NCBI GenBank assembly: GCA_035602465.1
Contig: DATNMQ010000149.1
Span: forward strand, 16,534-80,533
Direction of reading: 5' to 3'
From: Candidatus Sulfotelmatobacter sp.
GTDB lineage: Bacteria; Chloroflexota; Dormibacteria; Dormibacterales; Dormibacteraceae
Length of the DNA stretch: 64,000 nt
This document shows, in pieces, positions 1 to 64,000 of the stretch. The notes under the pieces were generated by a model. That model was not told where the DNA came from and did not search any database. It saw only the letters and a program-made list of their open reading frames with translations. Position numbers and translations under genes: made by a program. The stretch's first letter is position 1. Every line of letters starts with the position of its first letter.

Positions 1-141
1 GTTCGCCCCGCTCGTCTGCCCGGGTGGCTCGAAGTAGACGAATTCGATCAGACCGATCGAAAGAATGACGACCGAAACCGTGGCAAAGACGAGCAGCGTT
101 CGATACAGGGTCCGCAGCTGGTCGTAGGTGACGGCGCTCAA
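1..141 (-). CDS. hypothetical membrane protein, N-terminal fragment running off the window start
   Basis: My own minus-strand translation from the TTG at 141 gives SAVTYDQLRTLYRTLLVFATVSVVILSIGLIEFVYFEPPGQTSGAN. The frame stays open to position 1, third positions are G/C-rich, and there is one hydrophobic helix. No SD was seen. Confidence 0.3.
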   Translation of the reverse strand, partial: MSAVTYDQLRTLYRTLLVFATVSVVILSIGLIEFVYFEPPGQTSGAN

Positions 142-209
142 GCCCGCACAGTCGAAAGGATTTGTCGGCGCGTTGTCAAGAAAGAAACCCTAAAAGGAGG
201 TTGCATGGA

Positions 210-536
210 ATGCCCCAATCCGCCTGGAGCGACAAGCGCGAGCGTCAATACGAGCACATCAAGGAAGGTCTCGAGGCGCGCGGCACCGACGAGGACAAGG
301 CCGAGGAGATCGCCGCCCGCACCGTGAACAAGGAGCGGGCGCGTCACGGCGAAACCAGGGAGGCCGGCCGCACGTCGGTGGAGGACATCTCGTCAGGCCG
401 CCGGGGAGGCCTGCGGTCGCATCGCGGTTCTGGCGGCCGGACGTATGACCAGCTCCGCAACGAAGCCAAGGCGCGCGGCATCAGGGGCCGCTCGAGCATG
501 AACAAGGCGCAGCTGGAGCGCGTCCTCAGCCGCTAG
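210..536 (+). CDS. small basic protein with a Rho-N-like C-terminal domain (DUF7218 / plasmid-stabilisation-like N-terminus)
   Basis: ORF 162..536. The AAGGAGG at 194-200 lies 9 nt before the in-frame ATG at 210 (MPQSAWSDKRERQYEHIKE...). The C-terminal ...RSSMNKAQLERVLSR resembles the Rho N-terminal helix motif. Confidence 0.6.
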   Translation: MPQSAWSDKRERQYEHIKEGLEARGTDEDKAEEIAARTVNKERARHGETREAGRTSVEDISSGRRGGLRSHRGSGGRTYDQLRNEAKARGIRGRSSMNKAQLERVLSR

Positions 537-1733
537 CCGATCCGGAACTCGTTGTCCCGGATGATCGGTATCCAGGCGCCGCCGGGCTCCTTGCCCTCGA
601 TCTGGACCTCCGGGCCACCGACCATGAAGTCGGTGTGGACCGCTGACGTGTTCAACCCTGCCGCGCGATCGGCCTCATCCTTCACGCAGTAGCTGAACCC
701 GCCGCCGTACGCGATGTGGCACGTCGCGTTTTCATCGAAGCGTGTCGTAAAAGGTGATCCCAAGCTGGCCGACGGCGGACGATCCGTCCACCAGCGACAC
801 CTCGCCGAGCCTCCCCGCGTTGGCGTCGGTCTCCAGCTCAGCCCTTATCACGTCCGCACCGGTGCTCGCCCTTACATCGACGATGTGTCCGTCGTGAAAG
901 ACGAACGCGAGGTCCTGAACTATCGTCCCCTGAAGCTGGAGTGGACGCGTTGAGCGAATCCTGCCTTCCGCACGCCGGCAGTCGGGCGATGTGTAGACCT
1001 CTTCGGTCGGCATGTTCGCGATGTGCGACACGCCGAAGGTGGTGGTTGTTTCGGCGGCGTCCCATCGCGCGCTCGGTAACAGGCCGACCGTCAGGTCCGT
1101 TCCGGGGCCTTTGTAGTGAAGAGCGTCGAGGTGTCGCTCATTCAGCGCGTTGGCGATGTCGCGCAGCCTGGCCACATGCGCGCTCCAGGCGGCGATCGGG
1201 TCGTCGCGGTCGAGCCGGATCGACTTCTCGACCGCTTGCCACAGCGCTTCGACGTCCGGTTTGCCAAACACCTTTTGCGCCCATGAGGCACTGACCGCGG
1301 GAAGGATCGCCCAGTTGACCGAGCGATCGCCCACGACGCGCCCCCACTCGGCGAGGTACTCGCGGGGCCATGCCCTGCCCACGCGGCGCTCGTCCAGGCC
1401 GGAGAACAGCTCCGGCTCTGGATCGCCCCCGATCCGAATGAACGCGGCGTGCTCTGACTCGAGCGTTCGCATCATCGCCATGTACCACGACGGGGATTCG
1501 TCGAGTGACTCCTCCGGGCCGAACTCGATCAACGCACGCTTCACATGGTTGTCGAGGTAGAACGCGTCAACGCGTCTTGCGCCGGTGCGATAGGCGGCTT
1601 GCGCGGTCTCACGGATCAACGGCGCGAATTCGACATGCCCCAGGACGACCACGCGCTGTCCGGGCTGAACGTTGGCCGCGACCTTGACCGCCAGCTCGGC
1701 GACCCGCCTCAGCCTCGTCGCTTCGTCCACCAC
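533..1733 (-). pseudogene. M29 (AmpS/PepS-type) aminopeptidase interrupted by a frameshift near 735-741
   Basis: ORF 732..1808 ends ...GITFYDTLR*. The overlapping ORF 533..763 continues ...RFDENATCHIAYGGGF...VHTDFMVGG, the conserved M29 C-terminus, in another frame. The long ORF overlaps tRNA-Leu, so the likely start is the GTG at 1733 (VVDEATRLRRVAELAV). Confidence 0.7.
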
Positions 1734-1764
1734 CGCGATCGTGGCAGATCGGGCTTCAGGCCGG

Positions 1765-1850
1765 TGGTGCGGCGGAGAGGAGTTGAACCTCCACGTCCTT
1801 GCGGACACTAGCTCCTGAAACTAGCGCGTCTGCCATTCCGCCACCGCCGC
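1765..1850 (-). tRNA. tRNA-Leu (anticodon CAG), type II with long variable arm, CCA encoded
   Basis: The reverse complement reads GCGGCGG-TG-GCGGAATGGCAGACGCG-CTAGT-TTCAGGA-GCTAG-TGTCCGCAAGGACGT-GGAGGTTCAACTCCTCT-CCGCCGC-A-CCA. The acceptor, anticodon, variable and T stems all pair. Confidence 0.9.
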
Positions 1851-1920
1851 GAAACGAGGCGAAAAGTGAGTATACCCAGCGCCTGAAAAGCATCCGCTTC
1901 CACCGCGACCACTTCGGAAA

Positions 1921-1978
1921 GTCCGGACTATCCGGGGTTTGCGCGGGGGATCCGCTTCCTTCGTCCGGACTATCCGGG
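1921..1978. repeat. two exact copies of the 16-nt palindrome-containing motif GTCCGGACTATCCGGG (1921-1936, 1963-1978)
   Basis: Read directly from the sequence. Each copy contains CCGGA-CTA-TCCGG. A second 10-nt repeat, ATCCGCTTCC, occurs at 1892-1901 and 1950-1959. The region lies between the kinase stop codon and the 5' side of tRNA-Leu. Confidence 0.6.
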
Positions 1979-1992
1979 ACGAGCGCATCAAC

Positions 1993-4797
1993 CTATGACG
2001 CGACGAACAAAGTGTTCCACGCCGCCTCGACCAGCTCCGGCGTAAGCTGGGGCCGCACTCCGCGGGCCGATGAGACGTCCACCAACCGCTCCAGCAGGTC
2101 TCGCGGATGGTTGCCGCGGAGCGGCCGCCCGCCGTAGAGGCTCTGCATCATCTCCAGGGCCGCGGGAGCGGGCGGGATCGCCAGCCGCTCACGCTCGCGC
2201 TCGAAGATGCGCACCCACATCTCCCAGGTCGGGTCGGGCATCAGCACCTTGTACGCGAGGCGCCGCAGGTAGGCCTCGTCCAGCAGCTCCGCCGGCTTCA
2301 GGTTGGTCGACAAGGCGAGCTGCGCGCGGAAGGGAATCTCGACCTTGCGCCCGCTGGCGGTCAGGTTGAGGAAGTCGGTGTCCTGCTCGAGGGGAACGAG
2401 CAGGCGGTCGAGGATCTGCTTCGGCGAGACGCGTTGGCGGCCGAGGTCGTCGATCAGCAGCACGCCGCCGTTCGCCTTCACCTGCAGCGGGGCGCCGTAG
2501 ACGCGGTTGCCGTCCTCCCATGTCGGGTCGAACATCTCGAGCTGAAACTCGCCGCCCACCTGGACCAGCGGCCGTGAGACGCGCCGCCACCGGCGGTCGG
2601 CGGGCTGGTTGGGCTCGAGCCGGTGCACCGCGCCGTCGAAGATGGTCAGCACGGCGCCGCCGCCCACGTCGAGGGCGACCGGGATGACGATGGGTCCGCC
2701 GAGCAGGGCGGGGATGCGCCGCGCAAGCGTCGTCTTGCCGTTGCCGGGCGCGCCGTAGATGAAGATCGAAGAGCGCGAGTTGACCGCTGCGCGGACAGCT
2801 TCCATGACGCCGGGCGCGAGCTCGATCCCGCTAAGGGCAAGGCTGACCTTGACCAGGTCGAGGGTCCCGGGCTTCGCCGCCTCGGCCAGCACGGCCTTGT
2901 ACTCCGCCATCGAGACCGGCGCCGGACCCATGTAACGAGTGCTGGCGTCGGCGATCTGGTCGCTCCGCGTGCGGCCCTGCTTCGTCAGCGAGTAAGCCAT
3001 CCGCTCCGGCAGCGGGCGGCCGAGCCACGGACCTTGCTCCTGGGCCAGGCCGAGCGCGTCGAGGAAGTTGGCGCTGGTGAGCGCCTTGAGGATGGGTTCG
3101 ATCGCGTTGAACGGCAGGGCCAGCGCCTCCGCCACCTCGAAGCCGGTGACGCGTGTCGCCGTCGCGGCAAGGCGGAGCACCATGCCCTCGATCAACGTCC
3201 GGTTGATCTCGGGTGGCGGGGGAGGCTCGATGAGGTGGCCGGTCGCCGGAACCGCCGACGGCACCGGCCGCGGCGCGTCCACATGCTCGAGGATCGCCGC
3301 GAACAGCTTCTTGCCGAAACGCGCGCGGTCGGCGTGGTCCGGCGGCTCGCCCTCGCGGCGGCGGCTGATCCAGTCGGGGACCTCCTTGAACACCAGCGTG
3401 TTGCCGATGAGCAGCTGCACGATGTCCGGCTCGTTGGCGGCGACACGCACGGCGATCCGGATCAGGTAGCCCTGGCTCTTCAGCGCCGCCCAGCTCCGCT
3501 CCCACGCCACGTCGTTGCGGCCGGACCACGTCTGCCGGACAGTGCGGTCGCGCGCGATCGTGACGTCCTTGCGGCTCTGGTAGCGGCGGCGGACGAGCTC
3601 GGTGACGTCCTTGTCGACGTCCTCTGCGACAAGCGCCGCGAGCGGCAGCGCGCGGTCATCGACCGCGGGCCGGTTCTTGATCTCGAAGATCGTGTTCGCA
3701 GTCGGGGCCAGGGCGCGGATCACACTGGCGTGTCGCGGACAGAACGGCGTGCGCTCGATGAACTGGATGTGCCGCCTGCACCACCAGCTGTTGCACTTGC
3801 GCCCGGTCAGGTCCGTGTAGGCGCACGCCCAGCCACGCCGCTCGTTGCAGTCGCTGTAGGTGCAGACACCGGCCGGCTTCTGGCCGTCGGTGCGGGTGGG
3901 CAGGGGCCTGGGCTCTTCAACCTCTTCCTCGACCGCCAGCTCGGCCGAGATCGCCTCCGCCGGCGGATGCGCGATGGCGGCTTTCGGCATGTAGTGGAAG
4001 GCGCCGGCGAATTCCTCACAGGTCTGGAAGCGCTGCGTCCGGTCCTTGGCCGTCGCCTTCCAGATGATCTCCATGATCGGCGAGGGGATTGCGGTTGACG
4101 CCCGCGGCTTGTCAAACACCTGGGAGTGCAGCACCGTCGGCAGCGCGCCCGTGAACGGCGGCTCGCCGTGGAGCAACTCGTAGAGGATCATGCCGAGCGA
4201 GTAGATGTCGGCCGTCGCGTCGACGGGATCGCCCTTCACCTGCTCCGGCGCCATGTAGGCGGGCGTGCCGACCATGCTCCCAGTGGCGGTCAGCCGGTGC
4301 TTGTCGTCGATCAGCTTAGAGATGCCGAAGTCGAGGATCTTGGTCTTGCCCCGGTTCGAGATCAGGATGTTGTCCGGCTTCAGGTCGCGGTGGACGATCT
4401 GGTAGTCGTGCGCGACGCCGACCGCGGAAAGGAGCTGCTGGATCAAGTCAACTGAAACGTCGACGCTGAAGCGCCCGTACTCATCGAGCCACGACCGCAT
4501 CGAGCGACCCTCGACCCACTCCATGACGATGAAGAGGACCGGCCCGTCCTCGTCGAAGTCGTAGACGCGAACGATGCCGGGGTGGTTCAGCGAGGCGACC
4601 GTCGCCGCCTCGCGGTGGAAGCGCTGGCGGAAGGACGGATCGCTCGAGTACTGCTCCGATAGGACCTTGATCGCCACCGGGATCTCGAGCCGGGGATGGG
4701 TCGATCGATAGACCACTCCCATGGCACCTCGCCCCAGCTCGGCCTCGATCGGATACCGCCCTAACTGTGTTGTGCTCACCTTTGAATCTATGGGCAT
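1993..4797 (-). CDS. multidomain Ser/Thr protein kinase fused to a Cys-rich module and a C-terminal AAA+ P-loop ATPase
   Basis: 934-aa ORF. Hanks kinase motifs are present: GRGAMGVVY, VAIK, HRDLKPDN, DFG, GTPAYMAPE. A Cys/His cluster, CTYSDCNERRGWACAYTDLTGRKCNSWWCRRHIQFIERTPFCPRH, spans aa 312-356. Walker A is IFIYGAPGNGKTT (aa 678-690) and Walker B-like is [12 protein letters not shown]. Confidence 0.85.
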   Translation of the reverse strand: MPIDSKVSTTQLGRYPIEAELGRGAMGVVYRSTHPRLEIPVAIKVLSEQYSSDPSFRQRFHREAATVASLNHPGIVRVYDFDEDGPVLFIVMEWVEGRSMRSWLDEYGRFSVDVSVDLIQQLLSAVGVAHDYQIVHRDLKPDNILISNRGKTKILDFGISKLIDDKHRLTATGSMVGTPAYMAPEQVKGDPVDATADIYSLGMILYELLHGEPPFTGALPTVLHSQVFDKPRASTAIPSPIMEIIWKATAKDRTQRFQTCEEFAGAFHYMPKAAIAHPPAEAISAELAVEEEVEEPRPLPTRTDGQKPAGVCTYSDCNERRGWACAYTDLTGRKCNSWWCRRHIQFIERTPFCPRHASVIRALAPTANTIFEIKNRPAVDDRALPLAALVAEDVDKDVTELVRRRYQSRKDVTIARDRTVRQTWSGRNDVAWERSWAALKSQGYLIRIAVRVAANEPDIVQLLIGNTLVFKEVPDWISRRREGEPPDHADRARFGKKLFAAILEHVDAPRPVPSAVPATGHLIEPPPPPEINRTLIEGMVLRLAATATRVTGFEVAEALALPFNAIEPILKALTSANFLDALGLAQEQGPWLGRPLPERMAYSLTKQGRTRSDQIADASTRYMGPAPVSMAEYKAVLAEAAKPGTLDLVKVSLALSGIELAPGVMEAVRAAVNSRSSIFIYGAPGNGKTTLARRIPALLGGPIVIPVALDVGGGAVLTIFDGAVHRLEPNQPADRRWRRVSRPLVQVGGEFQLEMFDPTWEDGNRVYGAPLQVKANGGVLLIDDLGRQRVSPKQILDRLLVPLEQDTDFLNLTASGRKVEIPFRAQLALSTNLKPAELLDEAYLRRLAYKVLMPDPTWEMWVRIFERERERLAIPPAPAALEMMQSLYGGRPLRGNHPRDLLERLVDVSSARGVRPQLTPELVEAAWNTLFVAS

Positions 4798-4854
4798 GTC
4801 AGTATGCCGGAGCGCGCCCGAGGGTCAGCCCAGTTCGCGGGCCTCGGCGGGCCT

Positions 4855-5811
4855 TTAGCTGAAGACGCTCAGCGGCAGGTAGAAGGAGACCCCCCAGTTG
4901 GGCTGGTCGACGATCTGGCTGATCCGCAGGTCGCCCGCCAGGCTGCACAGGATGTAGGCGTCCTCGCGGCTCAGCCCGTGGTCGGCGTGCAGCCAGTCGA
5001 TCGAGTAGCGCACCGCGTTGCGCGCGTCCTCCATCAGGTCCGGACCCAGGGCGCACACCGAGTGATACCCCGCCGCGTCGCTGCGCGGCTGAAGTGGGGC
5101 CGCCGGAGTCACGAAGTGATAGCTCCAGGGGCGTGGCGAGCCACCCTTGACCACTCCAAATCGGAGTGAAAACGTCATCGGGCATTCGATCCCCGTAACG
5201 CAGACTTCGCCGTCTCCCTGCGCCGCGTGGCAGTCTCCCGCGGAGAACAGCGCGCCGGGCACGAATACCGGCAGGTAGAGCTTGGTCCCCGCAGTCAAGT
5301 GCCGGGTGTCGACGTTCCCCGCGCCTTTGGTCGGCGGCAGGACGTCGATCGGTCCCGCCTGATCTGTCGCGACGCCCATCGTGCCGCAGAACGGCGCGAT
5401 CGGGATGTGGATGTCGTGCCGCAGCTCCGCCGCCGTCCGATCGCCAAGGTCGAAGTAGCGCACGTATGGGTCGGGGAAGTCGGACGCAAGGAGGCCGAGA
5501 CCAGGCAGGAGGGCGGTCCATCCCCACGACCCGGGCTTCAGCTCGAGGATCTCGACCTCAAGCGCGTCACCCGGCTCGGCGCCGCGGACGTAGACCGGCC
5601 CGCCGAGCGGATAGAGGCGGTTGAAGTCCAGGCTGCCGAGGCGTGAGGCCGGGTCGCCCTTCTTCAGCTGGCCCGCGGTGACCTCCTCTGTGTCGAAATG
5701 GACGACGTCCCCGGGGTCGATCTCGACTGCCGGCGGGAGCGAGTTGTCCCACTTGAAGTGGAACCGGTCGCGCCCGATCCGGTGCTCGCGGACGCCGGCG
5801 CGCGCACTCAC
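4855..5811 (-). CDS. acetamidase/formamidase family protein
   Basis: ORF 4855..5940 has FmdA/AmdA-like sequence (HFKWDNSLPPAVEIDPGDVVHFDT..., AGDCHAAQGDGEVC). I trimmed the start to the GTG at 5811, which forms a GTGA overlap with the upstream stop at 5808-5810. Confidence 0.8.
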   Translation of the reverse strand: MSARAGVREHRIGRDRFHFKWDNSLPPAVEIDPGDVVHFDTEEVTAGQLKKGDPASRLGSLDFNRLYPLGGPVYVRGAEPGDALEVEILELKPGSWGWTALLPGLGLLASDFPDPYVRYFDLGDRTAAELRHDIHIPIAPFCGTMGVATDQAGPIDVLPPTKGAGNVDTRHLTAGTKLYLPVFVPGALFSAGDCHAAQGDGEVCVTGIECPMTFSLRFGVVKGGSPRPWSYHFVTPAAPLQPRSDAAGYHSVCALGPDLMEDARNAVRYSIDWLHADHGLSREDAYILCSLAGDLRISQIVDQPNWGVSFYLPLSVFS

Positions 5812-7475
5812 TTGTGCGCTGCCTGCGTGGCGCCTTCCTTGATTGGTACGGCGCTTGCCCGGAGCACCTTCTTGTCGAACTTGCCGACCGACGTCTTGGG
5901 CACCTCGTCGATGAAACGCACCTCGTCCGGCAGCCACCATTTCGCGACGCGGTCCTTCAGGAACGCGAGCACTTCTTCCTCAGTGACCTTGTCCTTGAAC
6001 TCGGGCTTCGGCACGGCGAACGCGACGGGGCGCTCATCCCACTTCGAGTGCGGAAGCCCGATCACCGCCGCTTCCATGATCTTGGGATGGGCCATGACCG
6101 CGTTCTCCAGCTCGACCGAGGAGATCCACTCGCCGCCTGACTTGATCACGTCCTTGGTGCGGTCCACGATCTGGATGTATCCGTCAGGTGTGACCTTGGC
6201 CACGTCGCCGGTGCGGAACCATCCGTCCTCGGTCAATTTGTCCGGGTCGTAACCGTTGTAGTAGGCGCGCGCGATCCATGGGCCGCGGACCTGGATCTCC
6301 CCGAACGCGACGCCATCCCAGGGCAGCTCCTGGCCGGTTGCCTGGTCGGTGATCCGCAGCTCGACGCCTGGAGAGACGCGGCCTTGATACAGACGGACCG
6401 TCAGCTCGTCTTCAGGCTTCGTTCCCGAGCGCACGTATCCGATGCTGCCCAGCGGCGAGGTCTCCGTCATGCCCCAGGCGTGCAGGATGTGAAGGCCAAG
6501 AGAGTCCATCGTCTCCATCAGCGATCGCGGGACGGCCGAGCCGCCGCAGACGACCCGGTCCACCTTCGGCAGACGTTTCCCGGTTTCCATCAGGTAGTTG
6601 GCGAGCGCAAGCCACACCGTCGGGACGCCGGCGAGGAAGGTGACCCCCTCCTCCTCGGAAAGCTCGACCAGGGACTTCGGGTCGCCGGAGAAGCGGCCGC
6701 CGAAGACCATCTTCGAGCCGGCCATCCCCACGCCGTAAGGCAGGCCCCAGCTCATTGCGTGAAACATCGGCACGACCGGAAGCAGGACCGCTCTTTCGGT
6801 CAAACCGAGGCTGTCGCCCTGCAGGGTCCCCATCGTGTGGAGGAACACCGAGCGATGCGAATAGACGACGCCCTTTGGGTTGCCCGTCGTGCCCGACGTG
6901 TAGCACATGGCGGCGGCCATCCGTTCGGAGAGCTTCGGCCACGGATAGCTCTCGCTCTCGGCCGCCAGCAGGGTTTCGTAATCGAGCGCGCCTTCGAGGC
7001 CCGCCTCTGCGCCGGCCTCGGCTCCCTGGTTGGTGTCGCTCATCACGACGAAGGTCTGGATGCTCGGGATCTTGCCCAACAGAGGCTTGATCAGTGGAAG
7101 AACCGACTGATCGACAAATAAAACCTTGTCTTCCGCGTCATTGATGATGAATTCGAGGTGTTGAGCGAACAAACGCAGGTTCAGCGTGTGAAGGACGGCG
7201 CCCATGCACGGGACGGCGTAGTAGAGCTCGAGGTGGCGGTTGTTGTTCCACGCCAGGGTGGCGACTCGATCGCCGGGCTTGACGCCCAGCCGTTTCAGCG
7301 CGCCCGCAAGCCGGTTGATGCGCGGCACCATCTCACCGTTAGTTGTGCGGTGGATGCCATCGTCACGCTTGGTCACCACCTCTTTCCGCTGGTGCAGTCG
7401 CTCAATCCGCCACAGCACGTGCTGCAGACTGAGCTCGTAGTCCTGCATCAAGCCTTCCACGGCCGCCACCTCCAC
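5808..7475 (-). CDS. AMP-dependent acyl-CoA synthetase / long-chain fatty-acid-CoA ligase
   Basis: 555-aa ORF with the AMP-binding signature YTSGTTGNPKGV, and TGD...DRTKDVIKSGGEWIS near the C-terminus. An alternative start is the ATG at 7448 (MQDYELS), preceded by GGAAGG. Confidence 0.85.
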   Translation of the reverse strand: MEVAAVEGLMQDYELSLQHVLWRIERLHQRKEVVTKRDDGIHRTTNGEMVPRINRLAGALKRLGVKPGDRVATLAWNNNRHLELYYAVPCMGAVLHTLNLRLFAQHLEFIINDAEDKVLFVDQSVLPLIKPLLGKIPSIQTFVVMSDTNQGAEAGAEAGLEGALDYETLLAAESESYPWPKLSERMAAAMCYTSGTTGNPKGVVYSHRSVFLHTMGTLQGDSLGLTERAVLLPVVPMFHAMSWGLPYGVGMAGSKMVFGGRFSGDPKSLVELSEEEGVTFLAGVPTVWLALANYLMETGKRLPKVDRVVCGGSAVPRSLMETMDSLGLHILHAWGMTETSPLGSIGYVRSGTKPEDELTVRLYQGRVSPGVELRITDQATGQELPWDGVAFGEIQVRGPWIARAYYNGYDPDKLTEDGWFRTGDVAKVTPDGYIQIVDRTKDVIKSGGEWISSVELENAVMAHPKIMEAAVIGLPHSKWDERPVAFAVPKPEFKDKVTEEEVLAFLKDRVAKWWLPDEVRFIDEVPKTSVGKFDKKVLRASAVPIKEGATQAAHK

Positions 7476-7510
7476 GTTTCTTTACCCCAGAGGGAGGTCT
7501 TAGAAGGTCG

Positions 7511-8233
7511 ATGGTAAGCCCGGCGGGCGTAGCATGCACACCCATGCCTTCGCGAGGTCGTGCAGACCTCCATATGCACACGACGTTCAGCGACGGCTGG
7601 CCCTCACCGCGTGAATTGGTCGACTACGCGAGCGCCGCGGGATTGAACGTGATCGCGGTTACAGATCACGACACAATCGAGGGAGCCGTTCGTGCGGCCG
7701 ATCACGCGGCGCGACGCTCGAAGCTGCAGGTGGTCATCGGCGAGGAGATCTCGAGCCGCAACGGTCACATCGTCGGCCTGTTCCTCGAACGGAGAATCCG
7801 TCCGGGAATGTCGGCGGCCGCGACCGTGCACGCGATTCACGACCAGGGCGGACTCGCGGTCGCGGTGCATCCCTTCTGGCGGACGCAGCGCCCCGCGCGC
7901 GGAGGGATGGTGCATGGCGTCGGATGGCTGGCGGCCGAGCTGGACTTCGACGCGGTCGAGGTCGAGAACGCAACGCCGGGTTTCTATGTTTTCAACCAGA
8001 TGGCGCGGCGGCTGAACGTCGGTCTGGCGTCGGCCGAGCTCGGCGGGTCGGACGCGCACATCCTCGACGCGATCGGCCGCGCGTACACAGAGTTTCCAGG
8101 CAAGACGCCGAAAGCGCTGCGGACGGCGATCGAATCAGCCACGACAATCGCCGGACGGAGGCGCTACCGACCCATGGGTCTCGTCCGATACGCGGCCTGG
8201 GGCTTGAACCACGAGCGATACGCCGTAGGCTGA
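7511..8233 (+). CDS. PHP-domain phosphoesterase
   Basis: DLHMHTTFSDGWPSPRELVDYA...IAVTDHDTIEGA is a typical PHP metal-binding N-terminus. An alternative start is the ATG at 7544. Confidence 0.75.
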   Translation: MVSPAGVACTPMPSRGRADLHMHTTFSDGWPSPRELVDYASAAGLNVIAVTDHDTIEGAVRAADHAARRSKLQVVIGEEISSRNGHIVGLFLERRIRPGMSAAATVHAIHDQGGLAVAVHPFWRTQRPARGGMVHGVGWLAAELDFDAVEVENATPGFYVFNQMARRLNVGLASAELGGSDAHILDAIGRAYTEFPGKTPKALRTAIESATTIAGRRRYRPMGLVRYAAWGLNHERYAVG

Positions 8234-8385
8234 GACAGCGCGGGTGAGGACTGCGTCCTCCCCCGCGGGACCCCCTCGTCATCTGGTCGCACGAGACGAG
8301 TGGCGGTGTCTTAGGAGTGGACGTCTGGGTGACGGCCGGGGTGAACCCGGCCTGCCGGCAGCGCTTGGCATCAATATGAAGGTGC

Positions 8386-8461
8386 GCCCGCTTAGCTCAA
8401 TGGATAGAGCGCCTGACTTCGGATCAGGAGGTTGCGAGTTCGAGTCTTGCAGCGGGTACCA
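8386..8461 (+). tRNA. tRNA-Arg (anticodon TCG), CCA encoded
   Basis: GCCCGCT-TA-GCTCAATGGATAGAGC-G-CCTGA-CTTCGGA-TCAGG-AGGTT-GCGAGTTCGAGTCTTGC-AGCGGGT-A-CCA gives a cloverleaf with a G1-U72 wobble. Confidence 0.9.
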
Positions 8462-8464
8462 GGA

Positions 8465-8896
8465 TCAGCAGCTTCCCGGGACAGATACGGCTTTCGACGA
8501 GACCAGGCGCGTGGCGGCGGCCGCATCCCACCACATCCGTCGCGGCACTGAACCCTCTACCCCGACATGGCCGAACCACTCCGTCACCAGGAACACGAAG
8601 AGGCCTACCCATCCGGTGAGAAAGACGATCGCGGTACGCAACAGGGCGGGAACCAATCCCGGCTGGCGACCATCCTTCTGCACGACGCGAATCCCTGTCA
8701 GCCAGCGTCCGACCGAGATTCCGAGAAACGCGGTCAGGACCACATCGAGGACGAAAAGGAATCCGAGAGCGTAGTAGACAGAGCCGACCGCGAACACCGC
8801 CCCGAATACAATCCACGCCGCGAAGAACACGAAGAAATCGATGAATACCGCAAGCATTCGGCTCACATTGGTCGCCGGCAACGGGGCCACTGACAT
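8465..8896 (-). CDS. RDD family membrane protein
   Basis: 143-aa ORF with three hydrophobic segments and an RDD-like layout (...RMLAVFIDFFVFF..., GRWLTGIRVV..DG). Confidence 0.65.
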   Translation of the reverse strand: MSVAPLPATNVSRMLAVFIDFFVFFAAWIVFGAVFAVGSVYYALGFLFVLDVVLTAFLGISVGRWLTGIRVVQKDGRQPGLVPALLRTAIVFLTGWVGLFVFLVTEWFGHVGVEGSVPRRMWWDAAAATRLVSSKAVSVPGSC

Positions 8897-8932
8897 CGGC
8901 GACGAGTTAATCCGGTTTGGTGACCGCAGTCA

Positions 8933-9481
8933 ATGCCCCAGCACGTAGTCCTGCTCCGCGGCATCAACCTCGGATCACGAAATCGAATCGCAATGTCCGA
9001 GCTTCGCGCGTGCCTCGAGAAAGCCGGATTCAAGGAAGTGGCGACCTATCTCCAGAGCGGCAACGTCCTGCTCAGCAGTGGGTACGGACCTGACAGGGTC
9101 GGCACGAAGGTCAACGCGCTCATCAAGCAGCGTTTCGGCATCGACGTCGCGGTGCTCGTCCGGTCGAGGGCCGAGCTGGCCGAGGTCGTCCACCGCAACC
9201 CGCTGGCCGGCGTCGCGGTCGATCCGAAGCGCTACCTGGTCACCTTCCTGTCAGGCATATTGCCGTCCGGGTATGCCGACGGGCTGGGTTCGGTGACCGC
9301 GCCTCGAGAGCCCTTCGCGGTGATCGGTCGCGAGGTTTACTCGTGGCACCCCGATGGAGTCGGCCGCTCGCCGCTGTGGGAAAGGCTTGCGGCGAAGACG
9401 GCTGGAATCACGGCGACGTCGCGGAATTGGAGCACCGTCACGAGCTTGCTGGCGATGGCGGACGCCGCTACCTCTCGGTAG
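8933..9481 (+). CDS. DUF1697 domain-containing protein
   Basis: The N-terminus [43 protein letters not shown] is the characteristic DUF1697 signature. Confidence 0.75.
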
Positions 9482-9498
9482 AATCAACCGGCTAAGCC

Positions 9499-9583
9499 GG
9501 GCGGCTGGCGGAACTGGTAGACGCGCACGTTTGAGGGGCGTGTGGGGTAACCCATCCGGGTTCGAGTCCCGGGTCGCCCACCA
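9499..9583 (+). tRNA. tRNA-Leu (anticodon GAG), type II, CCA encoded
   Basis: GGGCGGC-TG-GCGGAACTGGTAGACGCG-CACGT-TTGAGGG-GCGTG-(variable arm TGGGGTAACCCAT)-CCGGGTTCGAGTCCCGG-GTCGCCC-A-CCA. Confidence 0.9.
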
Positions 9584-9656
9584 GCAAGAGGCATCAAGGC
9601 GGTTTGCCAACGTCTTGCCACAGTCTTGACATAACCCAGCCCTAGACTTCTGGGAC

Positions 9657-10631
9657 ATGGCGTCTGTCGTCGAGGTCGAGCGGCTTTCCAAACACTTCGG
9701 CCGCGTGCACGCCCTCAACCAGATCTCATTCGACGTCCAGGAGGGCGAGGTCCTTGGGTTCCTTGGGCCGAACGGCGCCGGAAAGACGACGACCATCCGC
9801 ATCCTCCTCGGTCTTCTCCACGGGGACGGCGGCACCGCGAAGATCGGCGGCCATGATTGCTGGACCGACCATGTGCGCGCGTCGCGTTTCTTCGGGGCCA
9901 CACTCGAGCAGCCTGGGTTCTATGGATTTCTTTCGGGCCGCGATAACCTTCGACAGTTCGCGCGGATGTTGGGACCCGTCGACGAGAAGCAGATCACCGA
10001 GCTCCTCGACACCGTCGGGATGACTGAACGCGGTGACGACAAGGTCAAGCGATACTCGATGGGCATGCGGCAGAGGCTGGCGCTCGCCCAGGCCCTGTTG
10101 GGCAAGCCGCGTCTCCTGGTGCTGGACGAACCGACCAACGGGCTCGACCCGAACGGCATCCACGGCCTTCGCATCCTTCTTCGCAAGCTCGCCACCGAGC
10201 AGGGCTTGACGATCTTCTTCTCCAGCCACCTTCTTTCTGAGGTCGAGGAGCTGTGCGATCGCGTGGTCGTGCTGCACCGCGGCGAGGTGAAGGCATCAGG
10301 ACCTCTCAGCGAGCTCATGAACGTGAAGGGCTTTCGCTACCGGATCGATGTTTCGGACGTCGACAAGGCGCTGGAGGTCGTGCGAGCGGTCGACGGCGCG
10401 AAGGCGGAGCCGGGCACGATCAAGGACTCGATCAACGTCACCGCGGACACCGACATCGCTCGGCTCGTCAATTACGCCCTGGTCAAGGCGGGGATAGGAG
10501 TCGATCAGCTCGTGCGGTCGGAACAGGGACTCGAGGACGTCTACATCCAGCTGACCGGAGTTCCGGTCGCAAGCCCCCTCAGCTCGCCGGTTCCACCGGC
10601 GCCACCCGTGCCTCCGGTGGCACCGCGGTGA
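9657..10631 (+). CDS. ABC transporter ATP-binding protein (ABC-2 exporter type) with a Pro-rich tail
   Basis: Walker A is GPNGAGKTT, the signature motif is YSMGMRQRL, and Walker B is LLVLDEPTNGLD. The C-terminal tail reads PVPPAPPVPPVAPR. Confidence 0.9.
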   Translation: MASVVEVERLSKHFGRVHALNQISFDVQEGEVLGFLGPNGAGKTTTIRILLGLLHGDGGTAKIGGHDCWTDHVRASRFFGATLEQPGFYGFLSGRDNLRQFARMLGPVDEKQITELLDTVGMTERGDDKVKRYSMGMRQRLALAQALLGKPRLLVLDEPTNGLDPNGIHGLRILLRKLATEQGLTIFFSSHLLSEVEELCDRVVVLHRGEVKASGPLSELMNVKGFRYRIDVSDVDKALEVVRAVDGAKAEPGTIKDSINVTADTDIARLVNYALVKAGIGVDQLVRSEQGLEDVYIQLTGVPVASPLSSPVPPAPPVPPVAPR

Positions 10632-11743
10632 GCATCCTCGCCAGTCTGATCCGCAACGAGTTCGAGAAGACGTGGCGCAGCCGGTGGATCGTGTTCGCGG
10701 TGCTCTTCGGGTTGTTCCTGCTGATCGCCGTAGGTCTTTACGCGTACTTCGTCTATCGCGAGCACCGCTGGACACCGCCGCCGTCCGTGGCGTGGCAGGC
10801 GCAATTGCGCGACGAGATTGCTTCCAACCAGCAGACAATCGTGAATCTCGAACAGGTCAAGCAGCAAGCCCAGGGCCAGGGCGGCACGGTCAGGGTGGGC
10901 GGCAGAAACGGACCAGGTCTCTCCATCGATGATGCCATCGCCCAGACGCAGCAGGCGATCGCGGACGACCAGTACCTGATTGACCACAACATCGCGCCCG
11001 TGCAGTCATTCGCCGTGGCGCAAGCGTCGCTGTTTGCGCTGGGCGGAATCGTCATGTTCCTCCTCACCCGAATTTTCGGATGGCTGGCTTCTGAACAGAT
11101 CGCCGGTGAACGCTCCGACCGTACGATCACGATCCTTCTCAGCAGGCCACCAAGCCGAAACCAGGTCCTCTTCGCCAAGGCCTTTGCCTCGTTCCTCATC
11201 AGCCTGGTAGTCGTCCTGCTGGCGCTCGTGATCATCTACGCGATGTTCGCGTTCTTTCTCGGCTCGCCCGGTTCGCTGACCGACCAGGCCGCCGTCGCGA
11301 TGGACGGCGCGAAACCTCTCGGCCCCGGGAACCTGCTGCAAATGCCGATCTACCTATTCGTCTTCATGTGCATTGGCGCGGCCATGCTTGGAGTCTTGTG
11401 CGTGCAAGGGATGAGCCTCCTCATCTCGGTTGTCACGGGCCGGTGGGCGGCGATCGGGATCACCCTCGCGCTGCTCTTCGGAGCACCACTGGTAAGCACT
11501 GTCGTCGCCGGGATCCTCTTCCTGATCAGCGGGAGCCTGGGCTCGGCGCATTTCCTCAACTACCTCTTCTTCAACGTGCTTGCCCCGGTCGGTTCCGTCG
11601 CACCGGCATTCGGCAACAGCACGGCCGCGGCTGGATCGGGCATCAACGAGTTCACGTTCGAGCTCGAGACGCTGGCCGTCTGGACGTTCGGATTCTTCCT
11701 CGCCGCCTGGTTGCTGTTCCGCCGCAAGCAAGAAGCCGGCTAG
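10628..11743 (+). CDS. ABC-2 type transporter permease
   Basis: The GTG at 10628 forms a GTGA overlap with the ATPase stop. The sequence from VSILASLIRNEFEKTWRSRWIVFAVLF is multi-spanning and hydrophobic. The upstream extension to 10253 is Arg/Gly-rich and overlaps the ATPase gene, so I rejected it. Confidence 0.75.
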   Translation: MSILASLIRNEFEKTWRSRWIVFAVLFGLFLLIAVGLYAYFVYREHRWTPPPSVAWQAQLRDEIASNQQTIVNLEQVKQQAQGQGGTVRVGGRNGPGLSIDDAIAQTQQAIADDQYLIDHNIAPVQSFAVAQASLFALGGIVMFLLTRIFGWLASEQIAGERSDRTITILLSRPPSRNQVLFAKAFASFLISLVVVLLALVIIYAMFAFFLGSPGSLTDQAAVAMDGAKPLGPGNLLQMPIYLFVFMCIGAAMLGVLCVQGMSLLISVVTGRWAAIGITLALLFGAPLVSTVVAGILFLISGSLGSAHFLNYLFFNVLAPVGSVAPAFGNSTAAAGSGINEFTFELETLAVWTFGFFLAAWLLFRRKQEAG

Positions 11744-11825
11744 CGACGAGGACATCGCCTGTCGAATCCAGGCATCGCCCTTCGTCGTACTTGGTGACAC
11801 CGCTTATCACGCGAGGAGAGATTGA

Positions 11826-12179
11826 ATGGCCAAGTACATATTCCTTCAGTACGTCGACGAGTCCAAGGCACCGAAGTACGGCTCACCCGAGCTGCAGGCG
11901 GTGATCGACGCTTTCGCGACCTACCTGGAAGAGGTGAAGGCGGCGGGCGCCTTCCACGACGGCGACCCATGCCAGCCGTCGGCGGCAACCTTCAGCGTCA
12001 CGGCGCACGGCGGCCAAGCGAAGACCAGTGACGGGCCCATGTTCTCCGCATCGCCGTGGCTCAACGGCTACTTCGTGCTGGACTGCAAGGACCGCACCGA
12101 CGCGGAATCGTGGGCGGCCAAGAACCCGGCGGCGCGGATGGGTACCGTCGAGGTTCACCCCATCCTGAAGCTGAGCTAG
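11826..12179 (+). CDS. YciI family protein
   Basis: MAKYIFLQYVDES...GGQAKTSDGPMF...NGYFVLDCKDRTDAESWAAKNPAA is YCII-like. GAGGAGAG lies upstream of the ATG. Confidence 0.75.
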   Translation: MAKYIFLQYVDESKAPKYGSPELQAVIDAFATYLEEVKAAGAFHDGDPCQPSAATFSVTAHGGQAKTSDGPMFSASPWLNGYFVLDCKDRTDAESWAAKNPAARMGTVEVHPILKLS

Positions 12180-12243
12180 AGAACCCTCTTTAGCCGGTCG
12201 ATAAGCGGAGCCCAAGGCCGCGGCAGCCATCACACTTACTGCT

Positions 12244-12795
12244 GTGACCGAGGGCCCGCTGCTCGATCCGAAAACTCAGTTTCGCCAGCTGTACGACCAG
12301 GAGTATCGCTCTGTCTTTCGCGCGATCCGCGCCGTGGTCCTGGACCCGTCCGCGGCCGAGGACCTGACACAGGAGACCTTCGTCCGCGCCTACCGGGCTC
12401 GCAACCGGTACACGCCGACCGCCCCACCCGGAGCCTGGCTTCGCCGGATCGGCATCAACCTCGCCATCTCGCACCTCCGCCGCCAGAAGCTGGCCCGCTT
12501 CCTGCCGGCCCGCCTGTACGTTGCCCCGGACCGTCGGGACTACGATCGAGCCGAGGCGCGTGACGTCGTCGAGAAGGCCCTGACCGCTTTGAGTCCTAAG
12601 CTGAGGGCGACTGTGGTGCTCCACTACTACGAAGGGCTGACCCGGGAAGAGATCGCTCAAGTGCTGGGCGTGCCTGCCGGCACGGTGGCCTCCCGGATCG
12701 CCAAAGCGGTGGCGATCATGCGAAAAGCCATGGGGAGCGACCAGCACCTCGACACCGCGCGTTCGAGTAGTGAAGGTGCCCTACGTGGAAGATAA
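12244..12795 (+). CDS. RNA polymerase sigma-70 factor, ECF subfamily
   Basis: Region 2 (DLTQETFVRAYRA) and region 4 (GLTREEIAQVLGVPAGTVASRIAKA) are recognisable. Confidence 0.85.
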   Translation: MTEGPLLDPKTQFRQLYDQEYRSVFRAIRAVVLDPSAAEDLTQETFVRAYRARNRYTPTAPPGAWLRRIGINLAISHLRRQKLARFLPARLYVAPDRRDYDRAEARDVVEKALTALSPKLRATVVLHYYEGLTREEIAQVLGVPAGTVASRIAKAVAIMRKAMGSDQHLDTARSSSEGALRGR

Positions 12796-13057
12796 AACCA
12801 CAGCAGGCGGGCTAAACACGCCCTCCGAAAGTGATGTCAGCCGGATGATCCGGGCAGAGGTGGAGACCTGGCAGCCGCGCCGGGGCCCCGACTGGGCCGA
12901 CTTCACCACCCGGCTCAGCAAAGAGCCGCCTCCCTGGGTGATCTACAGCTCGGCCAGCGTCGCGCTCGTCTTCGTCCTGTTTGCGGCGTTTTTCGTCCTG
13001 TCTTGGCTTCAGGTCGGCGCGTTTGCGCCCCAGCCGAGCAGCCTGACCGGCCACTAG
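12770..13057 (+). CDS. putative anti-sigma factor, single-pass membrane protein
   Basis: The gene overlaps the 3' end of the ECF sigma gene. It has one TM helix (VIYSSASVALVFVLFAAFFVLSWL) and no zinc-binding HxxxCxxC motif. The call rests on position only. Confidence 0.4.
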   Translation: MKVPYVEDKTTAGGLNTPSESDVSRMIRAEVETWQPRRGPDWADFTTRLSKEPPPWVIYSSASVALVFVLFAAFFVLSWLQVGAFAPQPSSLTGH

Positions 13058-13063
13058 AGGCGC

Positions 13064-14014
13064 TCAGAGAAGCTCGATCTCCTCGAAGCCGCCGCGCTTG
13101 CGGGCATTTTCGACGACCACCGTGGCCGCGGCCAGATCCCACAGCGCGAGCCCGTGTGACTCGAAAAGGGTGATCCCGGGCCTGTCCGGCCGCTCCCACC
13201 GCCCCGCGACCACCGCACCCAGCTCGACCGCCTGGTCCCAGCCGAACCGGCCGGCCTCGTGGGCCTGGATCAGATCCCCGCACTCGAGCTTCGCCGCCGC
13301 CAGCTGATCGACGACCACGGTCTGGGCCCGCTCGACGAGCTCGATCGGCACCTCAACCCTGTTGCGGAAGTTCGAGCCGACCGCCGCCACCAGCGCATGA
13401 GGTTCCACCCAGGCGGCTTCGATGACCGGCGTGTGGCTTGTGGTGATCGTGACCACGATGTCCGCGCCCCTGACGGCCGCCTCTGCGGTGGGCGTGTCGA
13501 CGGTCCGAATGCCCAGCTGGCTCTCCTGCTCGGCGGCGAAGATCGCCCGCTTGTCAGCGTTGCGGCTGAAGACCCGCAGCTCCTTGATCTCGAGGACTTT
13601 GGAAAGCGCCAGCGCCTGCGTCGAGGCCTGCCAACCGGTCCCGATCAGGGCCACGGTCGCCCTGCTGGGCATGCCGAGGGCCCTGGCGGCGACCGCTGTC
13701 GCCGCGCCGGTTCGGTAGGCGCCCATGAAGTCAGCCTCGACCAGCGCCTGGAGCGCGCCGTCCAGCCCAAACATGACAACGAGGAAGCGGACGTGGCCGT
13801 CCGCCACCGTGTACGCCTTGAGTCCGGTGACGTTGCGCCCGGGGAAGGCGGCGAACATCACGTTGAGGAGCCCGCCCGGGGCGAACGCCCGCCGCCGCGG
13901 CTCGTTGTGCGCGTCGCCCTCCCCCAATTCCCGCATCGCCTGCTCGACCGCCGCGATCACCTCGTCCATCTCGATGAGCTCCTGGACGTCACTCTCGCGC
14001 AAGATCAGGGTCAC
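13064..14014 (-). CDS. ornithine cyclodeaminase / mu-crystallin family protein
   Basis: 316-aa ORF with a Rossmann segment (VALIGTGWQASTQALAL) and OCD-family overall layout. Confidence 0.8.
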   Translation of the reverse strand: MTLILRESDVQELIEMDEVIAAVEQAMRELGEGDAHNEPRRRAFAPGGLLNVMFAAFPGRNVTGLKAYTVADGHVRFLVVMFGLDGALQALVEADFMGAYRTGAATAVAARALGMPSRATVALIGTGWQASTQALALSKVLEIKELRVFSRNADKRAIFAAEQESQLGIRTVDTPTAEAAVRGADIVVTITTSHTPVIEAAWVEPHALVAAVGSNFRNRVEVPIELVERAQTVVVDQLAAAKLECGDLIQAHEAGRFGWDQAVELGAVVAGRWERPDRPGITLFESHGLALWDLAAATVVVENARKRGGFEEIELL

Positions 14015-14054
14015 GGCAGGGAGAATACCCGCCTAGTGATGTCACGCCTCCGAT

Positions 14055-14215
14055 GCTCCTTGCATATTCGCGACCTAGGCGGCCGGGCGCCTTCGGCGCT
14101 GAAGCCTGCGTCAAGGGGCCTGGCGCTGCGTCGTCACGCATCTGCCGATGCGCTCCTAGCCGCGCCACCCTTTCCTTGGCTCCGGCCGCCGATGTCGCGA
14201 AATATGCGGCGGAGC
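14055..14215 (+). promoter_or_regulatory. structured leader element, copy A (conserved core 14075-14193 plus outer helix), upstream of hom
   Basis: The core is near-identical to 30920-31062. Nested helices P0-P4 can be drawn (see findings). The 3' strand of the outer helix includes the GGAG at 14211-14214, which lies 9 nt before the hom GTG. Confidence 0.55.
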
Positions 14216-14223
14216 ACAGAGTC

Positions 14224-15522
14224 GTGACATCAGGCGCCCGCCCCGTCAATGTCGGCCTGATCGGCCTCGGCACCGTCGGATCGCAAGTCGCCGAAAGGAT
14301 GCTTTCGTGGCAGACGCAGCTGTCGCGTCGCGCCGGCGTCGAGCTTTGCCTGCGCCGAGTCCTCGTCCGCGACCTCGGCAAGCGCCGGACGATCGAGATC
14401 GAGCCCGACCTCCTGACCGCCGAGCCGGCCGATGTGCTCGAGGACCCCGCGATCGAGGTCCTGATCGAGGTGGCCGGTGGCGACGAGCCGATGCGCTCGT
14501 ACCTCGAGCGGGCGATCCAGGCCGGGAAGCACGTGATCACTGCGAACAAGGTCGTGATGGCCAAGCACGGCCCGGAGCTGCTCGACCAGGCGGCCGAGAA
14601 GAATGTCGACATCTACTTCGAGGCGGCGGTCGGCGGCGGCATCCCGCTGATCAGCACATTCCGCACCGACCTGCAGGCGAACCGGATCGAGAGCGTTTCC
14701 GCGGTGATCAACGGGACGACCAACTACGTGCTCGGACGCATGGCGTCGGCGGGCCTGTCGATGCGGGACGCCGTGCGTGAGGCGCAAGAGGCAGGTTATG
14801 CGGAGGCCGACCCGACCGATGACGTCGAGGGTTTCGATGCGACCTACAAGCTCGCGATCCTTTCCTCGATTGCGTACGAGATCAAGGTGCGGCCCGACGA
14901 GATCTATCGCGAGGGTATCGACGGCATCGAGCCCGTCGACTTTCGCTACGCGCGCGAGCTGGGGTTCGCGATCAAGCTCATCGCCCACAGCCAGCGGCAT
15001 CCCGGACGGGTCGAGGCGCGCGTCCATCCGGCCCTGGTTCCGCTGGACCATCCGCTCGCGCGCGTCGAGGGCGCGGAAAACGCGGTCTACGTGGAAGGCG
15101 ACCTGGTCGGCAAGGTGCTGCTCGTCGGCCAGGGGGCCGGTGGCAGGCCGACCGCGTCGGCTGTGGTGGGCGACCTGATCGACCTCGCGCGATCGATCCG
15201 GCGGGGTGTGCAGAGCCGGCCGTCGTTCAGCTTCGATGACCGGATCAGCGTCATCCCGATCGGCGAGGTGACGACGCGCGCTTACTACCGTCTCCGCGTC
15301 GACGACCGCCCCGGGGTGCTGGCCGCGATCGGTCAGGTTTTCGCCGAGGAGGGCGTGAGCATATCGAGCTTCATCCAGAAGGATGCTTGGTCGCACGATC
15401 AGACAGCCGAGCTCGTCGTGACCACCCACCCGTCGCTGGACGCGAGCCTGCAGAAAGCACGCGAACGCATGGCGCGGCTGGAGGCGGTGCGCGCCGTGTC
15501 CTCGTTCCTGCGCGTCTTCTGA
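14224..15522 (+). CDS. hom: homoserine dehydrogenase
   Basis: From the GTG at 14224 the sequence reads VTSGARPVNVGLIGLGTVGSQV (NAD-binding N-terminus) and ends with an ACT domain. The upstream part of ORF 14053.. covers the repeated non-coding element. Confidence 0.85.
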   Translation: MTSGARPVNVGLIGLGTVGSQVAERMLSWQTQLSRRAGVELCLRRVLVRDLGKRRTIEIEPDLLTAEPADVLEDPAIEVLIEVAGGDEPMRSYLERAIQAGKHVITANKVVMAKHGPELLDQAAEKNVDIYFEAAVGGGIPLISTFRTDLQANRIESVSAVINGTTNYVLGRMASAGLSMRDAVREAQEAGYAEADPTDDVEGFDATYKLAILSSIAYEIKVRPDEIYREGIDGIEPVDFRYARELGFAIKLIAHSQRHPGRVEARVHPALVPLDHPLARVEGAENAVYVEGDLVGKVLLVGQGAGGRPTASAVVGDLIDLARSIRRGVQSRPSFSFDDRISVIPIGEVTTRAYYRLRVDDRPGVLAAIGQVFAEEGVSISSFIQKDAWSHDQTAELVVTTHPSLDASLQKARERMARLEAVRAVSSFLRVF

Positions 15523-15534
15523 ATAAGTCGCGAG

Positions 15535-16578
15535 ATGGGCGTCATTGCGCGGTATCGCGAGCGTCTGCCTGTCGGGCCGTCCACGCCCGAGGTTGACCTC
15601 AACGAGGGCTCGACTCCGCTCATCCCGAGCCACAACATCGCGCAGGCACTCGGTCTTAAGCATCTCTACTTCAAGTACGAGGGCCTGAACCCGACCGGCT
15701 CGTTCAAAGACCGCGGCATGGTCGTCGCGGTCGCCAAGGCTCTCGAAGCGGGCAGCCGCGTATTCATGTGCGCGTCGACCGGCAACACGTCGGCGTCGAT
15801 GGCGGCGTACGCGGCGAGGACGGGCGCGCGCGCGATCGTCGTGGTGCCTTCGGGCGAGATTGCTATGAACAAACTTTCGCAAGCGCTTATGTATGGCGCG
15901 AAGGTGGTGGCTCTCAAGGGCAACTTCGACAATGCCCTGGACGCCGTCCGCGATGTCACGAGCCGCTACCCCGTCGCGCTCATGAACTCGGTCAACCCCC
16001 ACCGCATCGAGGGCCAGAAGACGGCCGCGTTCGAGATCGTCGACGAGCTGGGCGACGCGCCCGACTATCTGCTCCTGCCCGTGGGCAACGCCGGCAACAT
16101 CACCGCCTACTGGAAGGGATTCCGCGAGTACCACGCCGCCGGCCGCGCGACGCGCCTGCCCAGGATGGTCGGCGCGCAGGCGGAGGGCGCGGCGCCCATC
16201 GTCAACGGCCACCTGGTGGAGAACCCGAAAACCGTGGCGTCGGCGATCCGCATCGGCAACCCCGCGTCGTGGGAGGGGGCGACCACCGCGCGTGACGAAT
16301 CCGGCGGGATGATCGCGGCGGTCACCGACACGGAGATCCTGTCTGCGCAGATCCGGCTCGCCGGCAGCGAGGGCCTGTTCGCCGAGCCTGCGTCAGCCGC
16401 TCCGCTGGCGTTGCTGTTCAGGCTGGTGCGCGACGGGACGATCGACAAAGACGCGACGGCGGTGGTGGTGCTGACGGGTTCCGGGCTGAAAGACCCGGAC
16501 GCGGCGCTGAAAAACGTCGAACCACCCATCGAGATCGACGGTGACGCGCGCGCACTCGCTAAGGTCTTGAAGCTGTGA
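15535..16578 (+). CDS. thrC: threonine synthase
   Basis: The PLP lysine motif NPTGSFKDRGM is present, and length and order are typical of short-form ThrC. Confidence 0.9.
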   Translation: MGVIARYRERLPVGPSTPEVDLNEGSTPLIPSHNIAQALGLKHLYFKYEGLNPTGSFKDRGMVVAVAKALEAGSRVFMCASTGNTSASMAAYAARTGARAIVVVPSGEIAMNKLSQALMYGAKVVALKGNFDNALDAVRDVTSRYPVALMNSVNPHRIEGQKTAAFEIVDELGDAPDYLLLPVGNAGNITAYWKGFREYHAAGRATRLPRMVGAQAEGAAPIVNGHLVENPKTVASAIRIGNPASWEGATTARDESGGMIAAVTDTEILSAQIRLAGSEGLFAEPASAAPLALLFRLVRDGTIDKDATAVVVLTGSGLKDPDAALKNVEPPIEIDGDARALAKVLKL

Positions 16579-16591
16579 GGCGTCTCGCCCT

Positions 16592-17404
16592 GTGAGAGTC
16601 AAGGTCCCGGCTTCGATCGCCAACATCGGTCCGGGCTTCGACTGCATGGCGATGGCGATCGACATGTGGCTCGAGGTCGACGCCACCGAAGCCGACAGGC
16701 CGGCGTGGGACTACGAAGGCGAAGGCGCTGACTACCTCTACGCGCACGAGAACCCTTTCACCCGGCTGAGCATGAAAGGACGGGTCCGCAGCGAGATCCC
16801 GATGGGCGTGGGCCTGGGCAGCAGCGCGGCTGCGCGCCTGGCCGCATCGGCGTTGAGCAGCCCGTGGGACGTGAAGAGCCACGTGGTCGACGCCGGTGCG
16901 GATGAAGGGCACTTCGACAACGTCGCCGCATCCGCCGCGGGCGGTATCCGCATCGTGTCGGAGAAGGTGGACGAGAAGCTGCCCAACCCTGGCTGGGGCC
17001 TGGCTCTCTTCATCGCGCACCAGCCTCTGCCCACCGAAAAGGCGCGTTCTGTCCTGCCGGACACTGTGCCGCTAGCCGATGCGACATTCAACGCCGCCCG
17101 CACCGCGCTGCTGGTCAGGGCGATCATGTCCAAGCGGTCGGCGGCGCTCGGCGAGGCACTGCGCGACCGGTTGCATCAGCCGCACCGCCTGCACCTGTAC
17201 CCCTGGGCGGAGGAAGTGATTCGCGTCGCCGAGGCTGCCGGCGCCTACGGCGCGGCGATCTGCGGCGCGGGACCCAGCGTCTTTGCGTTCTGCGCTCCGT
17301 CGCAGGCGAACCGCATCGCCAACGCGATGGCGGAATCGCATCCGCTGCGCGGCCGCGCGCTCGTCACGAAGATCACCGACAAGGGCATGTTTCGCACGTT
17401 GTGA
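16592..17404 (+). CDS. thrB: homoserine kinase
   Basis: GHMP kinase N-terminus (VPASIANIGPGFDCMAMAI) and motif PMGVGLGSSAA. Confidence 0.85.
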   Translation: MRVKVPASIANIGPGFDCMAMAIDMWLEVDATEADRPAWDYEGEGADYLYAHENPFTRLSMKGRVRSEIPMGVGLGSSAAARLAASALSSPWDVKSHVVDAGADEGHFDNVAASAAGGIRIVSEKVDEKLPNPGWGLALFIAHQPLPTEKARSVLPDTVPLADATFNAARTALLVRAIMSKRSAALGEALRDRLHQPHRLHLYPWAEEVIRVAEAAGAYGAAICGAGPSVFAFCAPSQANRIANAMAESHPLRGRALVTKITDKGMFRTL

Positions 17405-18612
17405 TCGTCCAGAAGTTCGGCGGCACCTCGGTGGGCTCCGCCGCGCGCATCCGGCGAGTCAGCCAACGCATCGCCAACACCCTCAAGCAAGGACATCAGG
17501 TGGTCGCGGTCGTCTCGGCCATGGGTCACACGACGGACCGCCTGATCGCGCTCGCCCAAAGCATCAACCCGGAACCTCCGGCGCGCGAGCTCGACATGCT
17601 GATCGCCAACGGCGAGACCATCACGGCGCCGCTCGTGGCGATGTGCCTGCAGGGCATGGGGGTGCCGGCCATCTCTCTGTCCGGCGCGCAGGCCGGAGTG
17701 CGGACGAGCGGGCCGCACTCGCGTGCGCGAATCCACGACATCAAGCCCGATCGCATCCTGGAAGTCTTGAGCCGCAATCAGGTGCCTGTCGTCGCGGGCT
17801 TCCAGGGCGTGACCGAAGAGCTCGAGATCACGACGCTTGGGCGCGGGGGCTCGGACACAACCGCAGTCGCGCTGGCCGCAGCTCTGCGCGCCGATTCGTG
17901 CGAGATCTACACCGACGTGGACGGAATCTTCACCGCCGACCCGCGGGTCGTGAAGTCGGCGCGCAAGCTGAGCCACATCCAGTACGACGAGATGCTCGAG
18001 CTGGCCGCCGCCGGCGCTCGCGTGATGCATCCGCGCGCCGTCGAGATCGGTGAGCTGTACAGCGTGCCGATTCATGTTCGGTCGAGCTTCCGCGACCGCG
18101 TCGGTACGATGATCGTCGCTCAGGTACCGATGGAAGACCGCCAACGCGTGCGCGGGATCGCGCAAGAAAGCAACGTCGCGAAGATCACCGTCGTCGGCGT
18201 CCGCGACAGGCCCGGCGTAGCCGCAGCGATCTTCGAACCACTCGGCGCGGCCGGGATATCGGTCGACGTCATCGTGCAGAACATCGGGCGCTCAGGCCGC
18301 ACCGACCTCACTTTCTCGGTCGCGGAGTCCGACCTGAAGGCCGCCGAGAAGCTCGTCAAGGTTGCGGCCAAGGACGTGGGCGCTCAGCGGGTCGTGTCAG
18401 CAGGAGGCATCGCCAAGCTCTCCATCGTCGGCACAGGCATGCTCGGCATGCCGGGCATCGCCGGGCACATGTTCCGAGCCCTGGCCGATGCGGGGATCAA
18501 CATCGAGATGATCAGCACCTCGGAGATCCGCATCACCTGCCTCGTCTCGCGCGACCAGGTCGACCGAGGTGTGCGCATCCTGCACAAGGCCTTCCAGCTG
18601 GACCGGGACTAA
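17401..18612 (+). CDS. lysC: aspartate kinase
   Basis: IVQKFGGTSVG...VVSAMGHTTD is followed by two C-terminal ACT domains. The start forms a GTGA overlap with thrB. Confidence 0.9.
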   Translation: MIVQKFGGTSVGSAARIRRVSQRIANTLKQGHQVVAVVSAMGHTTDRLIALAQSINPEPPARELDMLIANGETITAPLVAMCLQGMGVPAISLSGAQAGVRTSGPHSRARIHDIKPDRILEVLSRNQVPVVAGFQGVTEELEITTLGRGGSDTTAVALAAALRADSCEIYTDVDGIFTADPRVVKSARKLSHIQYDEMLELAAAGARVMHPRAVEIGELYSVPIHVRSSFRDRVGTMIVAQVPMEDRQRVRGIAQESNVAKITVVGVRDRPGVAAAIFEPLGAAGISVDVIVQNIGRSGRTDLTFSVAESDLKAAEKLVKVAAKDVGAQRVVSAGGIAKLSIVGTGMLGMPGIAGHMFRALADAGINIEMISTSEIRITCLVSRDQVDRGVRILHKAFQLDRD

Positions 18613-18617
18613 GACTA

Positions 18618-19631
18618 GTGCCCGTCAACGTTGCGATCGTCGGGCCGGCCGGGGCCGGCAAGACCACACTGTTCAATGCGCTGACCGCGGGTCGCGGCGC
18701 GGACGGGGTCGGGATGGTCGATGTTCCCGACGAGCGGCTGACCCGCCTCGCCGCCGCGGTGAAGCCGGCGAAGACGACGCCGGCCCAGGTCCGCGTCGAA
18801 GATTCGCCACCCGGAAGCCGCGCCCAGCGCGTGGCGTTTGCGCGGCAGGCGGACGTGCTGGTCAGGGTGGCGCGCTGCTTCGGGCCCGATCCCGACCCTG
18901 CCGCCGAGCTGGACGAGTTCGCCCTGGACCTGGTGCTAGCCGACCTTGCGTCGGTCGAGAAGCGGATCGAGGTCGTCGCCAGGGAGGCTCGCGCCGGCAA
19001 GAAGGACGCGGTCGCCGAGGCGGAGATCCTGGCCGCCGCAAAGGAACATCTCGACGCGGGCAAGGCGCTGCGCACGCTGACCCTGGAGGCGGACCAGGGC
19101 GCCGTCCTGCAGGGCATCTTCCCGGTGACGCTCAAACCGTACGTCTATGTCGCCAACGCGGCGGAGCAGCTGCTGCCGGGTGGGGGAGAGCCGGCGGCGA
19201 AGGTGGGGAAGCTGGCGGAGGCGGACGGGGCGCCGGTGATCGTTCTTTCCGCGCGCCTGGAGTCCGAGCTCGCCGAGCTGGAGCCGGCTGAACAGGCAGA
19301 GATGCGGGCCGGCTATGGCATCGACGAATCCGGTCTCGGCCGGATCGCCCGCGCCGTGTGGGAGGCTGGGGGTCTGATCACGTATTTCACTGCCGGGGAG
19401 CCTGAGGTCCGCGCGTGGCCGTGCGAGCGCGGCGCGCCGGCGCCCATCGCCGCGTCGAAGATCCACACCGATTTCGAGAAGCACTTCATCCGCGCGGAGG
19501 TCACCTCGGTCGATGAGCTCGTCGCGGCGGGGTCCATGGATGCGCTGCGCGCGGCGGGCAAGCTTCGCGTGGAAGGACGCGACTATCGCGTCCAGGACGG
19601 GGACGTCATCTTCTTCCGCATCGGCAGGTGA
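18618..19631 (+). CDS. ychF: YchF-like GTP/ATP-binding protein (divergent)
   Basis: P-loop GPAGAGKTTLFNALT and a C-terminal TGS-like end (...IHTDFEKHFIRAEV...GKLRVEGRDYRVQDGDVIFFR) are typical of YchF/OLA1. The G1 motif deviates from the usual GLPNVGKS. Confidence 0.7.
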   Translation: MPVNVAIVGPAGAGKTTLFNALTAGRGADGVGMVDVPDERLTRLAAAVKPAKTTPAQVRVEDSPPGSRAQRVAFARQADVLVRVARCFGPDPDPAAELDEFALDLVLADLASVEKRIEVVAREARAGKKDAVAEAEILAAAKEHLDAGKALRTLTLEADQGAVLQGIFPVTLKPYVYVANAAEQLLPGGGEPAAKVGKLAEADGAPVIVLSARLESELAELEPAEQAEMRAGYGIDESGLGRIARAVWEAGGLITYFTAGEPEVRAWPCERGAPAPIAASKIHTDFEKHFIRAEVTSVDELVAAGSMDALRAAGKLRVEGRDYRVQDGDVIFFRIGR

Positions 19632-19638
19632 GGTCCGC

Positions 19639-20046
19639 CTAGGAGATTCCGTAGGCCTGCCGCGTCGGACGCCGCAAGAGAAACACCAGGAGCGGGATGC
19701 CGACGATGATGAGGGACCAGCCCCCGGCCACGACCACAGCCGCGATCCAGCCCCACGCGCGCATCCTGCGCAAACCGTAGTAGGCAGTCGCATGGGCGGC
19801 GACCAATGTCGCAAAGATGAGCAGGAAGAACGCGGCGTAGACCACGAGGATCGTGACGAAGTCGTGCGTGATGCCGCCCTTGATGAGCGTCTGCTGGAAC
19901 TGTTCGCGTGCCACCGGCGCGGCGAGCCAGGCGGCGAACTGCGTCATCTCGATCAGCCAGAAGACCGCCCCAGCGCCGAACAGGTAGGGGAGCCAGCGCA
20001 GCCGCGGATTCGTCGCGGGCGGTGAAGGGGGCGGGGTGTTTCTCAC
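19639..20046 (-). CDS. hypothetical membrane protein (about 4 TM helices)
   Basis: 135-aa ORF with G/C-rich third positions and hydrophobic helices. No family recognised. Confidence 0.5.
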   Translation of the reverse strand: MRNTPPPSPPATNPRLRWLPYLFGAGAVFWLIEMTQFAAWLAAPVAREQFQQTLIKGGITHDFVTILVVYAAFFLLIFATLVAAHATAYYGLRRMRAWGWIAAVVVAGGWSLIIVGIPLLVFLLRRPTRQAYGIS

Positions 20047-20067
20047 GACGCCTTTTCAAGAAAACCC

Positions 20068-20096
20068 TTGACAATCACTACATTCGGGGTTATAAC
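20068..20096 (+). promoter_or_regulatory. near-consensus sigma-70 promoter (TTGACA, 17 nt spacer, TATAAC)
   Basis: TTGACA lies at 20068-20073, followed by a 17-nt spacer and TATAAC at 20091-20096. An A/T-rich stretch (CCTTTTCAAGAAAACCC) lies just upstream. This is conspicuous in a high-GC background. Confidence 0.5.
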
Positions 20097-20268
20097 TTCG
20101 CCCGGGACACAACATATCGTACTCAACGTCCAAGCAGGTTGAGTCCCACGGCCCAACGACAGGCAGGCGGATTCCTTCCCCAGTCGCACCCCACGACGCA
20201 GAACACGCTTCCCCTGCCGCCTGCCTGTCCAGATGCTCCTCATTTCTCGTCCTTAGACTTGCAGATCT

Positions 20269-20643
20269 ATGAGTCGCAAGGGCAAGAAGCGAGGCAAGGG
20301 CGCCAAGTACCGCCAGCCGATGAGGCCGCCCGGGCCCCTGACCCCGGTGTCCACGTCGACGAGTGGTGGCGTCACCGCCACGGCCGGCACTCGCACCCCG
20401 CAGCAGGTTCGCGTCGGTGGCGACCAGGCGCTCGTGCGGGCGGTCGAGATGTCGCTCGGCGCGCGCAACCAGGTCGTGAAAGGGCGCGGCGGCCGCTACA
20501 TCGTGGACTCGGGCGACCCGTCGATCCCCCTCGACCGCGTCCCGTACTTCACCAAGGACCTCGTCCGGCTCCTGGTGGTCGGCGCGGCCATGATCGTCCT
20601 GCTCGCGGTGGGCTCCGTCACCGTCCCGCTGATCGTCAAGTAA
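20269..20643 (+). CDS. hypothetical protein with a basic N-terminus and a single C-terminal TM helix (tail-anchor-like)
   Basis: MSRKGKKRGKGAKYRQP... ends in ...LVRLLVVGAAMIVLLAVGSVTVPLIVK*. GC3 is strong and no SD is visible. Confidence 0.5.
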   Translation: MSRKGKKRGKGAKYRQPMRPPGPLTPVSTSTSGGVTATAGTRTPQQVRVGGDQALVRAVEMSLGARNQVVKGRGGRYIVDSGDPSIPLDRVPYFTKDLVRLLVVGAAMIVLLAVGSVTVPLIVK

Positions 20644-20682
20644 TAGACACGGCCGGGGCCAAACCCTAGAGTTCGCCTCGTC

Positions 20683-21252
20683 ATGTCAGTACGAACCAGC
20701 GACACCGGACTGAACGCGCTCAAAGAGAGGCTGAGCCGCCACAAGCTGAGCGTCGACGAGCCCCGCCACCCCGTCAACGTCATGCATCACGAAGAGGCGA
20801 CCTTCGGCGAGCGGATCGCCGACAAAGCGGCCGCCGGCATCGGGTCGTGGCGCTTCCTCATCATTCAGACCGTCGCGGTCATCGCGTGGCTGCTTTTGAA
20901 CATCATCGGCCTTGTGAAGCACTGGGACCCATTTCCGTTCATCCTCTTGAACCTCCTGTTCAGCGTCCAGGCCGCCTACACCGGCCCGGTGCTGCTGCTC
21001 GCGGGAAACCGGCAGGCGCAGAAGGACCGGCTTACGCTGGAGCACGCCGCGCAGGAGGCCGACAAGGCCGACGTGCAGAACGTCGAGATCCTCAAAGCGA
21101 TCCTCAAGGACACCGAGATGACAGAAAGGAACACGGAGTTGACCCTACAGATCCTCCAACACCTACAGGGCCAGCTCGCCGAGCACCTCGGGGCCGACGC
21201 CGCCGCGGGCATGAGCTCGAGCGCGGCGCAGGAGCCGACAGACCGCACGTAA
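20683..21252 (+). CDS. DUF1003 domain-containing membrane protein
   Basis: FGERIADKAAAGIGSWRFLIIQT...WDPFPFILLNLLFSVQAAYTGPVLLLAGNRQAQKDR matches the DUF1003 signature. Confidence 0.75.
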   Translation: MSVRTSDTGLNALKERLSRHKLSVDEPRHPVNVMHHEEATFGERIADKAAAGIGSWRFLIIQTVAVIAWLLLNIIGLVKHWDPFPFILLNLLFSVQAAYTGPVLLLAGNRQAQKDRLTLEHAAQEADKADVQNVEILKAILKDTEMTERNTELTLQILQHLQGQLAEHLGADAAAGMSSSAAQEPTDRT

Positions 21253-21261
21253 GATCTCGGC

Positions 21262-22464
21262 GTGAGGGTCGTCCTTTTCACCGGAAAGGGTGGGGTCGGT
21301 AAAACGTCCGTTGCCGCCGCGAGCGCCGTGCGGTGCGCCGCCGCCGGCCAGCGCACCCTCGTCATGAGCACCGATCCTGCGCATTCCCTCGGCGACTCGT
21401 TCGACATGGAGCTCGGCAACGAGGCGACAAAGGTCGGGGACAATCTCTGGGCGCACGAGGTCTCGTCGCTGCACGAGATGCAGCGGCACTGGGCGAAGCT
21501 TCACGAGTACGCGGTCGAGGTGTTCTCGACACAGGGCCTCGACGAGGTCCTGGCCGACGAGGTGGCGAATCCTCCGGGCATGGACGAGGTCGCGTCCCTG
21601 ATGTGGATCAAGCACTACGCCCAACGCGATCAGCACGACGTGTTGATCGTCGACTGCGCGCCCACCGGCGAGACTCTCCAGCTCCTCACCTTCCCTGACG
21701 CGGCGAAGTGGTGGCTGGACAAGATCTATCCCTGGTCGCGCAGGGCCATGCGCGTGGCGAGGCCTGTGCTTCAGCCGATGATGCACATGCCGTTGCCCTC
21801 GGACGAGGTCTACGCGTCGCTCAAGGACCTGCTGATGGATCTCGATGGCATGCGCAAGGTCCTCACCGATCCCGAGACGACGACCGTGCGCATCGTGCTC
21901 AACCTCGAGAAGATGGTTATCAAAGAAGCCAAGCGTGCGTACACGTACCTGAGCCTCTTTGGCTACGTGACCGACGCGATCATCGTCAACCGGCTTCTGC
22001 CGGGCGAGCTGCGTGACGAGCTCTTCCAGAAATGGCAGCGCATCCACGAGCGGTACCGGGCGGAGGTCGAGGAATCGTTCGCGGGGATCCCGATCCTGAA
22101 CGTGCCGCTGTTCGACCAGGAGGTCGTGGGACAGGAGATGCTGTCACGTATGGCCGCCGCGATCTATGGCGAGCGCAACCCGGCGGACCGCTTTGCCACG
22201 TCCAACCCGCAGCGGATCGACAAGGACGGTGCGGAATACGTCCTGACGCTCAAAGTCCCGTTCGTGGATCGCTCGGACATCGACCTGAGCCGGCACAATG
22301 GCGAGCTGTTCGTCACGGTGGGCAACTACCGGCGTGAGATCGCGCTGCCGCGCGTCCTGGCGAGGCGCGACACGGCGGGCGCGTCGATCCAGGACGGCGA
22401 GCTGCGCGTGCGTTTCGCCCGCCGCCCGGAGACAGTCAAGCCCGAGGTGGTGAAAGAATCGTGA
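21262..22464 (+). CDS. ArsA/GET3-family ATPase with a C-terminal HSP20-like domain
   Basis: Deviant Walker A (FTGKGGVGKTSVAAA) and STDPAHSLGDSF are present. The C-terminal YVLTLKVPFVDRSDIDLSRHNGELFVTVGNYRREIALP...DGELRVRF resembles an alpha-crystallin fold. Confidence 0.85.
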   Translation: MRVVLFTGKGGVGKTSVAAASAVRCAAAGQRTLVMSTDPAHSLGDSFDMELGNEATKVGDNLWAHEVSSLHEMQRHWAKLHEYAVEVFSTQGLDEVLADEVANPPGMDEVASLMWIKHYAQRDQHDVLIVDCAPTGETLQLLTFPDAAKWWLDKIYPWSRRAMRVARPVLQPMMHMPLPSDEVYASLKDLLMDLDGMRKVLTDPETTTVRIVLNLEKMVIKEAKRAYTYLSLFGYVTDAIIVNRLLPGELRDELFQKWQRIHERYRAEVEESFAGIPILNVPLFDQEVVGQEMLSRMAAAIYGERNPADRFATSNPQRIDKDGAEYVLTLKVPFVDRSDIDLSRHNGELFVTVGNYRREIALPRVLARRDTAGASIQDGELRVRFARRPETVKPEVVKES

Positions 22465-22709
22465 GCGGCGACCGGGAGCGGGTCATCGAGCTGGTCAACG
22501 AGCTCGGCTCGCGTGTGAGCCACGTCCTTTCCGACATGGTGCCGCCTTCGGCGCAGGTGCACCTGATCAACGCGCAGCGCGAGCTGATCACCGCGCTGAT
22601 GCTGATCTACGAGAACCGCGTCGCACCGGGACCGACCACGTCACGCGTCAAGCGTGCCGGCGCGAAGCGGCGAACGACGAAACGCGACCGCAAGATCCCG
22701 ATCGATTGA
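22461..22709 (+). CDS. hypothetical small protein, translationally coupled to the ArsA-like gene
   Basis: 82-aa ORF with a GTGA overlap at the ArsA-like stop. It has a helical N-terminus and a basic tail. No family recognised. Confidence 0.45.
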   Translation: MSGDRERVIELVNELGSRVSHVLSDMVPPSAQVHLINAQRELITALMLIYENRVAPGPTTSRVKRAGAKRRTTKRDRKIPID

Positions 22710-22722
22710 GAATCCCTCCAAG

Positions 22723-23433
22723 ATGAGCACCCTGCTCCTCTTCATCCTTGGGGTGCTCGCGCTGGTCCCAGCACTCTTCATTGCGATTCCAGTGCATGAG
22801 ATGGGACACGCCGCCGCCGCGTACCTGCTCGGCGATCGGTCCGTGCGGTACTTCGGATACTTCTCGCCCGACCCGCGGCGCTATATCGATCCGCTCGGCG
22901 CGCTCGCCGTCTTCCTCGTCCTGGTCGGTTGGGGGAGGAAGGTCTCTGTGCAGTCGGGCCGGATCAACACGACGCGGCAAAAGGTCCTGTTCGAGCTCGG
23001 CGGACCGGCTGCCAACCTGCTCGTGGCGATCGGCTTCGGCCTGCTCCTGCGCGCGATGGGGAGGTTCGGCCTGTTTCCGGGCTTCGAGCTCGGGCCCGGG
23101 TTCCTGTGGGCTTGCATCTATGCGATCTGGTTCCTGAACCTCTCGATCTTCGCCTTCCAGCTTCTTCCGATCCCGGGCCTTGACGGGTGGGGCATCATCG
23201 AGGCGATCTTCCAGAGGCGCAATCCGCGTTTCTTCTTCGACGTCCACGTGAGGCGGCGCGAGGTCTGGGCCGGCTGCTTCATCGTTCTCTTCGTCTTCAG
23301 CTTCCTGCAGCGCGTGAACCTGCTCGACTACGTGATGACTCCTTTCTACCAGCCGGCGAGCCTAATCTCATTAGGGCAATGCAGCGGCTACGGAATACCA
23401 GGACTGCTCGGCCTGAGTCCCTGCCTGCTGTAG
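22723..23433 (+). CDS. site-2 protease (M50) family membrane metalloprotease
   Basis: From the ATG at 22723 the sequence reads MSTLLLFILGVLALVPALFIAIPVHEMGHAAAAYLLGD (HExxH in a TM helix). A downstream LPIPGLDGW motif is present. Confidence 0.75.
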   Translation: MSTLLLFILGVLALVPALFIAIPVHEMGHAAAAYLLGDRSVRYFGYFSPDPRRYIDPLGALAVFLVLVGWGRKVSVQSGRINTTRQKVLFELGGPAANLLVAIGFGLLLRAMGRFGLFPGFELGPGFLWACIYAIWFLNLSIFAFQLLPIPGLDGWGIIEAIFQRRNPRFFFDVHVRRREVWAGCFIVLFVFSFLQRVNLLDYVMTPFYQPASLISLGQCSGYGIPGLLGLSPCLL

Positions 23434-24743
23434 GGACGCTGATCAACGAGCCCGCCTACGCCGGGCTCGCCGGCCAGTACGGGCGCGAGAGGGTGGTGGA
23501 GGCGATTCGTGATCAGCTCGCCGCCGAGCGAAAGGGCGGTGTGGAAGCCTCGGAACGCCTGGCTGCGGTCGCGTCGCGGCTGCGCGCGCTGGTGACGCCG
23601 AAGCTGCGTCGCCTGATCAATGCGACGGGCGTCGTGCTCCACACCAACCTCGGCCGCGCTCCGCTGTCCCAGGCGGCCATCGACGCGCTGGGGGTGGCCG
23701 CCGGCTACAGCAACCTCGAACTGGATCTCGAGAGCGGCCGCCGCGGGGAGCGGGCTGCGTTGGTGTCCGGCCATCTCACCGCGCTGTTCGGCGGCGAAGC
23801 GGCCCTGGTCGTCAACAACAACGCGTCGGCCATCCTGCTTGCGCTGACCGCGCTGTGCAAGGGCAAAGAGGTGGTGGTGTCGCGGGGCCAGCTCGTCGAG
23901 ATCGGCGGCTCCTTTCGTATGCCGGACGTGATGCGGCTCTCCGGCGCGCGGATGGTCGAGGTGGGGACGACGAACCGCACCCGCGCGGCCGATTACGAGG
24001 AGGCGATCACGCCGCGCACGGCGGCGCTGCTTCGCGTCCACACGTCGAACTTCAGGGTTACCGGATTCACGGAGGCGGCGCCGCTCAACGCGATGGCGGA
24101 GGTGGCGCGGCGCCACGGTGTGCTGCTGATCGACGACCTGGGCAGCGGCGCGACGGAGGCGATCGCCGACGAACCAACCGTCGCCGAATCGCTCCAGCAT
24201 AGTGACGTGGTCACCTTCTCGGGCGACAAGCTGCTGGGCGGTCCGCAGTCTGGCATCGTGCTCGGCCGCGGTGAGACCGGCGAGGCCGCGGTCAAGAAGA
24301 TGTCGCGCCACCCGCTCGCCCGCGCGGTGCGTATCGACAAGCTCACGCTCGCGGCGCTCGAGGCCACGCTCCGGCAGCGCCTCACCGGCCATGCGCCTGA
24401 CCTGCCGGTCGAGCGCATGCTCCACGTGAATGCCGGAGATCTGCGGCGGCGCGCCGCCATGTGGGTGGTCAAGCTTGCGGATCGCGGCGTCGATGCCACG
24501 CTGGTCGGGGGAGAGTCGGCGATAGGCGGGGGTTCAGTGCCGGGGCATGGTTTGCCGACTGTGCTCGTCGCGCTCAGAGGCCCCGCCTCTCGCTTGCTCA
24601 CCGCGCTGCGCCGCGGCGACCCTCCGGTGATCGCGCGCATAGAGAAGGACGCGTGCTGCATCGACCCGCGGACGGTCTTGAGAGGGGAGGACGAGACCCT
24701 GATCGACGCCGTGGAGGTGGCCGTCAAAGGCATCGCCAGGTGA
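23379..24743 (+). CDS. selA: L-seryl-tRNA(Sec) selenium transferase
   Basis: The N-terminus ...[11 protein letters not shown]... parallels the E. coli SelA LPAIDRLL. The conserved [17 protein letters not shown] and the PLP-lysine region [14 protein letters not shown] are present. The gene overlaps the M50 gene by 55 nt. Confidence 0.85.
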
Positions 24744-26572
24744 GCTTCGTCGTCGGCACCGCCGGCCATATCGACCACGGGAAGTCGACGCTGATCACCG
24801 CGCTGACCGGCATCGACCCCGACCGGCTGGCGGAGGAGAAGCGGCGGGGGATGACGATCGACCTCGGCTTTGCCAACCTGACCCTGCCGAGCGGGCGCGA
24901 GATCGGAATCGTCGACGTGCCCGGCCACGCGCGGTTCATGCGCAACATGCTTGCCGGCGCGCACGGCCTCGACGCGGTGCTGCTTGTCGTGGCGGCCGAC
25001 GAAGGGGTCATGCCGCAGACCCGCGAGCACCTGGAGATCGTCGACCTCCTGGAGGTCCGGCGCGGCATCGTCGTGCTGACGAAGGTCGACCTCGTCGACC
25101 GCGAGTGGCTCGAGCTCGTCAAGGCCGACGTGCGCGAGGCCATCAAGGGAACCTCGATCGAAGGCGCGCCGATGATCGCGGTGTCCGCGGTGACCAACGA
25201 AGGCATGGCCGATCTTTTGACTGCCCTGGACGACCTACTCGGGCGGACAGACCCGCGGACCGACCTGGGCAGGCCCAGGCTGCCAATCGACCGCGTCTTC
25301 ACGATGACGGGGTTCGGCACCGTCGTGACCGGGACGCTGGTCGACGGATCGCTCAAGGTCGGCGACGAGATGGAGGTCGCGCCCGGCGGCCGCGTGGTGC
25401 GGATTCGCGGTCTCCAGCGGCACAACAAGGCGGCCGAGGAGGTCGGGCCCGGCAGCCGCGTCGCGGCAAACCTGAGCGGAGTCGACAAAAGCGACATCGC
25501 GCGCGGCGACGTCCTCGCGCGGCCGCAGGCCGTGCAGCCGGTGCGCAGGATCGATGCCCGCCTCCGGGTGCTTGGCTCCGCAGCACCCCTGCGGCACGGC
25601 GCGGAGGTGCTTCTGCATACGGGCACGGCCGAGGTTGGGGGCCGCGTCATCGTCCTCGACGGAGATGCATTGGCTCCGGGCGCAGAGGGTTGGGTCCAGC
25701 TCTATCTCGAGCGACCGGTCGCGGCGGCGGAAGGAGATCGCTTCGTGTTGCGGGTGCCCAGCCCCGCGACGACCGTCGCCGGTGGGACGTTCGTCGACGT
25801 CAATCCGCGCAAGCACCCGCGACACGACTCGGCGGTGCGCGAGTCACTGGTCCGTCGCGCGGCGGGAAATGTGCTGGATGAAGAGCTGCGCAAATATCCG
25901 CGCGGCGTCACCGTGACGGCTCTGCTCAAAGCAACGGTGGGCCCCGAGTCCGATGTCGGCCGCCTGAACGCGCGCCGATTCGGGGATTGGATCTACAGCG
26001 TCGACGCGTGGGGAGCGATCGCGAGCCGCGCAACCGACGAGCTGCAGTCCTATCACGGCGCCTATCCGCTTCGCTCAGGGATGGCCCGCGAGGAGTTGCG
26101 GAGCCGCCTCGGTGTGCCTGCCGCGTCGTTCGGCGCCGTGGTGCAAGGGCTCGTCGAGGACGGCCTGGCGGTCGAGCGCAACGGTTGGCTTGCCGCGCCA
26201 GGGCACGAGGTGGCCCTCGAAACGGATGCCGGACCCGCCCCGGCGCTGCTGGAGGTGCTCGGCCGTCAGCCGTTTGCGCCGCCGTCGCTGCCGGAGGCGA
26301 TGCAGGAGACCGGCGCGACTGCCGAGATCGTGCGCGCCCTGGCGCAGCGCGGGGACATCGTGCGGGTGAGCGATGACATCGCGTTCACCAAGGACGCGTA
26401 CGAGTCGGCGGTGTCGCTGGTGAGGGAGATCGTCGCCTCCTCCGGCTCCGTCACCGTGGCCCAGCTGCGCGACAGGATGGGCGCAAGCCGCCGCCCGGTG
26501 CTGGCATTGCTCGAATACCTCGACGCGCAGCGGGTCACCCGCCGGGTAGGGGACTCCCGCCTCCTGAGGTAA
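24740..26572 (+). CDS. selB: selenocysteine-specific elongation factor
   Basis: The GTG at 24740 forms a GTGA overlap with selA. GTPase motifs are [18 protein letters not shown] and TKVD. A long C-terminal winged-helix extension is typical of SelB. Confidence 0.85.
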
Positions 26573-26585
26573 AGTTCGCGCCACC

Positions 26586-27458
26586 ATGCGAATTGCCGAC
26601 ATGCTCGGGCGGGGGCGGCCCAGCATCTCCTTCGAGTTCATGGCCCCACGCGACGAATCTGAGGTCGACGTGCTGGAGCGCACGGTCGCCGCGCTCGCCG
26701 GGCACACGCCCGATTGGGTCTCGGTCACGTACCGCGTCCGCACTGGTGAGAAGACGCTCGAGCTCGTCACCAAGATCAAGCGCCAGTACCACATCGAGGC
26801 GATGGCCCACCTCACGTGCGCCAACACCCCCGACAGGACGCGCCAGATCCTCAACTGGATGGAGCGCGAGGGCGTCGCGAACGTGCTCGCCCTGCGAGGG
26901 GACGCGCCCGCGAGCGGTGAAGCGTTCGTGCCCGCCGACCCGCGGCTCGCGCACGCGAGCGACCTGATCACGCTCGTGCGCGGGAGCGGCTACCGGTTTG
27001 GCATCGGCGCGGCGTGCAGCACCGAGAAGCACCCCGAGAGCCCCGATCTCGAGCACGAGTTTCGCTACATGAAGCTCAAGGTCGATGCGGGCGCGGACTT
27101 CTTGATCACGCAGCTGTTCTTCGACAACCGGTTTTATTTCGATCTCGTCGCGCGCGCCCGAGCAGGGGGGATCAAGGTGCCCATCGTGCCCGGCCTCATG
27201 CCGGTGCCCAGCCGCCGGTCGCTCGCCCTGATGACAGCGATGTCGGGCGCGACGGTCCCCGCCCGGCTGCAGGCCGCAATCGACGAGGCGGAGAACGACG
27301 AAGCAATCCGCGTGCTGGGTGTCGAGCACTGCGTCAGGCAGTGCGCTGAGCTCCTCGAATCCGGCGTGCCGGGACTTCACTTCTACACGTTCAATCGGGC
27401 CCGAGGGCCGATCGAGATCCTGGCTGCGCTTCGCGGCCAGCAGCTTCTCGCGTCCTGA
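26586..27458 (+). CDS. metF: methylenetetrahydrofolate reductase
   Basis: SFEFMAPR..., HLTC, LALRGD and ITQLFFD are MetF hallmarks. Confidence 0.85.
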   Translation: MRIADMLGRGRPSISFEFMAPRDESEVDVLERTVAALAGHTPDWVSVTYRVRTGEKTLELVTKIKRQYHIEAMAHLTCANTPDRTRQILNWMEREGVANVLALRGDAPASGEAFVPADPRLAHASDLITLVRGSGYRFGIGAACSTEKHPESPDLEHEFRYMKLKVDAGADFLITQLFFDNRFYFDLVARARAGGIKVPIVPGLMPVPSRRSLALMTAMSGATVPARLQAAIDEAENDEAIRVLGVEHCVRQCAELLESGVPGLHFYTFNRARGPIEILAALRGQQLLAS

Positions 27459-27459
27459 A

Positions 27460-28332
27460 GTGCTAGCAGGAATCGATCTAGGCGGGACCCAGGTCCGCGT
27501 CGCGCTCGCGCGCTCGGACGGTCAGCTGGTCGCGAGCATCAAGACCAAGACGCACCTCGTGCCGACCCCGCAGGCGATGGTCGACTGGGCCGCGTCGGAG
27601 ATCGACCGCCACCGCGGCCGGGAGAAGGTGCGAAGCATCACGATCGCCGCGCCCGGGCCGATCGACATCAAGCGCGGTGTGCTGGTCAATCCACCCAATC
27701 TCCCGTGGAAGAACGTGCCGCTCGAAGCGTTGATGAGCCGCGCCACCGGCGCGAAGGTGACACTGGCCAATGACGCGGACATGGCCGGGCTCGGCGAGTT
27801 CCACCGCGGCGCGGGGCGCGGCACAAAGAACATGGTCTACATCACGTGGTCGACCGGTGTCGGCGGCGGGCTGATCATCGACGGCAAGCTGCACCGAGGC
27901 GCGCACGGCACGGCGGGCGAGGTCGGTCACATGATCATCGACCCGAACGGACCCCTCGACAACTGCGGACAGCGCGGATGCCTGGAGGCATTCGTCGGCG
28001 GCGCCAACCTTGCCAAAGAAACCGGCCACACGGCCGCCGTGCTCTTCGCCGAGGCGGCGCGCGGCGACCGCCACGCACGCATGGTGGTCGAGCGGGCGGC
28101 GCGTTACATGGGCATGGCGCTGATCAGCCTCACCAACATCCTGGATCCGGAGATGTTCGTGATCGGCGGCGGGGTGTCCCGCTCCTGGGCGCTGGTCCAG
28201 CCGACGATGCTCGAAACCCTGCGCTCGTCGCCCTTCATCAAGCCCGCCCGCCGGCCTCGCGTGCGTCGTGCCCGGCTCGGCGACCGCGCCGGCCAGGTGG
28301 GAGCCGTGGAATGGGCGCGGATCAACCAGTAA
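27460..28332 (+). CDS. ROK family sugar kinase (glucokinase-like)
   Basis: The in-frame GTG at 27460 starts VLAGIDLGGTQVRVAL. The ROK signature region reads GAHGTAGEVGHMIIDPNGPLDNCGQRGCLEAF. Confidence 0.8.
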   Translation: MLAGIDLGGTQVRVALARSDGQLVASIKTKTHLVPTPQAMVDWAASEIDRHRGREKVRSITIAAPGPIDIKRGVLVNPPNLPWKNVPLEALMSRATGAKVTLANDADMAGLGEFHRGAGRGTKNMVYITWSTGVGGGLIIDGKLHRGAHGTAGEVGHMIIDPNGPLDNCGQRGCLEAFVGGANLAKETGHTAAVLFAEAARGDRHARMVVERAARYMGMALISLTNILDPEMFVIGGGVSRSWALVQPTMLETLRSSPFIKPARRPRVRRARLGDRAGQVGAVEWARINQ

Positions 28333-29663
28333 GCGATGAGGAGCTACTAGCCCTCCTCGCGCGGGCCGGGGCCGACCTCGGCGTGAAGGCATGGGTCGTC
28401 GGCGGCTACGTCCGCGACAAGCTGTTGAACCGGCCGCACCCCAATCCGGACGTCGTGGTCGAGAACGGCGACGCGCTCGCCCTCGCGCGACGATTCGGGG
28501 AGCTGGCGGGCGCGCCCCCGCCAGTCACCTTCGAGCGGTACGGGACCGCTCAGGTCACCCTCCCCGGCCATCTCGTCGAGTTCGTGACGGCGCGCGCCGA
28601 GTCGTACGCGCCCGACTCCCGCAAGCCCGACGTGCGCCCGGCGACTCTCGACGAGGACCTCCGCCGCAGGGACTTCACGATCAACACGCTGCTCATGGAC
28701 CTGGGCGGCACGATTCACGACCCGCTTGGTGGGCGGGCCGACCTCGAGGCAGGCCTGCTTCGCACGCCGGCCGACCCGTTGCGCACGTTCGCCGACGACC
28801 CCCTGCGGATGCTGCGGGCGATTCGATTCGCGGCCGAACTCGGGTTCAAGCTTGCCCCGAACTTGATTCCCGCGATGCGGGAGATGCGCTCGCGGCTCGC
28901 GCCTCCGGTGATCTCGGTCGAACGGATCGCCGACGAGCTTCGCCGCATGCTCGCGTCCGACCGGCCGAAGCTCGCGCTCGAGCTGCTCGACGACGCGGGG
29001 CTGCTGGAGGTGATCCTGCCCGAGATCGCCGCGTGCAAGGGTGTGGCTCAAAGCGGCTACCACACCCACGACGTGTTTGGCCACACCCTGCTCACGGTTG
29101 CGGCCACGCCTGCCGACCTGCTCTTGCGGGTGGGGGCCCTGTACCACGACGCCGGCAAGCCGGCGACGGCCAAAGGCGACGGCACCTTCATGGGACATGA
29201 AGAGGTGGGCGCGACCATCGCCAGGGAGGCGCTGGAACGGCTGCGCTTCGCCCAGAAGGAGGTCGAGGTGGTGGTCGGGCTGGTCCGCCTGCACCTGAGG
29301 CCGGTGTTCTACCGGTCTGAGTGGACGGATGGAGCCGTGCGCCGGCTGGCGCGAGACGCGGGACCCCTGCTCGACCGTTTGATGGCGCTCGCGCGGGCCG
29401 ACATCGCCGCGTCCGCCTATCCCGAGCCCGAGAAGCTCGACGAGCTGCAGGCGAGGCTGCAAGCCGTCAGGACAGAACGTCCGTCGCGGCTGGCGCCGCT
29501 CATCTCCGGCGAAGACATCATGCGGATAAAAAGCATCGGCCCCGGGCCGGAGGTCGGGCGGATCAAGCAGCGGCTGGAGGAGCTGGTCATCGACGGAGAA
29601 CTTCCGCCCGATCGCGCGGCCGTCCTCGATTACCTGACGGCGAATCACGACTTGTTGCGCTGA
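28311..29663 (+). CDS. CCA-adding enzyme / poly(A) polymerase family tRNA nucleotidyltransferase with HD domain
   Basis: From the ATG at 28311 the sequence has WVVGGYVRDKLL, ...RRDFTINTL..., and an HD region HTHDVFGHTL...YHDAGKP. Confidence 0.8.
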   Translation: MGADQPVSDEELLALLARAGADLGVKAWVVGGYVRDKLLNRPHPNPDVVVENGDALALARRFGELAGAPPPVTFERYGTAQVTLPGHLVEFVTARAESYAPDSRKPDVRPATLDEDLRRRDFTINTLLMDLGGTIHDPLGGRADLEAGLLRTPADPLRTFADDPLRMLRAIRFAAELGFKLAPNLIPAMREMRSRLAPPVISVERIADELRRMLASDRPKLALELLDDAGLLEVILPEIAACKGVAQSGYHTHDVFGHTLLTVAATPADLLLRVGALYHDAGKPATAKGDGTFMGHEEVGATIAREALERLRFAQKEVEVVVGLVRLHLRPVFYRSEWTDGAVRRLARDAGPLLDRLMALARADIAASAYPEPEKLDELQARLQAVRTERPSRLAPLISGEDIMRIKSIGPGPEVGRIKQRLEELVIDGELPPDRAAVLDYLTANHDLLR

Positions 29664-29721
29664 CGCCATCAGCAGCTATGCTGCCTCAGGAGGAAGCCGC
29701 CCACTGGGGAGAGGAGGCGGC

Positions 29722-30246
29722 ATGGGAGGTTTTTTCATGACTGATGTTGGGGTGGATACGGCTGTTCCGGCGAGCACGAATGGGGGGTCCGATCTTTTCG
29801 GCTTGGACTCCAAGGCGACGACGATCGCCAAGGAGGATTCGCTCTCGGGCAGGCTTGAGCTGAAGGGCAGCGGGCAGGTGCTCGGCAACTTCAGCGGACA
29901 GATCGAGTCCGACGGTGAACTTGTGATCGGCAACGAGGCGCATGTCGAGGCCGACATTCATGGTTCCCGGGTCACGATCGCGGGGCTTGTGCGCGGCAAC
30001 GTCGTCGCGACGAGCCGGCTGAAGATCATGAGCACCGGACGCCTCGAGGGCGACGCCACGGTGGGAGCCCTGGTGGTCCAGGAAGGCGGTGTTCACTACG
30101 GAGTGATCCGCGTCCATCCGGAAGGGGTTCCGGACGCGCCGCCAGAGCGGGTTGTGCACGCGCAGGAGACCGCAACAGTCGTACCTTTGAAGCCCGTGCC
30201 GAGCCCGGTCGGGAAGGTCAGAAAGTTCTGGGGTGAGTTCTTCTAA
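29722..30246 (+). CDS. bactofilin-family polymer-forming protein
   Basis: Beta-helical repeat pattern: LELKGSGQVLGNFSGQIESDGELVIGNEAHVEADIHGSRVTIAGLVRGNVVATSRLKIMSTGRLEGD. Confidence 0.75.
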   Translation: MGGFFMTDVGVDTAVPASTNGGSDLFGLDSKATTIAKEDSLSGRLELKGSGQVLGNFSGQIESDGELVIGNEAHVEADIHGSRVTIAGLVRGNVVATSRLKIMSTGRLEGDATVGALVVQEGGVHYGVIRVHPEGVPDAPPERVVHAQETATVVPLKPVPSPVGKVRKFWGEFF

Positions 30247-30859
30247 ACGACCGTCGAAGAAGCCTTCACGGGCGCGAGGCCCAGAGCCTCGCGTCCGTAA
30301 AAGGGCAGGGTCGCCAGGCCAACAGGCTCGCGCCCGCAAGGTGGCCAAGGCGCCCCGCGTCCAGAAGGCCGCCAAGCCGGCCCGCAGGTCCGTCAAGGTG
30401 GCGAAGCGGGCCCCGGTGAAGGTGAAGAAATCCAGGCCCCAGGTGGCGCCAAAGGCGGTCTCTCGGGTCGCGGCGATCAAGCCGGCGGCTCCCAGCCCTG
30501 AGCCGGCGTCGAAGCCGGCAGCCGCCCCTCCCAGGCCCTCGATCAGGCTTGCCGGGTCGGCCTCATCGCGGCTGACGATCAAGCCCAGCCCGCCGACCGG
30601 CCCCCGCCCGCAGCTCGAGCTCTCCACCAAGGTCAGGCCTGGCGGTCCGCGCAGGCTCAGTGAGGTGGAGCTCGACGAGGACGAGGTCCTGATCGACGGC
30701 TTCGACGCCACCCTGGACGGCGCGAGGGTGCGGATAACCGCGGTCCTCGAGCGGACATGCGTCTACGTGCACCCGGGCGGAGACAGGCGCTTGGCGCGCA
30801 AAGAAGATCTCTGGGTGGAGGCGGACAAGCTCCCGATCAGACGGCGCAGCCTTTCCTGA
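30233..30859 (+). CDS. hypothetical protein with a Lys/Ala/Pro-rich (histone H1-like) N-terminal half
   Basis: The GTG at 30233 overlaps the bactofilin 3' end by 14 nt. About 130 aa of K/A/P/R-rich low-complexity sequence precede a short globular C-terminus. Confidence 0.5.
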   Translation: MSSSKRPSKKPSRARGPEPRVRKRAGSPGQQARARKVAKAPRVQKAAKPARRSVKVAKRAPVKVKKSRPQVAPKAVSRVAAIKPAAPSPEPASKPAAAPPRPSIRLAGSASSRLTIKPSPPTGPRPQLELSTKVRPGGPRRLSEVELDEDEVLIDGFDATLDGARVRITAVLERTCVYVHPGGDRRLARKEDLWVEADKLPIRRRSLS

Positions 30860-30881
30860 ACCGTAAGTTACCCTTCGCCTA

Positions 30882-31100
30882 GAGTGTCGCGGCTCCGAAG
30901 TTCCTCGCATCTTCGCTCGCTAGGCGGCCGGGCGCCGTTGGCGCTGAAGCCTGCGTCAGGGGGCCCGGCGCTGCGTCGCTGCCCCCGCGACCACGACGCG
31001 GGGACCCCAGCAGGTGATGCGCTCCTAGCCGCGCCGCCCCTTCCTTGGCTCCGGCCGCCGATCGAGCGAATCTGTGTCGGAAGTCGGAGCCGCGACACTC
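30882..31100 (+). promoter_or_regulatory. structured leader element, copy B (conserved core 30920-31062 plus a 17-bp outer helix), upstream of glpX
   Basis: The core is the same as at 14075-14193. The outer helix is GAGTGTCGCGGCTCCGA (30882-30898) paired with TCGGAGCCGCGACACTC (31084-31100). It contains the GGAG at 31086-31089, upstream of the glpX ATG at 31102. Confidence 0.55.
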
Positions 31101-31101
31101 A

Positions 31102-32106
31102 ATGATCGACGAGCCGAAGATCAATCGCAACCTGGCCCTCGAGCTCCTCCGCGTGACCGAAGCTGGCGCCCTGGCTGCGGCTCCGCTGCAGGGACGTGGC
31201 AACAAGGCAGCGGCGGACGCCCGCGCCGTGGAAGCGATCCGCTCGTCCCTCGCGACGGTCGACATGAAGGGTACGGTCGTGATCGGCGAGGGCGAGAAGG
31301 ACGAAGCCCCGATGCTCTACTTCGGGGAGAAGATCGGCAACGGCCTCGAGCCCGAGGTCGACGTTGCGGTCGACCCGATCGAAGGCACGAGCCTCACCGC
31401 CGCCGGCCTGCCGGGCGCGATCTCCGTCGTGGCTCTCGCCGAACGCGGCACGATGTTCACCACCCACGTCCACTACATGAAGAAGCTCGTGGTCGGCCGC
31501 AAGGCACGAGGCGTGATCGACCTCGAGATGCCGGTCGAGTGGAACCTCCGCCGGATCGCCAAGGCGGAAGGCCTGCCGGTGCAGGAGCTGACCGTCGTCG
31601 TGCTCGAGCGGGATCGCAACAAGGACGTGATCGCGGAGATTCGCTCGGTCGGAGCCCGCATCAAGCTCATCAGCGCAGGTGACGTGGCAGGCGCGCTCGA
31701 GGCAGCTCTCGAAACGCGCTTCGGAATCCATTGCATGATGGGCTCGGGAGGCGCGACCGAGGGTGTGCTTGCCGCGTGCGCCATCAAGACGATCGGTGGC
31801 GACATGCAGGCAAAGCTGTTCTTCCGCGACGACAAGGAACGCGAGTTGGCGATGGCGGAAGGCCACCGGCCGGACAAGGTCCTCTGTCTCGACGACCTGT
31901 GCTCGGGCAAGGACATCTTCTTCGCCGCGACCGGGATCACCTCGGGTGAGCTGCTCAAAGGCGTCCGATATGAAGACGTGTACGCCTATACGCAGTCGAT
32001 GGTCTTGCGCTCCGCCTCGGGCACGATGCGGATCGTCGACGCTTACCACCCGATCGACAACTTGCGGGCCAAAGGCTTGCTGCCGGAACAGGTCGCAATC
32101 CGCTGA
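31102..32106 (+). CDS. glpX: class II fructose-1,6-bisphosphatase
   Basis: From the ATG at 31102 the sequence reads MIDEPKINRNLALELLRVTEAGALAAA..., with DPIEGT, the MGSGGATEGVLAA motif, and GlpX length. Confidence 0.9.
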   Translation: MIDEPKINRNLALELLRVTEAGALAAAPLQGRGNKAAADARAVEAIRSSLATVDMKGTVVIGEGEKDEAPMLYFGEKIGNGLEPEVDVAVDPIEGTSLTAAGLPGAISVVALAERGTMFTTHVHYMKKLVVGRKARGVIDLEMPVEWNLRRIAKAEGLPVQELTVVVLERDRNKDVIAEIRSVGARIKLISAGDVAGALEAALETRFGIHCMMGSGGATEGVLAACAIKTIGGDMQAKLFFRDDKERELAMAEGHRPDKVLCLDDLCSGKDIFFAATGITSGELLKGVRYEDVYAYTQSMVLRSASGTMRIVDAYHPIDNLRAKGLLPEQVAIR

Positions 32107-32150
32107 GCGCGACCGAAGCGGGGCAGTTTCTTGCCGCGGCGAGCAAGGCG

Positions 32151-32906
32151 ATGAGCCAATCGCAGTGGGAGTGGATCGCCACCGCCCGGGTGCTCTCGCG
32201 GCAGCGACCATCCACGGCGGCGGTGGAGCAGGTGCTCGACGGGCTGCTCTCCGATGCCGACCAGGCGATGGTCAACGCGTTCACGACAGGGTTTCGAGTC
32301 GCGCAGACGCAGAACGCCATCAATCGAGCCCTGCCCGACAGCGCGACCGCGTCCGCCGCGCTCGAGTCCGCGCAGGTCGTCGCGCTCGGCATCCTGGTGC
32401 GCGAGAAGCTGGACCCGGCGCAGTTCCAGGTGATCTACCGGCCCTTCGCGACGATATTGCCCGGTCCCGGGTATCAAGCTCCGCCGACGGTCGACCGCCA
32501 GGTCGCCGCGTTCGTCCGCTGGCTTCCGTCCCTCAAAGGCGAGATCGAGGCAGAGGTCGCCGCGGTGACCAAAGCGCTCAGCCTGCAGCCCAAGACGGCC
32601 GCCGCAACCGCCGCGGCGGCTGCGGCGCCGGCGTACGCCGCCGCCGCCGGCCTCGACCCGGCGGCCAACTACGCCGCGGCGTGGAAGCTCGTGATCGCAA
32701 CCGCCAACCAGGCCGGGCGAACACAGACCTTCCGCGCGATGCAAGACGGCGCTGAGCACGCCGCGCCGCACGACGGGCTCGGCATCGTGGGCTTCGCCGG
32801 TGTCGCCGCCGGCGCGATCTTCATGCGTGACATGTTGCCGATCGAGAAAGTGCTCCTCTTGTACGAGCCTTTCGCCGCGGCCCTCCCCTACGAGTCCCTC
32901 AGCTAG
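32151..32906 (+). CDS. hypothetical protein with an Ala-rich central tract
   Basis: 251-aa ORF with strong GC3. The central tract reads KTAAATAAAAAAPAYAAAAG. No family recognised. Confidence 0.5.
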   Translation: MSQSQWEWIATARVLSRQRPSTAAVEQVLDGLLSDADQAMVNAFTTGFRVAQTQNAINRALPDSATASAALESAQVVALGILVREKLDPAQFQVIYRPFATILPGPGYQAPPTVDRQVAAFVRWLPSLKGEIEAEVAAVTKALSLQPKTAAATAAAAAAPAYAAAAGLDPAANYAAAWKLVIATANQAGRTQTFRAMQDGAEHAAPHDGLGIVGFAGVAAGAIFMRDMLPIEKVLLLYEPFAAALPYESLS

Positions 32907-33083
32907 GAGCTCGCGAAAAAAATTCCAACCCTCTTGACTTTGTCGCCTGATCGTCGCACTGTGGAGTCAATTCGTTCTCCGTCCGGGGCCGCTGACAGTT
33001 CACGCAAGGTTGGCCTCCACAAGCAGGCAACGGCCGTAAAGCGGCGCAGAAAACCATCGCGTGTCACCCAGTGGCAACCCGGT

Positions 33084-33120
33084 CGAGGCGGTGTCCGCTG
33101 CAGGCGCCGCCTCGTTTCTT
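33084..33120 (+). terminator. intrinsic terminator-like hairpin with a T-rich tail
   Basis: CGAGGCGG (33084-33091) pairs with CCGCCTCG (33107-33114) and is followed by TTTCTT. It sits between convergent genes. Confidence 0.45.
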
Positions 33121-33123
33121 GTC

Positions 33124-34497
33124 TCAGCGGACGGACTTCACGCGGCTCACGAAAATCGTTCCCAGGAAGAGGAACACGATCGCGCTCGAGAACACGACCC
33201 GGTAGCCGCCATTCCCATGCGCGCCGTTGAGCAGGTCGATCAGCACACCACCGATCGCGGTCAGCAGCGCTTGCGGCAGGGTGAGGGCGATGTGGAAGAG
33301 GCCCATGTCCTTGGCAGAGTTGCTCTTGTCGGGGAGCGTGTCGCAAGCAAGCGCCCAGTCGACCGCGTAGTAGAGGCCGTAGCCGATCCCATACGCGATC
33401 CCGAGCGCAAAAACGAGAGGCACCGCTTTCGGATAAAGCGCGATGAAGGTCAACGCGACGAAGCCCTGCGCGGCGCCCGCGATGTAGACAAAGATCTTTC
33501 GCCGGTGCAGACGGTCTGACAGGAGACCTCCAACAAAGCCGAACGGCGTGGCGACCAGGACGACGACGAGGAGCCACTCGTTGGTGAAGAGCTGGATCGC
33601 CGAAGCACTTGTGTTGGCGGGCAAGACGACATCGCCGAAGAAGTTCAGCAGGAAGTACAGCACCACGGTAATTCCGGACGAGACCATGAGCCGCGTGAAG
33701 ATGACCCAGGCGAAATCGCCTTCGTGAAGGGGCCGCAGAAACTCACGCACCGTCGCTCCGAGCGGCTTCCTTGGTCCGAGGGTGATCGGCTCCTTGCCCT
33801 CGCCACTCGCCGCCCAAACCGTTGGGATCAGGCTGAGCAGCGCGACCAGGCCGAACACTAAGTACACCGCCCGGTAGTTGCCGAGGAAGGCGGTCACACC
33901 CAGGCCGCCGCCGATTCCGAGCTGAGTCATCGTCGCGAGGTAGCCGCTCGCCCGACCGGTTTGCTGCGCCGGCACGACGTCCGGGATGATGCCGGCGTAG
34001 GCCGCGTTGGCGGCGTTGAAGAAGAACTGGATGATCAGGTATCCGATCAGGACCGTCGGATAGTTGCCCGCCACCATCAGGATTACCAGTCCTGGCATGG
34101 TCAGGAGGGATGCCCCGATCATGATTGGGCGCCGCCGCCCGAACCGCGTGTTCAAGCGATCGGACCAGTAACCGACGAGAGGCGGTACGGCAGTGGACAG
34201 CACTCCGCCGAGGCCCACGGCCAGGCCGAGGGCGGAGTTCTTGAGTCCCGATGGAACCACCGACTTGATCTCGGTCTGGATCAAAAGCGTGGTCACCGGG
34301 ATCCAAAGGAAGTTGCTTCCAAACCAGAAGGCGCTGAGCGCAGCGTGCCTTAGATGCCCGAACCCGGCCTCTTCACGGCTGCCCAGGGCGGCTGTCGTAA
34401 CCACCGGGTGCAAGGCTACTGTTAATCGGCTTCTCTCGGCGGACGGAAAGCTGTAGGCTTTGGCGGCCCCCCATGCCATCCATCCTTTCGCGGGCAA
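33124..34497 (-). CDS. MFS transporter
   Basis: The protein has 12 predicted TM segments and an MFS loop motif (YWSDRLNTRFGRRRPIM). The exact start is uncertain because it overlaps the divergent neighbour. Confidence 0.8.
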   Translation of the reverse strand: MPAKGWMAWGAAKAYSFPSAERSRLTVALHPVVTTAALGSREEAGFGHLRHAALSAFWFGSNFLWIPVTTLLIQTEIKSVVPSGLKNSALGLAVGLGGVLSTAVPPLVGYWSDRLNTRFGRRRPIMIGASLLTMPGLVILMVAGNYPTVLIGYLIIQFFFNAANAAYAGIIPDVVPAQQTGRASGYLATMTQLGIGGGLGVTAFLGNYRAVYLVFGLVALLSLIPTVWAASGEGKEPITLGPRKPLGATVREFLRPLHEGDFAWVIFTRLMVSSGITVVLYFLLNFFGDVVLPANTSASAIQLFTNEWLLVVVLVATPFGFVGGLLSDRLHRRKIFVYIAGAAQGFVALTFIALYPKAVPLVFALGIAYGIGYGLYYAVDWALACDTLPDKSNSAKDMGLFHIALTLPQALLTAIGGVLIDLLNGAHGNGGYRVVFSSAIVFLFLGTIFVSRVKSVR

Positions 34498-34886
34498 AAA
34501 CGATCCTGTTCGATGTGCCGAGACACGGCAAGCTGGCCTATTGCCTTCTGCGCGACGAACGAATCCCGCGGGCCCCGAAGGCGGTGCTGCTCGCGGCGCT
34601 AGGCGTCATCGTCAGCCCGCTGGACCTCCCGGCCTGGATCCCGGTCGTGGGCGAGCTCGACATGCTCGCCCTGGCGATTCTGGCGGTGGAGACTTTCATC
34701 GAAGCGTGCCCCGAAGAGATCCGGCACGAGCATGAGGCCGCGTTGGAGGCCAAGCAGAGCGTTTGGGACCGTGACGTGCGCGACACCGTTGGTGCGGCGC
34801 GCCATGGGCTTTACCGTTTGATCGACCGAGTCCGTTCGCGAGTCCGCCACCGCGACGAATATCAATCCATGTCGGAGGTCGGGTGA
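34473..34886 (+). CDS. DUF1232 (YkvA-like) membrane protein
   Basis: ...LAALGVIVSPLDLPAWIPVVGELDMLALAILAVE is the DUF1232 signature. Confidence 0.65.
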   Translation: MPSILSRAKTILFDVPRHGKLAYCLLRDERIPRAPKAVLLAALGVIVSPLDLPAWIPVVGELDMLALAILAVETFIEACPEEIRHEHEAALEAKQSVWDRDVRDTVGAARHGLYRLIDRVRSRVRHRDEYQSMSEVG

Positions 34887-34887
34887 A

Positions 34888-35337
34888 TTGCGGGTCTTGC
34901 TGACGAAGGATGTTGAAAACGTCGGTCATGCCGGCGACGTCAAGGAGGTGGCTGACGGATACGGCCGCAACTTCCTCCTGCGTCGCAAGCTGGCCGTGCC
35001 GGCGGGAAAAGGCGCTGAGGCGGAGGCGAAGCGGCTGCGCGATGCCGCCACCAAGCGTGAGACGAAGGACCGCAGCGAGGCACAAGTCGTGGCGGACCAG
35101 ATCGACAACAAGACGGTCGTGGTTCGCCTGAAGGTGGGGGCCGAGGACAAAGCGTTCGGCTCGATCACCAACCAGGATGTCGCGTCGGCCCTTAAGGCGC
35201 AGCACCGCGTCGAGATCGACAAGCACAAGATCGATCTGAAGGAGCCGATCAGGACCTTGGGCGAGCACCAGGTATCGCTCAAGCTGCACCGCGACGTGAA
35301 CGCGCACGTCAACGTGATCGTCACGCAGGACCGCTAA
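34888..35337 (+). CDS. rplI: 50S ribosomal protein L9
   Basis: From a TTG start: RVLLTKDVENVGHAGDVKEVADGYGRNFLLRRKLAVPA. Length and position before dnaB are typical. Confidence 0.9.
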   Translation: MRVLLTKDVENVGHAGDVKEVADGYGRNFLLRRKLAVPAGKGAEAEAKRLRDAATKRETKDRSEAQVVADQIDNKTVVVRLKVGAEDKAFGSITNQDVASALKAQHRVEIDKHKIDLKEPIRTLGEHQVSLKLHRDVNAHVNVIVTQDR

Positions 35338-35348
35338 CCGCAACCAGC

Positions 35349-37997
35349 ATGGCGACCACGCTTCCACTCGCCGCAGGGCGGATACCACCGCACGACCTCG
35401 ATGCCGAGATGTCGATCATCGGATCGATCCTGCTCGACCCGCTTTCGATCGCCAAAGTGCTTCAGTTCCTGCGCCCCGACGATTTCTATCGAGAGAACAA
35501 CGGGCAGATCTATCGCGCGGCTCTTGACCTGTTCGCCGCGGGCGAGCCGATCGACAACGTCACGCTGGCGGCGCAGCTGCAGACGATGCAGCTGCTCGAT
35601 CGAGTCGGAGGACGCGCGCACCTCGCCTCGATGCAAAGCGCGGTGCCGACCGCGGCGAACATCGAGTACTACGGGCGGATCGTCAAGGAGAAGGCGTACA
35701 AGCGGCGCCTGATCTCGGCCGGCGGAAACATCGCGGGGTACGGCTACGACGACTCGATTGAGGCCGAGGACGCGATCAACCAGGCGCAGTCACTTGTGTT
35801 CGGCGTGGCAGACGACCGGGACCAGCGCGAGCTGGCGCGGCTGTACGACCTGCTCGGGCCGGCGATGGAGCGGATCTCGCTGCAGATGGAGAGCGGCCAG
35901 GGGATCGTCGGGATCCCGTCGGGATTCCACGACCTGGACCGGATGACGAGCGGGTTCAAGGACTCGGACCTGATAATCATCGCGGGCCGGCCGGCGATGG
36001 GCAAAACGTCTCTGGCACTGAACGTGGGTTTGCACGCCGCACTCGAGGCCAAAAGGGCGATCGCGATTTTCAGCCTCGAGATGTCCAAAGAACAACTGAC
36101 CGAACGCTTGTTGACAGAACAAGCACAGATCGACGCTCAGCGCATGCACCGTGGGCTTCTAACCGAGGCCGAGTTTGATCGAGTCTCCAACGCGCTAGGC
36201 CCACTCGGCGAAGCGCAGATTTACATCGACGACACGCCCGTGATGGATGAGCTGACCCTGCAGCTGAAAGCGCGCCAGGCGAAGATGCGGCACAACATCG
36301 ACATGATCGTGATCGACTATCTGCAGTTGATGCATGGCCGCGCCCGTGGTGATGACAACAGGGTCCAGGAAGTGTCTGCAATATCCCGCGCCTTGAAGGG
36401 ACTCGCCCGTGAGCTCCGAATTCCAGTGATCGCGATTTCTCAGTTGAGCCGGGCACCCGAGCAGAGACCCGACAAGCGACCGATCCTGAGCGACCTACGT
36501 GAGTCTGGATGCCTTGCCGGCGACACCCCGGTTTATCTGCCCGACTCAGGCACTTATGTGCCGATCAGGGAATTGGTCGGAAAAACTGGGTTCAGAGTTC
36601 TCGCCCTGGACAAGGGGTGGTGGCGGATGGAGGCGAAGCGCGTGACCAACGCGTTTGCCACCGGCACCAAGCCGGTCTTCAAGTTGACCACTCAACTGAA
36701 TCGATCGGTTCGAGCGACCGCCAACCACAAGTTCTTGACGATGGAGGGATGGCGCCGCCTTGATGAGTTGAAAGTGGGGGACCACATCGCGGTGCCCCGC
36801 ATTTTGCAAGGCCCAGAAAGAGACTCAATGAGTCGCGAAGAACTCGGGCTGCTTGGTCATTTGATCGGCGACGGTTGCACGCTCCCCAATCACGCGATTC
36901 AGTACACGACCAAGGACCCAACCCTCGCCGAAGAGGTGGTCAGGTTGGCAACTGAAGTTTTCGGCGACTCAGTTCGACCGCGAATTCACCACGAAAGGAC
37001 GTGGATTCAGGTCTATCTCCCAGCGACCCGCCAGCTGACGCACGGCGTCCACAATCCAGTACGCATGTGGCTGGGCGAGCTTGGAGCATTCGGCGCCCGT
37101 TCATATGAAAAGCGGATCCCCACGAAGGTTTTCCAGCAATCCGCGCTCGGGATTGCATGTTTCCTGCGCCATCTGTGGTCGACGGACGGGTCAGTGAACC
37201 TCTCGCGCGGCATTGGCCACTATGCCAACGTCTACTACGCGAGCAGCAGCGAGGGGCTCGCGCGAGACGTCCAGGGCCTTCTCTTGCGGGTTGGAATCAA
37301 TGCCAGGATCTCGACGCACTCGCAAGGGATTAAGGGCCGCGATCAACATCACGTAACCGTCAGTGGCCAGCACGACATCTACGCGTTCCTCCAGCTCGTT
37401 GGAGTGATCGGCCACAACAAGACCCTCCACAAGGCGGCAATTCTCGATTACCTTGGCGCAAAGCGCGAGAACACGAATCGAGATGTGATCCCCGCAATCG
37501 CCTGGCGAATGCACGCGCTCCCAGCGATGGCGACATCCGGTATCACGACTCGAGCGATGTACGCGGGCCTTAACACGTCTTACGCCGGCACTGGGATTTA
37601 CAACCAGAACTTGAGTCGGAGTCGAGCTCGCAGGCTGGCATCAGTCGTGGGTTCAGACGAGCTTGAACTCCTCGCGACAAGTGACGTGTACTGGGACCAG
37701 ATCGCGTCCGTTGCACCGGATGGGATCGAAGAGGTATATGACTTGACCGTCGAGGACCTACACAATTTCGTCTCAGGAAACGTGATTGTTCACAACTCGA
37801 TTGAGCAAGACGCCGATGTCGTCATGTTCCTTTTTCGACCGGAGTACTACAAGTCCGATGAGAAGCCTGGTATCGCTGAGGTGATCGTCGCCAAGCACCG
37901 CAATGGCCCCACCGGGATGATCGAGCTCAAGTTCCGCCGCGACCACACCCGTTTCTACAACCTGGAGACGAAGCGGCCCGAGCCGGGAACCGAGTAA
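35349..37997 (+). CDS. dnaB: replicative DNA helicase DnaB, interrupted in frame by an intein
   Basis: The N-terminus reads PPHDLDAEMSIIGSILLD and Walker A is GRPAMGKTS. The extein junction ...ILSDLRESG | C...HN | SIEQDADVV restores the conserved DnaB motif. Confidence 0.9.
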   Translation: MATTLPLAAGRIPPHDLDAEMSIIGSILLDPLSIAKVLQFLRPDDFYRENNGQIYRAALDLFAAGEPIDNVTLAAQLQTMQLLDRVGGRAHLASMQSAVPTAANIEYYGRIVKEKAYKRRLISAGGNIAGYGYDDSIEAEDAINQAQSLVFGVADDRDQRELARLYDLLGPAMERISLQMESGQGIVGIPSGFHDLDRMTSGFKDSDLIIIAGRPAMGKTSLALNVGLHAALEAKRAIAIFSLEMSKEQLTERLLTEQAQIDAQRMHRGLLTEAEFDRVSNALGPLGEAQIYIDDTPVMDELTLQLKARQAKMRHNIDMIVIDYLQLMHGRARGDDNRVQEVSAISRALKGLARELRIPVIAISQLSRAPEQRPDKRPILSDLRESGCLAGDTPVYLPDSGTYVPIRELVGKTGFRVLALDKGWWRMEAKRVTNAFATGTKPVFKLTTQLNRSVRATANHKFLTMEGWRRLDELKVGDHIAVPRILQGPERDSMSREELGLLGHLIGDGCTLPNHAIQYTTKDPTLAEEVVRLATEVFGDSVRPRIHHERTWIQVYLPATRQLTHGVHNPVRMWLGELGAFGARSYEKRIPTKVFQQSALGIACFLRHLWSTDGSVNLSRGIGHYANVYYASSSEGLARDVQGLLLRVGINARISTHSQGIKGRDQHHVTVSGQHDIYAFLQLVGVIGHNKTLHKAAILDYLGAKRENTNRDVIPAIAWRMHALPAMATSGITTRAMYAGLNTSYAGTGIYNQNLSRSRARRLASVVGSDELELLATSDVYWDQIASVAPDGIEEVYDLTVEDLHNFVSGNVIVHNSIEQDADVVMFLFRPEYYKSDEKPGIAEVIVAKHRNGPTGMIELKFRRDHTRFYNLETKRPEPGTE
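36510..37796 (+). mobile_element. DnaB intein (429 aa) with a LAGLIDADG homing-endonuclease domain
   Basis: It starts CLAGDTPVYL and ends VIVHN, followed by the S+1 residue. TANHKFLTMEGWRRLDELKVGDHIAVPR parallels the Synechocystis DnaB intein block B. LAGLIDADG-like LLGHLIGDGC and FLRHLWSTDGSV are present. The segment is visibly more A/T-rich than the flanking extein. Confidence 0.85.
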
Positions 37998-38001
37998 GAC
38001 C

Positions 38002-39291
38002 TTGGTCATCATCCTGGTCGGCGGTCAGTGGGGCGACGAGGGGAAAGGCAAGGTCATCGACTACCTCGCCGAGAAGGCCGACATGGTCATCCGCTCCCAG
38101 GGCGGCAACAACGCCGGCCACACCGTCATCACCGAGCACGGCGAGTTCAAGTTCCAGCTGATCCCATCGGGCATCCTCTACCCGCACTGCGTCTGCGTCA
38201 TCGGCAACGGCGTCGTCGTCGACCCGATCGTCCTGCTCAAGGAGATCGCCCAGCTGAGGGAGCGCGGCATCGAGCCCAAGAACCTCGTGGTGAGTGAGCG
38301 CGCGCACATGGTGATGCGCTACCACCCCCTCTTCGACCAGCTCGAGGAGGACGTCCGAGGCGACGACCGCCTCGGCACCACCTGGCGCGGCATCGGCCCC
38401 GCCTATGCGGACAAGATCCGCCGGATCGGCTTCCGCATCGGCGACCTGCAAAAGGAAGCTTTCATGCGCAAGAAGCTCGCTTTCGTCGTCGACCAGGTCA
38501 AGAACCCGATCCTCGAAAAGCTCTACGGCAAGGACGCCTACGACTGGTCGAGCATGCTCGAGGAGTACATGGGCTACGCGAAGGAGCTCGACCCCTACAT
38601 CAAGGACACCTTCCCGATGATCCAGGACGCGCTCGACCGCAAGGCCAACATCCTGCTCGAGGGCGCGCAGGCCACCATGCTCGACCTGGACTTCGGCACC
38701 TATCCCTACGTCACCAGCTCCAACCCGACGGCGGGCGGCGCCCTCACCGGGAGCGGCATCCCTCCGACCCGAGTCGACCTGACGATCGGCGTCTTCAAGG
38801 CGTACACGTCGCGCGTCGGCTACGGCCCGTTTCCGTCGGAGCTGCTGGACGAGGTAGGGGACCAGATCCGCGAGCGCGGCCATGAATTCGGAACGGTCAC
38901 AGGCAGGGCACGTCGCATCGGCTGGTTCGACGCCGCCGTCGCGCGCTACGCCGTGCGTCTCAACGGCGTGGGTGTTGCGGCCCTGATGCGGCTCGACATT
39001 CTCGACGACCAGCCGCTGCTCAAGGTCTGCACCGGATACGAGTTCCGCGGCACGCGCTTCGACCACCCGCTGGCCAACATCTCGCACTACAAGCACTGCA
39101 CGCCCATCTATGACGAGATGCCCGGGTGGCAGCACGAGATCGGGGCCGCGAAATGCTGGGACGACCTGCCCCAGCCCTGCCGCGACTACGTCGAAAGGAT
39201 CGGCGAGCTGATCGGCGCCCCGATCAACCTCGTCGGCACCGGACCCCGACGCGACCAGTTCGTGACCCGGGGCCGCAAGCTCTTCGACTGA
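38002..39291 (+). CDS. purA: adenylosuccinate synthase
   Basis: LVGGQWGDEGKGKVIDYL, GGNNAGHTV, and TTWRGIGPAY in place of the usual GTTxxGIGP consensus. Confidence 0.9.
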   Translation: MVIILVGGQWGDEGKGKVIDYLAEKADMVIRSQGGNNAGHTVITEHGEFKFQLIPSGILYPHCVCVIGNGVVVDPIVLLKEIAQLRERGIEPKNLVVSERAHMVMRYHPLFDQLEEDVRGDDRLGTTWRGIGPAYADKIRRIGFRIGDLQKEAFMRKKLAFVVDQVKNPILEKLYGKDAYDWSSMLEEYMGYAKELDPYIKDTFPMIQDALDRKANILLEGAQATMLDLDFGTYPYVTSSNPTAGGALTGSGIPPTRVDLTIGVFKAYTSRVGYGPFPSELLDEVGDQIRERGHEFGTVTGRARRIGWFDAAVARYAVRLNGVGVAALMRLDILDDQPLLKVCTGYEFRGTRFDHPLANISHYKHCTPIYDEMPGWQHEIGAAKCWDDLPQPCRDYVERIGELIGAPINLVGTGPRRDQFVTRGRKLFD

Positions 39292-39330
39292 CGCGTAACC
39301 AAACCGCCCTCGATTCGTCTTAACGAATAG

Positions 39331-40500
39331 ATGAAGACATCGGTCAGCAGCGTGACGATCACCGTCCTGGGCACCCTGGCCATCGCGGCGGTCGCCTACG
39401 GCGCCGCCTCTGGCTTTCATGTCCAGCGCACCGGGGACATTCACCCCATGCCTTCCGAGGCTCGCACGACGCCCTCTCCGATGCCGCTGCCCGTCGAGGT
39501 GCCCTCTCCGCACCCAACACCGGGTGGCCTGGTTGCCGTCGACGCCGACATGGCCGATGCGTCGACGGGCTGGTTGGTCCTCACGGACTGCCCCGCTCAG
39601 GGCAGCTGCCACTACTTCGTCGCCGGCACCACCGATGCGGGCCAGTCCTGGAGCCGCCCGGTCCAGGTCGGCCCCAGCGTTCCATCGGGTCCCGGTTTCT
39701 CTCCGCGTGCCGTCCGTTTCGTCAACAGGCTGGACGGCTTCGTCTACGGCAGCCAGGACGCACTCGCCTACGTGACACACGACGGCGGCCAGACGTGGCG
39801 CACGCTCGAAGTGCCGTACGTGTTTTTCTTTGGAATCACGATCAGCAATGGCACCGCGTGGGTGACGACGTACCCATGTTCCAAGAGCACCCAGTGCCAG
39901 CTGGAGGTCCGGTCCAGCGCAGATGGGGGCCGCACCTGGTCGGCAGCGCACAAGCTGCCGCCGGGCTACTCGCCAGAGTCGCCGGTCGCCTTTCCGACCG
40001 GCGTGATCATGTCGAGCGTGCCGAATGGGGACATAGAGATCACGTCGAACCGCGGTCTCACGTGGCGATCGCTCAAGTCCGCGTGCGCCGCCAACTCGTT
40101 CCGCGGCTTCGTCACGACAGTCGACGGGACCGAGCTGTGGGAGCAGTGCTTGGGCTATCCCGACTCGAGCGGCGTATTCAGCGACGTCTCCCTGTTCGTG
40201 TCGGAGGACGGCGGCAAGACGTGGACTCGTCGCGCTTGGCCGCCGGTCATGGCGTCCCCTGCCCAGGAGTCGCTCGTCACGAGTCGCGCCCTCGTGGCTT
40301 TCGCATTCGGCGGAAACCGATCGCTCGTGACGCACGATGGCGGAAAGACGTGGACCGACATATCCGACCCGGTGGCGACCTTCACAACCATCCGGTTCCG
40401 TGAAGGCTGGGGATGGGCACTCGACCCGCAGCGGGTGATCTGGCAGACGTACGACGGCGGCGATCACTGGGCCGAGGTGGGATCGCTTCCCGACAGCTGA
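39331..40500 (+). CDS. secreted BNR/Asp-box repeat beta-propeller protein
   Basis: The N-terminal signal-like segment is followed by six Asp-box-like repeats: TDAGQSWS, THDGGQTWRT, SADGGRTWS, SNRGLTWRS, SEDGGKTWT/THDGGKTWT, YDGGDHW. Confidence 0.65.
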   Translation: MKTSVSSVTITVLGTLAIAAVAYGAASGFHVQRTGDIHPMPSEARTTPSPMPLPVEVPSPHPTPGGLVAVDADMADASTGWLVLTDCPAQGSCHYFVAGTTDAGQSWSRPVQVGPSVPSGPGFSPRAVRFVNRLDGFVYGSQDALAYVTHDGGQTWRTLEVPYVFFFGITISNGTAWVTTYPCSKSTQCQLEVRSSADGGRTWSAAHKLPPGYSPESPVAFPTGVIMSSVPNGDIEITSNRGLTWRSLKSACAANSFRGFVTTVDGTELWEQCLGYPDSSGVFSDVSLFVSEDGGKTWTRRAWPPVMASPAQESLVTSRALVAFAFGGNRSLVTHDGGKTWTDISDPVATFTTIRFREGWGWALDPQRVIWQTYDGGDHWAEVGSLPDS

Positions 40501-40525
40501 GCTGATTTAGCCCGATCATTTTCCC

Positions 40526-41659
40526 GTGGTCGTGAAAACAAAATCAGTCGCCGAGGCCGAGCTCACATGGCCCCAGGTGCATGCCTTCCGGATGCAGCGC
40601 CACCACCTGGTGCCTTCGGGAAAGCAGGACCTGGCCAGGGTGGCCGCCGATATCGGCGGCGCGCAGGCGCAGGTCATGTCCGCCGCGGAGCTTCAGCTTG
40701 CGGTCCGCAGCGAACGCCCCGTGACCGACGTCCGGACGGCGCTCTGGAAAGACCGCAGCCTGATCAAGACCTGGCTCATGCGCGGCACGCTGCATCTCAT
40801 CCCCGCCAAGGACCTCCCGATCTACACGGCGGCCATGAGCGGGCACTGGATGCGGACCCGGCCCAGCTGGCTGAAGTACTTCGGGCTGACCGAGGCCGAG
40901 CTGATGAAGCTCATCGAGACCATCGGCGCAGCGCTGAACGGACGGCCGATGACCAGGGAAGAGATCATCGCCATCGCCGGCAAAGGACAGTCGGCGAGGG
41001 TCCGGGAGTGGCTCAAGTCCGGCTGGGGCGGCTTCCTGAAGCCTGTGGCGCGGGCCGGCGGGCTCTGCTTCGGGCCCAGCCGCGGCCAGAGCGTCACGTT
41101 CGTGCGCCCAGAGGACTGGATCGGAGGATGGCAGAAGATCGACCCTGAGGTCGCGATCGGAGAGGTGGCGCGCCGCTACCTGCGCGCTTTCGGCCCGGGG
41201 ACGAAGAACGACTTCGTCTTTTGGTGGGGACGCTGGCCCGGGGTCGCCAATGCGGCGTGGTCCGCCATCGCCCCGGAGCTGACCACCGTGTCGGTCGAAG
41301 GTTCCAGGGCGCAGATCCTCACCTCCGACCTCAAGCGCCTGCCCGCCGCCCCGCCAGGTTCAGTGCAGCTGTTGCCGGCGTTCGATCCATATCTGATGGG
41401 TTACGCCAGCCGCGATCACCTCTTCGACGCGGTCCATCGCTCGAAGGTCAGCCGCACGGCAGGCTGGATCTCGCCGGTTGTGCTTGTCGACGGCGCCGTG
41501 GTCGGCACCTGGTCCTTTGTCGTGTCCGGCAAGACCATTCGAGTGTCTCTCCAGCCGTTCAGGCCGTTGACGGCGCACCTGCGCACCAAGGTCAAGGAGC
41601 GGGCGGAGTCTCTCGCGGCTGCGCTCGGTCTGGCGAATGCCGAGCTGAGCGTCGCCTAG
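40526..41659 (+). CDS. winged-helix DNA-binding domain protein, YcaQ/AlkZ-like (DUF1006)
   Basis: LTWPQVHAFRMQRHHL...RGTLHLIPAKDLP... and a C-terminal layout typical of the YcaQ family. Confidence 0.65.
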   Translation: MVVKTKSVAEAELTWPQVHAFRMQRHHLVPSGKQDLARVAADIGGAQAQVMSAAELQLAVRSERPVTDVRTALWKDRSLIKTWLMRGTLHLIPAKDLPIYTAAMSGHWMRTRPSWLKYFGLTEAELMKLIETIGAALNGRPMTREEIIAIAGKGQSARVREWLKSGWGGFLKPVARAGGLCFGPSRGQSVTFVRPEDWIGGWQKIDPEVAIGEVARRYLRAFGPGTKNDFVFWWGRWPGVANAAWSAIAPELTTVSVEGSRAQILTSDLKRLPAAPPGSVQLLPAFDPYLMGYASRDHLFDAVHRSKVSRTAGWISPVVLVDGAVVGTWSFVVSGKTIRVSLQPFRPLTAHLRTKVKERAESLAAALGLANAELSVA

Positions 41660-42657
41660 CTGGCGCGCGAGATGGTCTTGACGACGCGGAGATTGGCCTC
41701 GCGCTGACGCAGCCTACGAGTTCGCTTCCATCGCTCCATCGCGACGGATGCCGACCACAGGACGATCACCAACACGGCCATCACGGCCTGCACAGCGGCG
41801 ACCGTGTAGATCGCGGCCTGGATTCCATAGCCGTCGTGCCTCAACCCGATCGCGAAGAGACCGGCCGCGAAACCCAGCGTCGGCCGGACCGGCCACGAGT
41901 CGGGAAGGAGCCGGCGGTCGGCCAAAAGCAACCCGGCGACGAACCAGGTCGGGCCGCTGTCGAGCTGGAACAGCGCATCCCACCGGAACGTGTAGATGGC
42001 CAGCAGCGCGCCCGCAAGGAATGCGACGAGAACCACGAGGCTGACGCGTCGCGCATACGCGAGCCATGCGATTCCGATGGCAACCGCGAGAAGCGACGTC
42101 GCGAAGACCGGTCCGGAGACGTTGCCGACATAGAGGCGGATCGGATCGAGCGTCCAGGACGATTGGTGGAAGAAACGGAACCACGTGTCGATCGGATCGA
42201 TCGGGTCACCGAACGTCTTGCCATTCGGGTTGACGTAGGTGAACGGCGCGCCTCTGGTCGCCAGCGCGACGGCTGTGAAGGCAAGGAGTCCGGCCTGCGC
42301 CCGGATGGCGGGCAGGTAACGGGCGCGCAGCAGCTCGAGCACGACGGCGAGGACTGAGATCTCGATCGAGAGGACAAGGCTTGCCCCGGCTCCGACCAAT
42401 GCCACGCCGAACACCGCGGCGATCAGCGAGCTCGCACCGCGGCGCGGCACTTGATGACGCAAAACGAAGTAGCTGGCGATCAGTCCGAGCGTGCCTATGG
42501 CGAGAGCGATCGCGAGCATCTGCACCGCGGCGAGCCTGAAGATGATCAGGCCGGCGACGACGCACGGCAGCAGCGCAATCACCGTGACGAGGTCGTCAGG
42601 CAGCGATGCGGGTTTGAAGGCGGCGCGATCCAGCCATCTCCCGGCCTTTGCGAGCAC
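41656..42657 (-). CDS. polytopic membrane protein, function unknown
   Basis: 333-aa ORF with about 8-9 hydrophobic helices. Its end overlaps the stop of the YcaQ-like gene (convergent). Confidence 0.55.
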   Translation of the reverse strand: MLAKAGRWLDRAAFKPASLPDDLVTVIALLPCVVAGLIIFRLAAVQMLAIALAIGTLGLIASYFVLRHQVPRRGASSLIAAVFGVALVGAGASLVLSIEISVLAVVLELLRARYLPAIRAQAGLLAFTAVALATRGAPFTYVNPNGKTFGDPIDPIDTWFRFFHQSSWTLDPIRLYVGNVSGPVFATSLLAVAIGIAWLAYARRVSLVVLVAFLAGALLAIYTFRWDALFQLDSGPTWFVAGLLLADRRLLPDSWPVRPTLGFAAGLFAIGLRHDGYGIQAAIYTVAAVQAVMAVLVIVLWSASVAMERWKRTRRLRQREANLRVVKTISRAS

Positions 42658-42686
42658 CGTGAGATTCTACGGAAATGGCATTCGCT

Positions 42687-42732
42687 CCCTCTCCCCTTCA
42701 GGGGAGAGGGGAGAGGGGTGAGGGGCACGGGG
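42687..42732 (+). other. 10-bp perfect hairpin followed by five GGGG runs with 3-nt spacers (G-quadruplex-type tract)
   Basis: CCCTCTCCCC (42687-42696), TTCA, then GGGGAGAGGG (42701-42710). The G runs read GGGG-AGA-GGGG-AGA-GGGG-TGA-GGGG-CAC-GGGG (42701-42732). The tract lies in the divergent intergenic region. Confidence 0.6.
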
Positions 42733-42771
42733 CGAGGCATTCGAGCCTGGTTACAGGGCGACGCGGCTTCA

Positions 42772-44034
42772 GTGATAATCGGCAGGCTCGTGTCGCTTTT
42801 TGCCTCACGTCTTCTCGCGACGCTCGTTGCGCTGTGGGTGATCACGATCGCTGGGTGGAGCGTGATCGCCGATTCGCCACCCGACTCGACATGGGTTGCG
42901 CTCAAGCCGCTTCCGCACCAGGGCCGCGCGCCGATCTTCGCGCTCGCTGTGGATCCGTCGGACAATCAGCTGCTTCTCGCGGGCAACTCGGCAGGCTCGC
43001 TGCTGCGCAGCGCGAACGGCGGCACGGGCTGGACGACCGTGCACACGGGCACCTCCGCGCTCACGACCATCGGCTTCAATCCGTACATCGCGCATGTCGC
43101 CCTCGCGGGGACGCGCGGTGGTGGAGCGCTGGCCAGCAAGGATGGCGGCGTCTCGTGGTCGGCGGCGGCGGGGCTCGAGGGCCGCAGCGTGCGCGTGTTC
43201 GCCTTTGCCCTGAACCTTGTCGCGGCGGGCACCGACCGCGGCGTGTACTTGAGCCAGGACGGTTTCACGTGGACGCCTTCGGGGCTGTCGAACCAGAGCA
43301 TCAACGCGCTCGCGGTCGAGGCGATTCACGCACCGGTGAGGCTCGTCGCCGGCAGCGACGCGCAGGCCGCAACCGCGGGACTCGTGCTGTACCAGAGCAT
43401 CGACGCGGGCACGACCTGGACCCAGCTGAATCCGCCGATCAGCGGCACCATCACCGTGCGCATCGCTTGCGGGCCGCTGCCGCCGACAGGCAATGTCCGG
43501 CCGCTCCTGGTCGGCACGAATACCGGTCTTTTCGAATCACCCGACAACGGCGGATCATTCACTCCGCTCAGCGGGCCAGGTCTTCTTCCCTCGACGGATT
43601 TCACGCAGCTCGCGTTCATCACCGACCACTGGGACCGTTTCTACGCGGCGAGCGACGGCGGCGGCTCCGGTTCTGGCGGACTGTGGCGCACCACCGACGC
43701 GGGTCAGGACTTCACGTCGCTGCAGCCGCCTCAGGCTTCTGTCTCGGCGCTCGCGGTGTCGAACGATGAGAATCCGACGCTCTACGTCGCGACCTTCCGG
43801 CCATCGGACCATGTCGCCTCGTTGTGGATCTATCACGACACAGGCGGGCCGCCCCAGGGGCCGCCTTCGCCGCAGTCATCGGTTTCGAGTGGCAGCCGGA
43901 GGTCCGGTTCTCAGCCGTCGACGCTCAGCGAGATCCTGTCCTCGCCGCAGCTGCCATACCTCGCCCTTGGCCTCGTGGCCCTGGCCGTGGTTCTCACCGC
44001 GGTGGTCGCTCATCTGCGCGGTCGCCAGAGGTAG
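42772..44034 (+). CDS. membrane-anchored BNR/Asp-box repeat beta-propeller protein
   Basis: The in-frame GTG at 42772 is followed by an N-terminal TM helix (LLATLVALWVITIAGW). Repeats are SANGGTGWTT, SKDGGVSWS, SQDGFTWT, SIDAGTTWT, SPDNGGSFT and TTDAGQDFT. A C-terminal TM helix reads LALGLVALAVVLTAVVA. Confidence 0.6.
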   Translation: MIIGRLVSLFASRLLATLVALWVITIAGWSVIADSPPDSTWVALKPLPHQGRAPIFALAVDPSDNQLLLAGNSAGSLLRSANGGTGWTTVHTGTSALTTIGFNPYIAHVALAGTRGGGALASKDGGVSWSAAAGLEGRSVRVFAFALNLVAAGTDRGVYLSQDGFTWTPSGLSNQSINALAVEAIHAPVRLVAGSDAQAATAGLVLYQSIDAGTTWTQLNPPISGTITVRIACGPLPPTGNVRPLLVGTNTGLFESPDNGGSFTPLSGPGLLPSTDFTQLAFITDHWDRFYAASDGGGSGSGGLWRTTDAGQDFTSLQPPQASVSALAVSNDENPTLYVATFRPSDHVASLWIYHDTGGPPQGPPSPQSSVSSGSRRSGSQPSTLSEILSSPQLPYLALGLVALAVVLTAVVAHLRGRQR

Positions 44035-44051
44035 GCCGCTAGACTCGGCCG

Positions 44052-44528
44052 GTGACCAGCCCGCACGACCGACTGCGCGAGCTGGGCATCACACTCCCAC
44101 CCGCTCCAGCGCCCGCCGCGTCGTACGTGCAGACGAGGACCGTTCCTATCGGAGGCGGCCGTGCGCTTCTTTACGTCGCGGGCCAGGTCTCACGCGACGG
44201 CGACAAGCTGCTCAGCGGCCGTTGTCCCGACGAGGTCTCGGTGGAGGAGGCGACGCGACGCGCCAGGTTGTGCGCGCTCGCGGTTTTGGCTCAGATCGAG
44301 GCCGCCACCGGGCTCGATGCCGTCCACGAGATGATGCAGGTGATCGGGTTCGTGCTGTCGGCCGACGGATTCGGTGATCAGCCGAAAGTCCTTAACGGAG
44401 CCTCTGACCTGTTCAACGAGGTGCTGGGCGCGGCCGGCCGCCACACCCGCGCGGCGCTAGGCACCAACGCGCTTCCCTTTTCAGTCACGGTCGAGATTGC
44501 GGCGGTGGCGGTTGTCAGCACCGGCTGA
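44052..44528 (+). CDS. RidA/YjgF/UK114 family protein
   Basis: 158-aa ORF ending ...RAALGTNALPFSVTVEIAAVAV, a typical RidA-family C-terminus. Confidence 0.75.
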   Translation: MTSPHDRLRELGITLPPAPAPAASYVQTRTVPIGGGRALLYVAGQVSRDGDKLLSGRCPDEVSVEEATRRARLCALAVLAQIEAATGLDAVHEMMQVIGFVLSADGFGDQPKVLNGASDLFNEVLGAAGRHTRAALGTNALPFSVTVEIAAVAVVSTG

Positions 44529-44541
44529 GCGGGGGCCAAGG

Positions 44542-45441
44542 GTGAGGCGCCCGGGCGCACTCCTCGTGGGCAGCCTCGCCTATTTAGCGGTCATCTTCGG
44601 CGTGATGCTCTGGCGCGGCATCTCGATCGAGCCGGAGTGGGTGGTGCTCGCGCTGCTCGTGATCGCGATCGCGATGGGACGCGGCCTGACCTTCATCGCC
44701 GACTGGGGACCGTTCCTGCTCCTCTTCTTCGCCTATGAGGCGATGCGCGGGTTCGCGTCGAAGACCGGGTTCGCGCCACACGATCTGTCAGGCCTCGAAC
44801 AGGCGGTCTTTGCGGGAACGCTGCCGACCCTGACGCTGCAGCACGCCTTCTACCACGTCGAATCAGTGAGCCCGCAGGACGTGGTCGCGATGTTCTTCTA
44901 CTTCATGCATTTCCCGCTGCCGATACTCGTGGGCTTCGTGTTCTGGCTGCGGAGCAGAGAGCACTATCACCGCTTCATCGCGGCGCTGCTGCTGATGGCC
45001 TTCCTCGCGTTTGTGACGTATCTGTTCTGGCCTTCAGCGCCGCCGTGGTACCAGTTCCAGGAGGGCAATGTCCCCGGTCCGATGGTGGTCCACAAGATCC
45101 TCAACGAAACGGTCGAGAAATTCTGGGGACCGAACTATTTCGTATCACCCCTCTACGCGCACCTGAATCCAAACCAGTTCGCCGCGTTTCCATCTCTTCA
45201 CGCGGCGTTCCCCGCGCTGGCCGCGGTATACGCGTGGCGCCGGTATCGCGCCCTTGCCATCGGATTGATCATCTGGACGGTCGGCGTGCTGCTGTCCATC
45301 GTCTATCTCGGCGAGCACTACGTCGTGGACGCGCTCGCGGGTTTCGTTTACGTCGCGCTGGCCGCGGTCCTGGTCGAAGGATTCGTCCGCTGGCGCGCGA
45401 GGCGCCGGCCCTCCGCTACGCCTGCCACACCTTCCGCATGA
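44542..45441 (+). CDS. PAP2_C-type membrane phosphatase/phosphotransferase (Aur1/SMS-like)
   Basis: The protein is multi-TM, with motifs FPSLHAAF and YLGEHYVVDALAG. I chose the GTG at 44542. The longest ORF starts at 44497, inside the RidA gene. Confidence 0.6.
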   Translation: MRRPGALLVGSLAYLAVIFGVMLWRGISIEPEWVVLALLVIAIAMGRGLTFIADWGPFLLLFFAYEAMRGFASKTGFAPHDLSGLEQAVFAGTLPTLTLQHAFYHVESVSPQDVVAMFFYFMHFPLPILVGFVFWLRSREHYHRFIAALLLMAFLAFVTYLFWPSAPPWYQFQEGNVPGPMVVHKILNETVEKFWGPNYFVSPLYAHLNPNQFAAFPSLHAAFPALAAVYAWRRYRALAIGLIIWTVGVLLSIVYLGEHYVVDALAGFVYVALAAVLVEGFVRWRARRRPSATPATPSA

Positions 45442-46690
45442 TCGCGCGGGCGAGCTTGTCAGGGTCGTGGTGGGATGGGATTCGCACGTTGACAACATCC
45501 GAAGGGATGAATCGAACCTCCGGGTGTTGCGCCGTGTCGTTGGGCTTGAAGATGACGGTGGCCTGACCGCCGGTCGGCGCGTACGCGGTGTTTGAGTTGA
45601 CCATCACGAAGTCGAAGAGATCGACGCCCACATGCTCGCGTATGACGCGGAGGTAGTCGCTGACCCCGTAGCCGTCGGTCTCTCCCTTCTGCGCGGCAAG
45701 ATTGCAGATGTACACCTTGAGGGCGGGCGACGCCTTGATCGCTTCCACCATGCCCTCCACCAGCAGGTTGGGCAGGATCGATGTGTACAGCGAACCTGGG
45801 CCCACGATGACCAGTTCGGCGTTGAGGATGGCCTGGGCGGCTTCGGGGTTGACCTGCACACCGTCGGGCTTCAGGAACACGTGACTGATGGGTGCGTTCT
45901 GCTTCGGGATCTTCGACTCGCCCTCGACCGTGCCGCCGTTGATCGATGCCACAAGGGTCACGTCCTGCAGGGTCGAGGGCACGATGGTGCCTTTCACTGC
46001 GAGGACCTTGCCCGATTCGCGCAGCGCCTGCTCGAAGTTTCCCGTGACGTCGGCCATCGCCATGATGAAGAGGTTTCCGAAGGCGTGACCGTCGAGCGAC
46101 CCTTCCTTGAAGCGGTGGTCGAAGAGCTGCTTCATCAGTGGCTCGGCATCGGCCAGCGCGACCAGGCACTGACGGAAATCGCCTGGGGGCAGGATCCGGT
46201 ACTCATCGCGCAGGCGGCCTGAAGAGCCGCCGTCGTCGGCGACGGTCACGATCACGGAGAGGTTAGAGGTGTAGGTCTTTAGGCCGCGAAGCAGCGAGCT
46301 CAGACCCGTGCCGCCGCCAATGGCGACGATGCGAGGGCCGCGGCCGCGGAGGCGGAACGCGTGGATTATCTCGACCACGCTTGCGGTGCTGTTTCCGGGT
46401 AGGAACGGTCCGAGGACCGACTGCGTGAGCTTCAGGTAGCTGATGACGAGGAGGCCGACCCCGAAGATCCCGAAGATGATGGCCCTGGCCCAGTAGGGGA
46501 GGAACTGCAGGGTGATGTAGTAGAAGCTTGCCGGCAGGTGGGCCGCCTGGTAGAGCTCCTTCAGGGCATAGGCGACACCGAGGACCAGGACCAGCTCTGA
46601 AACCATGAGCAGCAGCAGCCAGCGCTTGATCTGGAGACCAGGTGTCAACCACCGCAGCCAAGTTGCCCTCGAAGGAAGCCTTGTGGCCAT
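45416..46690 (-). CDS. YvcK/CofD-family (gluconeogenesis factor-like) protein with N-terminal TM helices
   Basis: IVAIGGGTGLSSLLRGLK..., VTVADDGGSSGRLR and GPGSLYTSILPNLLV are YvcK hallmarks. Confidence 0.8.
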   Translation of the reverse strand: MATRLPSRATWLRWLTPGLQIKRWLLLLMVSELVLVLGVAYALKELYQAAHLPASFYYITLQFLPYWARAIIFGIFGVGLLVISYLKLTQSVLGPFLPGNSTASVVEIIHAFRLRGRGPRIVAIGGGTGLSSLLRGLKTYTSNLSVIVTVADDGGSSGRLRDEYRILPPGDFRQCLVALADAEPLMKQLFDHRFKEGSLDGHAFGNLFIMAMADVTGNFEQALRESGKVLAVKGTIVPSTLQDVTLVASINGGTVEGESKIPKQNAPISHVFLKPDGVQVNPEAAQAILNAELVIVGPGSLYTSILPNLLVEGMVEAIKASPALKVYICNLAAQKGETDGYGVSDYLRVIREHVGVDLFDFVMVNSNTAYAPTGGQATVIFKPNDTAQHPEVRFIPSDVVNVRIPSHHDPDKLARAIMRKVWQA

Positions 46691-46757
46691 CTACCCCGCC
46701 TGGATGAACGTGTGGAAAACGTGCAAAGTTACTCTGGTACTACGCTTCACTTGAAGT

Positions 46758-47135
46758 ATGCGTAGTTTGCGTCGCATCCGTCGTTTGGCGCGGTTGGCCG
46801 TTTTCGCGCTCGTGGTAGGGGCCGTGGCCACCGAGCTGTCCAAGCCGGCGCCCGAGCGGACGTGGCAGGGAAAGGTTCTGGGGGTCGTCCCGTATGACTT
46901 CCGACCGCCGACGTTGCAGCGAATACGCGATGCGTACTGGAACCCCGAGTCCGACCACCTGTTCAGTGACCGCGTCTTCGGAGTGGGCTGGGCGGTGAAT
47001 CTCCACAGAGCAAGAACGCTCATGGAGGAGGGATACGCGAGATTGATGGGGAAAGGGGAGTCGCTCTCGATCCGGATGACCGTGCGCTCGGAGGGCGCGG
47101 GCAAGAAGCCGGACGTCGAGATCACGCGCGAGTAG
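46758..47135 (+). CDS. small membrane-associated protein (DUF5808-like)
   Basis: N-terminal TM helix followed by VVPYDFRPPT...RVFGVGWAVNL. The family assignment is from memory only. Confidence 0.45.
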   Translation: MRSLRRIRRLARLAVFALVVGAVATELSKPAPERTWQGKVLGVVPYDFRPPTLQRIRDAYWNPESDHLFSDRVFGVGWAVNLHRARTLMEEGYARLMGKGESLSIRMTVRSEGAGKKPDVEITRE

Positions 47136-47186
47136 CGCCGAATCGGGACCTCCTTAGAATTGAGCGCCCGGCTCCGGTCGAGGGAT

Positions 47187-47261
47187 TGGGGAGTGGCGCA
47201 ACGGTAGCGCAGCTGACTCTGGATCAGAAGGTTGAAGGTTCGAATCCTTCCTCCCCAGCCA
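47187..47261 (+). tRNA. tRNA-Gln (anticodon CTG), U1-A72, CCA encoded
   Basis: TGGGGAG-TG-GCGCAACGGTAGCGC-A-GCTGA-CTCTGGA-TCAGA-AGGTT-GAAGGTTCGAATCCTTC-CTCCCCA-G-CCA. Confidence 0.9.
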
Positions 47262-47309
47262 ACTGCCGCTTCGCGGTAACCCGCCCGGGGCTGGTGAGAT
47301 CATGGGCGC

Positions 47310-48254
47310 GTGCCGCCCGCGATCTTCATCACAGGTCTTGTGAAGACCTTCGGATCGACGCGCGCTCTCGACGGTCTCGACCTGTCGGTCGAAACCGGCG
47401 AGGTCCACGGGTTTCTCGGGCCGAACGGTTCGGGCAAGACGACGACCATTCGTGTCTTGCTCGGCTTGCTCCGAGCCGACGCCGGGAAGATCGCGTTGCT
47501 GGGGGGCGACCCGTGGCACGACGCCGTCGAGCTGCATCGCCGGTTGGCCTACGTGCCCGGCGAGGTCAGTTTGTGGCCGAACCTGACCGGTGGGGAGGTG
47601 ATCGATCTGTTCGGCCGTCTGCGAGGCGACCTCAATCCGCGACGCCGCGACGAGCTTCTCGAACGTTTTCAGCTCGACCCGACCAAGAAGACCCGCTCCT
47701 ACTCGAAAGGGAATCGACAGAAGGTGGGATTGGTGGCGGCCCTGGCGTCTGACGCCGAGCTGCTCCTCCTCGACGAACCCACGTCGGGACTCGACCCGCT
47801 GATGGAGGCGGTATTCCAGGACTGCATCCGCGAGGTGAAGACCGAGGGGCGAACGGTGTTGCTTTCCAGCCACATCCTGGCCGAGGTCGAGGCGCTGTGC
47901 GACCGGCTGAGCATCATCAGGCTGGGCCGGGTGGTGGAGAGAGGCACGCTTGACGAGCTGAGGCACCTCACACGCACGTCGATCACCGCTGAGACAGAGG
48001 CTCCCGCGGAAGGCCTGGCCGACCTCGCTGGTGTTCACGACCTCGAGATCCACGGCACGCATGTGCGCTTCGACGTAGATACCGATCACCTCGACGCTGC
48101 GGTGCGGCGGCTCGGCGAGCTCGGAGTCCGCAGCCTGGTCAGCCATCCACCCACGCTGGAGGAGCTGTTCTTGCGGCACTACGGGGACGAGCTGGCCAGG
48201 GAGCCCGAACGCGTCGATGCCGCGCGGGGCGCGACACCGCTTCCGCGCGGATGA
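47310..48254 (+). CDS. ABC transporter ATP-binding protein
   Basis: Walker A is GPNGSGKTT, the signature motif is YSKGNRQKV, and Walker B is [12 protein letters not shown]. Confidence 0.9.
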
Positions 48255-49840
48255 CGTCGCTCACCGGCACTCTTGCGCTGATCCGCTTCATCCTGCGCCG
48301 CGACCGCATCCGGATCGTGGTCTGGATCGGATCCATAGTCGTTCTGGCGGCGCTGACCGTGGCGGGCATCAAGGGTCTGTTTCCAACCCAGGCCGCTCTT
48401 GATCAAACGGCCTCCGCCACTCAGCACAACGCCGCGGCGATCGCCTTTAACGGACCCGCGCAGGGACTGAACACAGTCGGTGGGCAGGTAGCGTTCCAGT
48501 TCGGCGCCGCGGGCATGGTGCTGGTGGCCCTCATGAGCATCTTCATGGTCGGCCGGCTCACGCGAGGCGAGGAGGAAGCCGGCCGCCTCGAGCTCGTTCG
48601 CTCCCTTCCGGTCGGGATCCATGCGAACACCATCGGCGCGGCACTCACGGTGGCCGCCATGAACGTGGCAGTTGGCGTAATCGCCACGGCCTTCCTGATC
48701 GCGCAGGGCCTCCCCTTGGCTGGATCGGTCGCGTTCGCGTTGTCGTTCATCCTGCTCGGGCTCTTCTTCGCCGGCGTCGCCCTCGTCGTGGCCCAGGTCA
48801 CCGAGAACACCCGCGTCGTTTATGGCATCGCCGGGGCGGTGCTCGGGGCGGCCTTCGTGCAGCGCGCAGTGGGCGACATCGGCGACGGAACCGCCTCATG
48901 GTTCTCGCCGATTGGCGTGGCCCAAAAGACGCGGCCGTTCGCAGGCGAGCGATGGTGGCCTTTCTTGCTGCTGGTCGCGGTGACCTTGATCCTGATCGCC
49001 GCGACCGCCGCCCTGGCCGCCCGGCGTGACCTGGGCGGTGGGCTCGTGGCGCCCAGGCCTGGCAGGCCCTCGGCCGCACCGAGTCTCGGGCACCCGCTCG
49101 GGCTGGCCGTTCGCCTGCAGCGGGCGTCGCTGTTCGGGTGGGGCGCTGGCATCCTGGTCACCGGCATCGCCTACGGCTGGATCGCCCCCACCGTAGATGC
49201 CTTCATCGGCCAGAACAAAGCGCTCGCCGAAGTGCTGGCCGGCGCCGGAGGCGGGAGCTTGACGGATTCCTATTTCGCCGCGTCCTTCCGCATCATGGCG
49301 CTCCTCGCCTCGGGCTTCGCCATCCAATCTGCGCTTCGCGTGCGGAGCGAGGAGACCTCCATGCGCGCCGAGTCGGTGCTGGCCACGCCCGTCTCGCGCT
49401 CGGGGTTCGCGGCGAGTCACCTCACGGTTGCGTTCGCGGGCAGCGCCATGCTGCTCGCCGTCGCCGGTCTCGCCACCGGACTTACCTATGGCGTCGCCGG
49501 CGGCGGCATGCAGAGCGTTCCCCGCCTCCTCGGGGCCTCGCTCGTCTACGCGCCGCCTATGTGGCTGATGGTCGGACTCACCATCGCGCTCGTCGGGGTC
49601 GTGCCGCGTTGGGTGGGCGCGTCGTGGGCGGTCCTCGCTGCCTATGTCGTCGTCGGATTCCTCGGCGCGGTCCTCCATCTCCCCGATTGGCTTCAGAACC
49701 TCTCGCCGTTCGAGCGCGTGCCTCAGCTGCCCGGCGCGACCCTGACTCTCGCGCCGCTCGTCGTGATCTCCGTCTTTGCCGCTGTGTTCACCTTGGCCGG
49801 GCTGGGCGGACTCCGATGGCGCGATATTGGCACGGTCTGA
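48251..49840 (+). CDS. ABC exporter permease, 12-TM (polyketide/antibiotic-exporter-like)
   Basis: The start forms an ATGA overlap with the ATPase gene. The 529-aa protein is highly hydrophobic, with a duplicated 6-TM layout. Confidence 0.75.
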
Positions 49841-49999
49841 CCGGTCTCACGCCATCAGTCGAATAGATGCTGTGACGCGCCCTTCGCGCCGTCTTCACGC
49901 CGTTTTGGCGCCCGATCATCAGACGCGACGCTGACGCGCAATTCACTAATCAGCCGCGGTTGTCAAGTTCAATTCGTGCGCCGCCGATAACGCAGATCG

Positions 50000-50045
50000 C
50001 TCTGGATCAGAAGGTTGAAGGTTCGAATCCTTCCTCCCCAGCCAA
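50000..50045 (+). repeat. 46-nt perfect direct repeat of the tRNA-Gln 3' half (att-like remnant)
   Basis: CTCTGGATCAGAAGGTTGAAGGTTCGAATCCTTCCTCCCCAGCCAA is identical to 47217-47262. Similarity decays upstream of it, with about 10 of 17 positions matching. Confidence 0.9.
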
Positions 50046-50081
50046 ACACCCGCCGCTGAGCTCGAACACGCGCCTACCGGG

Positions 50082-51482
50082 TTAGGCGCGGGGCGCCTTT
50101 GGCGCATGCCAACTATCGCCGGCCGCAAGCAGGCGGTCCGCTTGCTTCGGTCCCCAACTGCCCGGCGCGTATGGCCAGGCTCGGTGATGGTTCTTGAGCA
50201 CCGGGTCAACCACCGCCCACGCGGCTTCGACACCGGCTTCGCCGTTGAAGAGCGTTCCATCACCAGCCATCGCATCACCGACCAACCTCTCGTAAGCCGA
50301 CTGCTCCATTGGCTGCTCATCCAGCAGAAACAGCTCGCGTTGCTCACCGGCAAACTTCTTGCCGCTGCGTTTGATGCGAACCGCGAAAGCTATGGCGGGT
50401 CCAGGCGACAACCGGAAGCGGATGTAGTCGGCCGGGACCTCGGGCGCGCCGGCGAACATATGAAGCAGCGGCTGCTTCAGCTCCACGCGCACTTCCGCGG
50501 CGGTCGTCGCGAGTCGCTTTCCGGACCGGAGGTACCAGGGCACTCCTTTCCACCGCGCGGAGTCGATCCGGAGGCGAGCTGCGCAAAACGTCTCGACATC
50601 GCTGCGTTTCGCCACACCGGGCACTCCACGGTATCCGTTGAACTGGCCACGCACGACGTCCCCGCGGCTCAGCGGCCGAATGGCTCGGAAGACCTTGAGC
50701 TTTGCGCTCCGTAGGGCATTCTTCTCGAAGGCGGCTGGCGCTTCCATCGCCAGCAACGCGACGATCTGGAACATGTGGTTCTGGACAACGTCTCTCAAGC
50801 AGCCAAGGCCCTCATACAGCGCGCCCCGGTCGCCAACGCCAAATGCCTCTGCGAGCGTGATCTGGACGCTCGATATGTGGTTGCGATTCCAGATCGGCTC
50901 GAGGAACGAATTGGCGAACCTGAAGTAGAGGAGGTTCTCGACCGCCTCATTGCCCAGGAAGTGATCGATCCGGAATATCGCGTCCTCGGCAAAAACCGAC
51001 CTGGCGATTGCGTTCAGTCGCTTGGCCGACGAGAGGTCGAGTCCAAACGGTTTCTCGACTATGACCCGACCACCACGCCCAAGACCCGCAGTGCCGAGGC
51101 TAGTGATCACGGACCCGAACAGCGCCGGGGGGATCGCCAGGTAATGTGCCGCCCTCCGAGCTCCTCTCAAGGTCTCTTTCAGGGTGGTAAAAGTCGACTC
51201 GGACCCATAGTCCCCAGCGACATATGACAGCGATGACAGCAAAACGTTCAGGGCCCGACGGTCGTCCATGCCGGAGCCACTCCTCTCGATGCTGTCTGTC
51301 ACGCGGTTGCGAAACTGAGTCTGGCTCCACTTGGACCGCGCAACGCCGATCACCGGGAACGTGAGTGCACCGCGTTTCGCCATCGCGAACAGCGCCGGAA
51401 AGATCTTCTTGTGGGCGAGATCGCCGCTGGCGCCGAAACAAACAAGTGCGTCCGACAATCCACGCGCCGATCCTGGTCTCAC
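50082..51482 (-). CDS. zwf: glucose-6-phosphate dehydrogenase
   Basis: The N-terminus has FGASGDLAHKKIFPAL, and RIDHFLGNEAVENL (the active-site RIDHYLGKE-like motif) is present. Confidence 0.9.
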   Translation of the reverse strand: MRPGSARGLSDALVCFGASGDLAHKKIFPALFAMAKRGALTFPVIGVARSKWSQTQFRNRVTDSIERSGSGMDDRRALNVLLSSLSYVAGDYGSESTFTTLKETLRGARRAAHYLAIPPALFGSVITSLGTAGLGRGGRVIVEKPFGLDLSSAKRLNAIARSVFAEDAIFRIDHFLGNEAVENLLYFRFANSFLEPIWNRNHISSVQITLAEAFGVGDRGALYEGLGCLRDVVQNHMFQIVALLAMEAPAAFEKNALRSAKLKVFRAIRPLSRGDVVRGQFNGYRGVPGVAKRSDVETFCAARLRIDSARWKGVPWYLRSGKRLATTAAEVRVELKQPLLHMFAGAPEVPADYIRFRLSPGPAIAFAVRIKRSGKKFAGEQRELFLLDEQPMEQSAYERLVGDAMAGDGTLFNGEAGVEAAWAVVDPVLKNHHRAWPYAPGSWGPKQADRLLAAGDSWHAPKAPRA

Positions 51483-51519
51483 GGTGACTTCTCGCTCACC
51501 AGCCTTACTCTAGGTTGCG

Positions 51520-52761
51520 ATGCCCAGGGCGGAACGCGGTCCGATTGTGATCGTAGGCGCGGGTTTGACTGCAGGCACCGCGGCCAAGACCTTGCGGAAG
51601 GAGGGCTACGGCGGCGAGCTGTTGATCCTCGGAGACGAGCCCAGCTTCCCTTTCGGACGGCCCCCGCTGACCAAGGGTTACCTGCGGGGAGAGGAAGACC
51701 TCTCCGGCTGGATGGCCGCACCGCTCGACTGGTACAGGAAGAATCAGGTCGAGCTGTTGCCGGCGAGGGTTACAGGCGTGGATCCTGGGGCCAAGAAGGT
51801 GAGATTGGAGTCGGGGGACAGCATCGGTTATGCACGGCTCCTGCTCGCCACCGGTGGCAGGAACCGACGTTTCGACGTACCAGGGTCGAGCTTGGCGGGC
51901 GTTCACCAGCTCCGGACGATCGCGGAATGCGACGAGATCAAAAGGGCAGCCAGACCTGGCGCTCGGGCGGTCGTGGTGGGGTCGGGTTTCATCGGCTCAG
52001 AGGTGGCGGCGTCTCTGCGCCAGCTCGGGTTGAAGGTGACGTCGGTGATGCGCGGGAAGGCGCCGCTCGATGCCGTTCTGGGCCCCGAGGTGGGTGCGGT
52101 GTTTGGCGCGATTCACCGCGGCGCCGGGATCGAGCTGGTGGCTGAGGATGAGGTGGTCCGATTCCAGGGGACGTCGAGAGTCGAGCGAGTCGTGACCAAA
52201 AAGGGTCGGCGGATTGCGTGCGACCTCGTGGTCGTGGCAATCGGGATCGAACCGAACGTCGAGCTCGTCAAAGGCTCCGGGGTTGTGACCGGGGACGGAA
52301 TCCTGGTCGATGAATCGTGTCGCACCAACCTGGCCGGCATATTTGCCGCCGGTGATGTGGCCAATCACCTACATCCCATCTTCGGGCGCGTGAGGGTCGA
52401 GCATTACAACAACGCCGAAAAGCAGGGGGCAGCCGCCGCAAGATCCATCCTTGGCTCCCGCGCCGCGTACCGCTACATGCACAGTTTCTGGAGCGATCAG
52501 TTCGAGCACAAGCTCGAATACATCGGTCATGCCCGCAAGTGGGATCGCTTCGTGGTCAGGGGATCTCTCGCCGAGCGCAACTTCGTGGGCTTTTACCTCT
52601 TGGCCGGAAAGCTGCGGGCAGCCGTCGGACTCAACCGCGGAGGCGATCCCGAGATCGATACGGATGGCGAGCTCGCGAAGGCTGGTCGGTTAATCGCGAA
52701 GGGCGCGCGTCCCTCGCCAACGCTGCTGGCGAACGCAGAGGCAAACCTGGAGTCGGGTTAG
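51520..52761 (+). CDS. FAD/NAD(P)-dependent oxidoreductase (ferredoxin-reductase type)
   Basis: IVIVGAGLTAGTAA (FAD), VVVGSGFIGSEVAASL (NAD) and AAGDVA motifs are present. Confidence 0.8.
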   Translation: MPRAERGPIVIVGAGLTAGTAAKTLRKEGYGGELLILGDEPSFPFGRPPLTKGYLRGEEDLSGWMAAPLDWYRKNQVELLPARVTGVDPGAKKVRLESGDSIGYARLLLATGGRNRRFDVPGSSLAGVHQLRTIAECDEIKRAARPGARAVVVGSGFIGSEVAASLRQLGLKVTSVMRGKAPLDAVLGPEVGAVFGAIHRGAGIELVAEDEVVRFQGTSRVERVVTKKGRRIACDLVVVAIGIEPNVELVKGSGVVTGDGILVDESCRTNLAGIFAAGDVANHLHPIFGRVRVEHYNNAEKQGAAAARSILGSRAAYRYMHSFWSDQFEHKLEYIGHARKWDRFVVRGSLAERNFVGFYLLAGKLRAAVGLNRGGDPEIDTDGELAKAGRLIAKGARPSPTLLANAEANLESG

Positions 52762-52762
52762 C

Positions 52763-54547
52763 ATGCGACCCCCTCTGCGCCTGGGATCTTGGCGCACTGA
52801 CGGCGGCACGACCTTCAATGTCTGGGCTCCGAACGCCACTGCCGTAAGCATTCAACTGCGCTCCTCCTCGAGGACTGTGCCCATGACGAGCCTGCCAGGA
52901 GGCAACTGGCACGCCGAAGTTCAGGGAATCGGTTCCGGTGAGCGCTATCAGTACGCGATACAGAGCGCCGGCACCTTATTGAGTCTGCGGGTCGACCCAT
53001 ACGCGCGTGAGATCGATGACGTGAACGGCGACCGGCGATCTGTCGTCTACGACGAGGCGGCGTTTGAATGGGGAACGATCGATCATCGACCCTCGAGCCC
53101 CGGCGACCTGGTCATCTACGAAATGCACGTCGGCACATTCAACGAATTGCCTGGTCAGCAGGTCGGCACCCTGGCCGACGCAGTCGCCAAGCTCCCGTAC
53201 CTTGCCAACCTGGGCATCAACACGGTGGAGCTGCTGCCGCCGGCTGAATTCGGCGGCACCTTGTCTTGGGGCTACAACCCGACCAACCCGTTCGCGGTCG
53301 AGACCGGATATGGCGGCCCCAACGCCCTGAAACGCTTCATCCGATCCGCTCACCGGCTGGGGATCGGCGTGATCGTCGACGTCGTGTACAACCACATGGG
53401 CACGGTCGATAACGACCTCTGGGACTTCGATGGCAATATCCCGCCGCCGGGTGGAATCTGGTTCTATCCGGACCGTCGTGGCGTTACTCCCTGGGGTTCG
53501 CGGCCCGACTACGGACGCCCTGAGGTGCATCAGTACCTGGTCGACAACGCGCTGAGCTGGCTCGACGACTACCAAGCCGACGGCCTGCGCCTCGATGCGA
53601 CTGCGTGGATCAGAAGTGTCGACGGCTCCGCTGACCCCGACCAGGCCTTGCCGGATGGGTGGCTTCTGCTGCGGACGATCAACGATGAGATCGATCGCCG
53701 ACACCCGGGCAAGATCCGGATCGCTGAGGACATGCGAAACGATGACCGGCTCACCGCACCCACGGCCTCGGGCGGAGCCGGCTTCAACTGCCAGTGGGAT
53801 CCGGACTTCGTTCGTGTCGTCCGGGGCGTGCTGAGTCAGACGCTTGACGAATACCGAGACGTTGGTGCCATCAGCAAGGTCCTCGAGCGGCGGTACGGCG
53901 GCGATGCCTTCGGCAGAGTCGTATTCACCGAGTCACACGATGCCGATGCCAACGGTGGCACGCGGGTTCCGGCTGAGATCGACCCCGCCGAGCCTGACAG
54001 CGTCTTCGCGAAGAAGCGTTCGGTTCTCGGTGCAGCGCTGGTTTTCACCTCGCCGGGCATCCCGATGATCTTCCAGGGCCAGGAGTTCCTCGAGGCCCAC
54101 TGGTTTGATTCCGGCTTCCCTGTCGACTGGTCCAACGCGACGCGATACTCCGGCATCCTCAACCTGTACGGAGATCTCGTCCGCCTGCGCCGAAACTTGC
54201 TCAACACCACGAAGGGTCTTCAAGGGCAGCGCCTCGAGATTCATCATGTCAACAGCGCCGACAAGCTGATCGGCTATCGCAGGTGGGCCGATGGTGGACC
54301 GCTCGATGAAACTCTGGTCCTGCTCAACTTCGCAAATCGCGCCTTCGACAGCTACACGATCGGGGTTCCGCGCTCCGGACTGTGGCGCGTACGGCTGAAC
54401 TCTGACTGGTCGGGGTACGACTCGGCGTTCGGCAACCAGCTCAGCCTGGACAGCGAGGCCGGCGAGATGCCCTACGACGGATTGCCGTTCTCAATCCAGA
54501 TCGGCATCGGCGCCTACAGCGCGCTGATCCTGTCGCAAGACGGATAA
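52763..54547 (+). CDS. GH13 alpha-amylase-family enzyme with an N-terminal CBM48/E-set domain (branching/debranching/TreZ-like)
   Basis: FNVWAPNATAVSI (CBM48), YEMHVGTF, VDVVYNHMG, DGLRLDA, and IAEDM in place of the usual EGW consensus. The precise specificity cannot be determined by eye. Confidence 0.75.
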   Translation: MRPPLRLGSWRTDGGTTFNVWAPNATAVSIQLRSSSRTVPMTSLPGGNWHAEVQGIGSGERYQYAIQSAGTLLSLRVDPYAREIDDVNGDRRSVVYDEAAFEWGTIDHRPSSPGDLVIYEMHVGTFNELPGQQVGTLADAVAKLPYLANLGINTVELLPPAEFGGTLSWGYNPTNPFAVETGYGGPNALKRFIRSAHRLGIGVIVDVVYNHMGTVDNDLWDFDGNIPPPGGIWFYPDRRGVTPWGSRPDYGRPEVHQYLVDNALSWLDDYQADGLRLDATAWIRSVDGSADPDQALPDGWLLLRTINDEIDRRHPGKIRIAEDMRNDDRLTAPTASGGAGFNCQWDPDFVRVVRGVLSQTLDEYRDVGAISKVLERRYGGDAFGRVVFTESHDADANGGTRVPAEIDPAEPDSVFAKKRSVLGAALVFTSPGIPMIFQGQEFLEAHWFDSGFPVDWSNATRYSGILNLYGDLVRLRRNLLNTTKGLQGQRLEIHHVNSADKLIGYRRWADGGPLDETLVLLNFANRAFDSYTIGVPRSGLWRVRLNSDWSGYDSAFGNQLSLDSEAGEMPYDGLPFSIQIGIGAYSALILSQDG

Positions 54548-54711
54548 CTGTAAAACGCAAGCGCGATCTCTTCCGGGTAGCCAGGCTACTGCGAAAAGAC
54601 GGATAGGCACGATGCTCAAGTGGGCGTACTGTTTGAAATGGCCCCGAGGGACACGTTCGAGGGAGTCGGAGTTGGTCGCAAGGCCGGTTCCGAATCCCAA
54701 GAGGCGATCCG

Positions 54712-55446
54712 TTGGGGTCATTTGTTTTCAAGCACCAAGCAGGGCGCAAAGCGGTCAAGCTTGAATCGGCCGCCGGAGCAGTTCCGAGCCAGGCCGCCCC
54801 AATGACGAAGAAGAAGTCTCTCAGTAAGCCGCATGCCGGCGGGCCGGAAGCCACCAAGCCTGTCATCGAGGCAGGTCCGGTGGCAGTCCACGTGGACTCT
54901 GGTGAGGTTGCCGTGGTGGTCGCACCTCCGGCACCGGCCGGGATCGACCGTCGCGTGTTCACTCTGATCAACGATCTGCCTCACACGGCCACCAGCGACC
55001 GCTACGTCAGCGTCCTCTCCGACCTGGGCGAGGGCCTGGGTTGGGTCGCGGGGGGAGTCGCCCTGGCGATCCTTGGCGGCCCAAAGGGGCGGCGCGCGGG
55101 CATGGCCACGGCGCTGGCATCGCTGGCGGCCACATATGTTGTCCAGACAAGGGTCAAGCCGCTTTTCCGCCGAGTCCGTCCGTTCGTCAACCGCGAGGCA
55201 CGTGTGGTCGGGGTGCGCCCGCCCGATCACTCATTTCCATCTGGCCATACCGCATCGTCATTTGCAGCCGCAACTGCCCTCGCCCTCTTTTATCCGAAGG
55301 CAGCTCCCGTCGCGTACACGGTGGCCACAGGGGTGGGCGTGTCGAGGGTCCACCTCGGCGTGCACTTTCCGAGCGACGCGGCGGTCGGCGGAGTCATCGG
55401 AATCGGGATTGGCACGCTCATCGGATGGCTGTTCAAGAAACGTTGA
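54712..55446 (+). CDS. PAP2 family lipid phosphatase
   Basis: KPLFRRVRP, PSGH and SRVHLGVHFPSD are the three PAP2 motifs. The ATG at 54802 (MTKKKSLSK) is an alternative start. Confidence 0.7.
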   Translation: MGSFVFKHQAGRKAVKLESAAGAVPSQAAPMTKKKSLSKPHAGGPEATKPVIEAGPVAVHVDSGEVAVVVAPPAPAGIDRRVFTLINDLPHTATSDRYVSVLSDLGEGLGWVAGGVALAILGGPKGRRAGMATALASLAATYVVQTRVKPLFRRVRPFVNREARVVGVRPPDHSFPSGHTASSFAAATALALFYPKAAPVAYTVATGVGVSRVHLGVHFPSDAAVGGVIGIGIGTLIGWLFKKR

Positions 55447-56188
55447 CGCGCGGCCGGTCGGCGAGCGCCCGATCTGAGATCCACCGGATCGACACCACGA
55501 AGGCCAGCCACGCCGTCGCAATGAGGATGCCCGCAACGACATCGCTCGGCCAGTGCGCCCCGCCATAGATCCTGTCGAGTCCCACCGCGAAAACAAGCCC
55601 CGCGATGGCGGCCCAGCCGATCGGTTTCGCCCACCTGGGCAGGTATCGATGGCCGATGCACAACATCAACACCGCAGCGCTGATCGTGATGAAGATGAGA
55701 TGTCCGCTGGGAAAGCTGGTGGATCCAGGATGTTCGGTGACGCGCAGGATCTGGCCAGCTAACGGTCGCGGTCGGTTCACGAGGTGGACGGCGACTTCGT
55801 ACCAGAGTCCTCCGGCAAGGGCGGCGAGGGCTAGGGTCCAGGCGCGCCGATTCAACAGCAGCACCAGGGCGATGACGACTCCCTGCATATAGAGTCCGCC
55901 GGGTCCGCCCAGCCAGGTGAGGAAGGGGAAGGTCAGCGCAAGCGGACCCCAGTTCGTCGCCTGGATGTCGCGGTCGAGCGTCGCGTCGAACGACAGGTAT
56001 GGATGCATGACGACGACCGCAGTGATGGCTCCGACAGCCACCGCAGCAACGATCGCCAAGGCGAGGAGCGGTCCGTGGACCGCCCACGTCCACGGTGGAA
56101 AAAGCCTTTCCCGAACCGATTTGCCGGTCGGCTTTGGGGAATTCTTCATCAAGGTTTCTGTCTGAGCGTCGTGGTCGATCACTGACAT
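55433..56188 (-). CDS. PAP2 family lipid phosphatase
   Basis: VNRPRP, PSGH and DRIYGGAHWPSD. The ATG at 56188 forms an ATGA overlap with the upstream stop. The longer ORF to 56710 overlaps the upstream gene, so I rejected it. Confidence 0.7.
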   Translation of the reverse strand: MSVIDHDAQTETLMKNSPKPTGKSVRERLFPPWTWAVHGPLLALAIVAAVAVGAITAVVVMHPYLSFDATLDRDIQATNWGPLALTFPFLTWLGGPGGLYMQGVVIALVLLLNRRAWTLALAALAGGLWYEVAVHLVNRPRPLAGQILRVTEHPGSTSFPSGHLIFITISAAVLMLCIGHRYLPRWAKPIGWAAIAGLVFAVGLDRIYGGAHWPSDVVAGILIATAWLAFVVSIRWISDRALADRPRVNVS

Positions 56189-56928
56189 CACGCAGCCCTG
56201 GGCTTCCTCCGAAACCATTTCATGCTCGGTGACGGCAGCCACCGCTCCGGAAGCCAGAGCACGAAGGCCGACCAACCGATCCCGAGAAGCACGCCGCCCA
56301 TGACATCGCTCGGCCAGTGGGCGCCGGCCCAGACCCTGGCGATGCATGTGAGCACGATCACCAGCGCGGCGAAGATCCACAGGATCGGCCGGAAGGCAGG
56401 CCTGATCTTCGGGGCGAGGGAGACGGCGATCATGAAGCTCATCCAGGTGAAAAAGACCGCATGGCCGCTGGGATAGCTGAAACCCGTGGTCGGCGACAGG
56501 ATGTGGACGAGGTCGGCGGGCGGCCGCTGCTTCGAGATCACGAGCTTGATCACGTTGTCGAGCCCGCTCGAGATGCTGCCGATCAGCATCAGCCAGCCGG
56601 CGCGGCGCTCGAGGAAGAAGAGAGCAACCACTGCCACGGCGCCGATCAGGACCTGCCAGATTCCGGCGCTCGCGTTGATCAGCTCCATCGGATACACGAC
56701 AGGGCCCCAATTGATCTGCTGGATGAACGTCGCGATCGGGACGTCGAACGAAAGCACATCGTTCTTCACGACCAGGTAGGTGTCGATCGCGAAGAGCAGA
56801 AAGACGACGAGGGCGGTGGGCCCGAGCCAGCGCCTGGCAGTGGATCCTGGTCGCCCCGCCAGGACCTCCGCTGCCGCCTGCTTCGGTTCGGCGAGAGGTG
56901 CCGACGTGTCCTTGGGCAGCGCGCTCAT
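56188..56928 (-). CDS. PAP2 family lipid phosphatase
   Basis: SKQRPP, PSGH and ARVWAGAHWPSD. The start forms an ATGA overlap with the DAG-kinase-like gene. Confidence 0.7.
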   Translation of the reverse strand: MSALPKDTSAPLAEPKQAAAEVLAGRPGSTARRWLGPTALVVFLLFAIDTYLVVKNDVLSFDVPIATFIQQINWGPVVYPMELINASAGIWQVLIGAVAVVALFFLERRAGWLMLIGSISSGLDNVIKLVISKQRPPADLVHILSPTTGFSYPSGHAVFFTWMSFMIAVSLAPKIRPAFRPILWIFAALVIVLTCIARVWAGAHWPSDVMGGVLLGIGWSAFVLWLPERWLPSPSMKWFRRKPRAA

Positions 56929-57800
56929 CGGGCCAGGATCACTTGCAGCGCGCTCAGCTCGGCGGTGATGGTGGCCGGGGTGCGGCCAAGCTGGGCGTTG
57001 TCCGCGTAGATGCGGACCTTCGGCTTGGTGGCCACTTCCAATTTGCGAAACTTGAACACCTGGCCCAGGCCTCCCTCACCGTGCTTGGAGAGCACGACCC
57101 GGGCAAGCACGCGCTTGACGATGTCCGTGCGGCTTCTGCCTGCGTGCACGGAAAGCTCCAGGTAGGGGTCCTCGGGAGTCTTGTCGCTGACGGGCATCTG
57201 CGAGCCGATCGAGTTGGTGTTGGTGAAGACGAGGGACATGCAGGAACCGCTGCCCCTGATGTCCCCTGTGAGCTCATATTTGAACGGCCTCGCCTCCATC
57301 ACGTGCTTGAGGTCGTCGGCGAAGGCTCCGAAGGCTCGGTCTTTGGCCGACTCGCCGGCGGCGATGGTCTCACCGAAAAGACCGATGGCGGCCGCCTCCA
57401 GGAAAACCTTTCCATTCAGGCGGCCCAGCGTGATCGGATGCGGTTTCCCGGTCTTGACCACACGAATGGCGGCGTCGACGGTCGTCGGCAGCTTCAGCGA
57501 CTTCGCGAAGTTGTTGAAGGTTCCCATCGAGAGAATGCCGAGGGGGTGCTTGGTGTCGACGAGCTTGCGAACGACCCAACCGATGGTTCCGTCGCCACCC
57601 GCCACCACGATCATCGCATTGGGCGACACCAGCTTCTCCATATCCATCTTTGGGTCGAACTCGACGACGGCGCTGCCGGCGAACGCTTTGCGAATCTTGG
57701 CTTCAATCTCCGGGGTCATGGAGCCTGCCTTGGAGCTCAAGATCACCAAGCTGGTTGCGCGCTTGGTGCTGGTCTGCGGCGTGGCAGTGGTTGTGCTCAT
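56925..57800 (-). CDS. diacylglycerol/lipid kinase family protein (YegS/BmrU-like)
   Basis: LVILSSKAGS... and VVAGGDGTIGWVV (GGDGT motif of the DAGK catalytic domain). Confidence 0.8.
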   Translation of the reverse strand: MSTTTATPQTSTKRATSLVILSSKAGSMTPEIEAKIRKAFAGSAVVEFDPKMDMEKLVSPNAMIVVAGGDGTIGWVVRKLVDTKHPLGILSMGTFNNFAKSLKLPTTVDAAIRVVKTGKPHPITLGRLNGKVFLEAAAIGLFGETIAAGESAKDRAFGAFADDLKHVMEARPFKYELTGDIRGSGSCMSLVFTNTNSIGSQMPVSDKTPEDPYLELSVHAGRSRTDIVKRVLARVVLSKHGEGGLGQVFKFRKLEVATKPKVRIYADNAQLGRTPATITAELSALQVILAR

Positions 57801-57801
57801 C

Positions 57802-58653
57802 TCAAGCTGAGCTGCCCATCAACCGGATCCAACGCGCGCAGGCGAACGAGTGGAGGCCTAGCGCCACGAACCCAAGCGCGATGATGCCCAACAGGACGCG
57901 TCCGAAGGGTTGGCCCAACAAGAATTGGAACGCGCTTCCGAAGCCTTGCACTTGGCCCGCGTCGTGGTGAATGCCGGCCTGGACGAGAAACCAACCGATG
58001 ACCAGGAAGATCACGCCTCGGGCGAACATCCCGAAACGGCCGAGACCAATCGCTGCGTTCCTTTCCGTGGCGGTCATCTCGGCGCCCTTCAGGTCCTCTT
58101 TGAACGTGGCCCGATAGGCCTCGAGGAATTGGCCGAGGCCGATCAGGATCGCGACGAGGCCGATGATGACCGTCAACGGCCCGCCACCCGGGTGGGTGAG
58201 GATCTCAGCTATCGACTTCTGCGTGCTGTCGGCGGCAGCTCCGCCGGACCCTAATAGGATCCGGAGGGCGAAGAAAACAATGGCGGCGTAGGAGACCGCG
58301 CTCGTGACGAAGCCAAGTCTGGCCATGTAGCCGCCGGGGCCTCTGCCACGGTGCAGTGGGTCGTAGATCGCCCTGGTGAAACCCCACAACGAGTACGCCG
58401 CAAGGCCGACCGCCGTGACGATCAGGACGAGCTTCCCGAACGGATTGTTGATCAGGAACACCAGGCTTCCCGACAAGTCGGTGGTCTGGCCGGCGCCGAT
58501 CCCGAGCGTTAGACCTAAGGCGAGCAGTCCCATCACGGCGTAGAGGGCGCCACGGACCAGATATCCAAGCCGCTCCAAAAGTTCGAGCAGAGGGTTGGCG
58601 GCCGCCCGCTTGACGGCGTTACGGCCCGATTGCGCAGTTGCCATCTCAGTCAA
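57802..58653 (-). CDS. DUF1206 domain-containing membrane protein
   Basis: Repeated paired-TM units (YLVRGALYAVMGLLALGL..., ...FARGVIFLVIGWFLVQAG...). The ATG at 58644 is an alternative start. Confidence 0.6.
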   Translation of the reverse strand: MTEMATAQSGRNAVKRAAANPLLELLERLGYLVRGALYAVMGLLALGLTLGIGAGQTTDLSGSLVFLINNPFGKLVLIVTAVGLAAYSLWGFTRAIYDPLHRGRGPGGYMARLGFVTSAVSYAAIVFFALRILLGSGGAAADSTQKSIAEILTHPGGGPLTVIIGLVAILIGLGQFLEAYRATFKEDLKGAEMTATERNAAIGLGRFGMFARGVIFLVIGWFLVQAGIHHDAGQVQGFGSAFQFLLGQPFGRVLLGIIALGFVALGLHSFACARWIRLMGSSA

Positions 58654-60428
58654 ATCGCTCCTTCGAGGCTCGGACGTCGAGTTGCGGTCGTATCGACGTG
58701 CGACTCATTCCGTTCTCACCGGCACTCATCCCCACGATTGAGGGTGGACCCAGGGAGGAAACAATCGCAGTAACACGGGTGTTGGCTATCGTTCATGCGG
58801 TGCAATCCGGGCAGGCGCCTGGCGAGGACCTGGAGGTCTGGTTTCTCACTGGTGTGGAACGCGGCAATGACTTCACCGCGCTCGACCGGCGGCGTCCAGA
58901 CCGGTTGGCCTGGAGCATCGGAAACCGGGTCGAAACCCTGGTCCATGGAGCCGTCTACTTCCGCAGGCTCTTGGAGGCGATTCGCGAGCTGGGCGCGGGC
59001 GACCAGCTGTATTTCACGGACTGGCGCGGCGACCCGGACCAGCTTCTAAGCGATGATCCGGATTCAGAGATCGGGGAGGTCATCGCTGCGGCCGCCCGGC
59101 GCGGCGTGATGGTCAGAGGATTGCTCTGGCGCTCTCACCTGGACAGACTCGGTTTCAGCGCCAAGGAAAACCGCCACTTGGGCATACAGGTGAACGCGGC
59201 GGGTGGCGAGGTCCTGCTCGACCAGCGCGTGCGAGTGGGCGGCTCCCACCACCAGAAGCTTGTCGTCGTCCGCCACGCCGGCGGTGCCGAACACGACGTT
59301 GCCTTCGTCGGAGGTATCGATCTCTGTCACAGCCGGCGGGACGATGCCGATCATCACGGCGACCGACAGCGCCAGGCCATGGCGCCGGCGTATGGGCAAA
59401 CCCCTCCCTGGCATGACGCCCAGCTCGCGGTCCAGGGTCCCGCCGTCGGGGACCTGGAATTCTGCTTTCGCGAACGCTGGGATGACCGAGGCCGGCTCAG
59501 CCGCGATCCCGTCGGGATCCTGCATGACCTGCTGCGGCACACGCATCGCAAGGCAAGCGCCTTGCCGCCAATGGCGGACGACCCCGCGCCGTGCGGTACC
59601 CACGCGGTCCAGGTACTTCGCACTTACGCGCGCCGTCGCGGCGGCTATCCCTTCGCTCCCCAGGGTGAGCGAAGCGTCGCACGCGGATTTCGCAAGGCGA
59701 TCGCCAGAGCCCGCCGCCTCATATACATCGAGGATCAGTTTCTATGGTCGACCGAGGTGGCGAAGATCTTTGCCGCCGCCCTTGTGGCCAATCCATCCCT
59801 GCACCTGATCGCGGTCGTACCGAGATTCTTCGATCAGGCGGGAACACTGACCCTGCGACCAAACCAGGTGGGGCGAGAGCAGGCGGTGCAGGTCCTGCTC
59901 GATGCGGCGGGCGACCGGGTCGCGATCTACGACATCGAGAACCTGGCCGGCGTTCCTGTTTATGTCCACGCCAAGATCAGCGTGATCGACGACGTCTGGG
60001 CTTCTGTCGGATCTGACAACTTCAATCGACGGTCGTGGAGCCACGACTCCGAGATCGCTTGCGCGGTGGTGGACGCCACACGCGACTCTCGCGACCCGAT
60101 CGATCCCGCCGGCCTCGGCGACGGAGCTCGCAAGTTCGCGCGTGACCTGCGACTTCAGCTGTGGCGCGAGCACCTCGGCCGCGCCGACGGAGACGATCGA
60201 GATTTGCTGGATCCCGCCGAGGCGGTGGCGACGTTCCGGAAGGTCGCAATGGACCTGGAGGGTTGGCACGCCGGCGGTCAACGCGGCCAACGGCCGCCGG
60301 GGCGCGTGAGGCCGCATCCCCGGGTGCACCTCTCGCGCGCAAACAAGGTGTGGGCAGAGCCCATCTACCGGATCGTCTATGACCCCGACGCCAGGCCGTC
60401 AGCGCTGCGCCAGGCAGGCGACTGGTAG
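58638..60428 (+). CDS. phospholipase D family protein (two HKD motifs)
   Basis: HKD motif 1 is SHHQKLVVV...GGIDL and HKD motif 2 is HAKISVIDDVWASVGSDNFNRRS. The true start is probably downstream (GTG at 58698 or 58779), because the maximal ORF overlaps the divergent DUF1206 start. Confidence 0.75.
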   Translation: MPSQSNRSFEARTSSCGRIDVRLIPFSPALIPTIEGGPREETIAVTRVLAIVHAVQSGQAPGEDLEVWFLTGVERGNDFTALDRRRPDRLAWSIGNRVETLVHGAVYFRRLLEAIRELGAGDQLYFTDWRGDPDQLLSDDPDSEIGEVIAAAARRGVMVRGLLWRSHLDRLGFSAKENRHLGIQVNAAGGEVLLDQRVRVGGSHHQKLVVVRHAGGAEHDVAFVGGIDLCHSRRDDADHHGDRQRQAMAPAYGQTPPWHDAQLAVQGPAVGDLEFCFRERWDDRGRLSRDPVGILHDLLRHTHRKASALPPMADDPAPCGTHAVQVLRTYARRRGGYPFAPQGERSVARGFRKAIARARRLIYIEDQFLWSTEVAKIFAAALVANPSLHLIAVVPRFFDQAGTLTLRPNQVGREQAVQVLLDAAGDRVAIYDIENLAGVPVYVHAKISVIDDVWASVGSDNFNRRSWSHDSEIACAVVDATRDSRDPIDPAGLGDGARKFARDLRLQLWREHLGRADGDDRDLLDPAEAVATFRKVAMDLEGWHAGGQRGQRPPGRVRPHPRVHLSRANKVWAEPIYRIVYDPDARPSALRQAGDW

Positions 60429-60430
60429 AC

Positions 60431-60814
60431 ATGGCTTCGGGAATCATCGAAAGGCGGAGCAATCATTCGGTCGATGAGACGGTCGACAGGCTGAGGGAGA
60501 TCCTTCGTTCCAGGGGAATCACTCTTTTCGCGATGGTCGATCACTGCGGTGAGGCGCAGAAGGTCGGAATGAAAATGCCGCCGACCAAGCTGCTGGTCTT
60601 CGGAAGCCCCAAGGCCGGCACGCCGCTGATGCTTGACGCTCCCAGCGTCGCGATCGACCTCCCTCTGAAGATCCTGGTTCGAGAGGATGGCGAGGGAGTC
60701 ATCTGGATTTCGTACAACAGCCCGGCTTATCTGCAGGAGCGTCACGGGTTCTCGCCAGAGCTGATCCCGAACATCGCCGCCGTCGAGGCTCTGGCCGCCG
60801 CAGCCGCGGTGTAG
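60431..60814 (+). CDS. DUF302 domain-containing protein
   Basis: VDETVDRLREILRSRGITLFAMVDH...LLVFGSPKAGTPLM...AIDLPLKILV matches the DUF302 pattern. Confidence 0.75.
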   Translation: MASGIIERRSNHSVDETVDRLREILRSRGITLFAMVDHCGEAQKVGMKMPPTKLLVFGSPKAGTPLMLDAPSVAIDLPLKILVREDGEGVIWISYNSPAYLQERHGFSPELIPNIAAVEALAAAAAV

Positions 60815-60891
60815 GGACGCGGGTAGAAGGTGCATCATGAGGGGGATGAAAGCCCCCGATGCCGCAGGCAGTGGCCTGACGTAGAGCCGGG

Positions 60892-61056
60892 ATGCTTCCG
60901 AGACGCGCCGATCCAGTCGCCGGTGCTCTTGCCGGCACGATCTTGCTCGCCGCGTTCTTGGCGACACCAGTCCTGCTGGCCCTGGCCATCATTTGGATGA
61001 TGCGTCGCCTGTCGTCGGGGAGCCGGCCGGATCCTCAAGCGGAACAGGACGACTGA
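60892..61056 (+). CDS. candidate 54-aa single-TM small protein (below the ORF-track cutoff)
   Basis: My own translation gives MLPRRADPVAGALAGTILLAAFLATPVLLALAIIWMMRRLSSGSRPDPQAEQDD*. GC3 is high and no SD is clear. Confidence 0.25.
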   Translation: MLPRRADPVAGALAGTILLAAFLATPVLLALAIIWMMRRLSSGSRPDPQAEQDD

Positions 61057-61183
61057 CAGGCAGAGCCCAATAGGCCTGAATCGACCGGGTCCATCGGCCC
61101 TCGAGCCCAGTTGTCGCCAAGAACAAGCTTGAACTCAGCGAATCGACGATTCCGTCCATTCTGATTTCAAGAAGGTATTGACA

Positions 61184-62275
61184 ATGAAAGCGCTCGTTTA
61201 TCACGGCCCCGGCAAGCGATCGTGGGACACGGTCCCGAACCCGACCATCCAGGTACCGACCGACGCCATCGTGAAGATCGACACCTCGACGATTTGCGGC
61301 ACCGACCTCCACATCCTCAAGGGCGACGTACCGGCTTGTAAGCCAGGCACGATCCTCGGCCATGAGGCCGTCGGCACAATCGTCGAGACCGGTTCAGCGG
61401 TCACCAAGTTTCAGATCGGAGACCACGTGCTGGTCTCTTGCATCAGCTCGTGCGGCAGCTGCCGGTTCTGCAAGGAGGCCCGCTACGGCCAGTGCACCGG
61501 TGGAGGCGGCTGGATCTTCGGCCACCTGATCAACGGGCTGCAGGCGGAATACGCGCGCGTTCCGTTCGCGGACAACTCGCTCTACAAGGTTCCATCTGGA
61601 CTCACTGACGAGCAGGTCCTTTTCCTTTCCGACATACTTCCGACCTCGTTCGAGGTGGGCGTCCAGAACGGTGGCGTTCGACCGGGCGACACCGTGGCCA
61701 TCGTCGGCGCAGGCCCGATCGGTCTGTCCGCCGTGATGACCGCCAAGCTGTATACCCCGGCTCGGATCGTCGTGATCGACCTCGACGACGGAAGGCTCGC
61801 CAAGGCCAAGGAGTTCGGCGCTGACGTCACCATCAACAACGGCCGCGAAGACGCGGTCAAGAAGGTCTTCGAGCTGACCGGCGGACTCGGGGCCGACGTG
61901 GCCGTCGAAGCTGTCGGAACCCCGGCAACCTTCGAGCTCGCGGCGGAGCTGATCCGGCCCGGCGGCACCCTCGCCAACGTGGGCGTGCACGGCAAGCCCG
62001 CAACCCTGCATCTGGAGAAGCTCTGGATCAGGAACGTCACCATCACGACCGGCCTGGTCGACACGCGGACCATCCCACAGCTGCTCTCGCTGATCGAGGG
62101 CGGCCGGCTCGACCCAACAGTGCTGGCCACGCACCACTTCTCGATGGATGAAGCGATGCAGGCATACGACGTTTTCGGCGAGGCGGCCAAGACCCACGCG
62201 CTTAAAGTGGTTCTCACGGCAACCGCGGTTCCGACCGACACGAAGTCCAGGATCGCCGTCACCACGACGGCTTGA
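61184..62275 (+). CDS. zinc-dependent alcohol dehydrogenase family protein
   Basis: MKALVYHGPG..., GHEAVG, the structural-zinc Cys cluster CGSCRFC, and the Rossmann segment VGAGPIGL. The ATG at 61184 is preceded by GAAGG. Confidence 0.85.
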   Translation: MKALVYHGPGKRSWDTVPNPTIQVPTDAIVKIDTSTICGTDLHILKGDVPACKPGTILGHEAVGTIVETGSAVTKFQIGDHVLVSCISSCGSCRFCKEARYGQCTGGGGWIFGHLINGLQAEYARVPFADNSLYKVPSGLTDEQVLFLSDILPTSFEVGVQNGGVRPGDTVAIVGAGPIGLSAVMTAKLYTPARIVVIDLDDGRLAKAKEFGADVTINNGREDAVKKVFELTGGLGADVAVEAVGTPATFELAAELIRPGGTLANVGVHGKPATLHLEKLWIRNVTITTGLVDTRTIPQLLSLIEGGRLDPTVLATHHFSMDEAMQAYDVFGEAAKTHALKVVLTATAVPTDTKSRIAVTTTA

Positions 62276-62283
62276 TCCGCTAC

Positions 62284-62310
62284 CCGGCCGGGGCGGCGTG
62301 CCCCGGCCGG
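62284..62310. terminator. GC-rich 10-bp hairpin between convergent genes (possible bidirectional terminator, no U-tract)
   Basis: CCGGCCGGGG (62284-62293), a 7-nt loop, then CCCCGGCCGG (62301-62310). Confidence 0.3.
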
Positions 62311-62314
62311 TCCT

Positions 62315-62776
62315 CTACGCAGCCCTCCGCGCCAGCAAAGCCGCAACCAGCGTCAGCCCGTCGGCGATGACCGCGGCAAGCCACGTGAACTGGTAGATCG
62401 TCAGGGCAACGGCAGACGGGGAATTGACGGGCAGCTCCACCGCCGAAGCGGCGAAGCCCATCACGGCGCCGAAAAAGAACAGAAATGGCAACGCGATCCC
62501 CGTGATCAGGGCCAACATGCCGGCGCTCCTGCGACCGATTGTTGTGATCAATGCCGCAGTGCCCACGAATGGGACCGCGCTGATCACCATCTGAACCACA
62601 AAGTTGACCAACCCCGTGTCGGGTCGTCCGGCCTGTGGGTGGGCGCTGAACAGGACGAAGACAAAGTCCAGGTTGACCGCGGCGATCAACATCAGGGCAA
62701 CCGCGACCACCCAGATGACAGGAAGACCACGGGCGAGCCACCCCGTTCGTCTCACGCCGTGACCTACCTGCTGCAC
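62315..62776 (-). CDS. hypothetical membrane protein (about 4 TM helices)
   Basis: 153-aa hydrophobic ORF that overlaps the upstream gene by 13 nt. Confidence 0.5.
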   Translation of the reverse strand: MQQVGHGVRRTGWLARGLPVIWVVAVALMLIAAVNLDFVFVLFSAHPQAGRPDTGLVNFVVQMVISAVPFVGTAALITTIGRRSAGMLALITGIALPFLFFFGAVMGFAASAVELPVNSPSAVALTIYQFTWLAAVIADGLTLVAALLARRAA

Positions 62777-63420
62777 GCGAAGGTCCCGGTGATGCTCACC
62801 GGCGACTCAGTGGTCGAGCTCGGCGCCGGGCGGTCCGATCGGGTGGATCCGGTGCTGAAGCTGCCGTCGATCGTTCCGTGGGCCATCCCGCCCATCGAGG
62901 CGATCCAAAGCGATCCCGAGACCGCCGTGAACGATTCCCCGTCGGGATCGCGTGGTGTGATCTGAATATTTGCCGCGCCCGGCCCAGTGCCGGAGGAGCC
63001 CGCCCCGGGCATCCCCGGGAGGTCAACGAAGCCGCTGAGCTGGATCGTTTGAGCGGCCGCGTCCGCGGGAAGAGCGCGGTCGAGTCCAATCGAAAAGATG
63101 TAACGGCGGGACGAGCTCCTGAGCTGGTTCCTCATCGAGAACCTCGACACGCTGGTCGTGGCTCCGTTGGCGGTTGCAGTGAAAGTCTGATTCGGGCAGG
63201 CGGGCCTGTCACGCGTGCATGCCTGGACGGTGCGTCCGGCGGCATAGACCAACTGCATGTTCACCGCATCAGCCGATCCGCAGGGGCCGCTTCCGGTGGC
63301 TCCTGGTCCCGGCGCGCTGATGTTGTCACCCACCCACAGGGCGATCCAGACGAAGGATCCCACCAATCCGACGAGCACCGCCGCGCCGATGCCGCCCGCA
63401 ATCCACCACTTCTTCCGCAT
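62764..63420 (-). CDS. hypothetical secreted / N-terminally anchored protein
   Basis: From the ATG at 63420: MRKKWWIAGGIGAAVLVGLVGSFVWIALW..., followed by a Ser/Gly/Thr-rich extracytoplasmic domain. Confidence 0.5.
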   Translation of the reverse strand: MRKKWWIAGGIGAAVLVGLVGSFVWIALWVGDNISAPGPGATGSGPCGSADAVNMQLVYAAGRTVQACTRDRPACPNQTFTATANGATTSVSRFSMRNQLRSSSRRYIFSIGLDRALPADAAAQTIQLSGFVDLPGMPGAGSSGTGPGAANIQITPRDPDGESFTAVSGSLWIASMGGMAHGTIDGSFSTGSTRSDRPAPSSTTESPVSITGTFACSR

Positions 63421-63571
63421 GTCGAGTGAATAGTCTTCGAACCCGCCTGTCGTAGTCAGTCTCAGCGGGGTATCAAATTGAGTTCCAACCTCACGACGCC
63501 GGCACGCATACACTCATGCGAACTTGGACGCGGGCGCGGTGGACACCGCTTTGTGGGCCCGGACGAGGGCC

Positions 63572-64000
63572 ATGCGTCGCATGCGTGCGGCCCTCCAGTC
63601 CACGCTTTTGTTTCCCGCCTTGTCCAACTTCTGCCATCTCGCGGTTCGCGATCGCGAGCAGCTTCGCTCGCTCAACGGCCCCGCGGTTTTCGTTTCCAAC
63701 CACGTCAGCGCGCTCGACGCGGTGGTGATGGCCGAGGCGCTCCCGTCCCGTTACAGGCACCGCTCCGTGGTGGTGGCCGCGGCGGACTCGATCTTCAAGC
63801 GCAAATGGGAAGCTCGGCTCGCCCAGGTGACCGTCGACGCGTTTCCAATCCCGCGAGGAGGTGGCGCTAGGGCGCACCTCGACTACCTCAAGGAGCTCCT
63901 CAAAAAGAACTGGTCGGTGATCATCTTTCCGGAAGGCCGCCTGACCGTGACGGGCGCGATCGGCACCTTCCGGAAGGGCGCGGCGATCCTCGCCATGGAT
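63572..64000 (+). CDS. lysophospholipid (1-acyl-glycerol-3-phosphate) acyltransferase, partial at the window end
   Basis: My own translation gives ...AVFVSNHVSALDAVVMAEAL... (HX4D motif) and ...VIIFPEGRLTVTGAIGTFRKGAAILAMD (PEG motif). The frame opens at 63482. Candidate starts are the ATG at 63572 and the GTG at 63539. There is no stop before the window end. Confidence 0.7.
   Translation, partial: MRRMRAALQSTLLFPALSNFCHLAVRDREQLRSLNGPAVFVSNHVSALDAVVMAEALPSRYRHRSVVVAAADSIFKRKWEARLAQVTVDAFPIPRGGGARAHLDYLKELLKKNWSVIIFPEGRLTVTGAIGTFRKGAAILAMD

Follow-up and report, generated by a model that had tools for sequence, protein, structure and literature searches.

Among the described systems, MIRU is the closest precedent for the coupling geometry considered here, and hairpin MITEs such as ERIC and Correia are the closest in form. 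MIRUs lie inside polycistronic operons and contain small open reading frames whose ends overlap the flanking genes' stop and start codons (Supply et al. 1997; PMC3184786). They are 40-100-bp units, often arranged in tandem, with tetranucleotide direct repeats at the insertion site. ERIC and Correia elements are imperfect palindromes of about 100-250 bp, intergenic and co-transcribed, which occur in both orientations, vary in length by internal insertion and can affect mRNA fate (PMC3184786). Their terminal inverted repeats are conserved in sequence, they duplicate TA or another target, and many of them are situated at gene 3' ends. REPs measure 20-40 bp, have a GTAG or CGTC tag at one of their ends and for the most part follow genes or separate convergent ones (PMC3733652).

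The element reported here resembles MIRU as a G+C-rich intergenic operon repeat with internal inverted repeats, small frames overlapping the flanking stop and start codons, and both filled and empty sites (PMC3184786). It shows the terminal start/stop overlap of MIRUs but neither their unit size nor their tandem arrangement and direct repeats. It consists of one hairpin of ~195 nt with a branched conserved core, has no target-site duplication, takes both orientations and also lies between divergent genes. With the ERIC/Correia MITEs it shares the imperfectly palindromic form, length variants by internal insertion, dispersed copies and presence/absence polymorphism. It differs from them in the missing target-site duplication, in its placement at start codons with terminal start and stop codons, and in its arms: the AGTG and CACT termini are conserved and the arms complementary, whereas most of the ~40-bp arms are variable with compensatory changes, unlike the terminal inverted repeats bound by a transposase. 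As in REPs and REPINs, G+C-rich palindromic modules are contained in larger hairpins, CTAG and CGTC tags lie near the stems, and the copies are vertically persistent and more conserved than their surroundings; compared with a REP, the element has five times the length, is asymmetric and is over-represented between divergent genes, and no RAYT gene was seen next to a copy. Riboswitches and T-boxes are likewise structured over ~200 nt, directly upstream of coding regions and present in several copies per genome, with covariation and a Shine-Dalgarno (SD) sequence or start codon that can be sequestered; the element, unlike these, is not obligately sense, has unrelated neighbours, is gained and lost between near-identical genomes and overwrote a start codon. 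Size, the branched core, variable complementary arms, the lack of a target duplication and the strong preference for boundaries with a start codon set it apart from MIRU and ERIC/Correia. No earlier description of it was found in the literature.

Two copies are present in the window, the 64-kb stretch of DNA that was analysed, and a third was not found there by blastn. Copy A, a short form, spans 14034..14232 on the forward strand, from the TAG at 14034-14036 to the last outer-stem pair, and matched the family profile with an nhmmer E value of 2e-59; at its ends, TGATGTCACG (14037-14046) pairs with CGTGACATCA (14223-14232). Copy B, a long form, spans 30880..31100 on the same strand, from the TAG at 30880-30882 to the end of the outer stem (nhmmer E = 5e-44), where GAGTGTCGCGG from 30882 pairs with CCGCGACACTC ending at 31100. 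It owes its extra length to a second small palindromic repeat nested in the P4 loop (~30975-31015). The first-pass annotation had reported an element at 14055-14223 with a second copy of its core at ~30920-31062. All the blocks that it quoted were located at the positions given, with the longest two each present twice in the window (the 20-mer GATGCGCTCCTAGCCGCGCC and the 22-mer TTCCTTGGCTCCGGCCGCCGAT, exactly two occurrences each against 0.03 and 0.00 expected). Both copies nevertheless extend further than it had drawn them, and the outer helix, which it had taken to be copy-specific, is the variable homologous outer stem of a family, the 5' arms of the two copies being 86% identical over 93 nt (blastn). 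The minimum-free-energy fold was equalled by none of 200 shuffles for either copy (z = -4.6 for copy A and -7.0 for copy B).

Copy A separates a divergent gene of the ornithine cyclodeaminase (OCD) family (13064..14014, reverse strand) from the forward-strand hom-thrC-thrB-ask genes (Pfam assignments). The homoserine dehydrogenase gene hom (14224..15522, forward strand, 432 aa, Pfam) starts at a GTG inside the 3' arm of the element, and the outer stem of copy A takes in this start codon. GGAG at 14211-14214, 9 nt before the GTG at 14224, is placed as first described; together with the hom start it falls in the outer helix, and the proposed effect in cis on hom translation is plausible. Copy B stands directly before glpX (31102..32106, forward strand), which encodes a class II fructose-1,6-bisphosphatase of 334 aa (Pfam; homologues of 334 aa; start assigned from sequence).

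A consensus structure was built on 62 short-form copies. It comprises 55 pairs in 11 helices with 95.6% of cells paired, and describes a rod-like hairpin with conserved termini N-AGTG...CACT-N'. The outer stem of about 40 bp is sequence-variable yet complementary through compensatory changes, while the core is conserved and branched. In copy A this core lies at 14078..14190 on the forward strand, as delimited by the consensus and covariation of the 62 sequences. Its helices are P1 (14078-14086 with 14182-14190), P2 (14087-14091 with 14095-14099), P2a (AGCC 14103-14106 with GGCT 14178-14181), P3 (14113-14117 with 14168-14172), P3b (14122-14125 with 14163-14166) and P4 (14137-14142 with 14147-14152). 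P1 to P4, which had been drawn from the window alone, thus reappear with covariation support, and P2a is the one helix that had been missed. A-U to G-C changes fix the register of P3 as AAGGG with CCCUU.

Covariation on these 62 sequences was strong, as 34 of the 55 pairs showed changes on both sides and none of 500 shuffles reached the observed measures. The covariation score was 0.19, compared with 0.03-0.05 in slid controls, and the signal was present in the outer stem and in P1, P2, P2a, P3 and P4. The structure is therefore real and evolutionarily maintained. A UC/UC internal loop, GCAUCUUCGCG opposite CGCGAAUCUGC, is conserved in the outer stem. CTAG, in three copies, and CGTC are found next to hairpins. 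G·U pairs showed no enrichment relative to A·C mismatches (54 against 123 cells across 124 sites), a comparison that is uninformative as to the transcribed strand; such a lack of wobble pairs would be unusual if selection acted on the structure only as a single RNA strand. The excess of C·A was limited to three outer-stem pairs, at which GGGG of the 3' arm becomes GGAG, GAGG or GGGA. The pairing constraint thus looks strictly Watson-Crick, which fits folding of both strands or a constraint at the DNA level. Unpaired nucleotides of the core include invariant ones; the coupling model considered below gives no account of this strong conservation.

The family is dispersed. Copies were retrieved with nhmmer profiles rather than a covariance model. 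A scan of species-representative genomes with a 3'-half core pattern gave 56 loci with about 41 true copies, all in Dormibacterota-type MAGs and at most 5 per MAG, and a soil metagenome scan with a 5'-half core pattern found the element in at least 116 loci (116 of 119 among the matches listed). The total is at least 161 copies at at least 124 distinct sites, and among the matches listed the hosts are essentially all Dormibacterota MAGs, together with soil metagenomes. Homologues of the GlpX and Hom proteins of the window also point to Candidatus Dormibacterota; a 100% identical Hom comes from one MAG under the label Sulfotelmatobacter, which probably reflects a binning error. Viral contigs and plasmids were both searched and contained no copies. 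Among the copies listed, the units are single without tandem arrays, and their lengths cluster at 193-197, ~215-220, ~233-238 and ~252-260 nt. The basic unit is ~195 nt, and forms of 214-260 nt carry the second small palindromic repeat within the loop of P2 or P4; this repeat was also found alone at two other loci. Many copies lie at contig ends. As the first-pass annotation had suspected, the element matches no curated RNA family: cmscan against Rfam 15, at the gathering threshold for the whole window and at E <= 10 for both copies, returned only tRNAs and noise.

Placement relative to genes was far from random. Strands were called from 240-nt flanks with a GC3-minus-GC2 criterion, a simple method of our own. 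Among the sites listed, 32 had the element in sense orientation between co-directional genes ('++') and 9 in antisense orientation ('--'), while 20 lay between divergent and 2 between convergent genes (32:9, p = 4e-4; 20:2, p = 1e-4). Similarly, the right-flank gene was on the + strand at 64 of the sites listed and on the - strand at 16. For co-directional genes among the sites listed, the upstream stop codon lay -8 to +3 nt from the 5' end in 45 of 46 cases, being composed of flank plus element (T/GA, T/AA, TA/G, /TAG or AG/TGA, with the slash at the boundary), and the downstream start lay -10 to +4 nt from the 3' end in 35 of 64. The called starts are supported by ten proteins downstream of the element, in which Pfam domains begin at residues 1-10. 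The opposite end behaves alike: 26 of 43 genes reading away from the 5' end start within 0-4 nt of it (among the sites listed), and 21 of the 28 abutting cases read CACTC-TA-ATG, CACTC-TA-GTG or CACTC-TG-ATG, with the stop overlapping the start. Hence the element is found almost only at gene boundaries that include a start codon, and its ends carry translation punctuation. The neighbours themselves are diverse, with hom, glpX, pheT, rplA, hisG, alr, priA, recF, accD, a PBP gene, pgm and ppx as well as metK-like and gltX-like genes.

An open frame runs through the element. The GTG within the 5' AGTG is kept in more than 90% of the copies listed, and no stop interrupts the frame that it opens anywhere in the consensus; the three conserved motifs that include a stop (CTAG, CTGA and CTAG) all fall in one other frame. 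Since two of the three consensus frames are open, some through-frames are expected by chance. In copy A, the frame at 14036..14227 (forward strand, 63 codons plus stop, in frame with the open reading frame 13259..14227) begins with GTG 14036-14038, which overlaps TAG 14034-14036 in the 5' TAGTG, and its TGA at 14225-14227 overlaps the hom GTG at 14224-14226 (GTGA). In copy B, the frame at 30884..31105 (forward strand, 73 codons from GTG 30884) ends with a TGA at 31103-31105 that overlaps the glpX ATG at 31102-31104 (ATGA). As in these two copies, the stop of the through-frame overlaps or abuts the next start at 14 of the 22 '++' sites listed. Lengths of 1 mod 3 were seen at 17/22 '++' but 0/8 '--' sites (p = 2e-4) and at 7/21 sites of other configurations (p = 0.006), and the through-frame was associated with an abutting downstream start (18/4/6/13, p = 0.0016), all among the sites listed. 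Three 194-nt '++' copies have no such frame, and there the next start is 11-52 nt away. Part of the association with length class could stem from subfamilies of 194 and 196 nt that differ in their insertion history. A small protein-coding gene was rejected as an explanation, as column variability by codon position was 0.48, 0.50 and 0.54 and showed no periodicity; thus only the openness of the frame, and not a peptide, appears constrained.

Filled and empty orthologous sites demonstrated mobility. Four independent pairs were found, namely hom, glpX and two among the fetched loci. The hom site is empty in three relatives whose Hom proteins are 98%, 96% and 90% identical and in which the OCD and hom starts are 20 nt apart; it reads cccgccTATGggcgcc there and cccgccTAGTGATGTCACG...CGTGACATCAggcgcc in the window. 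Element-free Hom orthologues have 430 aa and an ATG start, and that ATG was removed by the insertion in the window. At the glpX site, the element is missing from relatives with 98%, 95%, 94% and 91% identical GlpX, which have 24-70 nt there; the loci of relatives without the element at this site number eight. The cleanest pair reads ggctgCAT/gcg/tttaat when empty and ggctgCAT/TAGAGTG...CACTCC/tttaat when filled. The element is thus dispersed, and it was recently inserted at both sites of the window. As judged from the empty sites, each insertion replaced 3-7 target nucleotides. Such a replacement fits no standard transposition chemistry. No target-site duplication was found, since matches between flanks (k = 2-5, all offsets) did not exceed those of shuffled pairings. 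The left flank is enriched in T or TA, with CTAG or TTAG in about one third of the copies listed and no counterpart at the 3' side; TA was absent from the target at two of three clean empty sites. Neither did the 186 loci contain an autonomous parent in the form of a core split by an ORF, the partial matches being contig ends or truncations. Where orthologous sites are filled, identity is 90-97% within the element and 76-91% in the flanks, which indicates that old copies are constrained or homogenised.

Taken together, we regard it as probable, though well short of certain, that the element is a lineage-specific, non-autonomous mobile hairpin of Candidatus Dormibacterota which is "translationally transparent" through coupling. 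It would then probably let ribosomes read through into the next gene rather than sense a metabolite. We infer the coupling from geometry alone. According to this model, the element would be co-transcribed with its neighbours, and the GTG of its 5' AGTG, by overlapping or abutting the stop codon of the upstream gene, would receive ribosomes from it. These ribosomes would translate a meaningless frame of ~64 codons and melt the hairpin on their way; after terminating at a stop that overlaps the following start codon (GTGA for hom, ATGA for glpX), they would reinitiate at that codon. When translation does not pass through, the closed hairpin would sequester the SD-like tract, which is rich in G, and in the case of hom also the start codon; expression of the downstream gene would in this way be coupled to the entry of translation into the element. 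The hairpin and the core are probably also recognised by a putative mobilising enzyme. More tentatively, and with somewhat less than even confidence, we propose that the hairpin has evolved this transparency: it would integrate at start codons and stop-start junctions, begin with a start codon, stay open and end in a stop overlapping the next start, with the conserved CACTC-TA-ATG junction doing the same in the opposite orientation.

Copy A might receive its ribosomes in another way. GAGAAT (14022..14027, forward strand) is a -10-like hexamer recognised by sequence comparison. In relatives without the element it precedes the hom ATG by 8 nt, and in the window it precedes the element GTG by 8 nt as well; its complement TATTCT lies 7 nt upstream of the GTG of the divergent OCD gene. 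The element GTG would thus replace the destroyed hom ATG behind the old -10-like hexamer, and a leaderless message from GAGAAT may now begin with the frame of the element, in copy A only. A consensus scan found no full sigma-70 site at this hexamer, and a promoter and terminator scan of both copies found nothing. Two broader candidates were discarded. TAGAGT at the 5' end of the element was considered as a -10 box, and the flanks have no conserved -35; a general -10 box at leaderless distance before the element GTG was also considered, and a correctly spaced TANNNT occurs at only 2 of the 37 divergent or antisense sites listed. The -10 proposal is accordingly a local suggestion for GAGAAT of copy A.

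A purely DNA-level selfish repeat, either REPIN/RAYT-like or derived from IS200/IS605, would be the strongest rival, although we consider it unlikely. Its hairpins would be recognised as single-stranded DNA, and both the placement and the frame would merely represent the insertions that survived in a compact genome. Strict Watson-Crick pairing with no preference for wobble pairs agrees with this explanation, as do the lack of a target-site duplication, the three CTAG and the CGTC motifs beside the hairpins, the assembly breaks at copies and the intergenic spacers of only 16-25 nt at empty sites. IS200/IS605-derived elements (PATE) insert 3' of a fixed short target motif and leave no target-site duplication, and the conserved T/TA of the 5' flank, having no 3' counterpart, recalls such target-specific insertion beside a short motif. 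However, survival filtering alone does not explain why convergent spacers, the safest sites, are nearly empty, nor why frame-preserving lengths track orientation. REPs favour gene 3' ends and convergent pairs (PMC3733652), whereas the element does the opposite, with 20 divergent to 2 convergent sites. In an unsystematic look, no RAYT or TnpA gene was seen adjoining any copy. The first-pass annotation had named a REP or MITE-type repeat, with many copies in random orientation and position, as the outcome that would overturn its proposal; the many copies and the mobility are indeed found, but the position is not random.

Less probable still is an intercistronic or 5'-UTR element for RNA processing or stability, in which an RNase III or RNase E site would separate or stabilise the flanking messages, possibly near-leaderless mRNAs. 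The outer stem of ~40 bp with its conserved internal loop would suit such a role, and so would a location that is intercistronic and just ahead of start codons. A precedent exists in ERIC and similar hairpin-forming MITEs, which alter mRNA cleavage and stability (PMC3184786). This explanation accounts neither for the terminal start and stop codons and the length-class bias nor for the conserved core beyond the stem. Processing and a DNA-level repeat are both possible, and neither excludes the coupling model.

We likewise give only a small probability to a cis-regulatory RNA that senses a metabolite or factor and governs a regulon, with the outer helix as an expression platform sequestering the SD sequence or start. 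The branched core with invariant unpaired nucleotides, the strong covariation, the bias to sense orientation upstream of genes and the SD-like tract and start codon in or next to the outer stem are what such an RNA would display, and the missing Rfam match and the higher conservation than that of flanking genes could be read in the same way. This reading fails because of orientation, gene content and mobility. Among the sites listed, the element is antisense at 9 of the 41 between co-directional genes and lies between convergent genes at 2, and the downstream genes share no common pathway. At four sites, near-identical relatives differ in whether they carry the element, and one insertion destroyed a start codon. 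In addition, the long forms are nested insertions of another repeat and not helix expansions, and there is no enrichment of G·U pairs. A leader specific to a threonine, methionine or aspartate operon, as proposed for copy A in the first-pass annotation, is therefore abandoned, for the same element precedes unrelated genes, is antisense in about one fifth of cases and is missing in near-identical relatives; nor does anything point to ligand sensing by a two-state switch.

Integron attC sites have R''/R' core sites (RYYYAAC ... GTTRRRY) and form co-oriented cassette arrays next to intI, whereas the element ends in AGTG/CACT between syntenic housekeeping genes that are kept in element-free relatives, and attC was thus rejected.

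For the phylum, which is known only from MAGs, the mobile hairpin represents a new repeat family, and scans of Dormibacterota and soil metagenomes should not label this abundant structured motif a riboswitch. The family breaks assemblies, rewrites start codons, as at hom, and can mislead gene callers. Insertion with small target replacements and without target duplication could represent an unfamiliar insertion chemistry. If translational transparency is true, ribosomes that come from the upstream gene, or from a leaderless 5' end, would pass across the element to the downstream gene; the element could then spread in an uncultured phylum with tightly packed operons while leaving these intact, and dozens of genes would be under hairpin-gated translational coupling. 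Should the coupling hold, the element would show how selfish DNA lives inside operons with overlapping genes, and it would provide a natural, portable module for hairpin-gated translational coupling.

In relatives that lack the mobile hairpin repeat at the hom site, the start codons of hom (14224-15522, + strand) and the divergent ornithine cyclodeaminase-family gene (13064-14014, - strand) are separated by only 20 nt (loci L065, L066 and L067 at 1980-2001). Two -10-like hexamers, GAGAAT and TATTCT, overlap in this spacer of L065-L067, each lying 7-8 nt upstream of its start; the corresponding stretch of the window is 14014-14036. Because these overlapping hexamers stand so close to both starts, the sequence suggests that the two genes are leaderless.

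A copy of the element was also observed upstream of glpX in another lineage (locus L093), ending 8 nt before the ATG. The L093 copy is 233 nt long and carries its insert in the core helix P2, whereas window copy B (30880-31100) is 219 nt long with an insert in P4; the outer stem and junction of the two copies are also unlike. These differences in form, outer stem and junction suggest that the spacer was hit more than once or that the copy is old and has since diverged.

A second, smaller family consists of palindromic repeats of ~45-50 nt with the pattern CCCCACGAAnTC...GAnTTCGCGGGG-ACCCC. Solitary copies occur in intergenic DNA (L113 8112-8160; L116 1160-1221), while in many long-form copies of the main element the small repeat is nested within the P2 or P4 loops, as in copy B (30975-31015).

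At L053 (4683-4873), the main-element copy ends after the core, the 3' arm being absent, and is directly followed by coding-like sequence (…LGDNQYGKAETHV) resembling the N-terminus of a urate oxidase. The site orthologous to that of the L018 copy is empty in L010 (2355-2375) and L047 (3693-3710) and contains TTAGTGTCGC, which resembles the 5' end of the main element, TAGTGTCCCG. TTAGTGTCGC could be what a lost copy left behind, a favoured target or a chance match.

Loci L038, L047 and L054 and protein record P0121 are labelled Limnocylindrales, Acidoferrum, Nitrosotalea or Sulfotelmatobacter. Their lineage is clearly the same, and the discordant labels probably reflect MAG-binning contamination. 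Three tRNA genes detected with Rfam (1768-1850, - strand; 8386-8458 and 47187-47258, + strand) bear no relation to the repeat.

glpX starts at the ATG at 31102-31104, giving 334 aa, the length common to all homologues. The longest-ORF rule would instead select a TTG at 31045, within the repeat, and the longest ORF for hom likewise starts inside the repeat, at the ATG at 14053. Genes behind copies of the main element are likely to be given wrong starts by gene callers.
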